Positions 1-64,000 are shown, counted from the first letter of the stretch. The stretch is 64,000 bases of DNA from an uncultured archaeon (GCA_964486045.1 CAZALK010000002.1:96001-160000); one strand, 5' to 3'. Translations and numbers: made by a program. The notes: generated from the sequence alone by a model not told the origin.

Positions 1-364
1 TCAAGCTGGAACTTCTCGTATGCAAAGACCTGCTAATTTAAGAATTGTAAGAGTAATGTGTGGTGGACGGGTTGATCCTCAATTTATTCTAAATGCTCTA
101 AAAAATGGTGCTGACGGTGTTTTAGTAAGTCATTGTCATCCTGGAGATTGTCATTATGTTGAAGGGAATCTAAAAACAATTCGAAAATTACCTTTACTTC
201 ATTTATACTTGAAACAATTTGGAATTAACCCAAAAAGAGTTAAATACGTATTTGTATCGGCTTCTGAAGGGATTGAGTTAACTAGAATCGTAAAGGAATT
301 TGTAGAAGAACTAAATGAATTAGGTCCTAGCCCTATATTAAAAGAATTAAAAGTAAAAGTTTGA
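1..364 (+). CDS. mvhD: MvhD/FlpD-type [2Fe-2S] subunit (or C-terminal MvhD domain of an HdrA fusion), 5'-truncated by the window edge
   Basis: The frame is open from the window edge (QAGTSRMQRP...). Motifs RVMCGGRVDP, GADGVLV, CHPGDCHY and SASEG are present. Confidence 0.85.
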   Translation, partial: QAGTSRMQRPANLRIVRVMCGGRVDPQFILNALKNGADGVLVSHCHPGDCHYVEGNLKTIRKLPLLHLYLKQFGINPKRVKYVFVSASEGIELTRIVKEFVEELNELGPSPILKELKVKV

Positions 365-385
365 GGTAAATGAGGTAAGTTAAAA

Positions 386-2152
386 ATGTATCCAAGGGTA
401 AAAAGAATCAAGAATGATAAAATTGACGAGGTTATTGTAAACTTCTACCTCGAAAATCAGGCATTAGAATATAATAGGGAAGATTGTGTTGGGTGTGGAG
501 TTTGTTTCAAAGTATGCCCGAAGGAAGCAATTAGCGATCCTAAAGATAACGGTGTGATTGACACAAGTTTTTCATTTGATGATTTAGATAAGGCAGTTAT
601 CAGTTCGAACAATTGTTGTTTTTGCGGATTATGCGCTTCCCTGTGTAAAATAATTGGGATTGAAAATGACAAACCAAAACTCTTAGAAGATTGCTCTGAA
701 TGTTCTAAATGTACTAGATTTTGTGCAAGAACCTATATAACGGAAGGTGAACTTGAAGAAGCAATTTTTAATGGAAAAACTCGAACAAATCCTTTATTCG
801 GATATTTTCAAAAAGCTATTACAGCACAAACAACTAATAAACATGCGCTAGAAGTGGCCCAAAATGGTGGAACATGTTCTACAATCCTTATTCACGCTCT
901 CGAGACAGGATTAATTGATGGTGCACTTCTTACGGGAATGGATGAAAATTGGAAGCCAAAACCTATCATCGCAACAACAAAAGAAGAGATATTATCCGCT
1001 GGTGGCTCCAGATATACTATGGCACCTTCGTTGCTCGTTTATAGTGAGGCAATTATTAAACATAAGCTCAAAAAACTAGCATTCGTTGGAATGCCCTGCC
1101 AAATTGATGCTGTCAGAAAACTCCAATTAGACTCGCCTTTTTCTGAGCAATTAGGAAAAATAACTTTGACCATTGGGTTATATTGCTCATCAAATTATAC
1201 ATATGAATTAATGGAAAAACTAGTAGTTGAAAAGCTTGAAGTGCCTATTAATGAAGTAAAGAAAATCGACATCTCAAAAGGTAAGTTATTTGTATATAAG
1301 AAAGATGGTGAAGTTAAAAAAATTGGAGTAAAACAAACCGTACCGTATTATTGGGATAGCTGCAAATATTGTGATGATTACACTGCTGAATTTGCTGACA
1401 TCTCTTTAGGAAGTGTTGGGGCGCCTACAGATGATTGGAATAGTGTGTTCATTCGTTCAGATTTAGGGATGAAAATTTTCGACGATCTAGTCGCTGCTGG
1501 AAAAATAACAACTGCTAATGATTTTGAGATCGAAAGACTTGAGAGAGAATGTACTCGTAAAAAGAAAAACGTGGTTGATTTAGAAAAGAAATACTTGAGT
1601 GTTGAGGATCTCGAGGCTTACTTCATAACTACTGAGGATCTAATACCAGAAGTTCCCGATCCACTTGCATGTGCTTATTGCGGCACATGTGCAATTATGT
1701 GTCCTTGGTCCACTATAACGTTAAAAAAGGATGGTCAAGCAATAGAATTAAAAGACATTGAGATTGTAGAAAAAAATGTCGTGCCAAGTTTAAACATTAA
1801 GCTCACTGACTGTGATATTATTAAGAGAAAAGCAAAGGTCTATGTCGAAGGCAAAATGGATTTAAATTGGGATAAATGTATCAATTGTTTATCTTGCATT
1901 GAAGTTTGTCCAACGGGAGCCTTTTTTAGTGCTGATATTCCAAATGAAGGACCAGCGTTGGAATATAATGGTGTAAAATATGAACAAGGAAGATGGCGTG
2001 AAGTAGATTATGACGATGATAAATGTATTCGATGTGGCGCTTGCGTCATGGCATGTCCAACTAGCACTATGACTTTAATTATTGACAAGGTCAATTTCTC
2101 TGGGGAATATCAAGATGTTTTCTGGTTGGATGTAATACAGCGTCTTAAGTGA
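386..2152 (+). CDS. FwdF-like polyferredoxin with an inserted FrhB/FdhB-family (F420/FAD-binding) domain
   Basis: Multiple CxxCxxCxxxCP motifs. The central region has GGTCS..LETGLIDG, GSRYT, VGMPCQ, IGLYC and CKYCDDYTAEFADIS. Both flanks align by eye with 36496-37224. Confidence 0.8.
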   Translation: MYPRVKRIKNDKIDEVIVNFYLENQALEYNREDCVGCGVCFKVCPKEAISDPKDNGVIDTSFSFDDLDKAVISSNNCCFCGLCASLCKIIGIENDKPKLLEDCSECSKCTRFCARTYITEGELEEAIFNGKTRTNPLFGYFQKAITAQTTNKHALEVAQNGGTCSTILIHALETGLIDGALLTGMDENWKPKPIIATTKEEILSAGGSRYTMAPSLLVYSEAIIKHKLKKLAFVGMPCQIDAVRKLQLDSPFSEQLGKITLTIGLYCSSNYTYELMEKLVVEKLEVPINEVKKIDISKGKLFVYKKDGEVKKIGVKQTVPYYWDSCKYCDDYTAEFADISLGSVGAPTDDWNSVFIRSDLGMKIFDDLVAAGKITTANDFEIERLERECTRKKKNVVDLEKKYLSVEDLEAYFITTEDLIPEVPDPLACAYCGTCAIMCPWSTITLKKDGQAIELKDIEIVEKNVVPSLNIKLTDCDIIKRKAKVYVEGKMDLNWDKCINCLSCIEVCPTGAFFSADIPNEGPALEYNGVKYEQGRWREVDYDDDKCIRCGACVMACPTSTMTLIIDKVNFSGEYQDVFWLDVIQRLK

Positions 2153-2223
2153 TAAATAGATTATAATCAAAATTTTTTTAATCCTTTTTCTTTAGTTTCA
2201 ACTTTAATAATATTTTTATTACT
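2141..2223 (+). repeat. 83-bp direct repeat, copy 1 (last codons and 3' flank of the FwdF-FrhB gene)
   Basis: Matches 8322-8404 with about 4 mismatches. Confidence 0.9.
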
Positions 2224-2389
2224 AATTTTCGATCATACAGACCAGCATCATTTCTTAGCATTCGATAGTTCTTTTAATGATATATTGGAGATACTTGGAA
2301 ATCTCTTTAGAAATAAGATAGATCGTAACATTCAAATACAAGATTTTAGAGTATAAATAGACCAAATAAAATTGAATTTTTCTCTTTTT

Positions 2390-3550
2390 CTATTTTAGAA
2401 TATTAACTTTTCTTCGTTTAAGATTGTTCACTAGACTTGAGAAGTCATCATCTAATCCCTTCAGAAATAAACTTTTTAGATTTTTAAGATATAGTATCGA
2501 CAAAGGTAATTCTTTTATTGGATTTTCTCTAATGTCCAAGCTTTTGAGTGATGACATATATCCAATCGATTCTGGAATAGTTTTGATTAAATTATTTCCA
2601 ATTACAAAATCTTTAAGGGATGTGAGTTTTCCAATAGACTCTGGTAAAACTTTTATTAAATTGCTACCAACAAATAACAATTCTAGATGAGCCAGATTGC
2701 TGATAGAAGCGGGTAGTTTCTTTAATTTGTTGTGTTGCAGCTTTAATTGCTTTAATTTTTCAAGATTTACTAATGATTCTGGAATCTCCTTTAATTGGTT
2801 ATCAGATACATCAAGGACTTGGAGCTGATCAAATTCATCGATCCACTCTGGTAAGGTTTCCAGTTGATTTCTACTGAGAACAAGTCCCTCCAATAGCTTC
2901 AATTCTCTAATAATTTCTGGTATCTTGCTAATTCCGCAATTATCTAAGCTTACCCATTTAACTACGCCGTTTTCTACCACAATTCCATAAGAATGTGGAT
3001 TTAGTCTTGTGTTAATTTTCATAGGAATTCCTAATGACATTCCCAGCTTAGTTATAATATCCCCGTTTTTAACAAGACTTAAGAACTCTTCTCTAGACAA
3101 AACATCTAGATAACCTTCATCTCTGAGGAAAGATTGAATATTCTTATTACCGGACATAAACCTTTCTGCTATCTCTTCTTTATATCTCTTTTTAGCCAAC
3201 GGGTCTCCGCTTTCATATAGCTTTTGTAGCAAAGAAAATGCGAGATTGGAATGTAAGAGACGCGTATTATAATCGTTTTCATACCACACTTGAAGATTTG
3301 AGCAGTGCCCCCAGAATTCTACTTCTGGAGATATATTATAGTGATAGCCTTCTACCTCTTCGAGTAATGGATCTAACAATTCAGCAGCGTCATCAATCGA
3401 ATCTATATTGGTAAGTGAACTTATTTCTTCTACTGGAATATTAATCAGAAGAAAAGTACATTGTTGAAATAACTCTCCCTTTATATAAATGTTTGATTTT
3501 TTGTCTTCAAGCCTGAGTGTTATATATTCATTTATTTTAAATTCATTCAT
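2390..3550 (-). CDS. Leucine-rich-repeat protein with a conserved N-terminal domain (EFWGHCSNLQVW)
   Basis: C-terminal LxxLxLxxNxLxxLP repeats; paralog of 37674-38984. Confidence 0.9.
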   Translation of the reverse strand: MNEFKINEYITLRLEDKKSNIYIKGELFQQCTFLLINIPVEEISSLTNIDSIDDAAELLDPLLEEVEGYHYNISPEVEFWGHCSNLQVWYENDYNTRLLHSNLAFSLLQKLYESGDPLAKKRYKEEIAERFMSGNKNIQSFLRDEGYLDVLSREEFLSLVKNGDIITKLGMSLGIPMKINTRLNPHSYGIVVENGVVKWVSLDNCGISKIPEIIRELKLLEGLVLSRNQLETLPEWIDEFDQLQVLDVSDNQLKEIPESLVNLEKLKQLKLQHNKLKKLPASISNLAHLELLFVGSNLIKVLPESIGKLTSLKDFVIGNNLIKTIPESIGYMSSLKSLDIRENPIKELPLSILYLKNLKSLFLKGLDDDFSSLVNNLKRRKVNILK

Positions 3551-3713
3551 TTCTTATATTTTTATCACAAATTCACTATCAAAGATTTAAATTAACATGA
3601 AATAATAGATGCTCTATTAATTTAAACTTAAAGTCTTATTCAATTTTAAGATTTAATATCGAGGCTAAATTTTTAGTGTTAGAATTTTGACGAATTAAAT
3701 TTCATTTCACAAG

Positions 3714-3818
3714 TGCCCTAAGGATGTAATGACATTAAATATTGACAAAGTAAATTTCTCTGGCGAATATCAAGAGATCTTCTGGCTGGACGTGATACAG
3801 CGTCTAAAAACGTTGTAA
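3714..3818 (+). pseudogene. Orphan diverged duplicate of the 3' end of the FwdF-FrhB gene
   Basis: Encodes CPKDVMTLNIDKVNFSGEYQEIFWLDVIQRLKTL*, versus CPTSTMTLIIDKVNFSGEYQDVFWLDVIQRLK* at 2054-2152. Confidence 0.9.
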
Positions 3819-3999
3819 AATTGTATGCAATTATCCTCTATCGCTATTTTCATTTGTGAGGAGTGGAAAAGAAGGGAGATCCTTAACTATTAATTTTTTC
3901 TTTTTTCTCTTTTTTTTTTTTTTTTCATCCTGTATAAGTATTTAATTTCCGTATTCACCAATAACATAAACAGAAACTGAATTATAATATTTTTTTATT

Positions 4000-4344
4000 T
4001 ACAAGGTCAAGACTTCTGATAGCGTACCTGAAGCTGACTTATCGTTTATTCCTGAAATTGATAATAAATAATTAAGTGACTTACGGTAGGACCCCAAAAT
4101 TGAAATGTTAATTATTTCACCCGCAGACCTAACGTGTAGTAGGGATAGTGATGGAGATGATAATTGGGGTGAAGTTACCCGAGATAACCTATATGGATTA
4201 GATGAAATCTCTTGGATACCAGAAGTATATGTAGGGAGATTTCCTGCAAACGATGCTAATGAACTTGAAATTATGGTTAATAGAACATTAAAATATGAAA
4301 AAAGTCCCAGAAAACAGTATAGTAAAAGCAGTACAAATCCATAA
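4000..4344 (+). pseudogene. Decayed fragment of a C25 (gingipain-like) peptidase or surface protein
   Basis: DSDGDDNWGE...PEVYVGRFPA motif; in-frame stops upstream; truncated. Confidence 0.6.
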
Positions 4345-4453
4345 CAACAAAGATTATTAAAAACTTTTTTTTATTATGTATTTAACAATCAATTTCAAAG
4401 ATTATTTACCTTAAGGATCAAATTCTTTAAAAATATGAAGTGTGAGATAAGTT

Positions 4454-7400
4454 ATGGATGTTTTAACTAAAGTTAAGAATAATTCTAATGAGAATTTCCG
4501 AAAGATGATCGAAAATTTAGACGTGGGCTTCTATAAGGGTGATTCAGATGGGAATCTCTTAATGTATAACCGGGCATTAAAAGAAATATTAGGTTTTGAA
4601 CCCTCAAAAGATTTAGCTGGCAACCTAGCAGAATATTTTTTTAAAAACAAAGCAGATCAAAAAATTTTTTATAGAGAATTAATGGAAATGGGAAGAGTTA
4701 AGGATTATATTGTTCAAGTAAAGAAACCAAATGGAAAAATTATAATGGTTCAAATCAATGCACATGTTGTGAAAGAATTTGATGATAAACTAACTACTAT
4801 CGAGGGGAATGTTATTGATATTTCCGAAAGTTATCAATTAGAACATAGACTAAACGAATCTGAAGAGAATTGTCGAACTTTTATGGAAACTGCCAAAGAT
4901 TTTATGCACATCATTGATAATAAAGGCAAAATAATCTATGCAAATAGAGATTTCTTTGGCTATAAAAAAGAGGAATTAATGAATATGCGCATCACTGAAC
5001 TGATCGCAGAAGAAGAACTGCCTATATTCACTCTGGAATTGAAAAGCTTAATTGGAAATGGCAGCATTACTCTAACGGATCTGTCTTGTAAAAGTAAGGA
5101 CGGTACTAAAATTATCGGGGAATTAAGTGCGGTTGCAATATATGGTACTGATGGAAAATTTAACGGCGCCATAAGTATCTTCAATGACATTACCGAACGC
5201 AAGAAGATGGAAGAAATATTACTAAATAACGAGGAATTATTCAGAGATTTTTTTGAAAGTGCCGCCGTCGGGTTTCATATTTTCGGACCAGACCGTATCA
5301 TCACAAAAATGAATGAATATGAGTTGAACTTGTTAGGTTACAGTCGTGAGGAAATCATCGATAAAAAAACATGGTATGACATTATCATTCCAGAACAGAG
5401 ATCTCAGTTTGAGAAGCACTGGAACGATATTCTAGAAAAAGGTTCAGTCAAAAACTTGGAATATACATTAATACATAAGGATGGGCATTTTATTGATGTG
5501 CTCCTTAATGCATCTTCGAGATTTGATGAAAATGGTAATTTAATTAATACTCGCGGTAGTGTCATAGATATTACCAGACGTAGGAAGGTGGAGCAAGCGT
5601 TAAGGGAGTCTGAACATAATCTTGGAGAACGCATTAAGGAATTAAATTGTCTTTATGGAATTTCTCAACTTGTTGAAAAACCTGAGGTCTCATCAGAAGA
5701 AATTATACGTGGAACTCTTGAGTTGATCCCACCTGCTTGGCAATTTCCAGAGGTGACCTGCGCAAGAATTATATATCATAAAAAATTGTACAAAACGGAA
5801 AATTTTAAAGAAACCGAATGGAAATTAACAACTCGAGTTGAAGTTTTTGAGAAACCAATGGAAATTGAAGTTTATTACCTTGAAGTTAACCCATTTCTTA
5901 AAGAAGAAATAAATTTAATAAACGATATTGGAAAGCGGTTAAAGGTTATTTTTGAGCATATGGAAGCAGAACAAAAATTAAAAGAATCTGAAGAGAAATT
6001 AAAAAAATTAAACTTAGAACTGGAACAAAGAATAGATGAAAGAACTAAAGATTTAAAAGAATCTGAACATGATCTTGGAGAACGCGTTAAGGAATTAAAT
6101 TGTCTTTTTGGAATTTCTCAACTTGTTGAAAAACCTGAGGTCTCATGTGAAGAAATTATACGTGGAACTCTCGACCTAATTCCACCAGCATGGCAATTTT
6201 CAGAGATAACGTGTGCAAGAATATCCCTTAACGGACAAGAATTTAAAACGAAAAATTTTAAGGAGACTGCGTGGAAGCAAAAAGCCGGTATAAAAAGAAG
6301 TGATGAAATTATAGGAACTATTGAAGTTTATTATTTGAAAGATAAGCCTATATTCGATGAGGGACCTTTCTTGAGGGAAGAGAGAAACTTAATTAATGCC
6401 CTTACTGAAATATTAGGAAGATATTTCGAGCGCAAGATGGCAGAACAAAAATTAAAAGAATCCGAAGAAAAATTTAGAGCACTTTTTAACAATACTAATG
6501 ATTCAATTTTTATTCTTGACAGAGATAGTCAATTTATTGAGATAAATAAAACAGCTTGCGAAAGATTGGGTTATATCAGAGAAGAATTATTGAAAATGGG
6601 TCCTAAAGATATCCTCCCTCCAGAATATAAAATTGATATACAAGCGAATATTAAAACTCTTTTTGAAAAAGGAGAAACAGTGGTAGAAGCTGAACAGATG
6701 ACAAAAGATGGAGATAGATTTCCTGTTGAAATTGGTTCCCGTATTTTTAATTTCGGGGGAAAAAAAGCAATTATTAGTGTTGCCCGAGATATTTCAGAGC
6801 GTAAAGTAGTAGAACAAAAATTAAAAGAATCAGAAAAGCAATACCATGAATCATATAATCGAGCTAATTTTTATAAAGATCTATTTGCCCATGATATAAA
6901 CAATATTCTTCAAATTATTACATCTTCAGCTGATCTTATCTCTATTCAGTTAGGAGATTTTGAAAAATCCAAGATATTACGAAACTTTACTAAAATTATC
7001 AATCAACAAGTTAAGAGAGGAGTAAAATTAGTAAAGAATGTTCATATTCTCTCAAAACTTGAAGAAGAGAATATAATTGTTCAATCAATTAAAGTTGATG
7101 AGACATTAAGAAAATCAATAGAATTCATTAAAAAATCATATAAAGATAGGCAATTACATCTTCAAGTTGACTCAGCAGATGTAGATTTTATAGTCCAAGC
7201 AAATCTACTACTACAAGACGTTTTTGAGAACATATTGATAAATGGTGTGAAATATAATGAAAACCCAAATATTGAAATTCTAATCAGAATTTCAAAAGTT
7301 CAAATCGATAATGCGGCCTTCATTAGAATGGAATTTATTGATAATGGAATCGGAATTCCAGATGATAGAAAAGAGATAATATTTAAAAAAGGAAATAGAA

Positions 7401-7552
7401 AGTTAAAGGGTGACAAAGGAATGGGATTGGGGCTCTCTTTAGTTAGTAAAATCATTAGCAGTTTTAATGGAAAAATCCGTGTTGTAGATAAAACAGAGGG
7501 AAATTATAGCAAGGGGTGTAATTTCATTATAGAGTTGCCTATTAAAAAATAA
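4454..7552 (+). CDS. Multi-PAS sensor histidine kinase with two GAF-like repeats
   Basis: PAS/PAC repeats, duplicated ERxKELNCL..PPAWQF block, H-box FAHDINN, DNGIG and GMGLGL boxes. Confidence 0.9.
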   Translation: MDVLTKVKNNSNENFRKMIENLDVGFYKGDSDGNLLMYNRALKEILGFEPSKDLAGNLAEYFFKNKADQKIFYRELMEMGRVKDYIVQVKKPNGKIIMVQINAHVVKEFDDKLTTIEGNVIDISESYQLEHRLNESEENCRTFMETAKDFMHIIDNKGKIIYANRDFFGYKKEELMNMRITELIAEEELPIFTLELKSLIGNGSITLTDLSCKSKDGTKIIGELSAVAIYGTDGKFNGAISIFNDITERKKMEEILLNNEELFRDFFESAAVGFHIFGPDRIITKMNEYELNLLGYSREEIIDKKTWYDIIIPEQRSQFEKHWNDILEKGSVKNLEYTLIHKDGHFIDVLLNASSRFDENGNLINTRGSVIDITRRRKVEQALRESEHNLGERIKELNCLYGISQLVEKPEVSSEEIIRGTLELIPPAWQFPEVTCARIIYHKKLYKTENFKETEWKLTTRVEVFEKPMEIEVYYLEVNPFLKEEINLINDIGKRLKVIFEHMEAEQKLKESEEKLKKLNLELEQRIDERTKDLKESEHDLGERVKELNCLFGISQLVEKPEVSCEEIIRGTLDLIPPAWQFSEITCARISLNGQEFKTKNFKETAWKQKAGIKRSDEIIGTIEVYYLKDKPIFDEGPFLREERNLINALTEILGRYFERKMAEQKLKESEEKFRALFNNTNDSIFILDRDSQFIEINKTACERLGYIREELLKMGPKDILPPEYKIDIQANIKTLFEKGETVVEAEQMTKDGDRFPVEIGSRIFNFGGKKAIISVARDISERKVVEQKLKESEKQYHESYNRANFYKDLFAHDINNILQIITSSADLISIQLGDFEKSKILRNFTKIINQQVKRGVKLVKNVHILSKLEEENIIVQSIKVDETLRKSIEFIKKSYKDRQLHLQVDSADVDFIVQANLLLQDVFENILINGVKYNENPNIEILIRISKVQIDNAAFIRMEFIDNGIGIPDDRKEIIFKKGNRKLKGDKGMGLGLSLVSKIISSFNGKIRVVDKTEGNYSKGCNFIIELPIKK

Positions 7553-7577
7553 TGCATTATTGCAGTATTAAATTACC

Positions 7578-7690
7578 TTATATCCTCTTTTTAAGCCAAT
7601 CTTCCTTAAAAATGCAATATTTATAATCATCCACATACACACCAGGTTGATCAAAAGGTATTTGATTTAGGGATAAATTCTGAAGATGTG
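7578..7690 (-). pseudogene. Orphan C-terminal fragment, possibly of a RimJ/RimL-type GNAT acetyltransferase
   Basis: ...GVYVDDYKYCIFKEDWLKKRI* resembles GNAT C-termini; the upstream part overlaps another gene fragment. Confidence 0.35.
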
Positions 7691-7719
7691 AAAGGACTAA
7701 AAAGTTCAGCAAGTGTGTC

Positions 7720-8278
7720 AGAGTTATGGAATTATACCACGGGAAATTAGGTGCGTTCTTCTCCGGTGTTGGGAGACGTGGACAATGATAGTAAACTCGA
7801 AGTGGTGGTGGGAAGCGATGATTATAAAATATATGCATTTAATCCCGTTCCTTCTGGTGAAAGAATTTATTGGCAAGGATTATCTGGAAATACTACATTT
7901 TCAAGGCAAAAAAACCTAGAAGCAGTTGATCCCGATCTTGACATGCTTTCTAGCTACTCGGAGACAAGGATTTATTTTTCAGATCCAGAAGATCCCGATA
8001 CTGATAAAGATGGATTATCAGATGGTGATGAAGTTTTAAATTACGGCACAGATCCCCTTGATACTGACACAGATGGTGACGGCTTTTTTGATGGAATAGA
8101 GGTTGCTTCGGGTACCGATCCATTAGATCCAAACAATTATCCAGGCGCACAACCCCCAACCCAACCTTCACCAAGCATTCAAGGATATAATATTTACATA
8201 CTAATGGGAGTAGTAGCTGTTAGCACGTTAATACTCATAAAGAAAAAGATTTGGGCTTCTAGAACTAAAAAAGTTTGA
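7720..8278 (+). pseudogene. C-terminal fragment of an FG-GAP/Ca-binding repeat surface protein with a C-terminal TM anchor
   Basis: SSPVLGDVDNDSKLEVVVGS, DPDTDKDGLSDGDE and DTDGDGFFDG repeats, Pro-rich linker, then IQGYN-TM-KKK. No signal peptide or true start. Confidence 0.65.
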
Positions 8279-8321
8279 TATATAGATTAATGAAAGAATT
8301 ACTAATTTTTTTTTGTTGAAA

Positions 8322-8404
8322 CGTCTGAAGGGATAAATAGATTATAATCAAAATTTTTTTAATCCTTTTTCTTTAGTTTCAACATTAATAATATTTTCAT
8401 TACT
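8322..8404 (+). repeat. 83-bp direct repeat, copy 2
   Basis: cgtctgaagggataaatagattataatc... matches 2141-2223. Confidence 0.9.
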
Positions 8405-8431
8405 TATGTTTCTTGGAGTAAAAAACATGAT

Positions 8432-9790
8432 TCATAAATCTTTTAGTGATTCAACTGAAGCTAAGCCTTCTGATTCCAATTTTGCTAGTTCTCTATCTAA
8501 CTTTTCTCTTTTCACTTCAATATTTTTTTGTTTTATTTTTAATTTCTCTTGGTCTGATTCCACTCTGGCGCGTTCTTGACTTAAGTTCTCATTTTCAACA
8601 ACGAATTTTTCTTGTGCGTTTTTTAAAATTTCTCGTTCTTTTTCTATTTGACTTTTCTCAGTTTCTATTTTTTCTCGTTCTACTTTCATCGCTTCACTCT
8701 CGATTTTCAAATTATCTCGTTGATTTTTTATTTGATTCCTCTCAGTCTCTATTTTTTCGTACTCTACTTTAATTGCATCATGCTCTATTTTCAAATTATC
8801 TCGTTCTCTTTCTATTTGATTACTCTCAGATTTAATTTTTTCTCTCTCGACATTCCTTGCTTCACGTTCGATTTTCAAATCGTCCCGTTCTTTTTCAATT
8901 TGACTATTCTCAGAATCTAGTTTTCTCCGTTCTATGCTTATTATTTCTTTTTCTGTTTCCAATTTAGCATTTTCTTGAATTAAATTCTTATTTTCAATTT
9001 CATATTTTTCTTGTGCGTTTTTTAATATTTCTCGTTCTTGTCCAATTTGATTTTTCTCAGCTTCCATTTTTTCTTGCTCTACATTCATTGATTCTAATTC
9101 AATTTCTAAATTTTTTAGTTTTTCCTGAAATAATTCTTTTTCAGTTTCAAATTCTTCCCTTTCAGCATCTAGTTCTTTCCGTCTTTCCTCAGGGCTCTTC
9201 CATGTTTTCAATTCATCTGTACTAGCTCCTAATTTTATTTCACACTTGTTCAACAAACCATCAAATGCTGACATTGAAAGGAAATCTTGTTCCTTTGCCA
9301 TATCATATTTTTCTCTCATGTCTTCATATAAAGCAGTTTTATTGACGAGGTTTGGATGATTAAGGAAACCTAAAAATGTAATAAGAGACTTTTTTGTTTT
9401 TTCGGGTAAACTCATACCTGATGTACTGCTTAAAAATTCATCAACTTGTTTTTTGGATTCTTCTATTGCCTTAGCATAAATAACTGGTTCTCCTCTAGTT
9501 GAGTGTGATTGTGAAATGTCAGTCTTTTTAAAACTACTTTCTTTACTAAATTTTATGCTAAGTTGATCTAATTTGCGATTAACACCCTCCATCTTGATAA
9601 AATTGGACTCTTTTGCCAAATAATAAACATCAATTATTTCTTCAACTAATCTTGAGTTTTCTTGTAGTTTAGGGTGATCAAGGTACCAAATAAGAGATTC
9701 TAACCTAACTTCAGTTTTTTTTGGTACACCTAACCATTCTTTACTACTTTTCTCTAGCAGATCTTTTTTAATTAAAGATACTTTCTCCAT
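8432..9790 (-). CDS. Protein with a duplicated N-terminal helical domain and a long 28-residue-period coiled coil
   Basis: E/K/R-rich heptads; repeats of the form EREKIxSExxQIExERDxLKIE; likely start at MEKVSL. Confidence 0.8.
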   Translation of the reverse strand: MEKVSLIKKDLLEKSSKEWLGVPKKTEVRLESLIWYLDHPKLQENSRLVEEIIDVYYLAKESNFIKMEGVNRKLDQLSIKFSKESSFKKTDISQSHSTRGEPVIYAKAIEESKKQVDEFLSSTSGMSLPEKTKKSLITFLGFLNHPNLVNKTALYEDMREKYDMAKEQDFLSMSAFDGLLNKCEIKLGASTDELKTWKSPEERRKELDAEREEFETEKELFQEKLKNLEIELESMNVEQEKMEAEKNQIGQEREILKNAQEKYEIENKNLIQENAKLETEKEIISIERRKLDSENSQIEKERDDLKIEREARNVEREKIKSESNQIERERDNLKIEHDAIKVEYEKIETERNQIKNQRDNLKIESEAMKVEREKIETEKSQIEKEREILKNAQEKFVVENENLSQERARVESDQEKLKIKQKNIEVKREKLDRELAKLESEGLASVESLKDL

Positions 9791-10039
9791 GAAATTTCTA
9801 ATAGTGTCAGAATTTTTATATATACGTTTTACGTACAAAAAAGGTAATTTATTCAAGATTCAATATGAGGTAGAAACTAAGAAAAATCGTACATTCCTAA
9901 CAGAGATTCTCGCAAATAATTAATAAAATTAGAATATTTCGCTTACCTAAATAAAAATAGTTTTATTTCTTAGATTTTTAATCTATAAATGGAAGACTAT
10001 TGTTTTTTGATTTTCAGATACTTTTGTTAAAAAATAATT

Positions 10040-10666
10040 ATGATTGATAAATGGTTGTCTAAAACCAAATTTAGAGAGAAATTCGAGAGTTTGGTAGCAA
10101 AAACGTTTATGGGAAAAATAACGGCAAATCAACTTACTATTTTTGGTTTAATCACAGGTCTTTTAAGTGCTTTGTCCATATTTTTAAGTGGTGTATTTCA
10201 AAGTTTATTATTTATAATTATTTCAGCTATTTTAATGGGAATCTCGTTTATTATTGATACGTTAGATGGTCCAATTGCAAGACATGGAGGAACTACTTTG
10301 TTTGGGGGAATATTAGATATTTTTTGTGATCGTACTGTAGAAGTCTTTATTCTAATTGCTTTAATTTCGACGAGTCCATTAGTTTTAATGTGGCCAGGAT
10401 TATTTTCATTAGGTTCAATCATATTATGTATTTCAATGTTCTTAATAGTAGGTGGTCTAATGAAAACAGAAGAAATAGATGATTCAAAAAAAGTAATATA
10501 CTACAGAGGTAGCCTCATAGAAAGATCTGAAACCTTTATATTTTTGTTACTTTTGAATATATTAATTCCATGGAGAAGTATTATATTATGGATTTTTTCA
10601 GCCTTAGTCTTTTTAACAGCAATGTTAAGGTTACGTGATGCTTATTCCATTTTTAAAGAAAACTAA
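10040..10666 (+). CDS. CDP-alcohol phosphatidyltransferase family protein
   Basis: DTLDGPIAR...GGILDIFCDR signature; TM helices. Confidence 0.9.
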   Translation: MIDKWLSKTKFREKFESLVAKTFMGKITANQLTIFGLITGLLSALSIFLSGVFQSLLFIIISAILMGISFIIDTLDGPIARHGGTTLFGGILDIFCDRTVEVFILIALISTSPLVLMWPGLFSLGSIILCISMFLIVGGLMKTEEIDDSKKVIYYRGSLIERSETFIFLLLLNILIPWRSIILWIFSALVFLTAMLRLRDAYSIFKEN

Positions 10667-10732
10667 ATTTAGCGATTGAATAAACAATTTATTATAAAAA
10701 TATTTTAAAACTAAAAAAATCTAATAACTAAT

Positions 10733-12043
10733 ATGAACTCTGAAACTCAATCTTCGTCAAATGAAATATTAAAAACTATTCGAAAAGAAAATGAAGGGAA
10801 GTCTGGAATAATTTGTCTAAATTGTTTATTGGTACGGACGAGGTTTAAGGAGATTTATGCTTACATGAAAAAAAACAATATCTCAGACCCAGAAGATGAC
10901 ACATTAACTAAATTAGAATTACTCGATCATATCAGCGTGAATTTATTTAAAAAATTTCAAAAAGATCCCAATATACAAGAAAGGCATAAAACTCCTTTAG
11001 CATTTATAGGGAATACAATCATAAATGATGAAAAATTGAGTGATTATCTAACTAGATTTGATTTTATATCAAAACAAGAGTTAATTGATATATTTGCAGA
11101 TTATTGTGCTGACTATGGCATTTCCGTTTATACTACTACAGAGATTAAAGATTTTTCTTTGGATTTATACCTAATTAAAAAAAAACCGATGCTTAGAACT
11201 GAAGCTGTCTTCGTAAGAACGGGTGAAGAGATGACTGAAGAAAACTATGAACATACTTTCTACCAAATGAGCGAAGCATCGAAAGTAGCTATATGGACGG
11301 TTTTTGTTACAACTCCAAGAGGTGTATGTAATATAGGTTTTGAAAGATTGATTTCTGATATGCAAAAGTTACGAGCATGGTTTTACGTTATCGATCCAAT
11401 CCATAGGAAAATTCTAGGAATCTTTAAAGGCAAAAAATCAAAAAACCAAGATTTAAGAATCAGAGATGATTACATCCAAAAATTACCGCACGAACCAATT
11501 CGAGCTCCATCTCGATTAACTAAAATTTCTAAATATTACTTTAAGGAAGGTGAAGCGTATAATTCTAAATCCTATGTTATGTTCGAACTACTTTCCAAGG
11601 AAGTATTACTCACTGAAGAACATTCCATAGTAGTTACACCAAAATTTAAAGATATCTTCAGAAGCCTTTTAATTATAGACCCTATATCAGGGATCAGCAT
11701 GGTTTCACATTCAAGCGAGGATTATCCAGTTGATAAAGAATTAGTATCGGGATTTTTGTCAGCAATGGACTCTTTCGTCTCAGAAATTGGTGGTACTTCT
11801 TCTATGAAGGAAATTAGTTATAAAGGCTTGTATATACATGCAGCATATGGTCAATACGTAAAGCTTGCTCTATTTTTATCCAAACCGGCTCACCAAAGCT
11901 TAAAGGAAAGGTTAATCTTTTTTTTAAATCATTTTGAAAAACATTACCACGACCAAGTAACAGCATTTAAAAAAACAGCAAACATCTCTGTTTTTGACCA
12001 TCAAAAGATATCTTCAATCATAAAAGAGATACTGAGTATTTAG
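10733..12043 (+). CDS. Hypothetical protein with a C-terminal longin-like domain
   Basis: C-terminal LLIID..SGI..DKELVSGFLSAMDSFVSEI..MKEISYKG pattern typical of Asgard longin-like domains. Confidence 0.65.
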   Translation: MNSETQSSSNEILKTIRKENEGKSGIICLNCLLVRTRFKEIYAYMKKNNISDPEDDTLTKLELLDHISVNLFKKFQKDPNIQERHKTPLAFIGNTIINDEKLSDYLTRFDFISKQELIDIFADYCADYGISVYTTTEIKDFSLDLYLIKKKPMLRTEAVFVRTGEEMTEENYEHTFYQMSEASKVAIWTVFVTTPRGVCNIGFERLISDMQKLRAWFYVIDPIHRKILGIFKGKKSKNQDLRIRDDYIQKLPHEPIRAPSRLTKISKYYFKEGEAYNSKSYVMFELLSKEVLLTEEHSIVVTPKFKDIFRSLLIIDPISGISMVSHSSEDYPVDKELVSGFLSAMDSFVSEIGGTSSMKEISYKGLYIHAAYGQYVKLALFLSKPAHQSLKERLIFFLNHFEKHYHDQVTAFKKTANISVFDHQKISSIIKEILSI

Positions 12044-12165
12044 AAATATAAAGAAAACATTAGAACTAGCTTGTTTTGAAAGATACTTGACTCTCATTTT
12101 TTTTAACTTAAAACCTTAACTTATTTATACCCTAGTCTGCTTTTTTAATAATAAAGTTAAAAGAA

Positions 12166-12561
12166 GTGATAATTATTCAGACGTTAAAGAAACCAATTGG
12201 AGTTAAAAATGGAAAATTTCATCCTTGTCCAAAATCTCCTAACTGTGTATCTACTCAGAGTGAGGATAAAAAACATAGGATGGAACCATTAAGTTACACT
12301 ACCACAATAGGAGAAGTTAAAACGAAGATAAAGGATATCATAGGTTCCTTTAAAAGAACTAAGTTAATTACAGACGATGACGACTATTTACATTTTGAAT
12401 TTAGAACTGCTACTTTCAAATTTGTGGATGATGTTGAATTTTACTTTGATGATTCTGCTAAACTCGTACACTTCCGTTCTAGAGCTCGCATGGGTTATTC
12501 GGACATGGGAGTTAACAAAAAAAGAATGAAGAAAGTTAGTGTTTTATATAAAAAATCTTAA
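12166..12561 (+). CDS. DUF1499 family protein
   Basis: PCPKSPNCVSTQ, FVDDVEF and RSRARMGYSDMGVNKKR motifs. Confidence 0.85.
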   Translation: MIIIQTLKKPIGVKNGKFHPCPKSPNCVSTQSEDKKHRMEPLSYTTTIGEVKTKIKDIIGSFKRTKLITDDDDYLHFEFRTATFKFVDDVEFYFDDSAKLVHFRSRARMGYSDMGVNKKRMKKVSVLYKKS

Positions 12562-12695
12562 ATTTTTTTAATATTTTTTAATTCTGTTGCCTTTTTGGTG
12601 ATTTTGAGATGATCTGAGGTATAGCTTTAAATAAATCGTCGATACAGGTATTTAGTTAGAAAGAAGAAACATTTAATAAAGTAATAAAATTTTAT

Positions 12696-13262
12696 TTAGT
12701 CAATTTCAAATACTTCAGTGCTAACCATTTTTTGTATGTTGGTGATTCTTTTTGTTTCCTCTTTATCACTCGGATCCATCATGATTATCCTTATTAAGAT
12801 CAATCCCCTTTTGCTAAATTGAGGTGTTGGAACGACAATTTCATTCTTGTTCTTCTTATAAGGTACTCCTCGCTTTTTCAGTATGATTTCTATGCCTTGT
12901 CCGTATTTTTGTTTAGCTTCTAGGTCATTCAAAGTAAAATAACAATCTTGGTTACGACCATGGAAAGTTATAGACCAGTAAACTCCATCAGGTACCTTTG
13001 CCTGAATCCTCAATAATTTTCTGTGAACATCATAGATACAAGCAGATACCATAGCATGGGGCGTTGGGTAGGGTACAAGGCGAGATGCTGCAGAAGTTAC
13101 TGGCCCATGTAAAAAAATATTTGGCTTTCGATAACTTGGGAATTTTTTCAGCCGCTTATCCGTAAGATTGTATGTGTAAAGGGTAATACCAAGGATGTAT
13201 AACAATCTTGCGAGAATTAAAGTTATAATAAACCATATCATCATCTCAATAAAAATTATCAT
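12696..13262 (-). CDS. DUF1254-like membrane-anchored protein
   Basis: N-terminal TM; P..YWSI motif; paired with the DUF1214-like gene. Confidence 0.6.
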   Translation of the reverse strand: MIIFIEMMIWFIITLILARLLYILGITLYTYNLTDKRLKKFPSYRKPNIFLHGPVTSAASRLVPYPTPHAMVSACIYDVHRKLLRIQAKVPDGVYWSITFHGRNQDCYFTLNDLEAKQKYGQGIEIILKKRGVPYKKNKNEIVVPTPQFSKRGLILIRIIMMDPSDKEETKRITNIQKMVSTEVFEID

Positions 13263-13846
13263 GATTCTTGATCCTCTTGAATAATTATTGGTAGATTCGT
13301 AATTTCACTATTTTCAATCATAGATGATTTAGGATTATAGCACCGTAGAGTTATTCGAAAATGCCCACTCTGATCACCTAAGGGTATCCAATTACCAGGC
13401 TGTTCTTCAGTAGACAAATTGATCACCCATGATCCATCAGGTTCACGCTTTATATCAGTCCTGGAAAAAGAAAATCGATTATATTGATTAGGAATGAAAA
13501 AGCCATCTCGATTTACAGATAAACACCACCAACGTGTATTGGGATCCTCACCTTCAATCCTATATTTATATTTGTAAGTGATCTGGTTTCCTCTAGAATC
13601 TACATCAGCACCCCAGTAGATCGCTTCCTCACGATTCATACCAAAACCAGCATTTTTAGCAATCCTCACTCTATGAATTCTTAATGCTTCTTTGCTCCCC
13701 TCCCCGCGCTTATTTGTAATCCAACAACCATTCTTAATAATATCATAATCCCCAGATGTAGCACGGCGGAGTTGATACCAACCCCAAAAATAAGCTAAAC
13801 CTGCTGCGATGATTGGACTTGATATAATCAATATCAGTAGCAACAT
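13259..13846 (-). CDS. DUF1214-like membrane-anchored protein
   Basis: EEAIYW..DVDSRG, PDGSW.I and PGNWIP..TLRCYNP motifs. Confidence 0.75.
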   Translation of the reverse strand: MLLLILIISSPIIAAGLAYFWGWYQLRRATSGDYDIIKNGCWITNKRGEGSKEALRIHRVRIAKNAGFGMNREEAIYWGADVDSRGNQITYKYKYRIEGEDPNTRWWCLSVNRDGFFIPNQYNRFSFSRTDIKREPDGSWVINLSTEEQPGNWIPLGDQSGHFRITLRCYNPKSSMIENSEITNLPIIIQEDQES

Positions 13847-14095
13847 TATTTTTACTTTTAATTTCTCTCTTTTATATAGTTCTTTAATTGGGATTTATAT
13901 AGACTAATAATCATAATAAAGATTAAACCTTAATTTTATGACATTTTTTCTTATTTAATTTTTATGATTTAGTTGTTTTTTATTGACTAATCAAATATTT
14001 CTTATCTTAAAGTGATTATTTATTAATGATAAATAAAGAGAAGATTAAAATTCCTAACTTTCTCTTTTAGTAATAGCGAAATAGTAATTATTCAC

Positions 14096-14473
14096 GTGGT
14101 TTATATGAATGAAAAAAAATTAGTTTTTGTATATAATGCTGATTCAGGGATTGTTAACATAGTCAAAGATTATTGGCATAAGCTACTTAGACCTAGTACT
14201 TATCAATGTAATTTATGTGCTCAGACATTTTCTGCTTTTGGTATGAAAAGAGACTGGAAAAAATTTATCAATAAATTAGATTTTGAAGCAGAATTTTTAC
14301 ATAAAGATGAATTTGAGGAAAGATATAATGTAACTGATGCAAATTTCCCCTCAGCTTATTTAAAGAATGGCATTTCGATTGATTTATTAATAAATCATGA
14401 AGAAATGAACGGGGTTAAATCTCTAGATGAATTGGAAGCTTTATTGATAGCTAAACTAAGTTCTATTTCATAG
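14096..14473 (+). CDS. Conserved hypothetical protein (LVFVYNAD/CNLC family), tandem copy 1
   Basis: Paralog of the next ORF. Confidence 0.8.
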   Translation: MVYMNEKKLVFVYNADSGIVNIVKDYWHKLLRPSTYQCNLCAQTFSAFGMKRDWKKFINKLDFEAEFLHKDEFEERYNVTDANFPSAYLKNGISIDLLINHEEMNGVKSLDELEALLIAKLSSIS

Positions 14474-14569
14474 TTTTCTTTTTCTTTTTTCAATAATGGA
14501 ATTATTAATTAGTAATAAAATAATTTTAAATATTGAGTTAGGTAATAAATCTAAAAATCAGTGATTTAA

Positions 14570-14980
14570 GTGAATGAAATTAGTAAAGTTAAATTAATTT
14601 TCGTATACAATGCTGATGCAGGCGGATTTTTTAGTGGAATTAAAGACACTTTACATAAAACTTTTAGAAAAAGTACATACCAATGCAATCTATGTGCTGT
14701 AACCTTTGGAGCATTTGGTATGAAAAAAGAATGGAAGAATTATGTCAATAATTTAGATGCCCCTGTGGAGTTTTTTAAGAAAGATAAATTCAAGTTTGAA
14801 TTCTTACATAAAGATGAATTTGAAGAAAAATATCTTATTAAAGATGCTAAGTTTCCCTCAGCTTATATTATAAAAGAGGGTAGATTAGAGTTATTCATTA
14901 CTGAAGACGAAATGAATGTTATAAAATCAATTGAAGAATTAAAAGAGATCATCGATGAAAGGTTGCCCAAATATCTCTAA
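14570..14980 (+). CDS. Conserved hypothetical protein (LIFVYNAD/CNLC family), tandem copy 2
   Basis: Shares STYQCNLCA, FLHKDEFE and FPSAY with the previous ORF. Confidence 0.8.
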   Translation: MNEISKVKLIFVYNADAGGFFSGIKDTLHKTFRKSTYQCNLCAVTFGAFGMKKEWKNYVNNLDAPVEFFKKDKFKFEFLHKDEFEEKYLIKDAKFPSAYIIKEGRLELFITEDEMNVIKSIEELKEIIDERLPKYL

Positions 14981-15025
14981 AACTAATAAACCAGATCCAC
15001 TAAGGAACTATATTTTAATAAATAT

Positions 15026-17107
15026 TTAACTCCACTTTGATTCAAGGTATTCGAGCATTTTATCCACTTCTTGAGTTGGGGGTTTACAAGTTTTGTTTAT
15101 ACAAACATATGCAGTAGCTTTTCCATCTAAATCATCAAAAAATTGTACAAAATTAGAATAATTATCTATTTCTGGTAGTTTTTGTTCTGTTTTTCTTAGT
15201 ATAAATACTTTATTTGGAACGTACGTTTTATTAATTGCCTGAATCATTGTTATAGTGTCTTCTGCATTGGTTTCTCCACCAATCACCAACGAATAAGATG
15301 GACCAATTGCAAAGTCTAACGCGACCAAAAATTGTGTATAAGCCATGGGATTAGCTTTAATCTTTTCAGAAAATACTCTATGAAGTATGTCTGCCATTTC
15401 TTCTAATTCAATATTACCTGTAAAAAAACTTAATCTCAGCATATTTAGCATAGCAATCGAATTTCCTGATGGAATTGCACCATCATAAACTTCCTTTTGC
15501 CTGGTCAAAAGTTCTTCGCTATCAATGGCAGTGAAATAAAAACCACCAATATTATCATCCCAAAATCTTTCTATCTGCTTTTGATGTAGTTCTAACGCAG
15601 ATTTTAAGTAAATAATTTCAAATGTTGCTTCATACAATTCAATTAATCCCCAAATGAGAAAAGAATAATCAGTCAAATAACCTTGGATTTCTGAAGATCC
15701 GTCTTTATATCGATGTAATACGCCGTTATTTGAAGTATAAAGGTTCGATAAAATAAAATTAACTGCTTTTATAGCAGTATTTAAGTATATTTCATCTTGA
15801 AATGCTACAGCACCCTTTGCGAGGGCAGCAATCATTAATCCATTCCAATCGGTTAAAATTTTATCATCTTTATGAGGATGAACTCTATTTTCTCTTGACT
15901 CAAATATTTTTAACCGAATTCTTTCAAGTTTATCTTGAAGTTTTTTTTCAGGTAGATGATTTAGATGTAGTATATTTTTACCAGTTTTTTTACTTGAAGC
16001 TTCCTCTAAATAATTACCAAGTTCTTCAATATTAAGAACTGAGGTAATTAAACTATGTTCTTCCTTTTCAAGAACGTCTTCTAATTCTTTTTTAGACCAA
16101 ATATAAAATTTCCCTTCCTCTCCATCACTATCGGCATCCTCAGCGGAAAAAAATCCACCATCAGGTGAGATCATATCTCTAATAACATAAGTAAAAATCT
16201 CTTGAGCAATTTTTTTATATTCGGAATTTTTAGTCGCTTGGTAAGCTTCGATATATGCAATAGCTATCAAAGCTTGATCATAAAGCATTTTTTCAAAGTG
16301 AGGTACTAGCCAAGAAGAATCAGTTGAATATCTATGGAAACCAAACCCAATATGATCATAAATACCTCCCTTTCTCATAGCTTGAAGAGTTTTCTCCACC
16401 ATTTCCAATGCCTTTTTATCACCAGTACGTTTCCAATACCTAAGTAAAAATATTAGATTATGAGGAGTTGGGAATTTTGGACGGTTACCAAATCCCCCAT
16501 TAATTTTATCATATTGTTTTAATAGCATTTCATAAGCTTTTCTAAGAGAATGCTCATCAAATTTTTCCCCAGGTGATTCTTGATCGAGATTTTTAAGGTT
16601 TAAAGTAATTTTGTTCGCAGAATTTAATAATTCATTTCTTTGGCTATCCCATAGATTTTTAATTCGCGTAATTAATTCAATTAGCCCAATTCTACCAAAT
16701 CGAGTTTTTTTTGGAAAATATGTACCTGCAAAGAAAGGCTTCTTATCAGGGGTCATGATAATAGTAAGTGGCCACCCTCCTGAGCCAGTCATCATCTGAC
16801 AAATAGCCATATAAATTTTATCAATATCAGGGCGTTCTTCCCTATCCACTTTTATAGATATAAACATGTCGTTCATCAATTCTGCAACTTGCGGGGAGGA
16901 AAATGATTCCTCTCTCATTGTATGGCACCAATGGCAACTAGAATATCCTATTGATAAAAAAATTGGTTTATCTTCCTTTCGCGCTTTATTAAAAGCTTCT
17001 TCTCCCCATGGATACCAATCTACTGGATTTTCAGCATGTTGAAGTAAATAAGGACTTTTTTGATTCAATAAATGATTTTTGAAAGTCGTTTCTAAGTTAT
17101 TACTAAT
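15026..17107 (-). CDS. YyaL/SPATA20-like thioredoxin-domain protein (DUF255); probable ATT start
   Basis: [18 protein letters not shown] and [10 protein letters not shown] motifs. The conserved N-terminus extends upstream of the TTG to ATT 17107, which follows GAGGTGA. Confidence 0.9.
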
Positions 17108-17122
17108 TTATAGTTCACCTCT

Positions 17123-17692
17123 TCATTCACTATGCTTATTGTTATAATTATTTATGAAGATGAAATCTTCGAGATTTTTTCTAGGGGGTCTTTGTTCTTC
17201 TCCTAACTTCATTTTATCAGAAAGTACGGGATTAGTATCCTTAGAATGTTTTCCAATGATAACGAGAGTAATTAATCTCATTTCTTTTGGAATTCCAAGA
17301 ATTCCTTTTGTCGCACCTTCTTTAAAACCTGCGATAGGATGGGCTACTAACCCTAGCTCCGTAGCACGTAATATTAACATTGCAGTAGCCATTCCTGTAT
17401 CAAATAAATAATAAATTCGCTTTCCAATGTTACAATCATTTTCAGGTTTGCTGAAAACCGCAATTATCATTGAAGCTTTTTCCACCCATTCATTACCTTC
17501 TGATAAGACTGTAAATAACTGTTTTAAGGTATCTTGATCATGCACAAAGACAAATCTCCATGGTTGCATATTCCCACAAGATGGAGCAATTTGAGCTACT
17601 TTTGCAAAATCATTAATTAAATCTTTTGATATTTCTATAGGATCGAGGGACCTATAAGCTCTTCTATTTTCAATTGCCTCTTTAACATTCAT
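17123..17692 (-). CDS. Nitroreductase family protein
   Basis: RRAYR, APSCGNMQPWRF and ATELGL motifs. Confidence 0.9.
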   Translation of the reverse strand: MNVKEAIENRRAYRSLDPIEISKDLINDFAKVAQIAPSCGNMQPWRFVFVHDQDTLKQLFTVLSEGNEWVEKASMIIAVFSKPENDCNIGKRIYYLFDTGMATAMLILRATELGLVAHPIAGFKEGATKGILGIPKEMRLITLVIIGKHSKDTNPVLSDKMKLGEEQRPPRKNLEDFIFINNYNNKHSE

Positions 17693-17894
17693 TATGATGT
17701 ATTGATAAAAACTTGAATTTATCAATGTTAACATTATGAGTTATTACTTTTACAAGAAATTGGTTTAAATTATTAATAATATTATTGAAGTTTGTCTTAT
17801 AATTTATTAGGTTCTTAGTTTAGAATTTAGTTATCAATTAAAAAATATATTACTATCGATTGTAATATTACTATAGAGTTTTTCAATATATAGA

Positions 17895-18840
17895 TTAAAG
17901 TGAGGTTAGATCAACCACCTTACCTGTTTTGGCAGATTTATATATACCAAAAATAGCCTTCATAGTGCCTAAGTTATCCTTACCATTACTGATGGGTTCT
18001 TTTTCATGTTGACAGCAATCAGCAAAATGTAAAATCTCGTTTATATAGGGATCTTTATTAGATAATCCTTCCATAACTGGAATAATAGGAGTGAACTTAT
18101 TTTTTAGCCCGGCATCACGGTCTTTAGCAGATATAATCACAGGAGCAAGAAATTGTTTGATATTTATCTCACCAATGGGTGGATCAGAAGAGACAGTTGC
18201 GTCTTCCCCAAAAATTATGTATCTATGGGACCACGGAGAGACCGTTGTAAACGAACTCATAACATATCCAATTGCTCCATTTTCAAAATATAGATTTGCT
18301 ATTACTCTATCTTCAGCATTATTAGAAAAAAATGGATGATTGGTCCGTGCTTTAGCAATAACTTTCTTAATATCTCTAATATAATATCGGAAAAGATCAA
18401 TGCTATGAATCGAGAGAGTTATAAGCGAGCCACCACCAGATCGAAGACCATAAAAATACCAATGAATATTATTGGGAGCATTTATAATTTTAGATCGAGG
18501 TGGAATTGAGCCCATTACATCAAAACTTTGAACATTCCATACTTCTCCTAAATCCCCATTTCTTATTATTTTGTGAACTGTTTGTGATTGAGGTAAATAC
18601 CTTAAATTCTGACCAATCATAAAGGTGACTCCCGCTTTATCAGTTTTCTTGAATATCTCTCTACAATCATCCATCTTTATAGCCATAGGTTTTTCTAAGA
18701 GAATATGCTTTCCTGCAGCAACAGCATCCAAAATTAATTGATAATGAGTATTATGGGTATTATAAATATCAACAGCGTCTATATCGGCGTTTTCTAACAG
18801 GTCTTCGGCCATATTTTCGCTAGTTATTATTGTCTGTATT
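17895..18840 (-). pseudogene. 5'-truncated Gfo/Idh/MocA oxidoreductase
   Basis: AGKHILLEKPMA and GGGSL..IHSID present. The N-terminal Rossmann GxG motif is missing, and the ORF-track N-terminus is antisense of a neighbouring fragment. Confidence 0.7.
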
Positions 18841-19125
18841 TTGATGATAGGATTATCAGCTTTTAAATTCAAGAAAGATTTAAAAAATGGAATAATAAAA
18901 AAAAAATATTCCCTAATTCCTGCTATAGTTATAATCATAAGCGTTATAACGTGGATGATTATGATGGAAATTGCCGAATTAGAAATTTACGATCTTAGTA
19001 TGTGGAAGCGCTATACACCTAATTTTGGGGTGATAGGAATGTTTTTAGGTACCTCCCTAATTATTAGCGGTTTTGTATTATTAAGAAAATCTGACCTAAG
19101 AGATATTAATTTAAGTTCTGAATAA
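18841..19125 (+). CDS. Small membrane protein or C-terminal fragment
   Basis: Two hydrophobic segments. Confidence 0.4.
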   Translation: MMIGLSAFKFKKDLKNGIIKKKYSLIPAIVIIISVITWMIMMEIAELEIYDLSMWKRYTPNFGVIGMFLGTSLIISGFVLLRKSDLRDINLSSE

Positions 19126-19177
19126 GAACATGCATGAAAAAGATTAATTTAAAATTCTCTATTCTTAGAATATCTGC

Positions 19178-19393
19178 TTATACTTTTTTAATCAGAAGAT
19201 AATTTTTAACCTCTTTATGAAAGAAAAAGTAAATTAAAATCACTGATGAAATGTATAACACAACGGTTATACTATTCAAAATATCTATTGCTAAGAAATA
19301 TCCTACAATTGATATGAAAAGGATTAAACAAACAGTTAGAATGAAGGACAAAATTGGGATTATTATATCTAATTCTGTTATATCTTTGAGCAC
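19178..19393 (-). CDS. Small two-TM membrane protein or fragment
   Basis: Hydrophobic ORF. Confidence 0.35.
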   Translation of the reverse strand: MLKDITELDIIIPILSFILTVCLILFISIVGYFLAIDILNSITVVLYISSVILIYFFFHKEVKNYLLIKKV

Positions 19394-19439
19394 ATCTATC
19401 AGATACCGGCTTATTAAGAATATTAAAGATAGTAATAAT

Positions 19440-19514
19440 GGAAGAATTTATGAGGGTACTTCAGAAATTATGAAGGTAGTTATTGCTAATCAAATTTTAA
19501 AAGGAAACATATAA
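19440..19514 (+). pseudogene. Orphan 3' end of an acyl-CoA dehydrogenase
   Basis: GRIYEGTSEIMKVVIANQIL matches the ACAD C-terminal signature IYEGTxEI. Confidence 0.75.
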
Positions 19515-19637
19515 GTTAGCATTAAGAATATTTGTGATTTTTAAACAAGCGTCTATGTCATTTTTAGAAGAACGCAAAAGATTAATTTGATTTTTAATTT
19601 TAAAAAGTATAAAAATTCAAATTTCAATATTGATAAA

Positions 19638-20996
19638 ATGTACAAATATAGTGTATCTATTCTAGGAACAGGATTTATTGGATTATGTTCCGCTGCTTGT
19701 TTTGCTCAAAAAGATATAAAAGTATTTGCATCTACACATAATCAAAAGAAAGCAGAAATGATTAATAATGCAATATCTCCTTTTTATGAGAAAGGATTAG
19801 CAGAAATGCTTACTGAGATAAAAAAAGAAAAAGCAGAGCTTCTGAAATGTTTAACTAATCCAGTTCAAGCAGTGTTAGAAACAGAAGTCTCAATGATCAC
19901 CCAAGGAACACCAATGAGACCAGATAAATCCATAAATTTAGGTTTTATAGAGAGTACAGCACGAGAAATAGGTGAAGCTATCAAAAAAAGTGATAAATAT
20001 CATTTAGTTGTAGTTAGATCTACTGTTGTTCCAGGAACTACAAGGAATTTAGTAGGTAAAACGATTACTAATGTCTCTGGTAAAGAAGCTGGTAAGGATT
20101 TTGGATTATGTATGCAACCTGAATTTTTAGCAGAGGGTAGGTCGATTGAAGATACTCTTCGACCTGATCGGATTATTATTGGTGAAATTGACGAAAGAAG
20201 TGGAGCGATGCTTCAAGAGTTATATGAATATTTTTATGGGGATCATTTAAAAAATTGTCCTATAAAGAGAATGAACCTAGAGAGCGCTGAACTAGTCAAA
20301 TACGGAAATAATTGCCTATTAGCAACAAAGATTTCTTATGCTAATGAATTTGCGAACCTTGCTGAATTAGTTCCTAATGTTGATGTAGCCCAAGTTATGG
20401 AAGGCGTAGGCTTAGATTACAGGATTAATCATAGGTTTCTTGGCGCTGGTGTAGGTTTTGGAGGTGCATGTTTTCATAAAGACGTAAATGCTATAACTAA
20501 ATGGTCAAGATCTAAAGGTTATACTTCAAAAATACTAGAAGCAGTGTTGGAGAGAAATGATCTCAGGGCTATTCGGATTGTTGATATAGCTGAAGGGCTA
20601 ATAGGAAAATTAGAAGGGAAAAAAATTACACTACTTGGCCTTTCTTTTAAACCTGGAACTGATGATATGAGAGAAGCGCCAAGTATAAGAATTATAAACG
20701 AATTATTAAGAAGAAATGTGACCGATATAGTGGGATATGATCCTAAAGCTAAAGAATCAGCAGAAGAAGCAATAGGCAGTAAAATAGAATATGCTGATTC
20801 GATTGACGAAGCGTTAAAGGATTCAGAATGTGTTCTGTTGGTTACTGAATGGGAAGAATTTAAGACATTAACACCAGATGATTTTAAGAAATGGATGAAA
20901 ACTCCTAATCTCGTAGATGGAAGAAGACTCTATGATTATGAAAAATTCAATAGCGCTTTACCATTTAGAGCAATCGGTCGTATTAATTTAGCTTAA
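19638..20996 (+). CDS. ugd: UDP-glucose/GDP-mannose dehydrogenase family protein
   Basis: GTGFIG, RSTVVPGT, PEFLAEG, GFGGACFHKD and FKPGTDDMREAP motifs. Confidence 0.9.
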   Translation: MYKYSVSILGTGFIGLCSAACFAQKDIKVFASTHNQKKAEMINNAISPFYEKGLAEMLTEIKKEKAELLKCLTNPVQAVLETEVSMITQGTPMRPDKSINLGFIESTAREIGEAIKKSDKYHLVVVRSTVVPGTTRNLVGKTITNVSGKEAGKDFGLCMQPEFLAEGRSIEDTLRPDRIIIGEIDERSGAMLQELYEYFYGDHLKNCPIKRMNLESAELVKYGNNCLLATKISYANEFANLAELVPNVDVAQVMEGVGLDYRINHRFLGAGVGFGGACFHKDVNAITKWSRSKGYTSKILEAVLERNDLRAIRIVDIAEGLIGKLEGKKITLLGLSFKPGTDDMREAPSIRIINELLRRNVTDIVGYDPKAKESAEEAIGSKIEYADSIDEALKDSECVLLVTEWEEFKTLTPDDFKKWMKTPNLVDGRRLYDYEKFNSALPFRAIGRINLA

Positions 20997-21138
20997 AACT
21001 TTAAACTTTTCTATATAATAATGTAATTTTTTTGACCATCTTTTTATCTATATAAATGGAAACATTAATTTTATAGGCAAGCTATTATATATGTATGAGT
21101 AATAGATGATAAAATATAATTGAGAGAAAAGGTAAAAA

Positions 21139-21393
21139 ATGAAAGTTTATAAAGATTCCATCGAGGAAATAAAAGAAAGTATGATTGTGGTTAAGAAAAA
21201 CTGTGAATTGTGTGGGAAAAAAGTAAAAATGTATCAGAGGAAATATGATAGACCCTATAAATTTGTTTTTATAAATATCACTCAAAACCCTCCAAAGCAT
21301 TATTTTTGTTCTAAAAAATGTAAAACCACGTGGATCTTTAAGCCAAATAAGCGCCGAAATTATAATTTAGAAGCACCTATCCCAAATCCTTAA
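21139..21393 (+). CDS. Small TRASH/YHS-like metal-binding protein
   Basis: CELCG...YFCSKKC. Confidence 0.6.
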   Translation: MKVYKDSIEEIKESMIVVKKNCELCGKKVKMYQRKYDRPYKFVFINITQNPPKHYFCSKKCKTTWIFKPNKRRNYNLEAPIPNP

Positions 21394-21783
21394 GTTTAAG
21401 AATAGTACCTAAATTATAAAACAGTAATTAGAATTTAGAAATATAATATCTAATCTCTCTTGATATATTTGTTCCTTTTTATAAATTTAACCAACTTTTA
21501 ATTTACCTTTAACTTTTTTTATTGAAAGATTTTTAAATATAAACTTTTTCAGGTCTAAAGATTTAAATATGAAATACCTACTCTAAATTTGAACTGTTTC
21601 ATTACAAATGTACTTCTCAAAAAAATTTTTGAAATATTCTCGAAACCACAATTCAATTTAATTATGGCCTTCAAATATAATATTCATTGTTAAAATTGAT
21701 TTAATTGAAAAATTAGAAGTTAAAGTAGTTATAAGATACGGGGAGGAATTATACCTAACGATAACAAGATATATAATTTATTT

Positions 21784-22386
21784 ATGGGAATCTCTTCAAA
21801 AAAAGGGTCAAAGTATGCTAAAGAAGTAATAGACAAGCATAAAAAAGAAAAAAATGTAGAACAAGAAGAAACAGAAAAAGCCATAATTATAGAAAAATTT
21901 GAAAATTCCTTAGATATATTGTTTATCATGTTTATGAACTTAATTCAATTAAAAACAGGCTCCAGAATTGGAATGTCAGTTTCTACGGATTTAACTCGAG
22001 ATACATCAAAACTATTTACCGAAAGAATCGATAAATTCCATAATATTTTAGATAAAAACCGAGAAGTTTTAAATGATAAAATTGTTGAGAAAACGGGTAA
22101 ATATTTTGAAATTTTTGCTCCATCGGAGCTTTTAACCCCAGATGAATTCTTAAAATCAGATATAGCTTTAAATATATTAAAGGAATTTATCCATAAATAC
22201 AATAGATCTCTGAGTAGTTTTGATCGTATTTCAACAGCGTTAAAACAGTTGACTAATATCTCAAAACTTGACGGGGATTTTAAAGAACCACAAGTCAAGA
22301 AAGACAAAAAATTTATAGAGGCACTTTTGAAATTGATGATCTTAATCTCCAAACCTCCAAAAGGTATCTATGATTTTTTATCCTAA
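21784..22386 (+). CDS. Hypothetical protein
   Basis: 200-aa ORF, no recognised motif. Confidence 0.6.
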   Translation: MGISSKKGSKYAKEVIDKHKKEKNVEQEETEKAIIIEKFENSLDILFIMFMNLIQLKTGSRIGMSVSTDLTRDTSKLFTERIDKFHNILDKNREVLNDKIVEKTGKYFEIFAPSELLTPDEFLKSDIALNILKEFIHKYNRSLSSFDRISTALKQLTNISKLDGDFKEPQVKKDKKFIEALLKLMILISKPPKGIYDFLS

Positions 22387-22476
22387 TATTTTATGGCAAA
22401 TAAAGGAAATCCTTTATGTTCAGATATAGATCAAGTTTTAAACATTTCAAATACCAAAAACGTAATTAATCAAACC

Positions 22477-22712
22477 TTAACTTATCAGGTTAGTTATTGG
22501 GTTGAAATTTCCGTACAACTTCTTGTGATAATCAGATTTTTAAGTTCGATAGAACACTCCTAATGTGGCTTTTTGTCTCTTTTTAGCAGCTTTTATAGTT
22601 TTAAGATGTGTTTCTGGTTCTTTTTCAAGATATTCAATTTGTTTGCTATATTCTGTCCATTTACGGTAACAAATTGCTGGTTGTAATAACTCTATAAACG
22701 AAAATCCTCCAT
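22477..22712 (-). pseudogene. Degraded duplicate of the korB 3' region (distal copy)
   Basis: GFSFIELLQPAICYRKW...GVFYRT*KSDYHKKLYGNFNPITN is homologous to the 3' part of korB (about 32175-32405); internal stop. Confidence 0.85.
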
Positions 22713-22856
22713 TAAGTGTGGTTTAAAAACTTAGTCTAAATTTCGATGATTGATAAGAAATATTTATCTTTTTCTTTGGTAGTCTTATGTTGATTTTCAA
22801 AAAATGATGAAAATAATTATATATACTAGAAATGATCTAGTATACATAGAACAATT

Positions 22857-23156
22857 ATGAAAATTCTATCAGTAAGAATAGATGATGATCTTGATGAAAA
22901 GTTACGGTTTTTAATGGCAAGCTTAAAAAAAAAAGATAAATCATCATACATCCGTCAATTATTAGAGAAAAGTCTAACTGAGGAAATGTTTGTAATTCTT
23001 TGTAACCAAGTTGGTGAAAAAAACATGAGTGCCTGGAAAGCTGCGGAAAAGGCTGGAGTCTCACTAAGAAAGATGATGGAGGAATTAAAAAAGCGAAATG
23101 TATCAGGATACGATGAACAAGCTATGAAGGAAGATATTGAATATGTCTTAAATTGA
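22857..23156 (+). CDS. UPF0175-family antitoxin with an RHH-like N-terminus
   Basis: LSVRIDD...SAWKAAEKAGVS; overlaps the PIN gene. Confidence 0.8.
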   Translation: MKILSVRIDDDLDEKLRFLMASLKKKDKSSYIRQLLEKSLTEEMFVILCNQVGEKNMSAWKAAEKAGVSLRKMMEELKKRNVSGYDEQAMKEDIEYVLN

Positions 23157-23695
23157 ATAGCCAGAATATGATTGGAATTTTAAATGCTTCACCATTGATA
23201 TATCTAAGCAAAATTGGTGCATTATCTTTAATACCAAAGCTTTTTACTGAATGTTACACCACACTAATCGTTAAAAAGGAGGTATTAAGCAATGACAATG
23301 TTGCTGAATTTTCAGTTTTAAAAGATTCTTTTTCAAGTTGGCTTTTATTAAAAGAACCCATAAATCGAAAACTCGCTCACAGATTAGAAGAATTACACAT
23401 TCATGCTGGAGAAGCGTCAGTGTTAGCTCTTGCAAAGGAATTTCAAGATAATAGTAGAGAAAATGTTATTATTATTGATGATTTAGCAGCACGAGAGATT
23501 GCTAGGACATTGGGTTTAAAAGTCATAGGTACAATAGGCGTCCTCATCAAAGCAACACGAGATAAATTTATTGGTATAGAAAAATGTAAAAATTTTCTTC
23601 ATATTCTGGTAGAAAATACTACATTTAGGATAGCTTCTGCTCTATACTCAAAAATCCTTAAAGAAATTGAAAATATTAATGATAAATTTAACTAA
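23153..23695 (+). CDS. DUF3368-family PIN-domain toxin
   Basis: NASPLIYL, HAGEASV, IIDDLAAR and GTIGVL motifs. Confidence 0.85.
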   Translation: MNSQNMIGILNASPLIYLSKIGALSLIPKLFTECYTTLIVKKEVLSNDNVAEFSVLKDSFSSWLLLKEPINRKLAHRLEELHIHAGEASVLALAKEFQDNSRENVIIIDDLAAREIARTLGLKVIGTIGVLIKATRDKFIGIEKCKNFLHILVENTTFRIASALYSKILKEIENINDKFN

Positions 23696-23727
23696 ATACT
23701 CAACACTTTAAAAATTCATAAATTTTT

Positions 23728-23832
23728 TCATTTAGATCCAAGGATTTTGCAGATTTTATCTAATCCTGTTTCCCTCGACAGTCTTTTAGTAATCGTGTTA
23801 TAATCTCCATATGATTCCTTGTGATATACCTG
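23728..23832 (-). pseudogene. Duplicate of the extreme 3' end of korB (proximal copy)
   Basis: VYHKESYGDYNTITKRLSRETGLDKICKILGSK* versus korB VYHKELYGDHNPITNRLSRDIRLDKIRKILGSQ*. Confidence 0.9.
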
Positions 23833-24008
23833 TTTTTTTAATAATATTAAGCAATTTTGGGTCAAAGTTTTGAGAATGATATTCTCTTTGCCATTCTTCA
23901 TCTCAATCCCACGTATTCAAAATATATTCCTTTAATGGTTTTTTTTTAAGCATGTATAAGAAATAGAAGTCCTTAGATTTGGCTTAATATAATTTCAACA
24001 CATCATTT

Positions 24009-24509
24009 TTATTGCTTCTTTTTCATTATCTCTGTTATTAGTTTATTCCATGTCCAGATGATAACTGCTTTAGTTTCTGGAATTGTTCTAAGGACTTTTT
24101 CTAGCTCTTTATCTTCAGTTAAAAGAATACCATCAAGAGCCACTGCTGCTCCTGATATCCAACAATCCAAAAAATCTAAATGACCCGAGTGCCTAATGAT
24201 TGAAGCTATTAAACTTGCTTTTGGGTTTAATTCGGGATTAAAAATATTTACAGGTGAATTAAGAACTGTTGGGAGTATCAGTTGATATCTGTCTAAAATA
24301 CTAAAATCATTTTGCTTTTTATATTCATTAAGTAGCTTAAAAACAGTTTCTATTAGACATATTGATGGGAGAAATATATCATATTTCTTTATACCGTTTT
24401 TCCATAGTAATTTTATTTGTTCTTCAAATTTGAGAGAAACATCAATTTTGATACCAAAAAGAGGTAAAACATACGTTGTATCGAGAATTATTGAATTAAT
24501 ATTCTTCAT
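24009..24509 (-). CDS. vapC: VapC-type PIN-domain toxin
   Basis: ILDTTY, E, DFLDC and LLTED acidic PIN motifs. Confidence 0.8.
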   Translation of the reverse strand: MKNINSIILDTTYVLPLFGIKIDVSLKFEEQIKLLWKNGIKKYDIFLPSICLIETVFKLLNEYKKQNDFSILDRYQLILPTVLNSPVNIFNPELNPKASLIASIIRHSGHLDFLDCWISGAAVALDGILLTEDKELEKVLRTIPETKAVIIWTWNKLITEIMKKKQ

Positions 24510-24756
24510 TAGTTAACTTCTCCTGAATCTTTCTCTCCTTTTCAATATCTCTTTCAATATTATCTGGAGTACCTGTAGCAATGGTGGTCATAGATAATGC
24601 CTCTTCGACAGAATAAATTTTCTTTATAATTAATTCACCTTCATGGGCTTCAATCATTATCTGATCCCCGGGTTTAATGCCTGAGGCATCTCGTAATGGT
24701 TTTTTCGGCAAAATATCTCCTTTTTTTCCAACAACCGTCTTATCTTGTATAGTCAT
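24496..24756 (-). CDS. vapB: AbrB/MazE-type antitoxin
   Basis: VGKKG.I.PK..R..GIKPGD; overlaps vapC. Confidence 0.8.
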   Translation of the reverse strand: MTIQDKTVVGKKGDILPKKPLRDASGIKPGDQIMIEAHEGELIIKKIYSVEEALSMTTIATGTPDNIERDIEKERKIQEKLTNEEY

Positions 24757-24834
24757 AAAATATATATGTTTTTCAGAATATTTATGTTTTTTCAGAAATT
24801 ACAATATTTTTGAAAAACTCTCTTCCCTAGATAC

Positions 24835-27800
24835 TTATTTAACAATTGGTAGAGTGAAGTAAAAAGTACTTCCTTTACTTTTTCCCTCAGATTCCATCCA
24901 GATTTTCCCCCCATGCGACTCCACAATTCTTTTTGAAATATATAATCCTAAACCCGTACCATCAATCCCTAAATCAAGCCCTTGCCCATACCGTTCAATT
25001 TTACCAAATTTTTGAAAGATTATCTTTTTCTGCTCGTTAGTAAAGCCGATTCCATTGTCTTTTACAGAAATGATCATAAAATCTCCTTCTAATTCAGTTT
25101 TTACTTCAATTTTACCCATTGGTGGAGTATACTTAATCGCATTAGTTATCAAATTTGAAAGAACGCGGTGAATCTCCTCTTTTTCAATATTAACGTACAA
25201 ATCATTTATTATTTCTAATTTAATTGATTGCTTCCTCATTTTTGCCAGCGATTCCAATTCATGCACGCAAAATTTAATAAGAAACGATAAATCCTCTCTT
25301 TGTAATTTTGGTTTTAATTCAGGTGATTCTAATCGAGATGTTTTCAAAAGGTTGTTAATAATATTCTGAAGTCTTTCGCACCCATCATTTATCTCTCTTA
25401 GATTGGAAATAATACCAGTATCTAATTGATCAGCATATAATGATAGAATAAGATCAGAAAAACCTTTAATTGAAATGAGAGGGGTTTTTAATTCGTGCGA
25501 TGCCCTTCTAAGAAATTCGGACTTCAATTTACTTAGCTCTTTTAATTTTTCTTCTACTTTTTTACGTTGTGTATTCTCAATCATTATCCCCTGAACAGCT
25601 TCTAATTTTTTTTTACTATCGTAAATTTTCTGAACTTGATTTAAAATCCATCGAATTTCTCCATTTTTGCGTATGATTCGATATTCTAAACTCTCAGCTT
25701 CAGCTGATGTAGAATGAAATAAGTCAACTTTTTTTCGAATTGTTGCTGTATCATCGGGATAAATAATTTGAATCCATTTTACTTTTCCTGTTTCAAAATC
25801 CTCAGCATTATATCCTGTAATTTCCTCAACCGCACCATCAATGAATGCAAATGAGAAATCTTGATATCCTTGAAATGCAATCCCTTGAATTTTTTGTACA
25901 AAATTGCGATATTTTTCTTCAGAATCTTTTAATTTTTGTTCAATTTTCTTTCTCTCGGTAATGTCTTTGAAGATACCTCTAGCACCCTTAAATTTTCCAT
26001 CAGAACCATACATTGCAACTACGTTTAATTCCCCTATAATTTTAGTACCATCTTTCCCTTTACAATATAAATCTGTTAAAGTAATTCTGCCATTTTTAAT
26101 TAAATTTTTCAATTCTGGAGCGAATATAGGTAGTGTTTCCTCGGCGATCAATTCAGTGATGTGCATATTCATTAATTCCTTTTTTTTATAGCCAATGAAA
26201 TCTCTATTTGCATAGATGATTTTACCTTTATCATCAATGATGTGCATAAAATCTTTAGCAGTTTCCATAAAAGTTCGATGTTTTTCTTCGGATTCCTTTA
26301 ATTCTTGTTTCGTCTTCATACGCTCGGTAATATCTACACCGATTGACTCAAAAGAGACAATTTCATCATCAACATCAAGTATTGGAATAATAGTATACTC
26401 CACTATAACTTCACGACCATCTTTAGCTATCCAATTAAGAACAGCGTTCTTTATTGGTTTTTTATTTTTGTATATCTCATCATTAATTTGTTTTAGCTTT
26501 TCTACATAATCAGGATGAATTATTTTAAATCCAAGGTCATTATTGGATGACCACTCTTCCTTTGAATATCCGAACAACCTCTCAGCAGCAGGATTTACAG
26601 GAATTGAGTGTATAATATCTTTTCCTTTGATTTTCACTCGGAAAATAGCTACATTGGCATTATCAGTTAGACGTTCATAACTTTCCTTTAAATTTCTGAT
26701 TTCTTCTTCGGCTTTCTTGCGTTCGGTAATATCAAAGATGATCCCTTGAGCACCTTCCATTTTTTTTTCATAATCATATTTCTTATGAATATTTTCTGAA
26801 ACCCATTTAGTTTCCCCATCTTTCCTGACGATTTGATACTCTCGACTGTCACTTTCTGCTGAAATTGAATGAAACGATTCAACTTTTTTTTGAACTCTTG
26901 ATACATCATCAGGATGAATAATTTGATCCCATTTTATTCTTTCTGTCATAAAATCTTCAGTTGTATATCCAGTAATTTCCTCAACCGCACCTTCAAAAAA
27001 AGTAGCTGAAAAATCTTGGTATCCTTGATACGCGATCCCTTGAATATTTTGCACAAAATTTCGATATTTTTCTTCAGATTCTTTTAATTTTAGTTCGGCT
27101 TTCTTTTGTTCGGTGATATCAAATATTACACCACTAACTTTAATGGGCTTATTTTGGTTATCACATATGTTTTGAAAATGTTCTTGAATCCATGCAATTT
27201 TTTTATCTTTGTGAATAATACGAAATTCTTGTACAGCTGAATAATGAGGAATAGTGCGAATTTTTTTAGCATTCTCAAGTATATTAGGAAGATCATCAGG
27301 ATATATAAGTTGATCCCATGTTATTTCTCTAGAAAGAAATTTCTTTTCGAGGTATCCAGTTATTTTCTCGATATTACCAAGGAAAAAAGAAGATTTAAAG
27401 TACAAGTCACCTTCATAAGCTATTCCTTGAAAATTTTCGAGGAAATAACGATATTTTTCTTCAGATACTTTTAATTTTTGTGTCCTTCTCTCAACCTTCT
27501 GTTCTAACTTGTGAGTTAGATTTTTTAATTTTTCTTCAGACTCTTTTAATTTTACCTCCTTTGCTTTATATTCTGTTAAATCAACAAAAGTCTCTTCAGA
27601 AGAAATAATTTCTCCATCAAATCCCTTATTTAATTTTATATTTACTTGTAAAAAGATCTTTTCTCCATCTATTTTTTTAGCTGGAGCTAAGTATTTCCTA
27701 ACGGTGCTTTCTTTATAAAGAATATCTCTGAATTTACTCCGCTCTTTAGAATTTAACCAATAATTTAAACCTTTAGTACCAACTAATCTTTTTTTTGGAT

Positions 27801-27945
27801 TATATCCAAAAATCTTATTTTAAGTAAAATTATGATTTAAAATAATACCATCGATCCCAACTTTTACATAACCAATATCTAAATCATTAAGTGTTTCTAG
27901 TAAAACTTCTTCTGGATTATAATTTTCATTACTTACAGATGTCAT
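24835..27945 (-). pseudogene. Multi-PAS histidine kinase with an in-frame TAA at codon 42
   Basis: ATG 27945 follows GAGGT. The frame is continuous except for TAA at 27822-27820. HisKA ASHELKTPL and HATPase boxes are intact. Confidence 0.8.
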
Positions 27946-28094
27946 AATTTATCATACCTCTCTTACTTATGAAGAAATCACTCTATTTGGTTAAATAAAT
28001 AGAACTAATTAAATATTAATATAAAATGAAATACGGTTTTATTAACTTTTGTCAAATTTCAACATTGAATCCTAAAAACTTTTATACTGAATTA

Positions 28095-28443
28095 ATTAAA
28101 AGAACCTGTAAATCGACAACTCGTCGAGAGAATAGAAGAATTACACATTCATGCTGGAGAAGCGTCAGTATTAGCCCTTGCAAAGGAATTTCAAGATAAT
28201 AGTAGAGAAAACGTTATTATAATTGATGATTTAGCAGCACGAGAGATTGCTAGGACATTGGGTTTAAAAGTCACAGGTACGATAGGTATCCTCATCAAAG
28301 CAACACGCCTTAAATTTATTGGGAGGGTAAAATGTAAAAATTTTCTGCATAATCTCGTAGAAAATACTACATTTAGGATATCTTCTGCTCTATACTCAAA
28401 AATCCTTAAAGAAATTGAAATGATTAATGATAAAGATCTTTAA
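28095..28443 (+). pseudogene. 5'-truncated duplicate of the DUF3368 PIN toxin gene
   Basis: Highly similar in nucleotide sequence to 23347-23690; lacks the 5' third and an antitoxin. Confidence 0.9.
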
Positions 28444-28531
28444 TCCAAATAAACACTGAATTTATAATCTAAAAACACCCATTCTAAATCTATAAATTTA
28501 GGAAAAAGTTAAGGAAAAAAGCAAAATATTA

Positions 28532-31500
28532 TTATTTTTTTGCAATTGGAAGAGTAAAGTAAAAAGTAGTTCCTCTACTTTTCCCTTCTGATTCCATCCA
28601 GATTTTTCCTTGATGTGATTCGACAATTCTTTTAGCAATATAAAGTCCTAATCCAGTCCCATCAATCCCTAAATCAAGTCCTTGCCCATAACGTTCAATT
28701 TTGCCAAATTGTTGAAAGATTATCTTTTTCTGCTCGCTAGTGAAGCCTATTCCATTGTCCTTTACCGAAATAACTACAAAATCTTTTTTTAACTCAGTTT
28801 TTATTGTAATTTTACCCTTTGGTGGAGTGTACTTAATTGCATTAGTTAGCAAGTTTGAAATAACGTCATGAATCTCTTCTTTTTCAATATTTGCGTACAA
28901 ATCGCTGTGTACATCTAATTTAATCATTTGATTCCTTTTTTCTGCCAAAGATTCTAATTCATGTACGCAGTATTTAATAAGAAATGATAAATCTTCTTTT
29001 TGGAATTTTGGTTCTAATTCAGGTGATTCTAATCTTGACGTTTTTAAAAGGTTATTAATAATATTCTGGAGTCTTTCACACCCGCCATTTATCTCTCTAA
29101 GTTTTGAAATAATAACTGGATCTAATTGATCAATATATAGAGATAAAATAAGATCGGAGAATCCCTTAATTGAAATAAGTGGGGTTTTTAATTCGTGAGA
29201 CGCCCTTCTAAGGAATTCTGACTTCAATTTACTTAACTCTTTTAATTCTTCCTCTACCTTTTTACTTTGAGTAATATCAACTATGATTCCCTGAACTCCT
29301 TCAATCATTTTTATATTATCATAGATCTTCTGATTTTTCTCTAAAATCCATCGAAGTTCTCCATCCTTCCGTACAACTCGATATTCTCGACTGTCAGTTT
29401 CAGCAGAAGTAGAATGAAATGTTTCAACCTTTTTTTGAATTATTGGTCTATCATCAGGATAAATAATGTGATCCCATTTTATTCTTCCTGTTCTAAAATC
29501 TTCAGGAGTATATCCTGTAATATCCTCAACGGCACCATCGAAAAAAGCAACTGAGAAATCTTGGTAACCTTGAAATGCAATCCCTTGAATATTTTGCACA
29601 AAAGTTCGATATTTTTCTTCAGATTCTTTTAATTTTAGTTCTGCTCTTTTTTTTTCGGTTACATCCATAGAATGGCCCACTAAAGCAGTAACTTTACCAG
29701 ACTGAAATACTGGGCCAACCCAAACTTCGAAAAATCGAACATCACCTTCTTTCGTTATATAATTTGTGAAATATGTGACTGGTTTACCTGTTTTCCAAAC
29801 TGAATTAAATGAATTTCTCGCTACTTGGTGAAATTCTTGTGGTACGAAAGTGTAAACAGAAGTACCAATGACTTCTTCTTTTGAAAGATCGGGAACTGTG
29901 CGGTTAATAGAGAGAATTCTATGTTCTCTATCTAACAACATTATGTGAGCAGGTGAGTTCTCACTAAGAGCCTTCCATTTTTCTTGGGATTCTTTTAATT
30001 TTTTTTCAAATTCCACACGTTCAGTGATATCAATAGCAGAACCAAGAATTTGTAATACTTGACCACCGCTATTTCTTTTGAACACCATAGCTCTATCAAA
30101 TACATGCACCCACTGCCCATTTTTATGTCTAAATCGATATTCCCCCTCGATTATCTCATTATCTGCTGCACTCATTAATTTTTCCATGACTTGATTAAAT
30201 TTACTTTCATCACTGGGGTGTAGTATACTTGGAAGAACATTATTTTCTAAACCAGATAATTCTTCAGGAGTATATCCCAGTATTGCTTTAACATGTGGAG
30301 CAGAATATATATTCTGGTTTTTTTCCCAATCATAAATGTATACGTGACTTGGAACTGTATTTAAAATATTTTTAACAAATTTTTCCGATTCTTTTAAACT
30401 TTGCTCTGCGTTTTTACTTTCTGTAATGTCTTGTAGTGTCGCAAGAAAATGTTTTACCGATCCATCTGAATTTCTGATGCAAGATATCGTCAAATGGGCA
30501 TAAATAATTTCTCCATTTTTTTTAATATATCGTTTATCTATTTGATAGCTATCTATTTCACCTTTCAGAATTTTATTAAATTGCTCAACATCAGATTGTA
30601 AGTCTTCGGGATAACTAAGATCTGCCCATGTCTTTTCTAGCAGTTCTTCTCTTGTAAATCCAAATATTTCGCAGATTTGATCATTATAATATACCCATTT
30701 CTTATCTATTGAAATAATTGCCATTCCAATATTTCCAAAATCCAAGAATCCCCGGAATTTTTCTTCGGATTCTTTTAATTTCAGTTCTGCTTGTTTTTTT
30801 TCTGTTACATCCATGGAATGACTCACTAAGGCGAAAACCTTACCAGATTGAATTACTGGGCCAATCCAAACATCAAAAAACTGAGTTTCACCTTCTTTAG
30901 TTATGTAGTTTGTGGAATATGTAGTTGGTTCCCCTGTTTCCCAAACTGAATTAAGAGAATCTCTCGCTATTTGGTGAAATTCTTGTGGTACGAAAGTGTA
31001 AACAGAAGTACCAATGACTTCTTCTTTTGAAAGATCGGGAACTGTGCGGTTAATAGAGAGAATTCTATGTTCTCTATCTAACAACATTATGTGAGCAGGT
31101 GAGTTCTCACTAAGAGCCTTCCATTTTTCTTGGGATTCTTTTAATTTTAGCTCTGCATCTTTGGCTTCGGTAATATCTCGTATTATAGTAATTATTTGAA
31201 TAACATTTTCTTCATCATCAAAAATAGGGATTTTTCGAGTCTCTGTTGTAATTTCTTTTCCATCAAGGAATGTGCATTCGACTGTTATCAGTGGGCTCTT
31301 ATTGTTAAAAACTGAACGATATTCGTCTAATACATTGTCAGGTAAGAAAGGGAAAGCTTCGTTTATAGTCATTCCGATCAAGATTTTACCTAAGTTAAAA
31401 TTTATAATAGATTCTCTAAGAGCGTCATTAATTAAGACAATTTCGAGATCTTGATTAATTACATGCAGCGGGTCTTCTAGTCCATTAATAATAGCCCGTA

Positions 31501-31945
31501 GTTTTTCCTCAGATTCCTTTAATTTTTCTTCTGCCATCTTACGTTTAGTTATATCAACAGAACGAACTAAATATCCTACAATCTGACCAGCATCAAGTAG
31601 AGGACTAACTTGAGCTTCAAAAAAATAATTATCCCCTTCTTTATCACGGTATCCCGTCTCATAATTGCCTAATTCACCAGTATTTAAGACTTTTTCAAAA
31701 ACCTTTTTCATATTCTCTCTATATTTTTCTAGAACGAATTGATAAATTGGTTTGCCAATCACTTCCTCAATACTTAAATCAGGGACAGTACGATTAATTA
31801 GCAATATATTGCCTTTGAGATCTAGCTGCATTATATAATCAGGAGTAAATTGAGTTATAGAACGCCATCTTTCTTCAGATTCTAACAATTTTTGAATAGT
31901 ATTTTTTTCATTAGATATTTGCTGATTTGAATTCATAAATCCCAA
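28532..31945 (-). CDS. Multi-PAS sensor histidine kinase
   Basis: About seven PAS/PAC units; ASHELKTPL, DNGIG and GTGLGL motifs; kinase core nearly identical to the neighbouring kinase. Confidence 0.9.
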   Translation of the reverse strand: MGFMNSNQQISNEKNTIQKLLESEERWRSITQFTPDYIMQLDLKGNILLINRTVPDLSIEEVIGKPIYQFVLEKYRENMKKVFEKVLNTGELGNYETGYRDKEGDNYFFEAQVSPLLDAGQIVGYLVRSVDITKRKMAEEKLKESEEKLRAIINGLEDPLHVINQDLEIVLINDALRESIINFNLGKILIGMTINEAFPFLPDNVLDEYRSVFNNKSPLITVECTFLDGKEITTETRKIPIFDDEENVIQIITIIRDITEAKDAELKLKESQEKWKALSENSPAHIMLLDREHRILSINRTVPDLSKEEVIGTSVYTFVPQEFHQIARDSLNSVWETGEPTTYSTNYITKEGETQFFDVWIGPVIQSGKVFALVSHSMDVTEKKQAELKLKESEEKFRGFLDFGNIGMAIISIDKKWVYYNDQICEIFGFTREELLEKTWADLSYPEDLQSDVEQFNKILKGEIDSYQIDKRYIKKNGEIIYAHLTISCIRNSDGSVKHFLATLQDITESKNAEQSLKESEKFVKNILNTVPSHVYIYDWEKNQNIYSAPHVKAILGYTPEELSGLENNVLPSILHPSDESKFNQVMEKLMSAADNEIIEGEYRFRHKNGQWVHVFDRAMVFKRNSGGQVLQILGSAIDITERVEFEKKLKESQEKWKALSENSPAHIMLLDREHRILSINRTVPDLSKEEVIGTSVYTFVPQEFHQVARNSFNSVWKTGKPVTYFTNYITKEGDVRFFEVWVGPVFQSGKVTALVGHSMDVTEKKRAELKLKESEEKYRTFVQNIQGIAFQGYQDFSVAFFDGAVEDITGYTPEDFRTGRIKWDHIIYPDDRPIIQKKVETFHSTSAETDSREYRVVRKDGELRWILEKNQKIYDNIKMIEGVQGIIVDITQSKKVEEELKELSKLKSEFLRRASHELKTPLISIKGFSDLILSLYIDQLDPVIISKLREINGGCERLQNIINNLLKTSRLESPELEPKFQKEDLSFLIKYCVHELESLAEKRNQMIKLDVHSDLYANIEKEEIHDVISNLLTNAIKYTPPKGKITIKTELKKDFVVISVKDNGIGFTSEQKKIIFQQFGKIERYGQGLDLGIDGTGLGLYIAKRIVESHQGKIWMESEGKSRGTTFYFTLPIAKK
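29825..31148. repeat. Identical 178-bp intragenic repeat (29825-30002 and 30971-31148)
   Basis: Both copies encode KLKESQEKWKALSENSPAHIMLLDREHRILSINRTVPDLSKEEVIGTSVYTFVPQEFHQ. Confidence 0.9.
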
Positions 31946-32125
31946 CTTTTAACATGTAAAATCCAGATTTTGGTTTAAAAATCTAACAAAATTAAAGTAA
32001 TAGAAATAACTTATAAGGTTTTTTAATCCTTTTTATAACTAAATAATAGCCATAATTGTAAAAGGAAAAATAAAGCAATAAATTCATTTTAATTGAAGAA
32101 GATTATTAGACATAAGGCTTTTTCT

Positions 32126-32965
32126 TCATTGAGATCCAAGAATTTTGCGGATTTTATCTAATCGTATGTCCCTCGACAGTCTATTCGTTATAGGGTTATG
32201 ATCTCCATATAATTCCTTATGATAAACAGGGCTCTGAGTCTGATAAAAAACACCCAAAGTAAACTTATGTTTAGTTTTGGCAGTTTTTATTGCTTCGAGA
32301 TGAGATTCTGGTTCTTTATCTAAATATTCAATTTGCTTACTATATTCTCCCCATTTACGGTAAGAAATCGCGGGTTGCAATACTTCTATAAATGAGAATC
32401 CGTCGTGAACAGTTGCTAGCACGATCATATCTGTAAGATGTTTTATATCTCCTGAAAAACTCCTGGCAACAAATGAAGCTCCAGCTTCAATCATCAATGA
32501 AATTGCATGAAACGGTTGTTCAAAACTTCCTTTTGGTGTAGAAGGCCCTTTCCAACCTTTTTCTGTTAAAGGGGAGAATTGTCCTGTTGTAAGGGCATAT
32601 ACACTATTATTATGCAAAATATAAGTCATATCTTGATTTCTTTTTGCCGCGAACATAGTATGTGCTAAACCTTCACCTAATCCATTTCCATCACCAGAAA
32701 AATTAATTACTTTTAAATCTGGATTTGCAATTTTGATACCTTCAGAGTTTGAACTGTTTCTTCCGTGTAATCCATAAATACCACTAAGATTTAAATAATC
32801 AAAAATTTTCGCATGACACCCAATACCCGCGGTAATTACAATATTTTCTCTTCTAATCCCATTCTCCTCTAAAAGTGGAATCGCATCTCTTATCGCAGTA
32901 AAAATTCCGAAATTACCACACCCGGGACACCATGTATTCTCAGCATATGTTTTTATATCTTCCAT
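32126..32965 (-). CDS. korB: 2-oxoacid:ferredoxin oxidoreductase beta subunit
   Basis: WCPGCG, GIGC, HGR, GDG and NNSVYALTTGQ motifs. Confidence 0.9.
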   Translation of the reverse strand: MEDIKTYAENTWCPGCGNFGIFTAIRDAIPLLEENGIRRENIVITAGIGCHAKIFDYLNLSGIYGLHGRNSSNSEGIKIANPDLKVINFSGDGNGLGEGLAHTMFAAKRNQDMTYILHNNSVYALTTGQFSPLTEKGWKGPSTPKGSFEQPFHAISLMIEAGASFVARSFSGDIKHLTDMIVLATVHDGFSFIEVLQPAISYRKWGEYSKQIEYLDKEPESHLEAIKTAKTKHKFTLGVFYQTQSPVYHKELYGDHNPITNRLSRDIRLDKIRKILGSQ

Positions 32966-32969
32966 TTCT

Positions 32970-34628
32970 TCATAGCACCTCCTTAATTTTTATTGATAAA
33001 TCAATTGGATCAAACGGTCGACCATCATATCTTTTAATCGTACTTTTTATGTTTAATCCTGCTTTTTCATGTAGAAGAGCTGTAAATTGTCCTGTAGAAC
33101 TTTGTTCAACTACAATATTATCTTGATTCTTAAATTCCTCTAATTCCCATACAGGTAATGGGTTTAAATATATTGGCTGAATAATTGTGGAATTTATCTT
33201 CCCATAATTAAGAGCTTCTATTACGCTCATGTGTGTAGACCCGTAAGCAAAGATGTTAGTAGGATTCTCTCCTCGAATAATATTTACAGTTTTTTTCTTT
33301 TTTAAATATTCTATAAGAGCACTTACTTTCTTATTTCTTTTATCATGCATAAATGATATCGTTTCTGCATTTTCTGTAGTAATCCCAAATTGGTCATGTT
33401 CATAGCTATTCCATTTAATTGTTTCTTTTGATGGTGGAAAAAGCATTGGAGATATTCCATCATCCATGTCAAGGTATCGCTTATAATCGCTCCCACTGTA
33501 CATTTTTGGCTCTGCCCATTTTGCTCTATCTATGTCAATATTAACTGTCATGCTGCTCTCTGAAAGATGTTTATCAGTAAGCAATATTCCAGGTGTTTGA
33601 AATTTCCACACAAGATCTAGCATCTCGGATGCTAAATAATATGCTTCATCAACTGTTGCAGGAGACGCCACAATCCTTAAAAAATCACCATGACCCGCAG
33701 AAAGTGCAAAAGATAAATCTGCTTGTTCAGTATATGTAGGAACACCTGTTGCTGGACCAGGTCTTTGAGACAGTATAACGAGAATCGGTGTTTCGGTAAT
33801 TCCTGCTAATGAAAAACCTTCAGTCATTAGAGCAAAGCCTCCTCCACTAGTACCAACCATTGATTTAGCACCGGTGAAAGCTGAGCCAATTGCCATATTA
33901 ATTACTGCAATTTCACTTTCAGCATGGACTACGGCTAGACCAAAATTTTCTGCTTGCTTTGCTAAAAAATGTAAGATTGTCGATGCAGGTGTCATTGGAT
34001 AGGCATAATATACATCTAAGCCACCAGCAATAGCGCCTAGACAGATTGATTGGTTTCCGGAAATAATTTTTCGTTCTTTATATCCTTTCTCTAAGGGAAA
34101 TTTATTTTTACATCCAGATTTTACCATTTCATATATATTGTTTGCGAAAGAAATGTTATCCTCAATCCCTCTTGGATATTGAGTTCTAATAACTTGGTTC
34201 ATTTCGTCTTTTTTAAATCCTATTGTCGAAGATAAAATTGCCACAGCACCAACCCCATACATTAAACTTTTCATTGGGTATTTTTCTGCTTCTGATGTGA
34301 GTGGAATCCCAATACCCTCAACGTTTTCTTGTTCATCCGAATTAAAAACGATTATACTATTTTCAGCTACATCATTCATATGAGTCTCACAGCTTCTTTT
34401 ATCAAAATTAACAACTAAGTCAGCATTCATATAATGACTACTAATCCATCGAGGTGAAGTACTTACCACTGAAAAGTTATGACCGCCTCTTATTAAGCTC
34501 ATATAATCGTCCATCTGAAATATGTGTCTTCCCATACTTGAGAAAATATGTGCTGCAACAGAACCTGCTTTTTTTACACCCTCGCCGGCTTTACCACCAA
34601 CCAGAAAGGTAAAGACATCATTCCCCAT
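32970..34628 (-). CDS. korA: 2-oxoacid:ferredoxin oxidoreductase alpha subunit (gamma-alpha fusion)
   Basis: GGKAGEG, IRGGHN, YPMTPAS, ESEIA, TSGGGFALM and QRPGPATG motifs. Confidence 0.9.
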   Translation of the reverse strand: MGNDVFTFLVGGKAGEGVKKAGSVAAHIFSSMGRHIFQMDDYMSLIRGGHNFSVVSTSPRWISSHYMNADLVVNFDKRSCETHMNDVAENSIIVFNSDEQENVEGIGIPLTSEAEKYPMKSLMYGVGAVAILSSTIGFKKDEMNQVIRTQYPRGIEDNISFANNIYEMVKSGCKNKFPLEKGYKERKIISGNQSICLGAIAGGLDVYYAYPMTPASTILHFLAKQAENFGLAVVHAESEIAVINMAIGSAFTGAKSMVGTSGGGFALMTEGFSLAGITETPILVILSQRPGPATGVPTYTEQADLSFALSAGHGDFLRIVASPATVDEAYYLASEMLDLVWKFQTPGILLTDKHLSESSMTVNIDIDRAKWAEPKMYSGSDYKRYLDMDDGISPMLFPPSKETIKWNSYEHDQFGITTENAETISFMHDKRNKKVSALIEYLKKKKTVNIIRGENPTNIFAYGSTHMSVIEALNYGKINSTIIQPIYLNPLPVWELEEFKNQDNIVVEQSSTGQFTALLHEKAGLNIKSTIKRYDGRPFDPIDLSIKIKEVL

Positions 34629-34781
34629 TTATTAACTCCTCATATTTGTATTGTTTTATATATTTCCAGTAAAAGTGTGTTGATTAGTATTTAAAAATAT
34701 GCCTTATAAGTTCTAAAGACATTTAAATATGAATGAAAAGGTAGAAGTAAAATAAAATTGATAATTTTCGTTAAAAATGCC

Positions 34782-35936
34782 TTAAAAGAAAACAAATCCA
34801 CATGAGGGGCATTTTTTTTTGCCAACTTTCATTATCTTACTACAATTAGGACAAATGGATACAGTTACCTTTCTCTTCTTCTTTTTTATTGGTTCCTCAA
34901 CTTTAGGTTGCTCCTTTTTCGCTTGAAGCATAGCTCTTACATCTGCCGCGAAAAGATCTTCTGTCTGTACAACCTGAGGTTTAGTTTTTGCTTCTAATTC
35001 GTGTAAATATTCTACAATATTCTTCTTTTTCATTTTATTGAGTTCAGAAATAGTTTGAATCTTTCCACTATGAACATCATCGATAAATTGCTCATCTAAT
35101 TTTAATATATTAAAGCAATTGTGACATCTAAAAACATGATTAATACCAATGCTAGAAGATTTGGCCCATTGAGCCCAACATACTTTATGTGCTATAGTGT
35201 CACACGCAGGACATGTCACAATACCTTGATCATCTTTTTGAAAACAAATCGAACATGTTGCTGTTTCTTCTATTAGATTTGGTTCATCAGCTAAATTGAT
35301 AAAGAAAGGTTGGTTATTTGGGAGAATCATTCTTATTTTCTGTTTAACAAAGGTGGGTTCTGAAATTCGTTTTTTTTCAGATAACCCTGTTAAGATTGGA
35401 TTTAACTCCTTTATGGATTTTACTCCAAACAATTCTCCATTACATAAGTTAGTTAATTTTAAAAGTTTCTGAGCTTGGTCAGAATATGGAGAACCGATAA
35501 GGATAGTATCGATAAAAAAGGGTATATCCTTAACTTTCTTGATGAGCTCTTCTAGAGCAGGAAGGATCTCATCTGGTATCTCATAGGCCCCATCATCAAC
35601 CAATATTAAAAGGCGGAAGTATTTTTCCGATATTTTTTTGAAAACCTCAATTATAAATGTTATTGCAATGAAAATTCCACCAGCAATATTAGCTTTACTG
35701 ATGTCTTTATTCAAAGATTTTAATGTACTTAAAATATTATCAGGGTCAAAGGTGAAATGATCTAAATAATTTGGACCATCTTTTAAAAAAAATATGAGGT
35801 TAAATCTGTCAGAAGGATCAGTTAACTGTTTATTTTTCATAAAATCAGCAATAACATTCGAGACTTGACGAAATTTTGTAATTTCGGGAGTAAAAGCATA
35901 AAAAATTAGACAATCTTCACTTCTTGTTGATATCAT
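34782..35936 (-). CDS. vWA-like domain + RING/PHD-like zinc finger + zinc ribbon protein
   Basis: DRFNLIFF and LLILVDDG vWA strands; CxxC..CxxC..HxxC..CxxC; terminal CPNC..CPSC. Confidence 0.7.
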   Translation of the reverse strand: MISTRSEDCLIFYAFTPEITKFRQVSNVIADFMKNKQLTDPSDRFNLIFFLKDGPNYLDHFTFDPDNILSTLKSLNKDISKANIAGGIFIAITFIIEVFKKISEKYFRLLILVDDGAYEIPDEILPALEELIKKVKDIPFFIDTILIGSPYSDQAQKLLKLTNLCNGELFGVKSIKELNPILTGLSEKKRISEPTFVKQKIRMILPNNQPFFINLADEPNLIEETATCSICFQKDDQGIVTCPACDTIAHKVCWAQWAKSSSIGINHVFRCHNCFNILKLDEQFIDDVHSGKIQTISELNKMKKKNIVEYLHELEAKTKPQVVQTEDLFAADVRAMLQAKKEQPKVEEPIKKKKRKVTVSICPNCSKIMKVGKKKCPSCGFVFF

Positions 35937-36227
35937 GTTTTAGCTGATAATAAAAATGATCTCAAATATCAATTTATTTAATATACAATTCGAGTCGAAA
36001 TTAATAAGTTTAAGGAAAATCTAATTTTTGATTTTATTTTATTCTATTTGAACCCAAGAACTTTTTAAATTAATTTAACAAATTTTTTATAAAAATATAC
36101 TTTCCCAGAATTAAGTTACTTTTAAAATTCAATAAATAGAAGGATTTCAATTAATAATTAAGAGCTAAAAGTAGTTTACGTTTTTGTAATACTTCCAAAA
36201 TATCTCTAATTAAAAATGAGGGAAATT

Positions 36228-36485
36228 ATGCAAGTTTATGGGCTTAAAATCAACCGTAACATTTGTACTGGTTGCAATGTATGTGTAGTTTCTTGTCCGA
36301 TCAACTTTAACCAATTGAAGACTAAAAGCTTCTTAACTAAAGAAAATGCGGTAATTTTAGTTAAAAATGGGATGGCGTTTAGTGTTTTCGATGAAAATAG
36401 GCAAATCAATTGCGATGGTTGTGGAGTTTGTATAAAAAATTGCCCTCAATCTGCAATACAACTAGAAATATTAGAAATAGAATGA
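36228..36485 (+). CDS. fwdG: 2x[4Fe-4S] ferredoxin, FwdG-like
   Basis: CTGCNVCVVSCP and CDGCGVCIKNCP; first gene of the fwd cluster. Confidence 0.7.
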   Translation: MQVYGLKINRNICTGCNVCVVSCPINFNQLKTKSFLTKENAVILVKNGMAFSVFDENRQINCDGCGVCIKNCPQSAIQLEILEIE

Positions 36486-36495
36486 GGTGTGATAA

Positions 36496-37224
36496 ATTTC
36501 ATTTCCCAAAATTTCAAGATCAATTAATAAAGAAATAGAACATGTTAAAGTTCAATTTCTCACTGAAAAGTTAGAATTAATTTTAGATAGAGTTAAATGT
36601 GTAGGATGTGGGACTTGTGCTCGAGCCTGTCCCGAGGATGCTATTTCTCGGGGACCAGTAGGAACATCCCGGCGATTTCCAAGTTTAGAAGACATTATTC
36701 CGGAAGTTTATGACCCAAAAGCTTGCGTCTTCTGCGGGACATGTGTTTTTTGCTGCCCTTTTAGCGCTTTAACCCTCAAAATAGATGGTCCGGTAATTGA
36801 ATTAGAAAAAATTCAAATTGTAAAGGAAAGAGTTGTTCCTAAATTAGAGTTTGAAGCTAAAAAGATTATTAGCCATACAGGAATTGAGAGAGTTGTTAAA
36901 CAATATACAGATGGTAATATAAGTATTAATGATGAAGAATGCCCCGGAGGATGTCAGACTTGTTTCGAGGTATGCCCATCTGGTGCAATATCAATACCCA
37001 AAAAGTCTGACAAAGGATGGGAAAAAGTTCCGAATGTAGAAGTAGATAAAGAAAAATGTGTTTTTTGCGGTGCTTGTGATAATGGCTGTCCTACGGGAGC
37101 AATAAAATTAGAAATTACTGATGTCAATACTTCAGGAGAATCAATTGAGATGTTTTGGGTACCTCTTTTAAAAAGATTAAAAACATTAAGATGGAGTGAA
37201 ACATCAGAAGAGGAAAAAAAATGA
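36496..37224 (+). CDS. fwdF: FwdF-like polyferredoxin (4 clusters), missed by the ORF track; ATT start
   Basis: 242-codon open frame with CVGCGTCARACP, CVFCGTCVFCCP, CPGGCQTCFEVCP and CVFCGACDNGCP. It is preceded by GAGGTG-TGA-TAA-ATT, and its stop overlaps the fwdD ATG. Confidence 0.85.
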   Translation: MSFPKISRSINKEIEHVKVQFLTEKLELILDRVKCVGCGTCARACPEDAISRGPVGTSRRFPSLEDIIPEVYDPKACVFCGTCVFCCPFSALTLKIDGPVIELEKIQIVKERVVPKLEFEAKKIISHTGIERVVKQYTDGNISINDEECPGGCQTCFEVCPSGAISIPKKSDKGWEKVPNVEVDKEKCVFCGACDNGCPTGAIKLEITDVNTSGESIEMFWVPLLKRLKTLRWSETSEEEKK

Positions 37225-37616
37225 GCATCGATAATTTGGTTTTAATTACATGTCGTACTATTGATCAAGGCGTGGCACTTGAAGGAGGAAAGGTATCAAG
37301 AGAAAATGTTCGTGCTGCTGGGATCTGTGCTTTTGATAAAGAGGATTTCAAGAAATTGGATTGCCTCGTAGGGACTCCCGTAAAAGTTACAACCGATTTT
37401 GGGGAAGTTTTGGTTTATTCTACAATCTCAGATGAAGGACCTCATCCTGGTATTATTTTCATACCTATGGGACCTTGGGCTAATCAAGTTGTAAATCCTG
37501 ATTCACAATCTTGTGGAACTCCTACCTACAAAGGGATGAAGGCATCTGTAGAACCAATTCCAAATGGTAAAGTTCTAGGAGCGGTAGCTTTAATTAATAC
37601 ACTAAAAGAGGTGTAA
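37221..37616 (+). CDS. fwdD: Formylmethanofuran dehydrogenase subunit D
   Basis: LITCRTIDQG, FIPMGPWAN and GTPTYKG motifs. Confidence 0.9.
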   Translation: MSIDNLVLITCRTIDQGVALEGGKVSRENVRAAGICAFDKEDFKKLDCLVGTPVKVTTDFGEVLVYSTISDEGPHPGIIFIPMGPWANQVVNPDSQSCGTPTYKGMKASVEPIPNGKVLGAVALINTLKEV

Positions 37617-37618
37617 TT

Positions 37619-37672
37619 ATGGTAGAAAAAATCAAAACTACTTTAGATGTAGTTTGTCCCAAGTATAAATAA
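37619..37672 (+). pseudogene. Orphan 5' end of fwdB (MVEKIKTTLDVVCPKYK*)
   Basis: Matches the first 14 codons of fwdB at 39172; lies directly after fwdD with a GAGGTG SD. Confidence 0.85.
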
Positions 37673-37673
37673 G

Positions 37674-38984
37674 TTGAAAGATTTTAAGGTTAATGATTAT
37701 ATCACGCTGAGTTTAGAGGAAGGAAAAACCGTTATATACATCGCTGGAGAAAAATTTCAGCAATGTAAATTTTTGTTAATAACCATTCCTATCGAAAATG
37801 TTACCAATTTTGCTGATATTGAATCGGTGGATGAAGCGGCTGAAAGATTAGATTATTCCTTAGAATATAACCAAACTTATTATGAAATTCCTCCAGAAAC
37901 AGAATTTTGGGGACATTGTAGTAATTTGCAAGTGTGGGTAGAGAATGACTATGACACTCGGATCCTAAAAAGCGACTTGGCATTTCCCATTTTAAAAAGG
38001 TTAGTAGATGCTGGTAATCTAAAAGCTGAAAGAGTCTTCAAAGATGAAATAGCCAAGAGATTATCCAGTGGTTATCAAAACGTAATTGAATTTCTTTTCG
38101 AGGAAGAATATATCAAATATCTAGGTAATAAGGAGTTATGGAAAGTTATCATTCCTTCCCTGGAGAAATTAAGAAAAAAAAACTATCAAGTTCGTTGGTG
38201 GGTTTATAATACCGAATTACCCTTGTTGTTGTTGAGAAGACTTGTTGATATTGGTGATCCTCAAGCGTATCACTTATTAAAAGAAGTAATTATTGAAATT
38301 CTTCAAACAGGCAATGGTATGAATATCGGAATGTTATACGATGGTGAATATATAAATCTATTATCGAGAGAGGAATTCTGGAGGGTGTTCGGTAAAGATG
38401 GAGCAATTTTAAAAGAATTCGAAATTCAAATAAGACAATATAAAATAATAACAATTAAAAATTCAAATGGGATTGCTCTCATGAAAAAAAGGAAAAAAAC
38501 AAATGAGGAATCCTCTTATTTCAATTTAAGTAATGGGATATACATTAATCAGAGTCATATGGTTTTTACATACGAAAATGGTCATATTACAGGAATCGGA
38601 GTTTGGAGCGATGATAAAGATATATTTGAGGTTTCTCTATTGCCGAGTGAAGTGGTCCACTTAACACATCTAAAAGAATTAACTTTAAGTAATGTTAACC
38701 TTAAAAGAGTACCTTTAGATATAGATAACCTAAAATCCTTAAAATCTCTTTCTTTATCACATAACCTAATTTCTGCAGTACCAAAAAAAATTTGCAGATT
38801 AGAACTACTAAAATATTTAGGAATAGGTTGGAATAAAATAACTTCATTGCCAAAATGCCTTAAAAATTTATCTCTTTTACAAGAAATCCATATATTCCAT
38901 AATCCCTTAAATAAAAGAACGAGAGATTTTTTGAAAGGATTAGAAAGAGATAAAGAAGTAATATTACACTTAGACTCTCCCTAA
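37674..38984 (+). CDS. Leucine-rich-repeat protein (same family as 2390-3550), inserted into the fwd operon
   Basis: FQQCKFLL..EFWGHCSNLQVW N-terminal domain; C-terminal LRRs. Confidence 0.9.
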   Translation: MKDFKVNDYITLSLEEGKTVIYIAGEKFQQCKFLLITIPIENVTNFADIESVDEAAERLDYSLEYNQTYYEIPPETEFWGHCSNLQVWVENDYDTRILKSDLAFPILKRLVDAGNLKAERVFKDEIAKRLSSGYQNVIEFLFEEEYIKYLGNKELWKVIIPSLEKLRKKNYQVRWWVYNTELPLLLLRRLVDIGDPQAYHLLKEVIIEILQTGNGMNIGMLYDGEYINLLSREEFWRVFGKDGAILKEFEIQIRQYKIITIKNSNGIALMKKRKKTNEESSYFNLSNGIYINQSHMVFTYENGHITGIGVWSDDKDIFEVSLLPSEVVHLTHLKELTLSNVNLKRVPLDIDNLKSLKSLSLSHNLISAVPKKICRLELLKYLGIGWNKITSLPKCLKNLSLLQEIHIFHNPLNKRTRDFLKGLERDKEVILHLDSP

Positions 38985-39137
38985 TCAATGCTTAATTATC
39001 TAAAAGTTTTGTTTAGATAGGAGATATTATTGTTTTAGTATTGTTGCATTGTTCTTTTCATAAGAATTTTTTATAGGTTATACCTTTCAACGTTAAAGTT
39101 ATAAAAAGCAAGCGTTAAATTTTTACATAGTAACTAA

Positions 39138-39145
39138 TTTAAATA
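39138..39145 (+). promoter_or_regulatory. Putative TATA box for a leaderless or short-leader fwdB transcript
   Basis: TTTAAATA about 27 nt upstream of ATG 39172; no SD before that ATG. The AT-rich context weakens the call. Confidence 0.35.
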
Positions 39146-39171
39146 TTTAAAAAAACTAATAATAAAGAATC

Positions 39172-40526
39172 ATGGTTGAGAAGATTAAAACTAGCACCGA
39201 CGTGGTTTGTCCATTTTGCGGAAATAAACCGTAAATCGCTGTTTTACCGTAGCTTTATGTGACGACCTAGAAGTAGATATAGATATAAAAGAACAAAAGG
39301 TAGTAGAAGTTAGAAATGGGTGTCAGATCGGGTCAAAAAAATACTTTGCTTCAAATCCAAGCGAACATAGATACGAAAGACCTTTAATTAAAGATCACGG
39401 GTCTTATAAAGAAGTTTCATGGGAAGTAGCATTAGATAAGGCTGCTGATATTTTAGTAAAGGCTAAAAGACCCCTACTTTATGGTTTTTCAAGTACAGAG
39501 TGTGAAGCTCAAGGTAAAGGGGTAGAATTGGCGGAGATTTTAGGCTCTATTCTGGATAATACTGCTTCTGTTTGTCATGGACCATCACTAATAGCAATTC
39601 AAGAGGTTGGTTCTCCAACCTCAACTTTAGGTGAATATAAAAATCGGGCGGATCTTGTTGTTTTTTGGGGTTCTAATCCTGTTCACGCCCATCCCCGACA
39701 TCTAGGAAGATATAGTGAGTTCGTAAGAGGATATTTCAGAAAAGATGGGAGAAATGATAGATTTATAATCGTAGTTGATCCTAGAAATACCCATACTGCC
39801 CAGATAGCAGATCTATATGTTCAAGTAAACCCTAGTGAAGATTATGAATTAATCAATGCGATGCGGGCAATACTTAGAGGTGTTGAATTAGATGCAAAAG
39901 AGATTTCTGGAGTGTCAATGGAAAACATAATAGAGTTAGTAAATAAATTGAAATCCTGCAATTTTGGAGTTATATTTTTCGGAATGGGATTAACTCAATC
40001 GCTTTCTCACCACCGAAATGTTGATACAGCGATTTGTTTAGTAAGAGAATTAAATGACTATACTAAATTTTCATTAACAGCTATGCGTGGACATTATAAT
40101 GTTGCTGGAGCGAACCAAGTTTTCACATGGCAAACGGGATATCCGTATTCTATAGACTTTTCTAAAGGATATCCACGGTTTAACCCAGGAGAATTTTCTT
40201 CTGTTGATATATTGCTAAGAAACGAAATCGATGCTTTACTAATAGTTGCTTCTGATCCTGCTAGTAATTTTCCCGCTGCTGCCGTCAAAAATATGTTTAA
40301 ACATCCTTTTATTTCTATTGAACCACATCATACTCCAACTTCCGTAAATGCTGATGTAGTATTACCACCTGCTATTGCAGGAATTGAGTGTGAAGGTACA
40401 GCGTATCGTATGGACAGTGTTCCTCTCAGATTAAGAAAAGTGAAAGATGCTCCTGGGGAATGCTTAACCGATAAAGATATATTAGAGCGATTAATAGAGG
40501 TTGTAAAAAAAAAAAAAGGTGACTAG
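39172..40526 (+). CDS. fwdB: Formylmethanofuran dehydrogenase subunit B, join(39172-39223,39253-40526), 441 aa after removal of the 29-nt insert
   Basis: The spliced product has CPFCGTLCDD...NGC, TASVCHG (Cys, not Sec), WGSNPVHAHPRH, MRGHYNV and GTAYRMD. Confidence 0.85.
39224..39252 (+). other. Candidate 29-nt BHB/BHL-type mRNA intron in fwdB
   Basis: GCGG(39218-21) pairs with CCGT(39247-50). The 3-nt bulges are AA^A and AG^C, and the intron stem is TAAA/TTTA. Excision restores the frame and the GTLC motif. Confidence 0.8.
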
Positions 40527-40529
40527 ATT

Positions 40530-41381
40530 ATTGGAGAAATCAAATTAAAGCTAAAATTAGAACCCAAATTTCCTTTAGAAGCTGAAAATATAACTATAGA
40601 TAAGTTTATGGGAAAATCAGAATCAGAGATTAAGAATTTAACTGTTTATCATGGAAATGAAGAAAAGACTATTGGAAATTTCTTTGATGTTTCAGGAAAA
40701 GGAGAAGATTTAAATGATCTAAAGATATCCATTGAAGGCAATCTCTTAAAAGTTAAACGAATTGGAGAAAAAATGACAAATGGCGAAATCCTAATAAATG
40801 GTAATGTGGGAATGCATGTAGGAAATCGCATGACTGGTGGCAAAATATTAGTAAACGGAAATGCAGATGATTGGGCAGGTGCAATGTTAAATGGTGGTGA
40901 ATTAGAGATCACTAGAAATGCTGGGCATTATGTTGGTGCTGCTTATAGAGGTTTTTGGAAAGGAATGCAAAATGGTATAATAAAAGTTCATGGTAAAATA
41001 GGAGATGAAGCTTTGACATGGGTAAATGGTTCAAAACCCGCAAAAAGGTTTCCCACTTTAAAGTGTGGCAGTGCTGGATCATTTCTAGGTATTCATGGTC
41101 ATGGAGGTACTATTATTGTTGAAGGGGATTGTAATCGATGTATTGGGGCTGATCAAGTACGAGGAACAATAGTAGTTAAAGGAAAAGTATCTAAAATTCT
41201 TCCTTCTTATAAAAAAATTGGTGAAGTAAACGAGATTGAGTTAATGAGTGGGGAAAAAATTAAAGGAAAATTCTTCGAATATAGCGGAGATCATTCAGTA
41301 GAAAAAAATCATTCAAAAATTGATAAAAAAACAGGAGAAATATCAAACAGTTCTAATGGAAGATTATTTATTGCCGTTTAA
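40530..41381 (+). CDS. fwdC: Formylmethanofuran dehydrogenase subunit C; probable ATT start
   Basis: GXGXG beta-helix repeats and GAAYRGFWKGM. The conserved N-terminus (GEIKLKLKLEPKFPLEAENI) lies upstream of the first ATG, after an AGGTGA SD. Confidence 0.9.
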   Translation: MGEIKLKLKLEPKFPLEAENITIDKFMGKSESEIKNLTVYHGNEEKTIGNFFDVSGKGEDLNDLKISIEGNLLKVKRIGEKMTNGEILINGNVGMHVGNRMTGGKILVNGNADDWAGAMLNGGELEITRNAGHYVGAAYRGFWKGMQNGIIKVHGKIGDEALTWVNGSKPAKRFPTLKCGSAGSFLGIHGHGGTIIVEGDCNRCIGADQVRGTIVVKGKVSKILPSYKKIGEVNEIELMSGEKIKGKFFEYSGDHSVEKNHSKIDKKTGEISNSSNGRLFIAV

Positions 41382-41640
41382 ACAAAAATACTTCAATTTT
41401 CTCTTTCCTTTATTAATACAAATAACTTATGTTTTAACTATTAAGAAGTGCCATTATTTTAAAGTTTTAGACATTTTTGTCTTGGATATTTATTCTTGAA
41501 AACAATTACTTTTAAGTTATTTACTACTCTTTCCTCATTGAGTTAAGATATTTTAAAAAAATTCACAACTAAGATTTAACAACTTTTTTAAAAAATTTAA
41601 TATTAAAGCATATTATTAACTATAAAATCGGAGAAAAAAG

Positions 41641-42981
41641 ATGTCAATAAAGGTTGGATTTCTACAATTATCATCTTGTTATGGCTGCCATCAAAGTTTA
41701 TTAAATGCAAATTTAGGGCTTCTTAATATTTTACCAGAATTAGATACTTCCTATTTTGATGAAGAAGCCTTCACAAATATTAAAGATGGTGAAATAATTT
41801 ATGGCTTTATTGAGGGTGTTGCTAGAACCAAACAAGAAACGGCTGATGCTAAACTTTTCAGAAAAAAATGTAAAACAATTATAGCTCTTGGTGCATGTGC
41901 ATGTTATGGAGGTATAAAAGGTTTAGCTAATCTTTATGATATAGAGGAATTAACTGAAAAAATAACCGAAGCTATAGATGTTCCATCTGAATTTGAAGAT
42001 TTTATAACAAACATCAAAGATATAATTGAGGTTGATATGTTTATCCCCGGATGTCCTCCAACAACAAATAATATTTTTGCTGCTCTCATATATTTAATTA
42101 CTGTAGCGAAGGATTTACCATCATCCGTAAATAAGGAGGAAACTGTATGTAATAGTTGCGAACTATTCAAGAATGGATGTTTTATCGATGAAGGTAAATT
42201 ATGTTTTGGTTCCATCACTGCTGCTGGTTGTACTTTAATGTGTCCAAATGATGGAGATATTTGTTTTGGATGTTTCAAAGATACAAATAAACCTGGAGAA
42301 AAAACAAAAATATTGAAAGATTTAATCTATAATCAACTATCGTTAACTCCTCATGATGCGGCAACTTTACAGCATTTTATTGATTTATATCTGGGTTTTT
42401 CAAATATTAATAACTTTTATAATCGCAAAGATTTACTCCAAAAATTAGCTTTTGAACCGGAGGCGTTTAATTTAAGAGTAATTGAAACTGGAGATCAGAA
42501 GATAAAGGTTTTAGATACAGACGCAACAGGTAATGAAGTGTTAGATGAGATTATTGGCGTAATATTATCTCTTTTAAGAGGAGATCCAAACTTTAAATTT
42601 AGTTCTAAATCAGTTTGTAGCCATTGTGCTAGAACCATCGTGGATAAGATCCCAACATCGCTGAAGCGTGATTATGAAGATTTGCCAAAAACAGACACAT
42701 GCTTCTTAGAGCAAGGATATATTTGCATGGGTTTAGTCACAAAAGCGGGTTGTGGTACATTATGTCCAAATAAAGCAAACGCACCATGTCTAGGTTGTTA
42801 TGGACCAACTATTGGAATAAAGGACCAGGGTGCCAAATATATAAGTACTCTTGGATCTCTTACGGTACAAGAAGATCCTGAAGATGTTGTAAATTTTATA
42901 AAAGATCCTGCGGGATTATTTAATCGATTTTCTTTGGCAAGTACAACTTTAGGTCGAAAATTTCATGATCTAAAAGAATAA
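41641..42981 (+). CDS. mvhG: MvhG/VhuG-like hydrogenase small subunit with a duplicated C-terminal Fe-S domain
   Basis: SSCYGC, IEG, ALGACACYGG and IPGCPP motifs; two VCxxC..CF..G..C.G..T.AGC..CP..C.GC blocks. Confidence 0.75.
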   Translation: MSIKVGFLQLSSCYGCHQSLLNANLGLLNILPELDTSYFDEEAFTNIKDGEIIYGFIEGVARTKQETADAKLFRKKCKTIIALGACACYGGIKGLANLYDIEELTEKITEAIDVPSEFEDFITNIKDIIEVDMFIPGCPPTTNNIFAALIYLITVAKDLPSSVNKEETVCNSCELFKNGCFIDEGKLCFGSITAAGCTLMCPNDGDICFGCFKDTNKPGEKTKILKDLIYNQLSLTPHDAATLQHFIDLYLGFSNINNFYNRKDLLQKLAFEPEAFNLRVIETGDQKIKVLDTDATGNEVLDEIIGVILSLLRGDPNFKFSSKSVCSHCARTIVDKIPTSLKRDYEDLPKTDTCFLEQGYICMGLVTKAGCGTLCPNKANAPCLGCYGPTIGIKDQGAKYISTLGSLTVQEDPEDVVNFIKDPAGLFNRFSLASTTLGRKFHDLKE

Positions 42982-43002
42982 AACCAAATTGAGGAAAGTT
43001 CA

Positions 43003-44217
43003 ATGAAAGAGAATAATAAAATCATTCAACATGGTAATACAAGACTTATAATTGACGGAGATTTAAAAATTCAAGAGGCAAAGGAAGATATTGCTTCGAT
43101 TAAAGTTTTTGAAAAATTTAGCGAAGGTCGTTATTGTGAACATATTCCGAGAATTACAACTAGAATTTGCGGGACATGTTCAGTTCCACATCATTTAACT
43201 GCAACAAAAGCTTTAGAAGATGCTTGGGATGTAATAATCCCTCCGGCAGCATTAAAATTACGTAAGTTATTAATGACGGTGCAACAATATGCATCCCATA
43301 CAATGCAATTTTACTCAACAGCGGCCCCAGATTTCTCGGGTTTAACCTATGGTAATCCTACGATTAAAGCTGGTGTTCAAATTTTAAATAAAATTCCAGA
43401 TATAGGAAATGTTGCGTTAAAAATGGCAGACTTTGGTCAAAATCTTGCAGGTAAAATAGGAGGTAAACCAGTCCATCCTATATCCTCAATTGTTGGTGGG
43501 ATGAAAAAACCATTGACAGAATTTGACAGGAATTTGTTCCTTAAACAGATAGATGATCAAATGGAGCTCGCTCAGCAAACTTTAGAAAAGGGTTTAAAAG
43601 CTATTGAAGATAATTGGAAAATTATTGAAAAAGTAGGAGTACTTCAAACCCATTATCTAGGAATGACCAAAAATGGTGTTCATGATATATATGAAGGAAA
43701 AATCCGCGTTGTATCTCCAGAAGGAGAAAAAACTGATTATAATAATGCAAAGTACAAAGATGTTTTAGAAAAAAATAAGCCAAATGGAGGTTACCGTTCA
43801 AATAGTTTAGCTATGATCAATGTAGTTGATAAGATGGGAACACCATTAGCAGAAGAAGCACTAACTAACTTTAGAGAAAAAACCGGAACAATCTCACACC
43901 ATTTATTTGGCCTACAATGGACACGTCTAATCGAAATACTTTGTGCTATTGAAACAGTTAAATCTTTACTTAAAGATCCAGACATTTGTAATCCGGATTG
44001 TAAAACTTTGGATATTGAACCTAAAGAAGATAGTGGGATTGGTATTACTGAAACTCCCAGAGGGTTACTCTTATACCATATTTGGTCTGATGAGAATGGA
44101 ATATGTAAGAAACTAAATATAATTAATGACTCAATCATAAATTTAGAAGATACTGAAAAATCATTAAAGTTTGTAGTGAATCAATTAGAAAAGGAAAATA
44201 TATTAAAAAAATTATAA
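43003..44217 (+). CDS. mvhA: MvhA/VhuA-like [NiFe]-hydrogenase large subunit lacking the C-terminal DPCxxC motif
   Basis: PRITTRICGTCSVPH, GGKPVHP and ETPRG present; the protein ends without the second CxxC. Confidence 0.75.
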   Translation: MKENNKIIQHGNTRLIIDGDLKIQEAKEDIASIKVFEKFSEGRYCEHIPRITTRICGTCSVPHHLTATKALEDAWDVIIPPAALKLRKLLMTVQQYASHTMQFYSTAAPDFSGLTYGNPTIKAGVQILNKIPDIGNVALKMADFGQNLAGKIGGKPVHPISSIVGGMKKPLTEFDRNLFLKQIDDQMELAQQTLEKGLKAIEDNWKIIEKVGVLQTHYLGMTKNGVHDIYEGKIRVVSPEGEKTDYNNAKYKDVLEKNKPNGGYRSNSLAMINVVDKMGTPLAEEALTNFREKTGTISHHLFGLQWTRLIEILCAIETVKSLLKDPDICNPDCKTLDIEPKEDSGIGITETPRGLLLYHIWSDENGICKKLNIINDSIINLEDTEKSLKFVVNQLEKENILKKL

Positions 44218-44243
44218 TTATTCTCAAAAAAAGGTAGGATGAT

Positions 44244-44738
44244 ATGATAAGTGATTTTGAATTTAAGAAAAAAATGATGGATATTAATATCAAGGATACT
44301 CTAAAATACTGCTATCAGTGTAATCGTTGTACTGATGAATGTCCAGTATCGAAGATTGAACCACAAAGATATAATCCTAGAAAAAATATATTAGCATCAT
44401 TTTTAGGATTAAAATCTCAGCTATTTGATGTTGAAGATAAGTTTGGGATTTGGGGATGCACTGTATGCGATACATGCGATGAGGTATGTCCGCAGAAGAT
44501 CGAGCTCACTGAAATTTTTTATGTCTTAAAAAATATGAGTATCAAGAAAGGGGAAGGTCCTAGTTATTATACTACACAAGCATCGTCAATATACGACTTT
44601 GGGAAGGCTATTCCTTCACAACCAGCTATTGTAAGAAGAAGAGAGCAATTAGGCTTACCTAAAATTGAACCCACTAATGTAGAAGAGGTTCAAAAAATTT
44701 TAAATGAAACAAAATTAAATAAAATTTTAAATAAATGA
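44244..44738 (+). CDS. hdrC: Heterodisulfide reductase subunit C
   Basis: CYQCNRCTDECP, WGCTVCDTCDEVCPQ and RREQLGLP motifs. Confidence 0.9.
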   Translation: MISDFEFKKKMMDINIKDTLKYCYQCNRCTDECPVSKIEPQRYNPRKNILASFLGLKSQLFDVEDKFGIWGCTVCDTCDEVCPQKIELTEIFYVLKNMSIKKGEGPSYYTTQASSIYDFGKAIPSQPAIVRRREQLGLPKIEPTNVEEVQKILNETKLNKILNK

Positions 44739-44761
44739 GGATTAAGGAAAGGGTGAATTAA

Positions 44762-45655
44762 ATGGCAAAAGTTGATGAATATAAGATGTTCCAGGGTTGT
44801 GTTATCGGTAACAGAATCCCATTTTTAGAAGCTTCAGCAAGGAAGGTTTTTGACAAACTTGGGATTAAAACTTCTGAGGCTCCTTTTGGTTGTTGCCCAG
44901 ATCCAGTTGGGTTTAATTCAACTGATCATTTAAGCTGGTTGACTATGGCTGCTCGGAACCTTACAATTGCAGAAGAAGAAGATAAAAATATTATTTCTGT
45001 GTGTAATGGGTGTTTTCAGACATTAAAGCTTGCTAATGAAGAATTAAAACACAATGACCACGAGCGAGAAAAAATTAATAAAATTTTAAAGAAAATTAAC
45101 AGAGAATTTAAAGGAAACATAGATGTGAAGCACTTCGTAGAAGTATTGTATGATATTGGGGAAGAAAGGATCAAAGAACACGTAACTACAGATTTATCAA
45201 ATTTAAAAGTCGCGTGTCATACTGGGTGTCACTATTCTCGACCTTCATCCATTATTCAAACTGATGATCCAATGAAACCACTCAAACTGAGATACTTGGT
45301 AAACGCTGCAGGAGCTACATCAGTCGATTACTCAGATGAAATTATTTGTTGTGGTGCTGGAGTTGAGCACGCTGAAGAAGGACCTGCAATGCAAATTTTA
45401 GCAAATAAATTTAAAAGTGCATCCGAAGCTGGAGCTGAAGCGATTATAGTAAACTGTCCTGCTTGTTTCCAACAATTTGATACAAATGTAAGAAAGGTTG
45501 AAAGTTTCAGTGGAAAAAAATATTCAATACCTGTTTTGTATATTACTGAATTGTTAGCTTTAGCATTTGGTTTTAATCCTGTTGACTTAGGTGTGAAATT
45601 CCACCGAGTTAGATTAAAAGGTTTATTAGAAAAATATAAACTTAATCAAGATTAA
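44762..45655 (+). CDS. hdrB: Heterodisulfide reductase subunit B (copy 1)
   Basis: Two CCG domains: GC..CCP..CNGC and HTGCH..CCGAG..CPAC. Confidence 0.9.
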   Translation: MAKVDEYKMFQGCVIGNRIPFLEASARKVFDKLGIKTSEAPFGCCPDPVGFNSTDHLSWLTMAARNLTIAEEEDKNIISVCNGCFQTLKLANEELKHNDHEREKINKILKKINREFKGNIDVKHFVEVLYDIGEERIKEHVTTDLSNLKVACHTGCHYSRPSSIIQTDDPMKPLKLRYLVNAAGATSVDYSDEIICCGAGVEHAEEGPAMQILANKFKSASEAGAEAIIVNCPACFQQFDTNVRKVESFSGKKYSIPVLYITELLALAFGFNPVDLGVKFHRVRLKGLLEKYKLNQD

Positions 45656-45728
45656 GCCAATTAAGTTTATTTTTTTAATATTAACCAATTTAAGTTTTTA
45701 ATAAGGTTAACTCCTGTTATTTTGTTTG

Positions 45729-46415
45729 TTAATCATTAGGGAGATGGACTTTTCGCATCAGTGATAAATTACTTTTTAATGTAAGCTCAGCTCGTTGAAA
45801 AACCGCATTCTTTCCCTCTTCCCAAATGTTTTTTTCAATAAAATCTGGTGCTGATCCTGTTATATTACGAGTTTCTTCCCAATGAGCTACCGATTTATAG
45901 CCAAAGAATAATTTAATTTCATGTAAATGTTCAAAAGAAAGAGAAGAAAAAAGACCAAAGGCACTACAACCCCACGCTTCATAGAGAGGCCAAACTTTTT
46001 TATATGATAAATTAGCATATAATTCAATATCCTTCCTTTGGATAAAAAAAACTCTATTAGAATAAATAGGACGAATATCTTCAATGGGAAAAGGATCTTT
46101 AGGGTATGAGGTTATTGCTTTAAAGAATTTTATTTGTTCATCTTCGATTAGATTATCTTTTTTTCTAATTGTTTGAGTTTGAATTTTGTCATATATATTA
46201 AGATCGGGATATCGAGTAATTTGTAAATAAACATTTGTTGGAATACCAATAAAACCTTGGAGTAAACATATGACTTTAGCACCCGCTTTTTCTAATTCTG
46301 GAAAGTAGTCACTTTTACATGATGAAACATATTCTTTTAATGAATTAAAATCTACTTGAGAAGTTTGATGAATAGTTGTTATTCTTTGTTCAAAAATTGA
46401 ATTATTAATTCCCAT
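45729..46415 (-). CDS. NIPSNAP-like (double dimeric alpha-beta barrel) protein
   Basis: Two related halves with P..E..G..G.F and Y.S.A.WE patterns. Confidence 0.55.
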   Translation of the reverse strand: MGINNSIFEQRITTIHQTSQVDFNSLKEYVSSCKSDYFPELEKAGAKVICLLQGFIGIPTNVYLQITRYPDLNIYDKIQTQTIRKKDNLIEDEQIKFFKAITSYPKDPFPIEDIRPIYSNRVFFIQRKDIELYANLSYKKVWPLYEAWGCSAFGLFSSLSFEHLHEIKLFFGYKSVAHWEETRNITGSAPDFIEKNIWEEGKNAVFQRAELTLKSNLSLMRKVHLPND

Positions 46416-46518
46416 ATTTGTGACACCTTTAGTTTATAGTAATTATAATTAATAATTATTATTTTTAATAAAAGCATAATAATTACTAGATTAAAAATAA
46501 AACTGAGTTTTTTAGATT

Positions 46519-47130
46519 ATGATGAATAAAGCTGGAATAATTCTTTTGATCATTGGGGGAATCTTGATGATTATAAGTTCCGCTGTTGGTAGTATTGGGA
46601 TATATGAATTTCTTTACGATTTAGTTTCTACCGAAATCCCTCCAAATTTAATTCCATTACTTAATCTTTTAATTACTATTTTAAGGTTCATTGCAGATAT
46701 GGGTGGTGGAGCTATAATAGTCGGGGCTTTCATGATAATGGCAAAATTGTTGAGATTTGGAAAATGGCTTATTGGTATTGGATTAACATTTGGCTCACTA
46801 GCATTAATTATATGGTTGGTTTCACAAATCTCAAATATAATTATTACAGATCCACAGATTTTGGGTTATTTGACAAACTTAGAAGGATTTTTTACCTATA
46901 ATACTGGGTTTCAATTTATCGGGGTTGTAATTACAATAATCGGTAGGAATACAATTAAAAAGCCTAAGGAGGCAGAAGAAGAGAAAGTGGAACTTTCCGA
47001 AATTACTGAAAAAAGTGAATCTATTGCCCAAACAACTTCTGAAAACATTCATTGTCCTAATTGTGGTTCCCAATTACTCTTAAATGCCAATTATTGCAAT
47101 GAATGCGGGAGTAGTTTTGATGATAAGTAA
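46519..47130 (+). CDS. Membrane protein with a C-terminal zinc ribbon
   Basis: About four TM segments; CPNCG..YCNECG; paralog of 48106-48534. Confidence 0.75.
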   Translation: MMNKAGIILLIIGGILMIISSAVGSIGIYEFLYDLVSTEIPPNLIPLLNLLITILRFIADMGGGAIIVGAFMIMAKLLRFGKWLIGIGLTFGSLALIIWLVSQISNIIITDPQILGYLTNLEGFFTYNTGFQFIGVVITIIGRNTIKKPKEAEEEKVELSEITEKSESIAQTTSENIHCPNCGSQLLLNANYCNECGSSFDDK

Positions 47131-47223
47131 TGGTCTATTCTTTGCACTGAGCGAATTTATTTAATATTAACTATCATATATTTAATTAATCAATTTTTAG
47201 AAATGTAAGTTTAACTTTAACTA

Positions 47224-48051
47224 TTGGTTAGAATCTTGTTCAAACGAAAGGTAAACATAACTCGAATTAAAAAAAATGGGAAAGAGGATTTTCAAGATAC
47301 AGTACTTATAGAAAGTCCTGTAGATATTTTTATTAATTCTGAACCCATAGCTAATATTATTTGTTTACGTAAGGATCTTAAAGAGTTAGCATTTGGCTTC
47401 TTATTTTCGATTGGTATCATAAATTCTGCTGATGATGTAAAAGAAATAATAATTTCAGAATTAGATAACACTATTTTTATTACATTACAAAATTCAGTTA
47501 ACTTCAATGTTGATGATTTTAATATGAATCCTGTAAGTAGAGTTGTTGACACGACTTGTGGGATAACTTCACCATGGAGAGATGTAATTGAGAAAAGTTT
47601 AGATAATGGAAATACAAAAAAGTTGCTAAAATCTAAAGATTCCATAGTAATTAATTCAAAAACTATTTTTTCTGCTATCAAGAAAATGCAAATCTCAACT
47701 CCACTTTATCGAGAAACGGGGGGTTGTCACGGAGCAGCAATTTTTGATTTGGTTGGAAATTTGTTAAGTGTAAAGGAAGATGTTGGACGACATAATGCTA
47801 TTGATAAAGCAATTGGGGAATTATTGATAAAGAAACATAGTTTTAAAAATGTATTTCTCACCTCCACTGGGAGATTAACTGCGGATTCAGTCTTGAAAGC
47901 GATAAGAGCTAAAATCCCCATACTTGCATCATTTTCTGCAGCTGTAGAATCTGGAATTAGGTTAGCTTTTGCTTATGGTATTACTTTAATAGGATTTGCT
48001 CGAGGAAGTAGAATGAATATTTATACTCATCCAGAAAGAGTAAATGTTTAA
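47224..48051 (+). CDS. fdhD: FdhD sulfur-carrier/accessory protein for molybdopterin enzymes
   Basis: TGGCHGAA, EDVGRHNAIDKAIG, STGR and GFARG motifs. Confidence 0.9.
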   Translation: MVRILFKRKVNITRIKKNGKEDFQDTVLIESPVDIFINSEPIANIICLRKDLKELAFGFLFSIGIINSADDVKEIIISELDNTIFITLQNSVNFNVDDFNMNPVSRVVDTTCGITSPWRDVIEKSLDNGNTKKLLKSKDSIVINSKTIFSAIKKMQISTPLYRETGGCHGAAIFDLVGNLLSVKEDVGRHNAIDKAIGELLIKKHSFKNVFLTSTGRLTADSVLKAIRAKIPILASFSAAVESGIRLAFAYGITLIGFARGSRMNIYTHPERVNV

Positions 48052-48105
48052 AAATAAAATCTTTTTTATAGATAATAATTACAAGTAAAATAAAGGTCAA
48101 TAAAT

Positions 48106-48534
48106 ATGGAACATAAGAAATGGGTAATTCTATGCATAATGGGTGGTATTTTGATGGTGCTTAGCTCCCTTGTTGGAAGAGTTGGGGTTATAGGTACCAT
48201 AATATCTTTACTTTCTGGAGTTGTAACACCTGAGATCCAACAAGTTTTAGTAACTATTTTATCTGTGTTTAGCTATATTGCAGCAGCAGGAGGTTTAGCT
48301 GTAATAATCGGTGCTTTAATTGCAGGTTTTAGCTCGGTTCGACTTGGTAGATTTATAGTAGGTTTAGGGATAGGGACAAGTTTAGTTAGTATAATTATTC
48401 TAGTCATTACTAGTATAATTGGCGGTTCAACAATTATCGACATTCCTATAATATTATTTACAGCTTTTAATAACGCCTATGGGCTTGCAGGTGTAGTATT
48501 TTCAATTATTGGTGGAAGGAAACTAAAAGATTAA
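48106..48534 (+). CDS. Four-TM membrane protein
   Basis: GGILM..SS.VG and A..GG.A.I.GA shared with 46519-47130. Confidence 0.75.
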   Translation: MEHKKWVILCIMGGILMVLSSLVGRVGVIGTIISLLSGVVTPEIQQVLVTILSVFSYIAAAGGLAVIIGALIAGFSSVRLGRFIVGLGIGTSLVSIIILVITSIIGGSTIIDIPIILFTAFNNAYGLAGVVFSIIGGRKLKD

Positions 48535-48679
48535 AGAATAAGTCTATTTTCACTACTATTTATTTCTTTTATTGATAATAATCTTGCTACTTAACATTAG
48601 TAGAGAGAAGATTTTTAAGAAATTTAATATTTTTCAATACAAACTTAAGTTAAAATTTTATAAATAGGGATGATAAAAT

Positions 48680-49564
48680 TTGGCAAAGGCAGATGAATAC
48701 AAACTGTTTCAAGGATGTGTAATTGGAAATAGATTACCATTTATCGAAGCATCCGCAAGAAAAGTGTTTGACAAACTTGGGATTAATACCTCCGATGCAG
48801 CTTTCGCTTGCTGCCCAGACCCAGTGGGATTCAACGGTACTGACCACGAATCATGGCTTGCTATGGGAGCTAGAAACCTAACTCTCGCAGAGGAAGAAAG
48901 CAAAGATGTAATTTCATTGTGTAATGGTTGTTTTCAGACTCTTAAATTAGTAAACCAAGAATTAAAACATAACGATCATGAAAAAGAAAAAGTAAATACT
49001 ATATTAAAATCAGTTGGAAGAGAATTCAAAGGGACTATAGAAGTAAAGCATTTTGTAGAGGTATTGCATGAATATTTAGACAAGATAAAAGAGAATTCAG
49101 TGAAAGACTTATCTAGCCTAAAAGTTGCATGCCATCCAGGATGTCATTATAATCGACCTTCAGAAAAAATACAAACAGAAGACCCAATGAAACCAGTCAA
49201 GTTAAGAGAAATTGTCGCCGCCACAGGAGCAATTCCTGTAGATTATGAAGAGGAGGCACTTTGTTGCGGCACTGGTACTGGAAATACTGAAGAAGAACCT
49301 GCAATGCAAATCCTATCAAATAAAATGACTAGTCTGATCAAGGCAGGTGCTGAAATTGTAATCCTTAATTGCCCTGCTTGTTACCAACAATTTGATAATA
49401 ACCAGAAAAAGGCAGCAAAAATAGATAACAAAACTTTTGGATTACCAGTTTTATACATAACAGAATTATTAGCTCTTGCTTTTGGAGAAAACCCTGATGA
49501 GTTGGGATTAAAATTCCATAGAATAAGAGTAAAAGCATTTCTCGATAAATACGGATTTAAATAA
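48680..49564 (+). CDS. hdrB: Heterodisulfide reductase subunit B (copy 2, stand-alone)
   Basis: Close paralog of 44762-45655; TTG start. Confidence 0.9.
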   Translation: MAKADEYKLFQGCVIGNRLPFIEASARKVFDKLGINTSDAAFACCPDPVGFNGTDHESWLAMGARNLTLAEEESKDVISLCNGCFQTLKLVNQELKHNDHEKEKVNTILKSVGREFKGTIEVKHFVEVLHEYLDKIKENSVKDLSSLKVACHPGCHYNRPSEKIQTEDPMKPVKLREIVAATGAIPVDYEEEALCCGTGTGNTEEEPAMQILSNKMTSLIKAGAEIVILNCPACYQQFDNNQKKAAKIDNKTFGLPVLYITELLALAFGENPDELGLKFHRIRVKAFLDKYGFK

Positions 49565-49589
49565 TCCTCTCTTTTTATTTTAGAATCAT

Positions 49590-50756
49590 TTAAGTAATAA
49601 TTAGTTTTTCGATCTCTGATATAAGATCCCTAGGCATTTTTTTTAGTACGCCTTGAGCAGATTTAGGATTTCCCCCACCTTTACCATTATATTTTTTGAT
49701 AAGTGTCTGTAATAGTTCATTTGCATCAATCTTCTCATTCATTGAGAGCAGTCTTATTTTGTTATTGCCTATTTCTACGATGATTAGGGAATTTTGAGGA
49801 AATAAACTTAACATTTTATTGATAATCTTAATATCAGCATTAAAATCGATATAAAATAGCGGAATGTTGTAAACTATTTTAGAAGGTGATTTTGAAATCG
49901 ATTCTAACAATTTTATTAATAAATCTTTTTGTAGAACTTGAATATTTTCAAGAAGATCTAAACGCTTTTTAACGTTTTTCCCTAATTTAGCTATTGGGGT
50001 GTTTATATCGTTGGCAAGTGATATCAAATCTATATTAATATTTGAATTGAGCAGAAGAGCTTTGCTTCCTATATAATATCTAATCTCATTTCCTTTTTTA
50101 AAATCATAAATAAATAAGCACCCAATTTCAGTTGTGTTTTGAACATGTGTTCCCCCGCAACACACTAAATCTAAATTCTGAATTTCTATAAGGCGGACTT
50201 GAGATTCGTCTGGAATTTTACTTCTAATTTCCTTAGCTTCTTCTTCAGCTTGTTTATGTGGAATAATTTTTGAATTTATTTTAAAGTTCTTTAAAGTGGA
50301 AATAGTATTAATCTCATGTATGATCTCTTTTAGCTGGTCAAATTCTAATTTTTGCGATATTTGTATAAAAACTTCTTCAAAATTAATGTTAGCACGGATT
50401 GTATCAATATCATAATTATTTTTTAATATTGCTGAAAGTATATGTTGAGAAGAATGCGATTTCATCAAGCCATAGCGATTCTGCCAATTAATTTCTCCTT
50501 CAATTTTATCTCCTATGTTTAGCTTTTTATGAAAATCAGCAGATGTGTGATGTATAATATCATTTTCTTCTTTACTTACCTTCTTAATTTCAATTTTAAA
50601 GTCTTTTGAAATTAAAAACCCTTTATCACTCAATTGGTTACCACTTTCAGGATAAAATAATGTCTTATCAAGCACAATTCCAGCTTTTTTAATCACTTCA
50701 ATTTTTGCTGTAAATTTGGTTTCATAAGGAGTTTGCCAGTATAATTTTTGAGTCAT
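49590..50756 (-). CDS. alaX: AlaX-type alanyl-tRNA editing protein with a DHHA1 domain
   Basis: LDKTLFYPESG, HSSQH, CGGTH and GKGGG motifs. Confidence 0.85.
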   Translation of the reverse strand: MTQKLYWQTPYETKFTAKIEVIKKAGIVLDKTLFYPESGNQLSDKGFLISKDFKIEIKKVSKEENDIIHHTSADFHKKLNIGDKIEGEINWQNRYGLMKSHSSQHILSAILKNNYDIDTIRANINFEEVFIQISQKLEFDQLKEIIHEINTISTLKNFKINSKIIPHKQAEEEAKEIRSKIPDESQVRLIEIQNLDLVCCGGTHVQNTTEIGCLFIYDFKKGNEIRYYIGSKALLLNSNINIDLISLANDINTPIAKLGKNVKKRLDLLENIQVLQKDLLIKLLESISKSPSKIVYNIPLFYIDFNADIKIINKMLSLFPQNSLIIVEIGNNKIRLLSMNEKIDANELLQTLIKKYNGKGGGNPKSAQGVLKKMPRDLISEIEKLIIT

Positions 50757-50860
50757 TAGCTAATTTCACTTGAAAAGATTAATATGAGATTATATCACTT
50801 AATATTCTAACATATTTCAAATTATAATATATACAAAACGTTATTGTGAGTTGATTTAAG

Positions 50861-51760
50861 ATGGTTGAATTTGTAAGAACTCCAGAGGAACGGTTTGAGA
50901 ATATCCCTAACTTTCCCTATAAACCTCACTATGTCGAAGATCTTAAAGGTTATGAAGAACTAAGACTGTGTTATTATGACGAAGGGCCAAAAGACTCTAA
51001 AGAGGTTTTTTTTTGTCTTCATGGAGAGCCAACGTGGAGTTATTTATACCGTAGAATGATCCCTATTTTTTTAGAAGCGGGATATCGCATTGTCGCCCTA
51101 GATTACTTTGGGTTCGGAAGATCTGATAAACCCATAGAAGATAAGGTTTATACTTTTGATTTCCATAGGAATTCACTTATAGAATTCATAAAAATGCTAG
51201 ATTTAGACAACATTGCACTTTTATGCCAGGATTGGGGTGGCTTGTTTGGGCTTACGTTACCAATGGAATTCCCTAATAATTTTAAGCATTTAATAATAAT
51301 GAATACGATTCTAGGAACTGGTGATTTTGAAATTTCCCAGGGATTCAAAGGATTTCGACAATTTATGAGCGGGACTCAGGATCTGGACGTAGGCCGTTTA
51401 ATTAATAGTGTTACCCAACATTTAACTCCTGAAGAAGTTAGTGCATATGATGCTCCCTTTCTTGATGTCAAATATAAAGCTGGAATTAGGAGATTTCCCC
51501 AGATTGTTCCAACAGATTACGATGCTCCTGGAGCTGAGATTTCGAGAAAAGCTCGAGATTGGTTCCAAAAAGATTGGACTGGTGAATCTTTTATGGCTGT
51601 AGGGATGGCAGATCCCGTAATGGGACTACCTATGATGGAAATATTAAGAGGAATGATTCCTAGATGTCCAGAACCATTGAAGATCGAAGAGGCGAGCCAT
51701 TTTGTTCAAGAATGGGGTGAAATTGTAGCTAAAGAAGCACTAAAAGCTTTTAATCTTTAG
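50861..51760 (+). CDS. Haloalkane dehalogenase family alpha/beta hydrolase
   Basis: LHGEPTWSYLYR, GFGRSDKP, QDWGG and HFVQE motifs. Confidence 0.9.
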   Translation: MVEFVRTPEERFENIPNFPYKPHYVEDLKGYEELRLCYYDEGPKDSKEVFFCLHGEPTWSYLYRRMIPIFLEAGYRIVALDYFGFGRSDKPIEDKVYTFDFHRNSLIEFIKMLDLDNIALLCQDWGGLFGLTLPMEFPNNFKHLIIMNTILGTGDFEISQGFKGFRQFMSGTQDLDVGRLINSVTQHLTPEEVSAYDAPFLDVKYKAGIRRFPQIVPTDYDAPGAEISRKARDWFQKDWTGESFMAVGMADPVMGLPMMEILRGMIPRCPEPLKIEEASHFVQEWGEIVAKEALKAFNL

Positions 51761-51792
51761 TCGAATTAGTTTTTTTGAACTTCCTGACTCAA

Positions 51793-52416
51793 TTAAGTTT
51801 CTCCGTACCATTTATTTATCAAGCTATTTTTTTTTATATATCTTAAAGCGTAAATAGCCACAATTAAAGTAATTAAGGATTCAATATTCCAAATGAGTTC
51901 ATAAATGGTTAAGTTATAGTTTCCCCATTGCCATAGAGAATACAAAAGGAATTCAGGTGATTGAAGTATTACCCATGGAAAAAATAATTCTATATATTGG
52001 TGTGAAGGAAGATCTAGTAAAAGATGTGTAAGTCCACCAATAAAGGCTGAATAAATAGCGACAGTTAGAGATTTAAGACCATATTTCTTATTTTTTAATT
52101 TATCCCAAGAGTCTAAACCTAGGTAATTCATTGGTTTTGATAATCTTCTTCCTTTATTTGCAATTCGAGATATATAAGGAAAAATTACCTTCCGGAATAA
52201 AACCGTTAGTAAGAGTGTTAAAGGTATAGTATAATAAAATAATCCTAAAATGCTATGAGAAATTCCTCTTAGTGTAAATGGTAAAAAAAAATCAATTAAC
52301 GATGTTAGATCAGGAGTAAATGTGCTTATACAAAGAGCTGTACCATCAAATTTATCTGGATACTTTATTTTTAATGCTAATCCAGGAGCTTGGTGAGAAA
52401 ATATTGCGCTTGGCAT
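51793..52416 (-). CDS. DUF4184-family membrane protein
   Basis: SH..PD..SHS..THLLLD pattern. Confidence 0.65.
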   Translation of the reverse strand: MPSAIFSHQAPGLALKIKYPDKFDGTALCISTFTPDLTSLIDFFLPFTLRGISHSILGLFYYTIPLTLLLTVLFRKVIFPYISRIANKGRRLSKPMNYLGLDSWDKLKNKKYGLKSLTVAIYSAFIGGLTHLLLDLPSHQYIELFFPWVILQSPEFLLYSLWQWGNYNLTIYELIWNIESLITLIVAIYALRYIKKNSLINKWYGET

Positions 52417-52481
52417 CTAAATAACATCCTTTTTTTCTAAATATATAAAGATTTTTTTTTTTAATATAATATAATTCAAAT

Positions 52482-53795
52482 TTAAATTAAAATTCCATAA
52501 AGATTAGACCCTTCCACTTTCTCTATTTTTACATTTACCAATGCTCCATGTTCACCATTGTATCGATCTATGAGTATATTTTTATAAGCGAAATTTCTAC
52601 CAAACACTTGGGATTTCTCACTCCCATCATGTAAAACCAATACTTCACCTTGCCAACCTTTCCATTTAATATTTGCGTGATCTAAACTATTCCTGAAAAT
52701 ATTTGATAATCTTTTTGATCTCTCTTTTATTATTTTTCCATCAATTTGTTTCATTTGTTTTGCTTCAGTTCCTGGGCGAGGAGTAAATTTTGAGATGTTT
52801 AAGATTTCAGGTTTTAACCATTTTATAAAATTTATGGTTCTATAGAAGTCATACTCAGTTTCACCGGGAAATCCACAAATAATATCTGTTGAAATGGTAA
52901 GATGCTTAAACTCTTTTCTTAAGATGTCGATATTACTTACAATATCTGAAATTAAGTATCTTCTTTTCATTTTCATTAAGATTTTATTACTTCCAGACTG
53001 AATCGGGATATGTAAAAAGTGGTAAACTTTTGGTAATTTGTATATTGAAATTAAATGTTTGATCTTATCAATTAAAAAACTTGGATTTATCATCCCTATT
53101 CTTAAAAAGAAATCAAAATCTAGGTTTACGATTTGTTTTACTAAATCTGATAATTGTATTCCATTATATTGGTAGATGCTACAATCTTGAGATGTAAAGT
53201 AAATCTGTTTAATCCCTTGGTGTAATTGATGTTCTACATTTTTAGTAATATTTTCTGGGTCATAACAGTTCAATTTTCCTCTTGCTTGTTTGACACAACA
53301 ATATGTACAAGCCCCCAAACAACCTTCTGATATTGGAATAATTCCTGTAATTTTCCTTACTGGGTGATTTATTAAAATTTCAGATTTATCAATTGAATCC
53401 TCTGACCTAAAAATAAGATTTTTGTTCCCAAGTTTAATTTTATCAAAAATAGAGGGGATTTCTCTAAAATTGTCTAGATCAATTATAGCAGAAAATGAAG
53501 GTATAATTTTTTTTATTACGTCAATATAATTAGGAGTAATATGAGGTAAACAACCCGCAATGATTATAAATTTGTCTTTATAATTTCGGTAAAATTCATG
53601 TAGGTTTTTCAGACGCTCCTTTATTTTATTTTCAGTTTGTTCTTTGACAGCACAAGTGTTTATTATTAAAAATTGAGCATCTTCCAGTTCGACTTGGGAA
53701 TACCCTGAATTTCTTAAGATATTTGCAATTATATAAGAATCAGCTTTATTTGAAGTACAGCCGTAGGTTTCAATATAAAAAGAATTCTCTGGCAA
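52482..53795 (-). CDS. Radical-SAM tRNA t6A methylthiotransferase (archaeal MtaB/CDKAL1 type)
   Basis: YGCTSN, INTCAVK, GCLGACTYC, HIPIQSGS and DIICGFPGET motifs, plus a TRAM tail. Confidence 0.9.
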   Translation of the reverse strand: MPENSFYIETYGCTSNKADSYIIANILRNSGYSQVELEDAQFLIINTCAVKEQTENKIKERLKNLHEFYRNYKDKFIIIAGCLPHITPNYIDVIKKIIPSFSAIIDLDNFREIPSIFDKIKLGNKNLIFRSEDSIDKSEILINHPVRKITGIIPISEGCLGACTYCCVKQARGKLNCYDPENITKNVEHQLHQGIKQIYFTSQDCSIYQYNGIQLSDLVKQIVNLDFDFFLRIGMINPSFLIDKIKHLISIYKLPKVYHFLHIPIQSGSNKILMKMKRRYLISDIVSNIDILRKEFKHLTISTDIICGFPGETEYDFYRTINFIKWLKPEILNISKFTPRPGTEAKQMKQIDGKIIKERSKRLSNIFRNSLDHANIKWKGWQGEVLVLHDGSEKSQVFGRNFAYKNILIDRYNGEHGALVNVKIEKVEGSNLYGILI

Positions 53796-53923
53796 ATTTA
53801 ATTCATTTAAAAAGTATATAATAATTTATTAGAGGAACTTGCTTATTAGGTAATAAAAACACTTTTTAATTAAAATAGTCTTATATTACGAAACACATAT
53901 TAATCATTTAGAGTTGGGTAGGG

Positions 53924-54361
53924 ATGTCAACTAAAATTAAATACATGTATTGTAATGTGTGTAAGAATGAAGTAGAAGACCCCAGTAAAAAACCACTTAC
54001 CAGAACGCAAATGACAATTTGGATTATCATTATCATAGCTACAATTGGTTTAGCTGCTATTGTTTTGGCAATTTACTATTCCACAAGGCCGAAAGATTAT
54101 TGTCCTGAATGCCACACTAAATTGGTCAAATCCGATAAACCATTCGAAAAACCAAAGAAGAAACCAGAAGAGATGACCTCAAAAGAAAAAGTACTTGATA
54201 AAGCAGGGATTGAAGAAGAGAAATCCAAAAAGAAAGCACCAAAAAAGAAACCCTCACAAGAGAAATCAGAGGAAGATGCTGAAATTATTTGCCCCTATTG
54301 TGGTGAAGAACTAAAGAAAAACTATCCTACTTGCCCATTTTGTCAATCTGTGTTAGATTAA
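53924..54361 (+). CDS. LITAF-like zinc-ribbon membrane protein with a second zinc ribbon
   Basis: CNVC-hydrophobic segment-CPEC; C-terminal CPYC..CPFC. Confidence 0.65.
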   Translation: MSTKIKYMYCNVCKNEVEDPSKKPLTRTQMTIWIIIIIATIGLAAIVLAIYYSTRPKDYCPECHTKLVKSDKPFEKPKKKPEEMTSKEKVLDKAGIEEEKSKKKAPKKKPSQEKSEEDAEIICPYCGEELKKNYPTCPFCQSVLD

Positions 54362-54503
54362 TTTTAAGAACATCACTTATCAAATAATAATTATTCACAC
54401 ATTAAAAATAATAAAAATATATAGTAGAATGACCAAATATAAAATTAAAGAATTTGAAAACTTAAATAATATAAAATTTAAAACATAAAAGTGAAATATA
54501 AAA

Positions 54504-55274
54504 ATGCCAAGAAGAAGTCGTAAAGCATCAGTTAGAGAACCTCAACCCTTAGATGCGTATAGTTCCTGGGATATTCGTTTCGCAAAACTTATCTACTATG
54601 GATTTATACTCGCATCAATAGTTCTTGTACTTGGAATTTGGACTCTGATACTCACCATAATCATCCCAATTGGGTTGTTCGAATTTTTCGCAGGACTCCA
54701 GTTAGGATTTCAGATTGCTATCATCGCTGGTATGATTACAGGACACTTGTTCTTATTAGTTCTTTTTTATACTCTTTTTCGCGGAGGTATGGTGCGGTTA
54801 TGTCAAACTTTATTTAAAGACCGACTTGTAGCAAAAAAATGGGAAGATTATTACGGACTTAGAATGCTTGTAGGCGTCTCTCTCATTGGTCTTTACATTA
54901 CAATACTAAGTCTTCTAATAGGTCTACTTCCAACTGTATTATTTGAATCTATTGGACATTTATTTTTATGGATGTTTAATTGGACGCAAGCAAAATATTG
55001 GTTCTTATGGGCTGGACTCATAATCCTTATAATAGTAGGAATAATATTCATCGGTTTGGCACTATGGAATAGAGGTGTTTTTTGGGTTCTTAGTCACGTG
55101 AAAGAAATAGAAGAAGAAATGGAGATCGAAGAAGAAATCAAAAAGGAAGCCATTAGAGACTCTGATGAGAGAACTCTTAGAGACATTTACAAAAAAGAAT
55201 CAGGACAGAAAGCAATCTATAAAGGTAAAGAAACTAAAGGTTATCAAGAGTGGAAACAGAAATTAGGGGCATAA
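54504..55274 (+). CDS. Multi-TM hypothetical membrane protein
   Basis: Four or five hydrophobic segments and a charged tail. Confidence 0.75.
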   Translation: MPRRSRKASVREPQPLDAYSSWDIRFAKLIYYGFILASIVLVLGIWTLILTIIIPIGLFEFFAGLQLGFQIAIIAGMITGHLFLLVLFYTLFRGGMVRLCQTLFKDRLVAKKWEDYYGLRMLVGVSLIGLYITILSLLIGLLPTVLFESIGHLFLWMFNWTQAKYWFLWAGLIILIIVGIIFIGLALWNRGVFWVLSHVKEIEEEMEIEEEIKKEAIRDSDERTLRDIYKKESGQKAIYKGKETKGYQEWKQKLGA

Positions 55275-55327
55275 AATAAAGAGTAATAAAAAATAAAATC
55301 ATAATTTTTTTTATATCTTATTTAAAT

Positions 55328-56233
55328 CTATTTTCTCATCATTCGAGGGTTCTTGAATAGATCTAATTCTTGTTTCGGAGGTTTATAATTTGAAGTTGCT
55401 GTTTTTTTCATCTTTTTATAGAGTCTTTTGACTAATTTTTCTGCGTCATGCATGAAATTACAAGCTATTGAAAATAAAGTCAAATATTTAACAAAGGTCT
55501 TATCCTTTGCATATACTTCATTATATATCTCGAGTTCAAAATTTTTTTTTACTCTTTGACCATCAATTCTAGCAATTTTTTCATCTCCAAGAAAAATATT
55601 GTAATTTCTTCCGGGTCCAATTACACCCTTACACCTGATCATCTGAAGTTTATCTCCTGCTTGTTCAGGAAGGAGGGGGAATGTCCATCGTGTTCCCATC
55701 AACCTAAATCCACGTACTACACGAACTAGATTAATATTACCAGGGATTTGCATAAAGAATACAGGAGCAGGAGATCTAATTTCAAAACTTTGGATTAATG
55801 AATGTGTAACACTTAATTCGATTCCTGCCTTGAAATTACCTCCTTTTTGGTTACCATCCATTCCTTCTTCCATGATTGTAAAATAACGGCAAATTAGCCT
55901 TCTTTCTTCAATAGGTTTTTCTTGCCAGTCATCCTTGTTAAAAGCGATTATAAATTTTTTCTTACCATCAATTTCAATTACACCCTCAATATCAAAGCTT
56001 TTGGAAAAATATCGTGTTTTAGCTTGATATTTGAGCTGTTGATGAATTCCCAGTTCTTCATCATGTAAGCGAGTACGCCAAAAATTAACTTTTACTTTTT
56101 TATATACAGCTTTTTTAGGTTTTGGAGGTGCTGTAGGTGCGGCAGCTTTCTTAGGGGCTTTTTTTACGGCTTTTTTCTTAACAGATTCTTTTTTAGTCTC
56201 TTTAGGTATTTCTTCTGATTTTTTTTTTGCCAT
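55328..56233 (-). CDS. Hypothetical protein with a Lys/Ala/Pro-rich N-terminus
   Basis: Long ORF with a low-complexity basic leader. Confidence 0.7.
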   Translation of the reverse strand: MAKKKSEEIPKETKKESVKKKAVKKAPKKAAAPTAPPKPKKAVYKKVKVNFWRTRLHDEELGIHQQLKYQAKTRYFSKSFDIEGVIEIDGKKKFIIAFNKDDWQEKPIEERRLICRYFTIMEEGMDGNQKGGNFKAGIELSVTHSLIQSFEIRSPAPVFFMQIPGNINLVRVVRGFRLMGTRWTFPLLPEQAGDKLQMIRCKGVIGPGRNYNIFLGDEKIARIDGQRVKKNFELEIYNEVYAKDKTFVKYLTLFSIACNFMHDAEKLVKRLYKKMKKTATSNYKPPKQELDLFKNPRMMRK

Positions 56234-56399
56234 AGATAATCATAACTTTTTACTTTTGATTTAAAATTTTACTTTTTTATAATTAACATTTCACTAGGAT
56301 ACTTAATAATTTTTATTCATTTTAAATTTGTTTACAATAAGTTTTATTAACAGAACCCGCAAAAAAAATAATAAAATTATTTGAAAGATATAAAAAAGA

Positions 56400-57479
56400 C
56401 TAAATTTCCTCTAATTCTGCATTTATTATCTTAAGGAGTTCAGGGGTGATTTGGCCTGGAAAATAAAAAGCTAAAATTTTCACTGTAGCGCGTAAAAAAT
56501 GACTTATTATAGGCAAATCAATTAAAAATTTAATATGTTTGCTAAGAATTGCTCTTGCTTTTGTATTTGCTAATAATTCGTCTATCTTAGAATCTACAGT
56601 CAATAGAGGTTTTCCTCTTATCAGATCGTCATTAAAACCTCGATCAATAGATCTACCTTGCACAAATGTCTTATTAAAGTTATACACTGCCTTAAAATCT
56701 ACTTTATCTATGAGATTATATGTTTTCATTGAAATAAATGACGATGTAACTTCAATAACCTTAAATTCAAATGGAGATTCAGGAAATGCTGAAACCGAGA
56801 TGAAGTGGACATTATTTTTTTCAATATGAGCATTAATATGTGTATGACCATGAAAAATTCCTCGAATTTGAGGTGATTTTCCAAGAAGTTCCATGAATTG
56901 GTTGGTTAATAATTGACCAGATTCAAAAAATGGAAAATGCAAACCTGTTTGACTAGAGGGAATACCTACAATCGAAGTATGGGTAGATAAAAAATGAATA
57001 GAATCAGGATATTCAATAAGTTTTTGATGCATGGTATCAAATTGATTAGGTAAGTAAAATGGGTTCAAACTTCTTTCCCAAAAATAGGGCTTATCTATTT
57101 CCCATTGATTAGGAATAACATGTATTAGAGTGTTGTCCGAGTGGATAGTGAAATTTGGACTTTTGTCTAAAAAAAATTCTGGAGCTTTTTTTAACCACAA
57201 TTCAAAACCGTTTTCAACAGTTAAATCATGATTTCCAAGACAAAGATACACAGGAACCGATAGATCAAAAAGTTTTCGAGCAAAATTAATGTCAGTAGCT
57301 GTATCATTTATCATGTCCCCACCATGGAGAATAAAGTCTACATCTCCTTCTTTTTTTATCCAATTATCCAAACAAAGTAAAATAGTCTTGATTCTATCTA
57401 CATAAGATTTCTGTTGAGTATAAGCCATATGACCAGCTCCACCGATATGTGTATCTGAGATAAATATGAATTTTGTCAT
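56400..57479 (-). CDS. Calcineurin-like metallophosphoesterase
   Basis: DTH, GGD, GNHD and GHTH motifs. Confidence 0.85.
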   Translation of the reverse strand: MTKFIFISDTHIGGAGHMAYTQQKSYVDRIKTILLCLDNWIKKEGDVDFILHGGDMINDTATDINFARKLFDLSVPVYLCLGNHDLTVENGFELWLKKAPEFFLDKSPNFTIHSDNTLIHVIPNQWEIDKPYFWERSLNPFYLPNQFDTMHQKLIEYPDSIHFLSTHTSIVGIPSSQTGLHFPFFESGQLLTNQFMELLGKSPQIRGIFHGHTHINAHIEKNNVHFISVSAFPESPFEFKVIEVTSSFISMKTYNLIDKVDFKAVYNFNKTFVQGRSIDRGFNDDLIRGKPLLTVDSKIDELLANTKARAILSKHIKFLIDLPIISHFLRATVKILAFYFPGQITPELLKIINAELEEI

Positions 57480-57619
57480 TTTTCTTACTTCTTTTTTTTA
57501 CGATTTCCTTTTCATTTTTGCTCTTTTATCTTATAGTCAAAAAATTTGATGTAGTTTTTAAAAAAAATTGTATTAAATTTAGAATTATTGTTATCTTAGG
57601 TTCAGATATAAGCTACTTA

Positions 57620-60600
57620 TCACTTATCAAAATTTACTTCACATTTCCCTTCAGCATCACAGAATTTACTTCCAATTTCACGATCTTTTGTCTCATCTAA
57701 ATTAAGAGGTGTAATTTTTTCTATCATTTCTTCATAATCTTCTTTAGTTATTTCTTCATAAGGAGCTTGTTTATATCCATGTTCTTTTATAGGTAGAAAA
57801 CTAGCACTTTTTAGTTTATCTTCATAGGCTTCAAGAACGTATTTAATCTGGTTTGCTTCTTCTTGTTTGAAAGTAATGGTTATTGATACTTGGTTATCTG
57901 ACCAATAATGTTGATAAGCTGCAGCATTTTCTGCTTGTTCCCAAATTGAAACGTCATTTTTGGAACGATCAAAAAATTTCTCATGAATTGGAAACTCAGC
58001 TACTACAGTATTTGGTGAATATGAGTCGTCTTCAATTTTGTAACCTGCATTTTTTATATTTGGGATCAAATCGGAATTTTTTGAAAGTCTGATTCTTCTA
58101 ATATAATATTCTGAATGGGGATAATGGATACCGGGAGGTACTCCGGGGAGTAAACTTACTGTGCCGCTAGGTTTAACAGTTGTGATTTTGACAGACTTTG
58201 GGATGCATAACCAATCTGAATATTGCTCATCTAACTCTCGTAAGTATTTATAAGCCTTATCACACCAATCTAGTATTTTTCTTTTACCATGCTTAACGAA
58301 TGCCTCAATTATACCAGTTTGCGAAATTCCCATCCTTCGATTTTTTAACATTACTGCGTTAGTTTCTTGCCAATGAGTGTTGACAAGCGTGACTGATTTT
58401 GAATATAAATAAGCGTATTTTAAAGTCTCTTGGAATTCTTCATAACTCTCATGACGTGATGGAAAAGTTTCAACCAGACACTGGTATGTAAGAACATTTC
58501 CAAAGATTCCCATATGGTTTATAGGTTCATTAAAACAGTATACTAATTGGAGTTCTTTTAATTTTTCGACTTTTATAATTTTTTGCTTACGAGTCCTATC
58601 AATCATTTTTCCTTCTGGATGGCGATTATTGATTGCATATCTTGGACCTATTCGCTTGGCTTTTTTAATTCTAGTAGAAATCTCCCCACATTCATATGAA
58701 GGAATATATAAACAATATATATTATAATTCCTAATACCATAATTTGTTTCTTCTCCAGCATCACCCGCAGAATACATAGTGGAATGATTGATCCCAATTC
58801 TGCGCAAGAGAATTTGAAGATCTCTAATTTTTTCTTCATTCCCAAAGATTCGATAATTGTCAGTATTTACTTGATGAAATAAATTTCCATCAGTCTCAAT
58901 TAATCCTGCTGTAAATTCAAGGATTGATTCTTGATCCCAACTAAAGATTATGTCAGGAAGACCTCGCGATTTATCGTTTAAATGTTCAGCTATTTTTGGA
59001 TCAATAACATCTTTAAGATTCAGTCGGTTATATGGTTCATTATATCCTTCTTTTATTTGTTCTTTATACCAAGTTCCCTTAACATCCAAATCCTTTAATT
59101 TTGATTTCTCTCCACATATGGAAACCATTGGATAAACTTTATCAATATACCCATCACCTGAAAAAAGTCCATATTCAAATGCATTTGGTTCATAAATCCC
59201 TCCATATTCTTTGTCAATTTCAAATGGTATAATATAATCTCCCAAATTAAGATCTTTTGTTTCAACAGAACGGAAAACTCGAGCTGTTGATGGACGAATA
59301 TGCCAATTATGATCTGAAGTGCAATCTAAATAAGATCCGTCTGAGATATACACACGGAAAATCTCTTTATCTTTAGCTGCGAGGAAAGGTTTAATTCTAG
59401 ACCATTGATCTCCATTCCAGATTTCTACTTCTTTATCAACTACATCTGCTATTCGAGGAGCTCCATTTATAGCTTGAATTCTTGTATCTCCTGTTACACA
59501 ACAGAGTTCGAAGGATTCTAATGTCTGTTCCCCGCAAGGATTAACTCCCGCTGCTTTTTTATCTTTGTAATCTGGATCGTCTCCCATTCTTGAGTAGGCT
59601 CTTGCATTTTCTAACCATAAGATTCCAGGTTCTCCATTCACGGCAATTTGATTTGCTATAAAGGAATAATCCAGACCCTTAACAGCAAACACAGAGTTGT
59701 TACTAGCCCATCTATGAGAATATAATGCTTCTTCATCTTGTTTACATGTTACAAAGTCTAAATCAGTAGGATCGCCTAAAGCAATCTCAGCACTTCTGCG
59801 TACATTTCCCGCAACCACACACTTGCCTATATAATTCATAATATCTACAATATCAACGGATGATATTATCTGCCCTATTCGTTTTTCGAGAATTTTCTGT
59901 ATATCTTCGAGCATCTCTTTCAATGGCGCTGGTCCAGAAGCGATACCCCCAAATCCTCTAATTGGAACCCCAGCTAGTCTAATCTTACTGAAATCTAATA
60001 TAGGTGCTTGCTTTCCTAAGAAATAGGCTTCGAGTATTAATTTTAATGCTTCTACCCACCCTTCTCGACTATCCGGGATTTCAAAATTGAATGTTCCTTC
60101 ACTTGGTTTCTTTATTTTTATTTTTCCTGCCCCTTTAGTATCAAATCCAACACCTACTCCTAACATCAAAGCATCCATAACAAATTCAAAGGCCTTCGAG
60201 TTTTTTAGATCAATATCTTCAGTAGATGCGAACCCACAATTATTTAAAGACATCGAACCGTGACGTGCAATAAATTCGGTACCCATCATCCATAATCCAC
60301 GACCAGGAGGGGATAGCTTAAAATTCCAAATCTTGTTAAACATAGTTTGAGCTGATTTCTGAGCTTTATCATCACTCCATGGTAGACTTAATTTTACACA
60401 ATGTTCCTTCTGGATTGAATAACAACCCTCCACTACTCTTCGGAGGGTCTCCCAGAATTCTTCTTTGCGGTTTTCTCCTTCAATTATCCTCGCATAAGTT
60501 CTTTTATAGGTAATATACCCAATAGGGCCCCAATCTGGCTGTTGACCTTTAAATGGATCTAAAAATAATTCATCTAGTTTGAATCCAACACTTTCCAAAT

Positions 60601-60892
60601 TTATAGCTCTTGCGAATAAATTTCGGTATTTATTCATTCCGCGTTGGGTTAATTCTACACAAACTAATTCACGAATATAGTTAGTAGTAATTTCTTTCAT
60701 CCCAAGCCCAATAATCGTTCTGATAACATCTTCAGCTACACTCTCAGAAATATTCCATTCTAGGCCTGTCTCTCGATTTAGTATTTTCGCAATACTATTT
60801 TCATCAAACTTTGTCTTCTCCCCTTTAGAATTAATCACATATTTAGGGTACAAATCTATTAACGAAAATGAGTTATCGGTCATGATATTCAT
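57620..60892 (-). CDS. nrdJ: Class II (B12-dependent) ribonucleoside-triphosphate reductase with an N-terminal ATP-cone-like domain and an intein
   Basis: YKRTYAR, PPGRGLW, NNC, AGNVRRSA, NPCGE and TTVKPSGTVS motifs; C-terminal C..C pair. Confidence 0.9.
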   Translation of the reverse strand: MNIMTDNSFSLIDLYPKYVINSKGEKTKFDENSIAKILNRETGLEWNISESVAEDVIRTIIGLGMKEITTNYIRELVCVELTQRGMNKYRNLFARAINLESVGFKLDELFLDPFKGQQPDWGPIGYITYKRTYARIIEGENRKEEFWETLRRVVEGCYSIQKEHCVKLSLPWSDDKAQKSAQTMFNKIWNFKLSPPGRGLWMMGTEFIARHGSMSLNNCGFASTEDIDLKNSKAFEFVMDALMLGVGVGFDTKGAGKIKIKKPSEGTFNFEIPDSREGWVEALKLILEAYFLGKQAPILDFSKIRLAGVPIRGFGGIASGPAPLKEMLEDIQKILEKRIGQIISSVDIVDIMNYIGKCVVAGNVRRSAEIALGDPTDLDFVTCKQDEEALYSHRWASNNSVFAVKGLDYSFIANQIAVNGEPGILWLENARAYSRMGDDPDYKDKKAAGVNPCGEQTLESFELCCVTGDTRIQAINGAPRIADVVDKEVEIWNGDQWSRIKPFLAAKDKEIFRVYISDGSYLDCTSDHNWHIRPSTARVFRSVETKDLNLGDYIIPFEIDKEYGGIYEPNAFEYGLFSGDGYIDKVYPMVSICGEKSKLKDLDVKGTWYKEQIKEGYNEPYNRLNLKDVIDPKIAEHLNDKSRGLPDIIFSWDQESILEFTAGLIETDGNLFHQVNTDNYRIFGNEEKIRDLQILLRRIGINHSTMYSAGDAGEETNYGIRNYNIYCLYIPSYECGEISTRIKKAKRIGPRYAINNRHPEGKMIDRTRKQKIIKVEKLKELQLVYCFNEPINHMGIFGNVLTYQCLVETFPSRHESYEEFQETLKYAYLYSKSVTLVNTHWQETNAVMLKNRRMGISQTGIIEAFVKHGKRKILDWCDKAYKYLRELDEQYSDWLCIPKSVKITTVKPSGTVSLLPGVPPGIHYPHSEYYIRRIRLSKNSDLIPNIKNAGYKIEDDSYSPNTVVAEFPIHEKFFDRSKNDVSIWEQAENAAAYQHYWSDNQVSITITFKQEEANQIKYVLEAYEDKLKSASFLPIKEHGYKQAPYEEITKEDYEEMIEKITPLNLDETKDREIGSKFCDAEGKCEVNFDK
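58481..59500 (-). mobile_element. 340-aa LAGLIDADG intein ending in Gln
   Basis: N-terminus CVTGDT; block B CTSDHNW; GLFSGDG and AGLIETDG; ends VYCF..NVLTYQ/C. Removal gives ESFELC-CLVETFP. Confidence 0.9.
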
Positions 60893-61470
60893 CCAATATT
60901 ATTTTTAAAATTAAGATAGTAATTTCATCGGCATAAATATTAATTAATTAAATTAATTGCCTTAACCGTACCTATAAATCAATTACTTCTTCTTATATAT
61001 AATTATTGCTATTTGTTATTAAACTATTGATTAAGTTCTTTACTTTTTAGTAATTCGTAATAATGCAAATCTATGAAATATACACAATTTTGTAAATAAA
61101 TCTTTAATGGTATTTTTCTAAAAGCTCTTAAATTTTTTTTTGTCGATAATTTTTGACAAGGATCTAATAATGTAGAATTACTCCTATTATTTAAACAAAA
61201 AATGTGATTAGAATTAATAAATTGTATATAAAAGTTTCTAAAGGAAGAGTGCAAGAGAAATCAAATACTTTTGTAGTTCTTCAAATGCACATATCGGACA
61301 AATTTTTTTATCAAAAAGCAATAAGAATATAACTAAGATTAATACCTTGAGACATTAATGGGAAAAATTTGGGGAAAGAAAAACATATCAGAAACGAATA
61401 AAAAGTTATTAGACTGTATAGCTATATTAATTATTAGTTAATTGTGAAATTGAAGATTTACCTCTAAATA

Positions 61471-61911
61471 ATGATGAAAAGGGAAAAGTTCCAGATTATA
61501 CCTACGGATGAACTAGAAAGGGTAATTAATAAGGTTTTAAACAATCAAAATGAAGTATTATTATGTTATTTATTCGGATCTTATGTTTTAGGTAATAAGA
61601 CTGAATTTAGTGATATAGATCTCGGAATTCTCTTAGATAGGGCATTTAAAAAACCATATTTATATCAAGTAAATTTGAGTTTGGAAATAGAAAAGGAATT
61701 TGGAAATAAAATAGAAATTGATTTATCTATTTTAAACAACGCCACACCTCGGTTTTTATATAACATTATTAAAAATGGATATGCTATTCATTCCAAGAAT
61801 AAAACAATACAGCAAGAGTTTGAAATAAAAGTTTCTTATGAATATTTAGATATAAAACCTATTTTAGATATGTATGACAAAATAACAGTCATGGATGTGC
61901 TTAAGGATTAA
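61471..61911 (+). CDS. mntA: MNT antitoxin (minimal nucleotidyltransferase)
   Basis: YLFGS..SDIDLG motif. Confidence 0.85.
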   Translation: MMKREKFQIIPTDELERVINKVLNNQNEVLLCYLFGSYVLGNKTEFSDIDLGILLDRAFKKPYLYQVNLSLEIEKEFGNKIEIDLSILNNATPRFLYNIIKNGYAIHSKNKTIQQEFEIKVSYEYLDIKPILDMYDKITVMDVLKD

Positions 61912-62377
61912 AATAAATCGGGACTTAATTTTAACTAGATTTAATAGATTCGACCAAATATTGGAAAATTTACTTGAACTTAGGCAAATAGGGAAAAAAG
62001 AATTTCTCACTAATTATAAAAATTATCTTACAGCACAGAGAGCCTTAGAAATTTGCATAAATATTTGTATAGATATTGGAAATCACATTGTATCTCTCAC
62101 AAATAAAGAAAAACCTGAAACATTTACGGATATTATCAAAATCTTAGCTAAACAGGAGGTTATAACCGATGAGCTAAAAACTCAATTTACGAAAATGGTG
62201 AGAATTCGTAATTTATTAGGGCATTTTTATTTAGAAATTGATAATGAAATGATTTACAGTATTTTACAAAACAATTTAAAAGATTTCACGTCGTTTAAAG
62301 AAGCGATAATAAAAGCATTTAAAGACGATTTAATTATAGATCAAACAAAAAAAACACCACTAAGCAATCAAGGGTGA
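61895..62377 (+). CDS. hepT: HEPN (DUF86) toxin
   Basis: RNLLGHFY RxxxxH motif. Confidence 0.85.
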   Translation: MCLRIKINRDLILTRFNRFDQILENLLELRQIGKKEFLTNYKNYLTAQRALEICINICIDIGNHIVSLTNKEKPETFTDIIKILAKQEVITDELKTQFTKMVRIRNLLGHFYLEIDNEMIYSILQNNLKDFTSFKEAIIKAFKDDLIIDQTKKTPLSNQG

Positions 62378-62497
62378 ATCCTTCTTCTAATAGTTTACCT
62401 TTTTTTACAATAACTTAAAAATAAAAAAAGAATTGAGAGTCTTTTGACTCCACTTTAATAGATTTTTTATATGTTGTTGTTGATAGATACCATAATT

Positions 62498-62776
62498 TCA
62501 TTCATCAAATTCATGTTCTAATAAAAAGACTTCAGGTGGACCTGTTGCTCCTGATTCTTGCCTTTTTGCTTGTAAATCGGGGTTTTCCATATATGCTTTA
62601 AACTTTTCTAAGCTTTTTAGCTCACTAAAAACATATATTTCATTTTTGTTCCCCAAAGCTGTGAATACTCGCAAATTTATTGCTCCAGCTTCTTTTCTAC
62701 CCTCACTATCCTCACTAAAACTCTTTTTCCAAACATCAAAATCTTTAACAACTGATTTAACTATCACAAAAGGCAT
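62498..62776 (-). CDS. Small dimeric alpha-beta barrel (cyclase/ABM-like) protein
   Basis: VKDFDVWK..F..R..AG pattern. Confidence 0.6.
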   Translation of the reverse strand: MPFVIVKSVVKDFDVWKKSFSEDSEGRKEAGAINLRVFTALGNKNEIYVFSELKSLEKFKAYMENPDLQAKRQESGATGPPEVFLLEHEFDE

Positions 62777-63076
62777 GCTAAATTACCATATTTTTCTTGA
62801 AAAGATATAGGAATTTTAAGAGATATCTTAATATTTAAATCTACCATTGTTAAAAAATAAAAAAAATTTGAAAAAGAGTATTTAAAATAACTTTTATACG
62901 ATGATTTTAAATACCTAGCAAGAAGTTGGTCAATCAAGAAAAATTTTGAACCAACATTAATGATTGCTAGGAATTATGGGCAAGACCAACAACAATTACA
63001 GGTTACACCAGACTCTTCACATATATCAGGTATTATAATGAATAAACTTAAGATCATGAGTACATTTCCAATCTAA

Positions 63077-63478
63077 CTATTTAAAAAATAGAAGTAAATC
63101 CTCTTTTGATATTTCTTGACGATGTTTTTGGTCTTCCCATAGTTTACGATAAATATAGAAGAATTCATATAGGTCTAATTCAATAGAAGAATAGATTAAA
63201 ATACCGTCTTCAATAATATGAATCTTTATATATAATGGTAATTCGTTAAAAAGGCGAATGTCATATCTATTAGAATCAACATTGATATTTTGTAATATGA
63301 ATGAAATTAGTTGATGAGGCTCTTCATTAGGTGCTACTATACACATGTCAATATCGCTTCTATTTGTATTTTGACTTTTGCTATAAGAACCGAATAATAA
63401 AATTCCTAAAATATCCTTCTTTTCTATTACATATGTAAAATCATTGTAAATTTGCTCTAGCAATTCTTTTTTAACCAC
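63077..63478 (-). CDS. mntA: MNT antitoxin (minimal nucleotidyltransferase)
   Basis: LLFGS..RSDIDMC motif. Confidence 0.85.
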   Translation of the reverse strand: MVKKELLEQIYNDFTYVIEKKDILGILLFGSYSKSQNTNRSDIDMCIVAPNEEPHQLISFILQNINVDSNRYDIRLFNELPLYIKIHIIEDGILIYSSIELDLYEFFYIYRKLWEDQKHRQEISKEDLLLFFK

Positions 63479-63894
63479 TCTTTAGCTTTCACCTTAAAAC
63501 TTTGAAAATCCTTAAGAAGATTTTTTAAACTATTATATGCTATCTCATTGTCCAAACCATTATAGTCATGAACAATTCTATTTCTTAGACCATTTGCTTC
63601 TCGGAGTTTTGCAGCCAAATCTAGATTAACAATATTTTTATTTTTAATTATATTTATATTAGAATAGTCGTCTTTGGGAATCAATTTTAGATCTTTTACT
63701 ATCATCGCTACTAAATCAGTAATGATATCAATTCCGATTTGAAAAGCGTGATAAATTCCATATTGTTTTTGTAATTCTAAACGATCTCTAAACTCTTTTG
63801 AATCTATATTTTTCGTCCAATCCTTTAGGTGTTCTATCGTTTGATTTAAATATTCTAATTTTCCACTATATCGTTTTATTCTTTCTTCTTCCAT
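63457..63894 (-). CDS. hepT: HEPN (DUF86) toxin
   Basis: LRNRIVHDY motif. Confidence 0.85.
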   Translation of the reverse strand: MEEERIKRYSGKLEYLNQTIEHLKDWTKNIDSKEFRDRLELQKQYGIYHAFQIGIDIITDLVAMIVKDLKLIPKDDYSNINIIKNKNIVNLDLAAKLREANGLRNRIVHDYNGLDNEIAYNSLKNLLKDFQSFKVKAKEWLKKNC

Positions 63895-64000
63895 TCTATT
63901 AATATATTTTTTTTCTATCTATTTTAATTTATTGAATTATCTCATGAAGTCTTCAATTTTCTTTAGTTTATTGAAAAATTAGATTCTAATTTATTATTAC

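What the first reader, a model, noticed from the sequence alone, without database searches (positions are those of the whole stretch)
39204..39267. Candidate bulge-helix-bulge mRNA intron inside the Fe-S motif of fwdB
Seen in sequence: from ATG 39172 the frame reads MVEKIKTSTDVVCPFCG-NKP-stop, while LCDD and the rest of FwdB continue intact in another frame 32 nt later. The extra sequence folds like an archaeal pre-tRNA splice junction. The central 4-bp helix is GCGG(39218-21, exon) with CCGU(39247-50, intron), the 5' bulge is AAA(39222-24), the intron-internal stem is UAAA/UUUA, and the 3' bulge is AGC(39251-53). Beyond three U-U mismatches there is an exon-exon stem of about 10 bp (GGUUUGUCCAU with AUGUGACGACC). 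Established knowledge: the archaeal splicing endonuclease EndA cuts after the second nucleotide of each bulge. Applying that rule (AA^A, AG^C) removes exactly 29 nt (ATAAACCGTAAATCGCTGTTTTACCGTAG) and gives GGA ACT TTA TGT, i.e. CPFCGTLCDD, the usual FwdB motif, in a 441-aa protein. Frame, residue count and residue identity are all restored. Archaeal mRNA introns of this type are known mainly from crenarchaeal cbf5. Inference: this Asgard-like archaeon splices a metabolic mRNA with EndA and an RtcB-type ligase, possibly as a post-transcriptional switch on a core CO2/C1 enzyme, and such introns may hide behind apparent frameshifts elsewhere in the genome. The 3' site is a relaxed (BHL-like) one.
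Basis: partly seen in the sequence, partly recalled or inferred. Interest (0 to 1): 0.96.

Follow-up and report, generated by a model that had tools for sequence, protein, structure and literature searches.

The report
tRNA-type intron splitting Asgard fwdB
The gene for a core CO2-fixing enzyme subunit (FwdB) of this Asgard (Promethearchaeota) archaeon is broken by a 29-base hairpin shaped like a tRNA intron. Ten related species carry such an insert at one of two sites while the protein stays under strong selection, so the mRNA is very probably cut and rejoined by the tRNA-splicing enzymes, which papers document for only two archaeal mRNAs.

Summary
From ATG 39172 the frame reads MVEKIKTSTDVVCPFCG-NKP-stop, and FwdB continues in another frame from 39255. 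Removing 39224-39252 (29 nt) gives CPFCGTLCDD in a 441-aa protein.

The insert is not an artefact or a decayed gene.
- Seven Promethearchaeota MAGs from several projects carry a 29- or 30-nt insert at exactly this site.
- Three others carry a different 29-nt insert 7 nt upstream.
- About 55 orthologues are uninterrupted.
- Exon 2 is under strong purifying selection in carriers (dN/dS 0.03-0.07, with dS up to 1.8), and exon 1 keeps its ATG and frame.

The structure fits an EndA substrate.
- The upstream-site insert folds, unconstrained, into an exact canonical bulge-helix-bulge motif.
- The site found here has a good 5' half and a relaxed 3' half.
- Its helices are supported by covariation (13 double-change cells against 0-2 in slid controls).
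- In every carrier the EndA ruler (4-bp helix, cut after the second bulge base) predicts the junction.

The genome encodes an alpha/beta EndA pair and RtcB. fwdA and cdhA carry similar 30- and 32-nt inserts.

No RNA data could be obtained, so splicing is inferred, not shown. The proposed regulatory switch has no support.

This scan has noted similar introns in many other Asgard genomes. In the papers I could search, only cbf5 and HVO_1309 are documented.

The parts
39172..39223 (+). fwdB exon 1: ATG, 17 codons (MVEKIKTSTDVVCPFCG) and the first base of the Thr codon
   Evidence: ATG, frame and the D-V-x-C-P-F-C-G residues are kept in all 7 carriers of this site, with synonymous differences.
39224..39252 (+). 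29-nt intervening sequence (candidate BHB/BHL intron). It shifts the frame and places TAA 39232-34 in the exon-1 frame.
   Evidence: Absent from about 55 orthologues. Present at the same site in 7 genomes, 29 or 30 nt long.
39253..40526 (+). fwdB exon 2 (CT of the Thr codon, LCDD... to the stop), 424 codons
   Evidence: TIGR03129 FwdB equivalog, 585 bits, profile positions 9-420. dN/dS 0.03-0.07.
39218..39221 (+). Central helix, exon strand (GCGG)
   Evidence: Pairs with 39247-50. Kept in all 7 carriers with G-C to G-U changes.
39247..39250 (+). Central helix, intron strand (CCGU)
39222..39224 (+). 5' bulge AAA; predicted cut after A39223
   Evidence: Unpaired in the consensus fold. The cut rule was checked on this genome's tRNA-Ser(GGA) intron.
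39251..39253 (+). 3' splice-site bases AGC; predicted cut after G39252. This half is relaxed: it sits in a 3x6 internal loop, and the first two bases can pair with UU 39216-17.
39225..39246 (+). Intron hairpin. The stem UAAA 39225-28 with UUUA 39243-46 is weak here but 6-9 bp in relatives.
   Evidence: Four stem pairs show compensatory changes across the carriers.
39204..39214 (+). Exon-exon (outer) helix, 5' strand
   Evidence: Pairs with 39257-67. One G-C to A-U compensatory change in G047. The helix is largely pre-encoded by the protein motif.
39257..39267 (+). Exon-exon (outer) helix, 3' strand
39229..39232 (+). Second CCGU inside the intron. It gives a competing hairpin with GCGG in the MFE fold of this genome only.
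   Evidence: Absent from the other six carriers.

Best explanation
Bases 39224-39252 are a tRNA-type (bulge-helix-bulge, here half-relaxed) intron in the fwdB pre-mRNA of a Promethearchaeota (Asgard) archaeon.

Proposed mechanism:
1. The transcript folds so that an exon-exon helix (39204-14 with 39257-67) brings the two splice sites together.
2. A 4-bp helix forms between exon GCGG and intron CCGU. It is flanked by the AAA bulge with the intron hairpin on one side, and by a loosened 3-base site (AGC) on the other.
3. The heteromeric (alpha-beta)2 splicing endonuclease cuts after the second base of each site, after A39223 and after G39252.
4. RtcB joins the exons.
5. The mature mRNA encodes a 441-aa FwdB with an intact CPFCGTLCDD iron-sulfur motif.

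Shown: the insert, its exact collinearity with insert-free orthologues, the conserved and covarying structure, selection on both exons, and the presence of the enzymes. Inferred: the cleavage and ligation themselves.

The intron looks like a tolerated, sporadically lost or spread element rather than a regulator.
For: 1. Collinearity. Sixteen of the first 19 same-genus orthologues, and about 55 overall, read tgYggNacN-YTN-TGY-GAY-GAY without interruption.

2. Recurrence. The same site carries a 29- or 30-nt insert in 7 genomes: G000, G022, G019, G047, L112, L132 and L135. These come from different projects. The insert ends are conserved and the middles differ.

3. A second site. Seven nt upstream, G059, G048 and G065 carry a different 29-nt insert. 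The unconstrained MFE fold of G059 and of G065 is an exact canonical hBHBh' motif: outer helix CUGC/GUGG, bulge UUA, central helix CCGU/GCGG, bulge UCU, intron stem. The chance of that motif at a fixed register is 1.9e-5.

4. The ruler. In all 10 carriers the distance between the starts of the two central-helix strands equals the insert length (29 or 30). The EndA rule therefore predicts the junction that the orthologues demand.

5. Covariation for site 1. 92% of cells are paired, against 33-49% in slid controls. There are 13 double-change cells against 0-2, and 0 of 500 shuffles reach the observed value.

6. Selection. Exon 2 has dN/dS 0.03-0.07 with dS 1.1-1.8 between carriers and no stop in 423 codons. 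Exon 1 keeps its ATG and frame.

7. No internal start. The exon-2 frame has no start codon before 39528. Unspliced, the Fe-S domain could not be made.

8. Enzymes. The genome has two EndA homologues of about 200 aa. One has Y/H/K and the other lacks the His. It also has one RtcB. Asgard EndA is published as (alpha-beta)2 with the L1 loop that allows relaxed substrates (PMC5829648).

9. In-genome control. The tRNA-Ser(GGA) intron obeys the same cut rule.

10. Other genes. fwdA carries a 30-nt canonical BHB insert with a TAA, and cdhA carries a 32-nt relaxed one. The fwdA insert is present in 3 of the 44 genomes of the genus that matched.
Against: There is no RNA evidence. No RNA run was listed for this DNA, so excision, ligation and a circular intron are unobserved.

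The window's own copy folds weakly: the energy z-score is -0.5 and the MFE prefers a competing hairpin.

The 3' site is not a clean 3-base bulge. In the consensus fold the central helix can extend to 6 bp, which would have to open for a 4-bp ruler. Some carriers have an extra unpaired A or a G-A mismatch in the central helix.

For 6 of the 7 carriers the insert boundaries can slide by up to 2 bases without changing the product. Agreement with the ruler is therefore less stringent at site 1 than at site 2.

My ab initio genome scans found no excess of strict BHB motifs over a null.
Confidence: 0.8

Rival explanations
1. Translational recoding: the ribosome passes the insert by a -1 frameshift or by a gene-60/byp-like hop, and the mRNA is never spliced.
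For: The insert is a short hairpin with an early stop in the exon-1 frame, as in known bypass elements (own knowledge). In G019 an A7 run precedes the stop. In most site-1 carriers the exon-2 frame is open through much of the insert (read).
Against: The window in which a -1 shift could join the two frames is only 1-2 codons and is not slippery. At site 2 it is the single codon AGA, between a UAG in one frame and a UAG in the other (read). In this window it is AAA-CCG, between TAA 39225-27 and TAA 39232-34. No matching take-off and landing codons are conserved. A frameshift product would put 9-11 poorly conserved residues inside the CxxCxxxC cluster motif. Recoding also does not explain the bulge-helix-bulge geometry, or why the EndA ruler predicts the junction at both sites.
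Confidence: 0.06
2. The insert is removed from the RNA, but not by EndA and RtcB. Another nuclease/ligase pair, or a self-cleaving activity, does it.
For: The 3' site at site 1 departs from the canonical bulge. No enzymology is available.
Against: 29-30 nt is far too small for a group I or group II intron, and no Rfam family matches. Site 2 is a textbook EndA substrate. The 4-bp ruler fits all carriers. The only mRNA splicing documented in archaea is EndA-dependent (PMC10485636, PMC7714728).
Confidence: 0.05
3. This fwdB copy is an inactivated gene (pseudogene). The second, distant fwd operon on contig C3 does the work.
For: A paralogous fwdB (33% identity) and fwdA exist at G000:C3:147936-151251. 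The locus has been rearranged: there is a 5' stub plus an LRR gene.
Against: Ten species keep an insert, with 423 stop-free codons and dN/dS 0.03-0.07 at saturated dS. That matches insert-free orthologues. Exon 1 stays in frame with its ATG. The insert itself keeps a covarying structure.
Confidence: 0.03
4. FwdB is made from exon 2 alone, using an unusual start codon in or after the insert, or as two separate polypeptides.
Against: This would drop two of the four cluster cysteines. It leaves the conservation of exon 1, and of its frame, unexplained. There is no canonical start before 39528.
Confidence: 0.03
5. Assembly or sequencing artefact.
For: The genome is a MAG with 7.8% estimated contamination.
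Against: Diverged versions of the insert sit at the same site in independent assemblies from different projects.
Confidence: 0.01

Closest known systems
BHB intron in the cbf5 pre-mRNA of Crenarchaeota (Watanabe 2002; Yoshinari 2006; Yokobori 2009, as cited in PMC5829648 and PMC10485636)
   Same: It is a short intervening sequence inside a protein-coding region, with a relaxed bulge-helix-bulge fold at the exon-intron junctions. The host has a hetero-oligomeric (alpha-beta)2 endonuclease. The intron is present in only some related species, reflecting gain and loss.
   Different: The phylum differs (Asgard/Promethearchaeota) and so does the gene (a metabolic enzyme of the CO2/C1 pathway). The intron is 29-30 nt. 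Two alternative intron sites lie 7 nt apart in one motif. cbf5 splicing has been shown experimentally; this one has not.
HVO_1309 mRNA of Haloferax volcanii (PMC7714728; PMC10485636)
   Same: It is an mRNA with a BHB motif that is cut by the splicing endonuclease.
   Different: That intron lies in the 5' UTR, not in the coding frame. The host enzyme is the alpha2 type, which needs canonical motifs.
Archaeal pre-tRNA introns, including the heavily interrupted tRNA genes of Asgard archaea (bioRxiv 10.64898/2026.10.13.758758)
   Same: The motif and cut rule are the same, as checked here on tRNA-Ser(GGA). Size, patchy gain and loss, and multiple positions within one gene are also shared.
   Different: The host RNA is a messenger. 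The intron has to restore a reading frame, not a tRNA fold.
Programmed translational bypassing (T4 gene 60; mitochondrial byps of Magnusiomyces). This comparison is from my own knowledge.
   Same: Short hairpin inserts occur in coding sequence, are sporadic among relatives and begin with a stop.
   Different: Bypass needs matched take-off and landing codons, which are absent here. It has no bulge-helix-bulge geometry.

Membership tests
Archaeal BHB/BHL intron spliced by EndA and RtcB (pre-mRNA class, cbf5-like) | Two 3-nt bulges on opposite strands separated by a 4-bp helix, or the relaxed form in which one bulge is replaced by a loop | tested here: met
   Site 2 (G059, G065) is exactly canonical in the unconstrained MFE fold. 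Site 1, which includes this window, has a good 5' bulge, a 4-bp helix and an intron hairpin. Its 3' site is relaxed.
Archaeal BHB/BHL intron spliced by EndA and RtcB (pre-mRNA class, cbf5-like) | Cutting after the second base of each bulge gives the exact junction of the uninterrupted gene | tested here: met
   Removal of 39224-52 gives CPFCGTLCDD as in about 55 orthologues. The rule holds for the 29- and 30-nt variants and for site 2. The rule itself was checked on tRNA-Ser(GGA).
Archaeal BHB/BHL intron spliced by EndA and RtcB (pre-mRNA class, cbf5-like) | Helices maintained by compensatory change | tested here: met
   Five pairs show double changes and 13 cells do, against 0-2 in slid controls. 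0 of 500 shuffles reach the observed value. There are only 7 sequences, and they are related.
Archaeal BHB/BHL intron spliced by EndA and RtcB (pre-mRNA class, cbf5-like) | The host encodes a splicing endonuclease able to cut relaxed motifs, and an RtcB ligase | tested here: met
   Two PF01974 proteins of 201 and 200 aa were found. One has the Y/H/K residues and the other lacks the His. RtcB scores 557 bits. [quoted passage not shown]
Archaeal BHB/BHL intron spliced by EndA and RtcB (pre-mRNA class, cbf5-like) | The intron is actually excised: spliced transcript, circular or linear free intron | not testable with these tools
   No RNA holder was listed for this DNA.
Formylmethanofuran dehydrogenase subunit B (TIGR03129) | Score above the curated equivalog cut-off, with an N-terminal Cys cluster motif | tested here: met
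   Exon 2 alone scores 585 bits (cut-off 327.8) over profile positions 9-420. The missing first 8 positions are those encoded by exon 1. The insert-free orthologue matches positions 1-420.
Programmed -1 ribosomal frameshift | A slippery heptamer inside the overlap of the two open frames | tested here: not met
   The overlap is 1-2 codons and is not slippery: AAA-CCG here and AGA at site 2. Only G019 has an A-run.
Translational bypass (gene 60 / byp type) | Matching take-off and landing codons flanking the gap | tested here: not met
   No conserved matching pair is seen in the 10 carriers.
Group I / group II self-splicing introns | A ribozyme core of hundreds of nucleotides | tested here: not met
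   The insert is 29-30 nt and has no Rfam match.

The most novel reading that the evidence does not exclude
Promethearchaeota may harbour a dynamic population of 29-32-nt endonuclease-spliced micro-introns in ordinary protein-coding genes. In this genome fwdB, fwdA and cdhA all belong to one C1 pathway and all carry one.

These introns would be gained, lost or moved between species on a short evolutionary scale. They would settle where the coding sequence already forms an exon-exon hairpin. That would explain two independent intron sites 7 nt apart in the FwdB Fe-S motif.

On this reading, 'genes in pieces' that need enzymatic mRNA splicing would be routine in the closest prokaryotic relatives of eukaryotes.
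Probability: 0.5. Interest if true: 0.9.

Novelty: new member of a known kind. Interest (0 to 1): 0.8.

Why it matters
Published work documents endonuclease-dependent mRNA splicing in archaea for two genes only: cbf5 (in the coding region) and HVO_1309 (in the 5' UTR). A recent review expects that more remain to be found (PMC10485636).

Here a core enzyme of the Wood-Ljungdahl/C1 pathway could not be made without such splicing. The organism belongs to the lineage closest to eukaryotes.

The species-level presence and absence, and the two alternative sites, give a natural experiment on how these introns arise and vanish.

There is also a practical consequence. Gene callers will report such genes as frameshifted, truncated or missing, which distorts metabolic reconstructions of Asgard MAGs. 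In this genome fwdB would be called from TTG 39528 and would lack its Fe-S domain.

Tried and rejected
RNA evidence: for window 37600-41400, no RNA holder was listed. Read laying therefore could not be used.

Ab initio census of BHB introns in the whole genome:
- I scanned for a strict motif (4/4 central helix, contiguous intron stem) combined with an ORF-merging filter. It gave 67,987 hits against 68,418 in a displaced-structure null. No length class or stringency showed an excess.
- The scan finds fwdB but misses fwdA, whose stem has a mismatch next to the bulge.
- A second design took in-frame stop clusters flanked by at least 100 open codons on each side (398 places). It showed no excess of strict BHB motifs or of local folding energy over shifted controls.
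- Conclusion: these filters are at once too strict for real relaxed introns and too loose against noise. I cannot size the intron population.

ARAGORN as an in-genome catalogue of tRNA introns was mostly unusable. It called 31 genes, many of them dubious, such as 'tRNA-Pyl' and 'tRNA-Stop'. Only tRNA-Ser(GGA) served as a clean control.

Mosaic test: I asked whether the 5' part of this genome's exon 2 is closer to G022, which shares the upstream region. Sliding-window identity gave no signal.

Folding energy as evidence was rejected. Z-scores run from +0.2 to -3.9 among carriers, so geometry and covariation carry the argument.

The competing hairpin as a splicing switch was also rejected. The second CCGU exists only in this genome.

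Rfam gave no relevant match. Literature searches for Asgard or Lokiarchaeal mRNA introns found nothing.

Full report
**1. The observation**

The sequence is as described.
- ATG 39172 opens MVEKIKTSTDVVCPFCG. The frame then runs through AAT AAA CCG into TAA at 39232-34.
- The rest of FwdB (LCDDLEVDIDIK... to the stop at 40526) lies in the frame one base back.
- That frame is closed upstream by TAA 39225-27. It has no ATG, GTG or TTG before 39528.
- Exon 2 alone scores 585 bits against the FwdB equivalog TIGR03129 (cut-off 327.8), but only from profile position 9.
- An uninterrupted orthologue (G002, 91% identical) matches from position 1. It reads VVCPFCGTLCDD.
- Removing 39224-39252 gives exactly that motif, and a 441-aa product.

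**2. Organism and context**

The window is G000:C2:96001-160000 of a 5.18-Mb, 45-contig genome. The closest fwdB loci in public genomes are titled Promethearchaeota or Promethearchaeia, that is Asgard, formerly Lokiarchaeota.

The gene sits among fwdD (37221-37616), a GXGXG protein that is probably fwdC, and hydrogenase genes.

Between fwdD and fwdB lie a 14-codon stub of an older fwdB 5' end (37619-37660) and an LRR gene (37674-38984). The active fwdB has its own upstream region, which G022 shares.

A distant second fwdB/fwdA pair lies on contig C3.

**3. Comparison with relatives: the decisive evidence**

Most of the same-genus and other Promethearchaeota orthologues examined (about 55) are uninterrupted at this point.

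Seven carry an insert at exactly this site: G000, G022, G019, G047, L112, L132 and L135.
- The insert is 29 nt in five of them and 30 nt in two.
- The ends are conserved: GCGG-AA|A(U)UAAA at the 5' end and UUUA-YCGU-AR|C at the 3' end. The middles are quite different.

Three further genomes (G059, G048, G065) carry an unrelated 29-nt insert 7 nt upstream, between the Phe and Cys codons of CPF|CGT.

These assemblies come from several independent projects, which excludes an assembly artefact.

**4. The gene is alive in carriers**

- Exon 2 has no stop in 423 codons.
- Its dN/dS is 0.03-0.07, both among carriers and between carriers and their nearest insert-free relatives. dS among carriers is 1.1-1.8.
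- Exon 1 keeps its ATG, its frame and the D-V-x-C-P-F-C-G residues, with synonymous differences.

A pseudogene would not look like this. Exon 1 would also not be conserved in frame if it were not joined to exon 2.

**5. Structure**

*Site 2.* The unconstrained minimum-energy folds of G059 and G065 are the textbook hBHBh' motif: outer helix CUGC/GUGG and beyond, bulge UUA, 4-bp helix CCGU/GCGG, bulge UCU, and a 5-bp intron stem.
- Its insert boundaries cannot slide.
- Cutting after the second base of each bulge removes exactly the 29 nt.
- In this genome that full motif occurs at 1.9e-5 per position at a fixed register.

*Site 1.* Six of the seven MFE folds, and the RNAalifold consensus, share one architecture: an exon-exon helix, a central helix, a 3-4-base A-rich 5' bulge and an intron hairpin of 4-9 bp.

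Counting pairs on that consensus gives:

| Measure | Observed | Slid controls / shuffles |
|---|---|---|
| Cells paired | 92% | 33-49% |
| Pairs with compensatory change (four in the hairpin) | 5 | 0-2 |
| Double-change cells | 13 | 0-2 |
| Shuffles reaching the observed value | | 0 of 500 |

In every carrier the distance from the start of the exon strand of the central helix to the start of its intron strand equals the insert length, 29 or 30. The 4-bp ruler of the endonuclease therefore predicts the junction each time.

*Weak points at site 1.*
- The 3' site is not a clean bulge.
- In the consensus the two bases before the cut can pair and lengthen the central helix to 6 bp.
- Some carriers have an extra unpaired A or a G-A mismatch.
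- The window's own copy is the weakest (z = -0.5), and its MFE prefers a competing hairpin with a second CCGU at 39229-32. That second CCGU is absent from all other carriers, so I do not read it as a switch.

**6. The enzymes**

The genome has two PF01974 endonuclease homologues of about 200 aa. One carries the Tyr/His/Lys residues. The other lacks the His, as expected of a structural beta subunit. It also has one RtcB.

Published work places Asgard archaea among the holders of (alpha-beta)2 EndA with the L1 loop. That is the type able to cut relaxed motifs, and the type linked to cbf5 pre-mRNA splicing (PMC5829648).

As an in-genome control of the cut rule, the tRNA-Ser(GGA) gene on C5 has an 8-bp outer helix, central helix UUGG/CCAG, and bulges AG|C and AA|A. 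This places the cuts at the 37/38 position.

**7. Rivals**

*-1 frameshift.* It would have to occur within the 1-2 codons between the stop of one frame and the stop of the other: AAA-CCG here and AGA alone at site 2. These codons are not slippery. The product would carry 9-11 poorly conserved residues inside the CxxCxxxC motif.

*Bypass.* This needs matched take-off and landing codons, and none are conserved.

Neither rival explains the bulge-helix-bulge geometry or the ruler.

*Other rivals.* Group I and group II introns are excluded by size, and no Rfam family matches. Translation of exon 2 alone lacks a start codon and would lose two cluster cysteines.

**8. Distribution**

On a tree built from exon 2 only, the three site-2 carriers form one group. 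The seven site-1 carriers need seven changes. For the four in the genus, the AU test rejects a single clade (p = 2.7e-7).

Because the inserts share their end sequences, they are homologous. The pattern therefore means many precise losses, or spread by recombination. I could not decide between these. A sliding-window test for a transferred 5' segment was negative.

The outer exon-exon helix is largely dictated by the protein motif itself. Insert-free genes already form 8-11 of its 12 pairs, and carriers form 11-12. This may explain why this spot was colonised twice.

The patchiness argues against a conserved regulatory role.

**9. Other genes in the same genome**

- *fwdA* (C20:4147-4176, minus strand) holds a 30-nt in-frame insert with a TAA and a canonical motif: GGAC/GUUC, CUUG/CAAG, bulges GGU and ACA. 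Removal gives ...TADGPWEFALHHLGG. The insert is present in only 3 of the 44 genomes of the genus that matched.
- *cdhA* (C22:24549-24580, minus strand) holds a 32-nt relaxed insert. Its removal joins the two HMM-matched pieces in frame. A further TAG interrupts the first piece.

My attempts to count such introns genome-wide from motif plus ORF logic showed no excess over null controls. The size of the population is unknown.

**10. What is known**

The papers I could search document endonuclease-dependent splicing of archaeal mRNA only for cbf5 in Crenarchaeota and for the 5' UTR of HVO_1309 in Haloferax (PMC7714728, PMC10485636). Nothing was found on Asgard mRNAs.

Earlier unchecked notes of this scan report similar candidates in this genome and in at least 37 other Asgard genomes. 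I used them as leads only, and verified fwdA and cdhA myself.

**Verdict**

This is a real, conserved, structured intervening sequence. It is very probably removed by EndA and RtcB (confidence 0.8). It is a new member of the known class of BHB pre-mRNA introns. RNA-level proof is lacking.

Noticed in passing
L052:1439-1518, L061:833-912, L062:1554-1633(-): A second fwdB intron site lies 7 nt upstream of the one in this window, in G059, G048 and G065. It is a different 29-nt insert between the Phe and Cys codons, and it folds as an exact canonical BHB.
   Followed up: yes
G000:C20:4147-4176 (minus strand; L066:2223-2252): fwdA carries a 30-nt in-frame insert with a TAA and a canonical BHB (CUUG/CAAG, bulges GGU and ACA). 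It is present only in G000, G016 and G063 among the 44 genomes of the genus that matched.
   Followed up: partly
G000:C22:24549-24580 (minus strand; L070/L071): cdhA is split by a 32-nt relaxed BHB-like insert whose removal joins the two pieces in frame. A further in-frame TAG interrupts the N-terminal piece (C22:24581-25084).
   Followed up: partly
window 37619-37672 and 37674-38984: A 14-codon stub of an older fwdB 5' end (MVEKIKTTLDVVCP, then KYK-stop) sits directly after fwdD and is followed by an LRR-repeat gene. The active fwdB start is only about 71% identical to the stub and has its own upstream region, which G022 shares. In most relatives fwdD abuts fwdB.
   Followed up: partly
window 39196-39275 and orthologues: The exon-exon helix around the intron is largely pre-encoded by the D-V-V-C-P ... 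L-C-D-D codons. Insert-free genes already form 8-11 of its 12 pairs. It may be a landing pad for introns.
   Followed up: partly
G000:C3:147936-151251 (L032, L067); G000:C2:12684-13343 (L068): A second, distant fwdB (33% identity) and fwdA lie next to each other and are uninterrupted. There is also a partial fwdA-like copy (profile positions 334-554) on C2, outside the window.
   Followed up: no
whole genome G000: ARAGORN finds only 31 tRNA genes. Twenty are called with introns, and many calls are dubious. This fits the heavily interrupted tRNA genes reported for Asgard archaea.
   Followed up: no
G000:C40: Three stretches on this contig (near 860 and 3583 on the minus strand, 3705 on the plus strand) look G+C-rich by eye, unlike the A+T-rich sequence read elsewhere in this genome. 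It may be a contaminant contig; estimated contamination is 7.8%. Composition was not computed.
   Followed up: no
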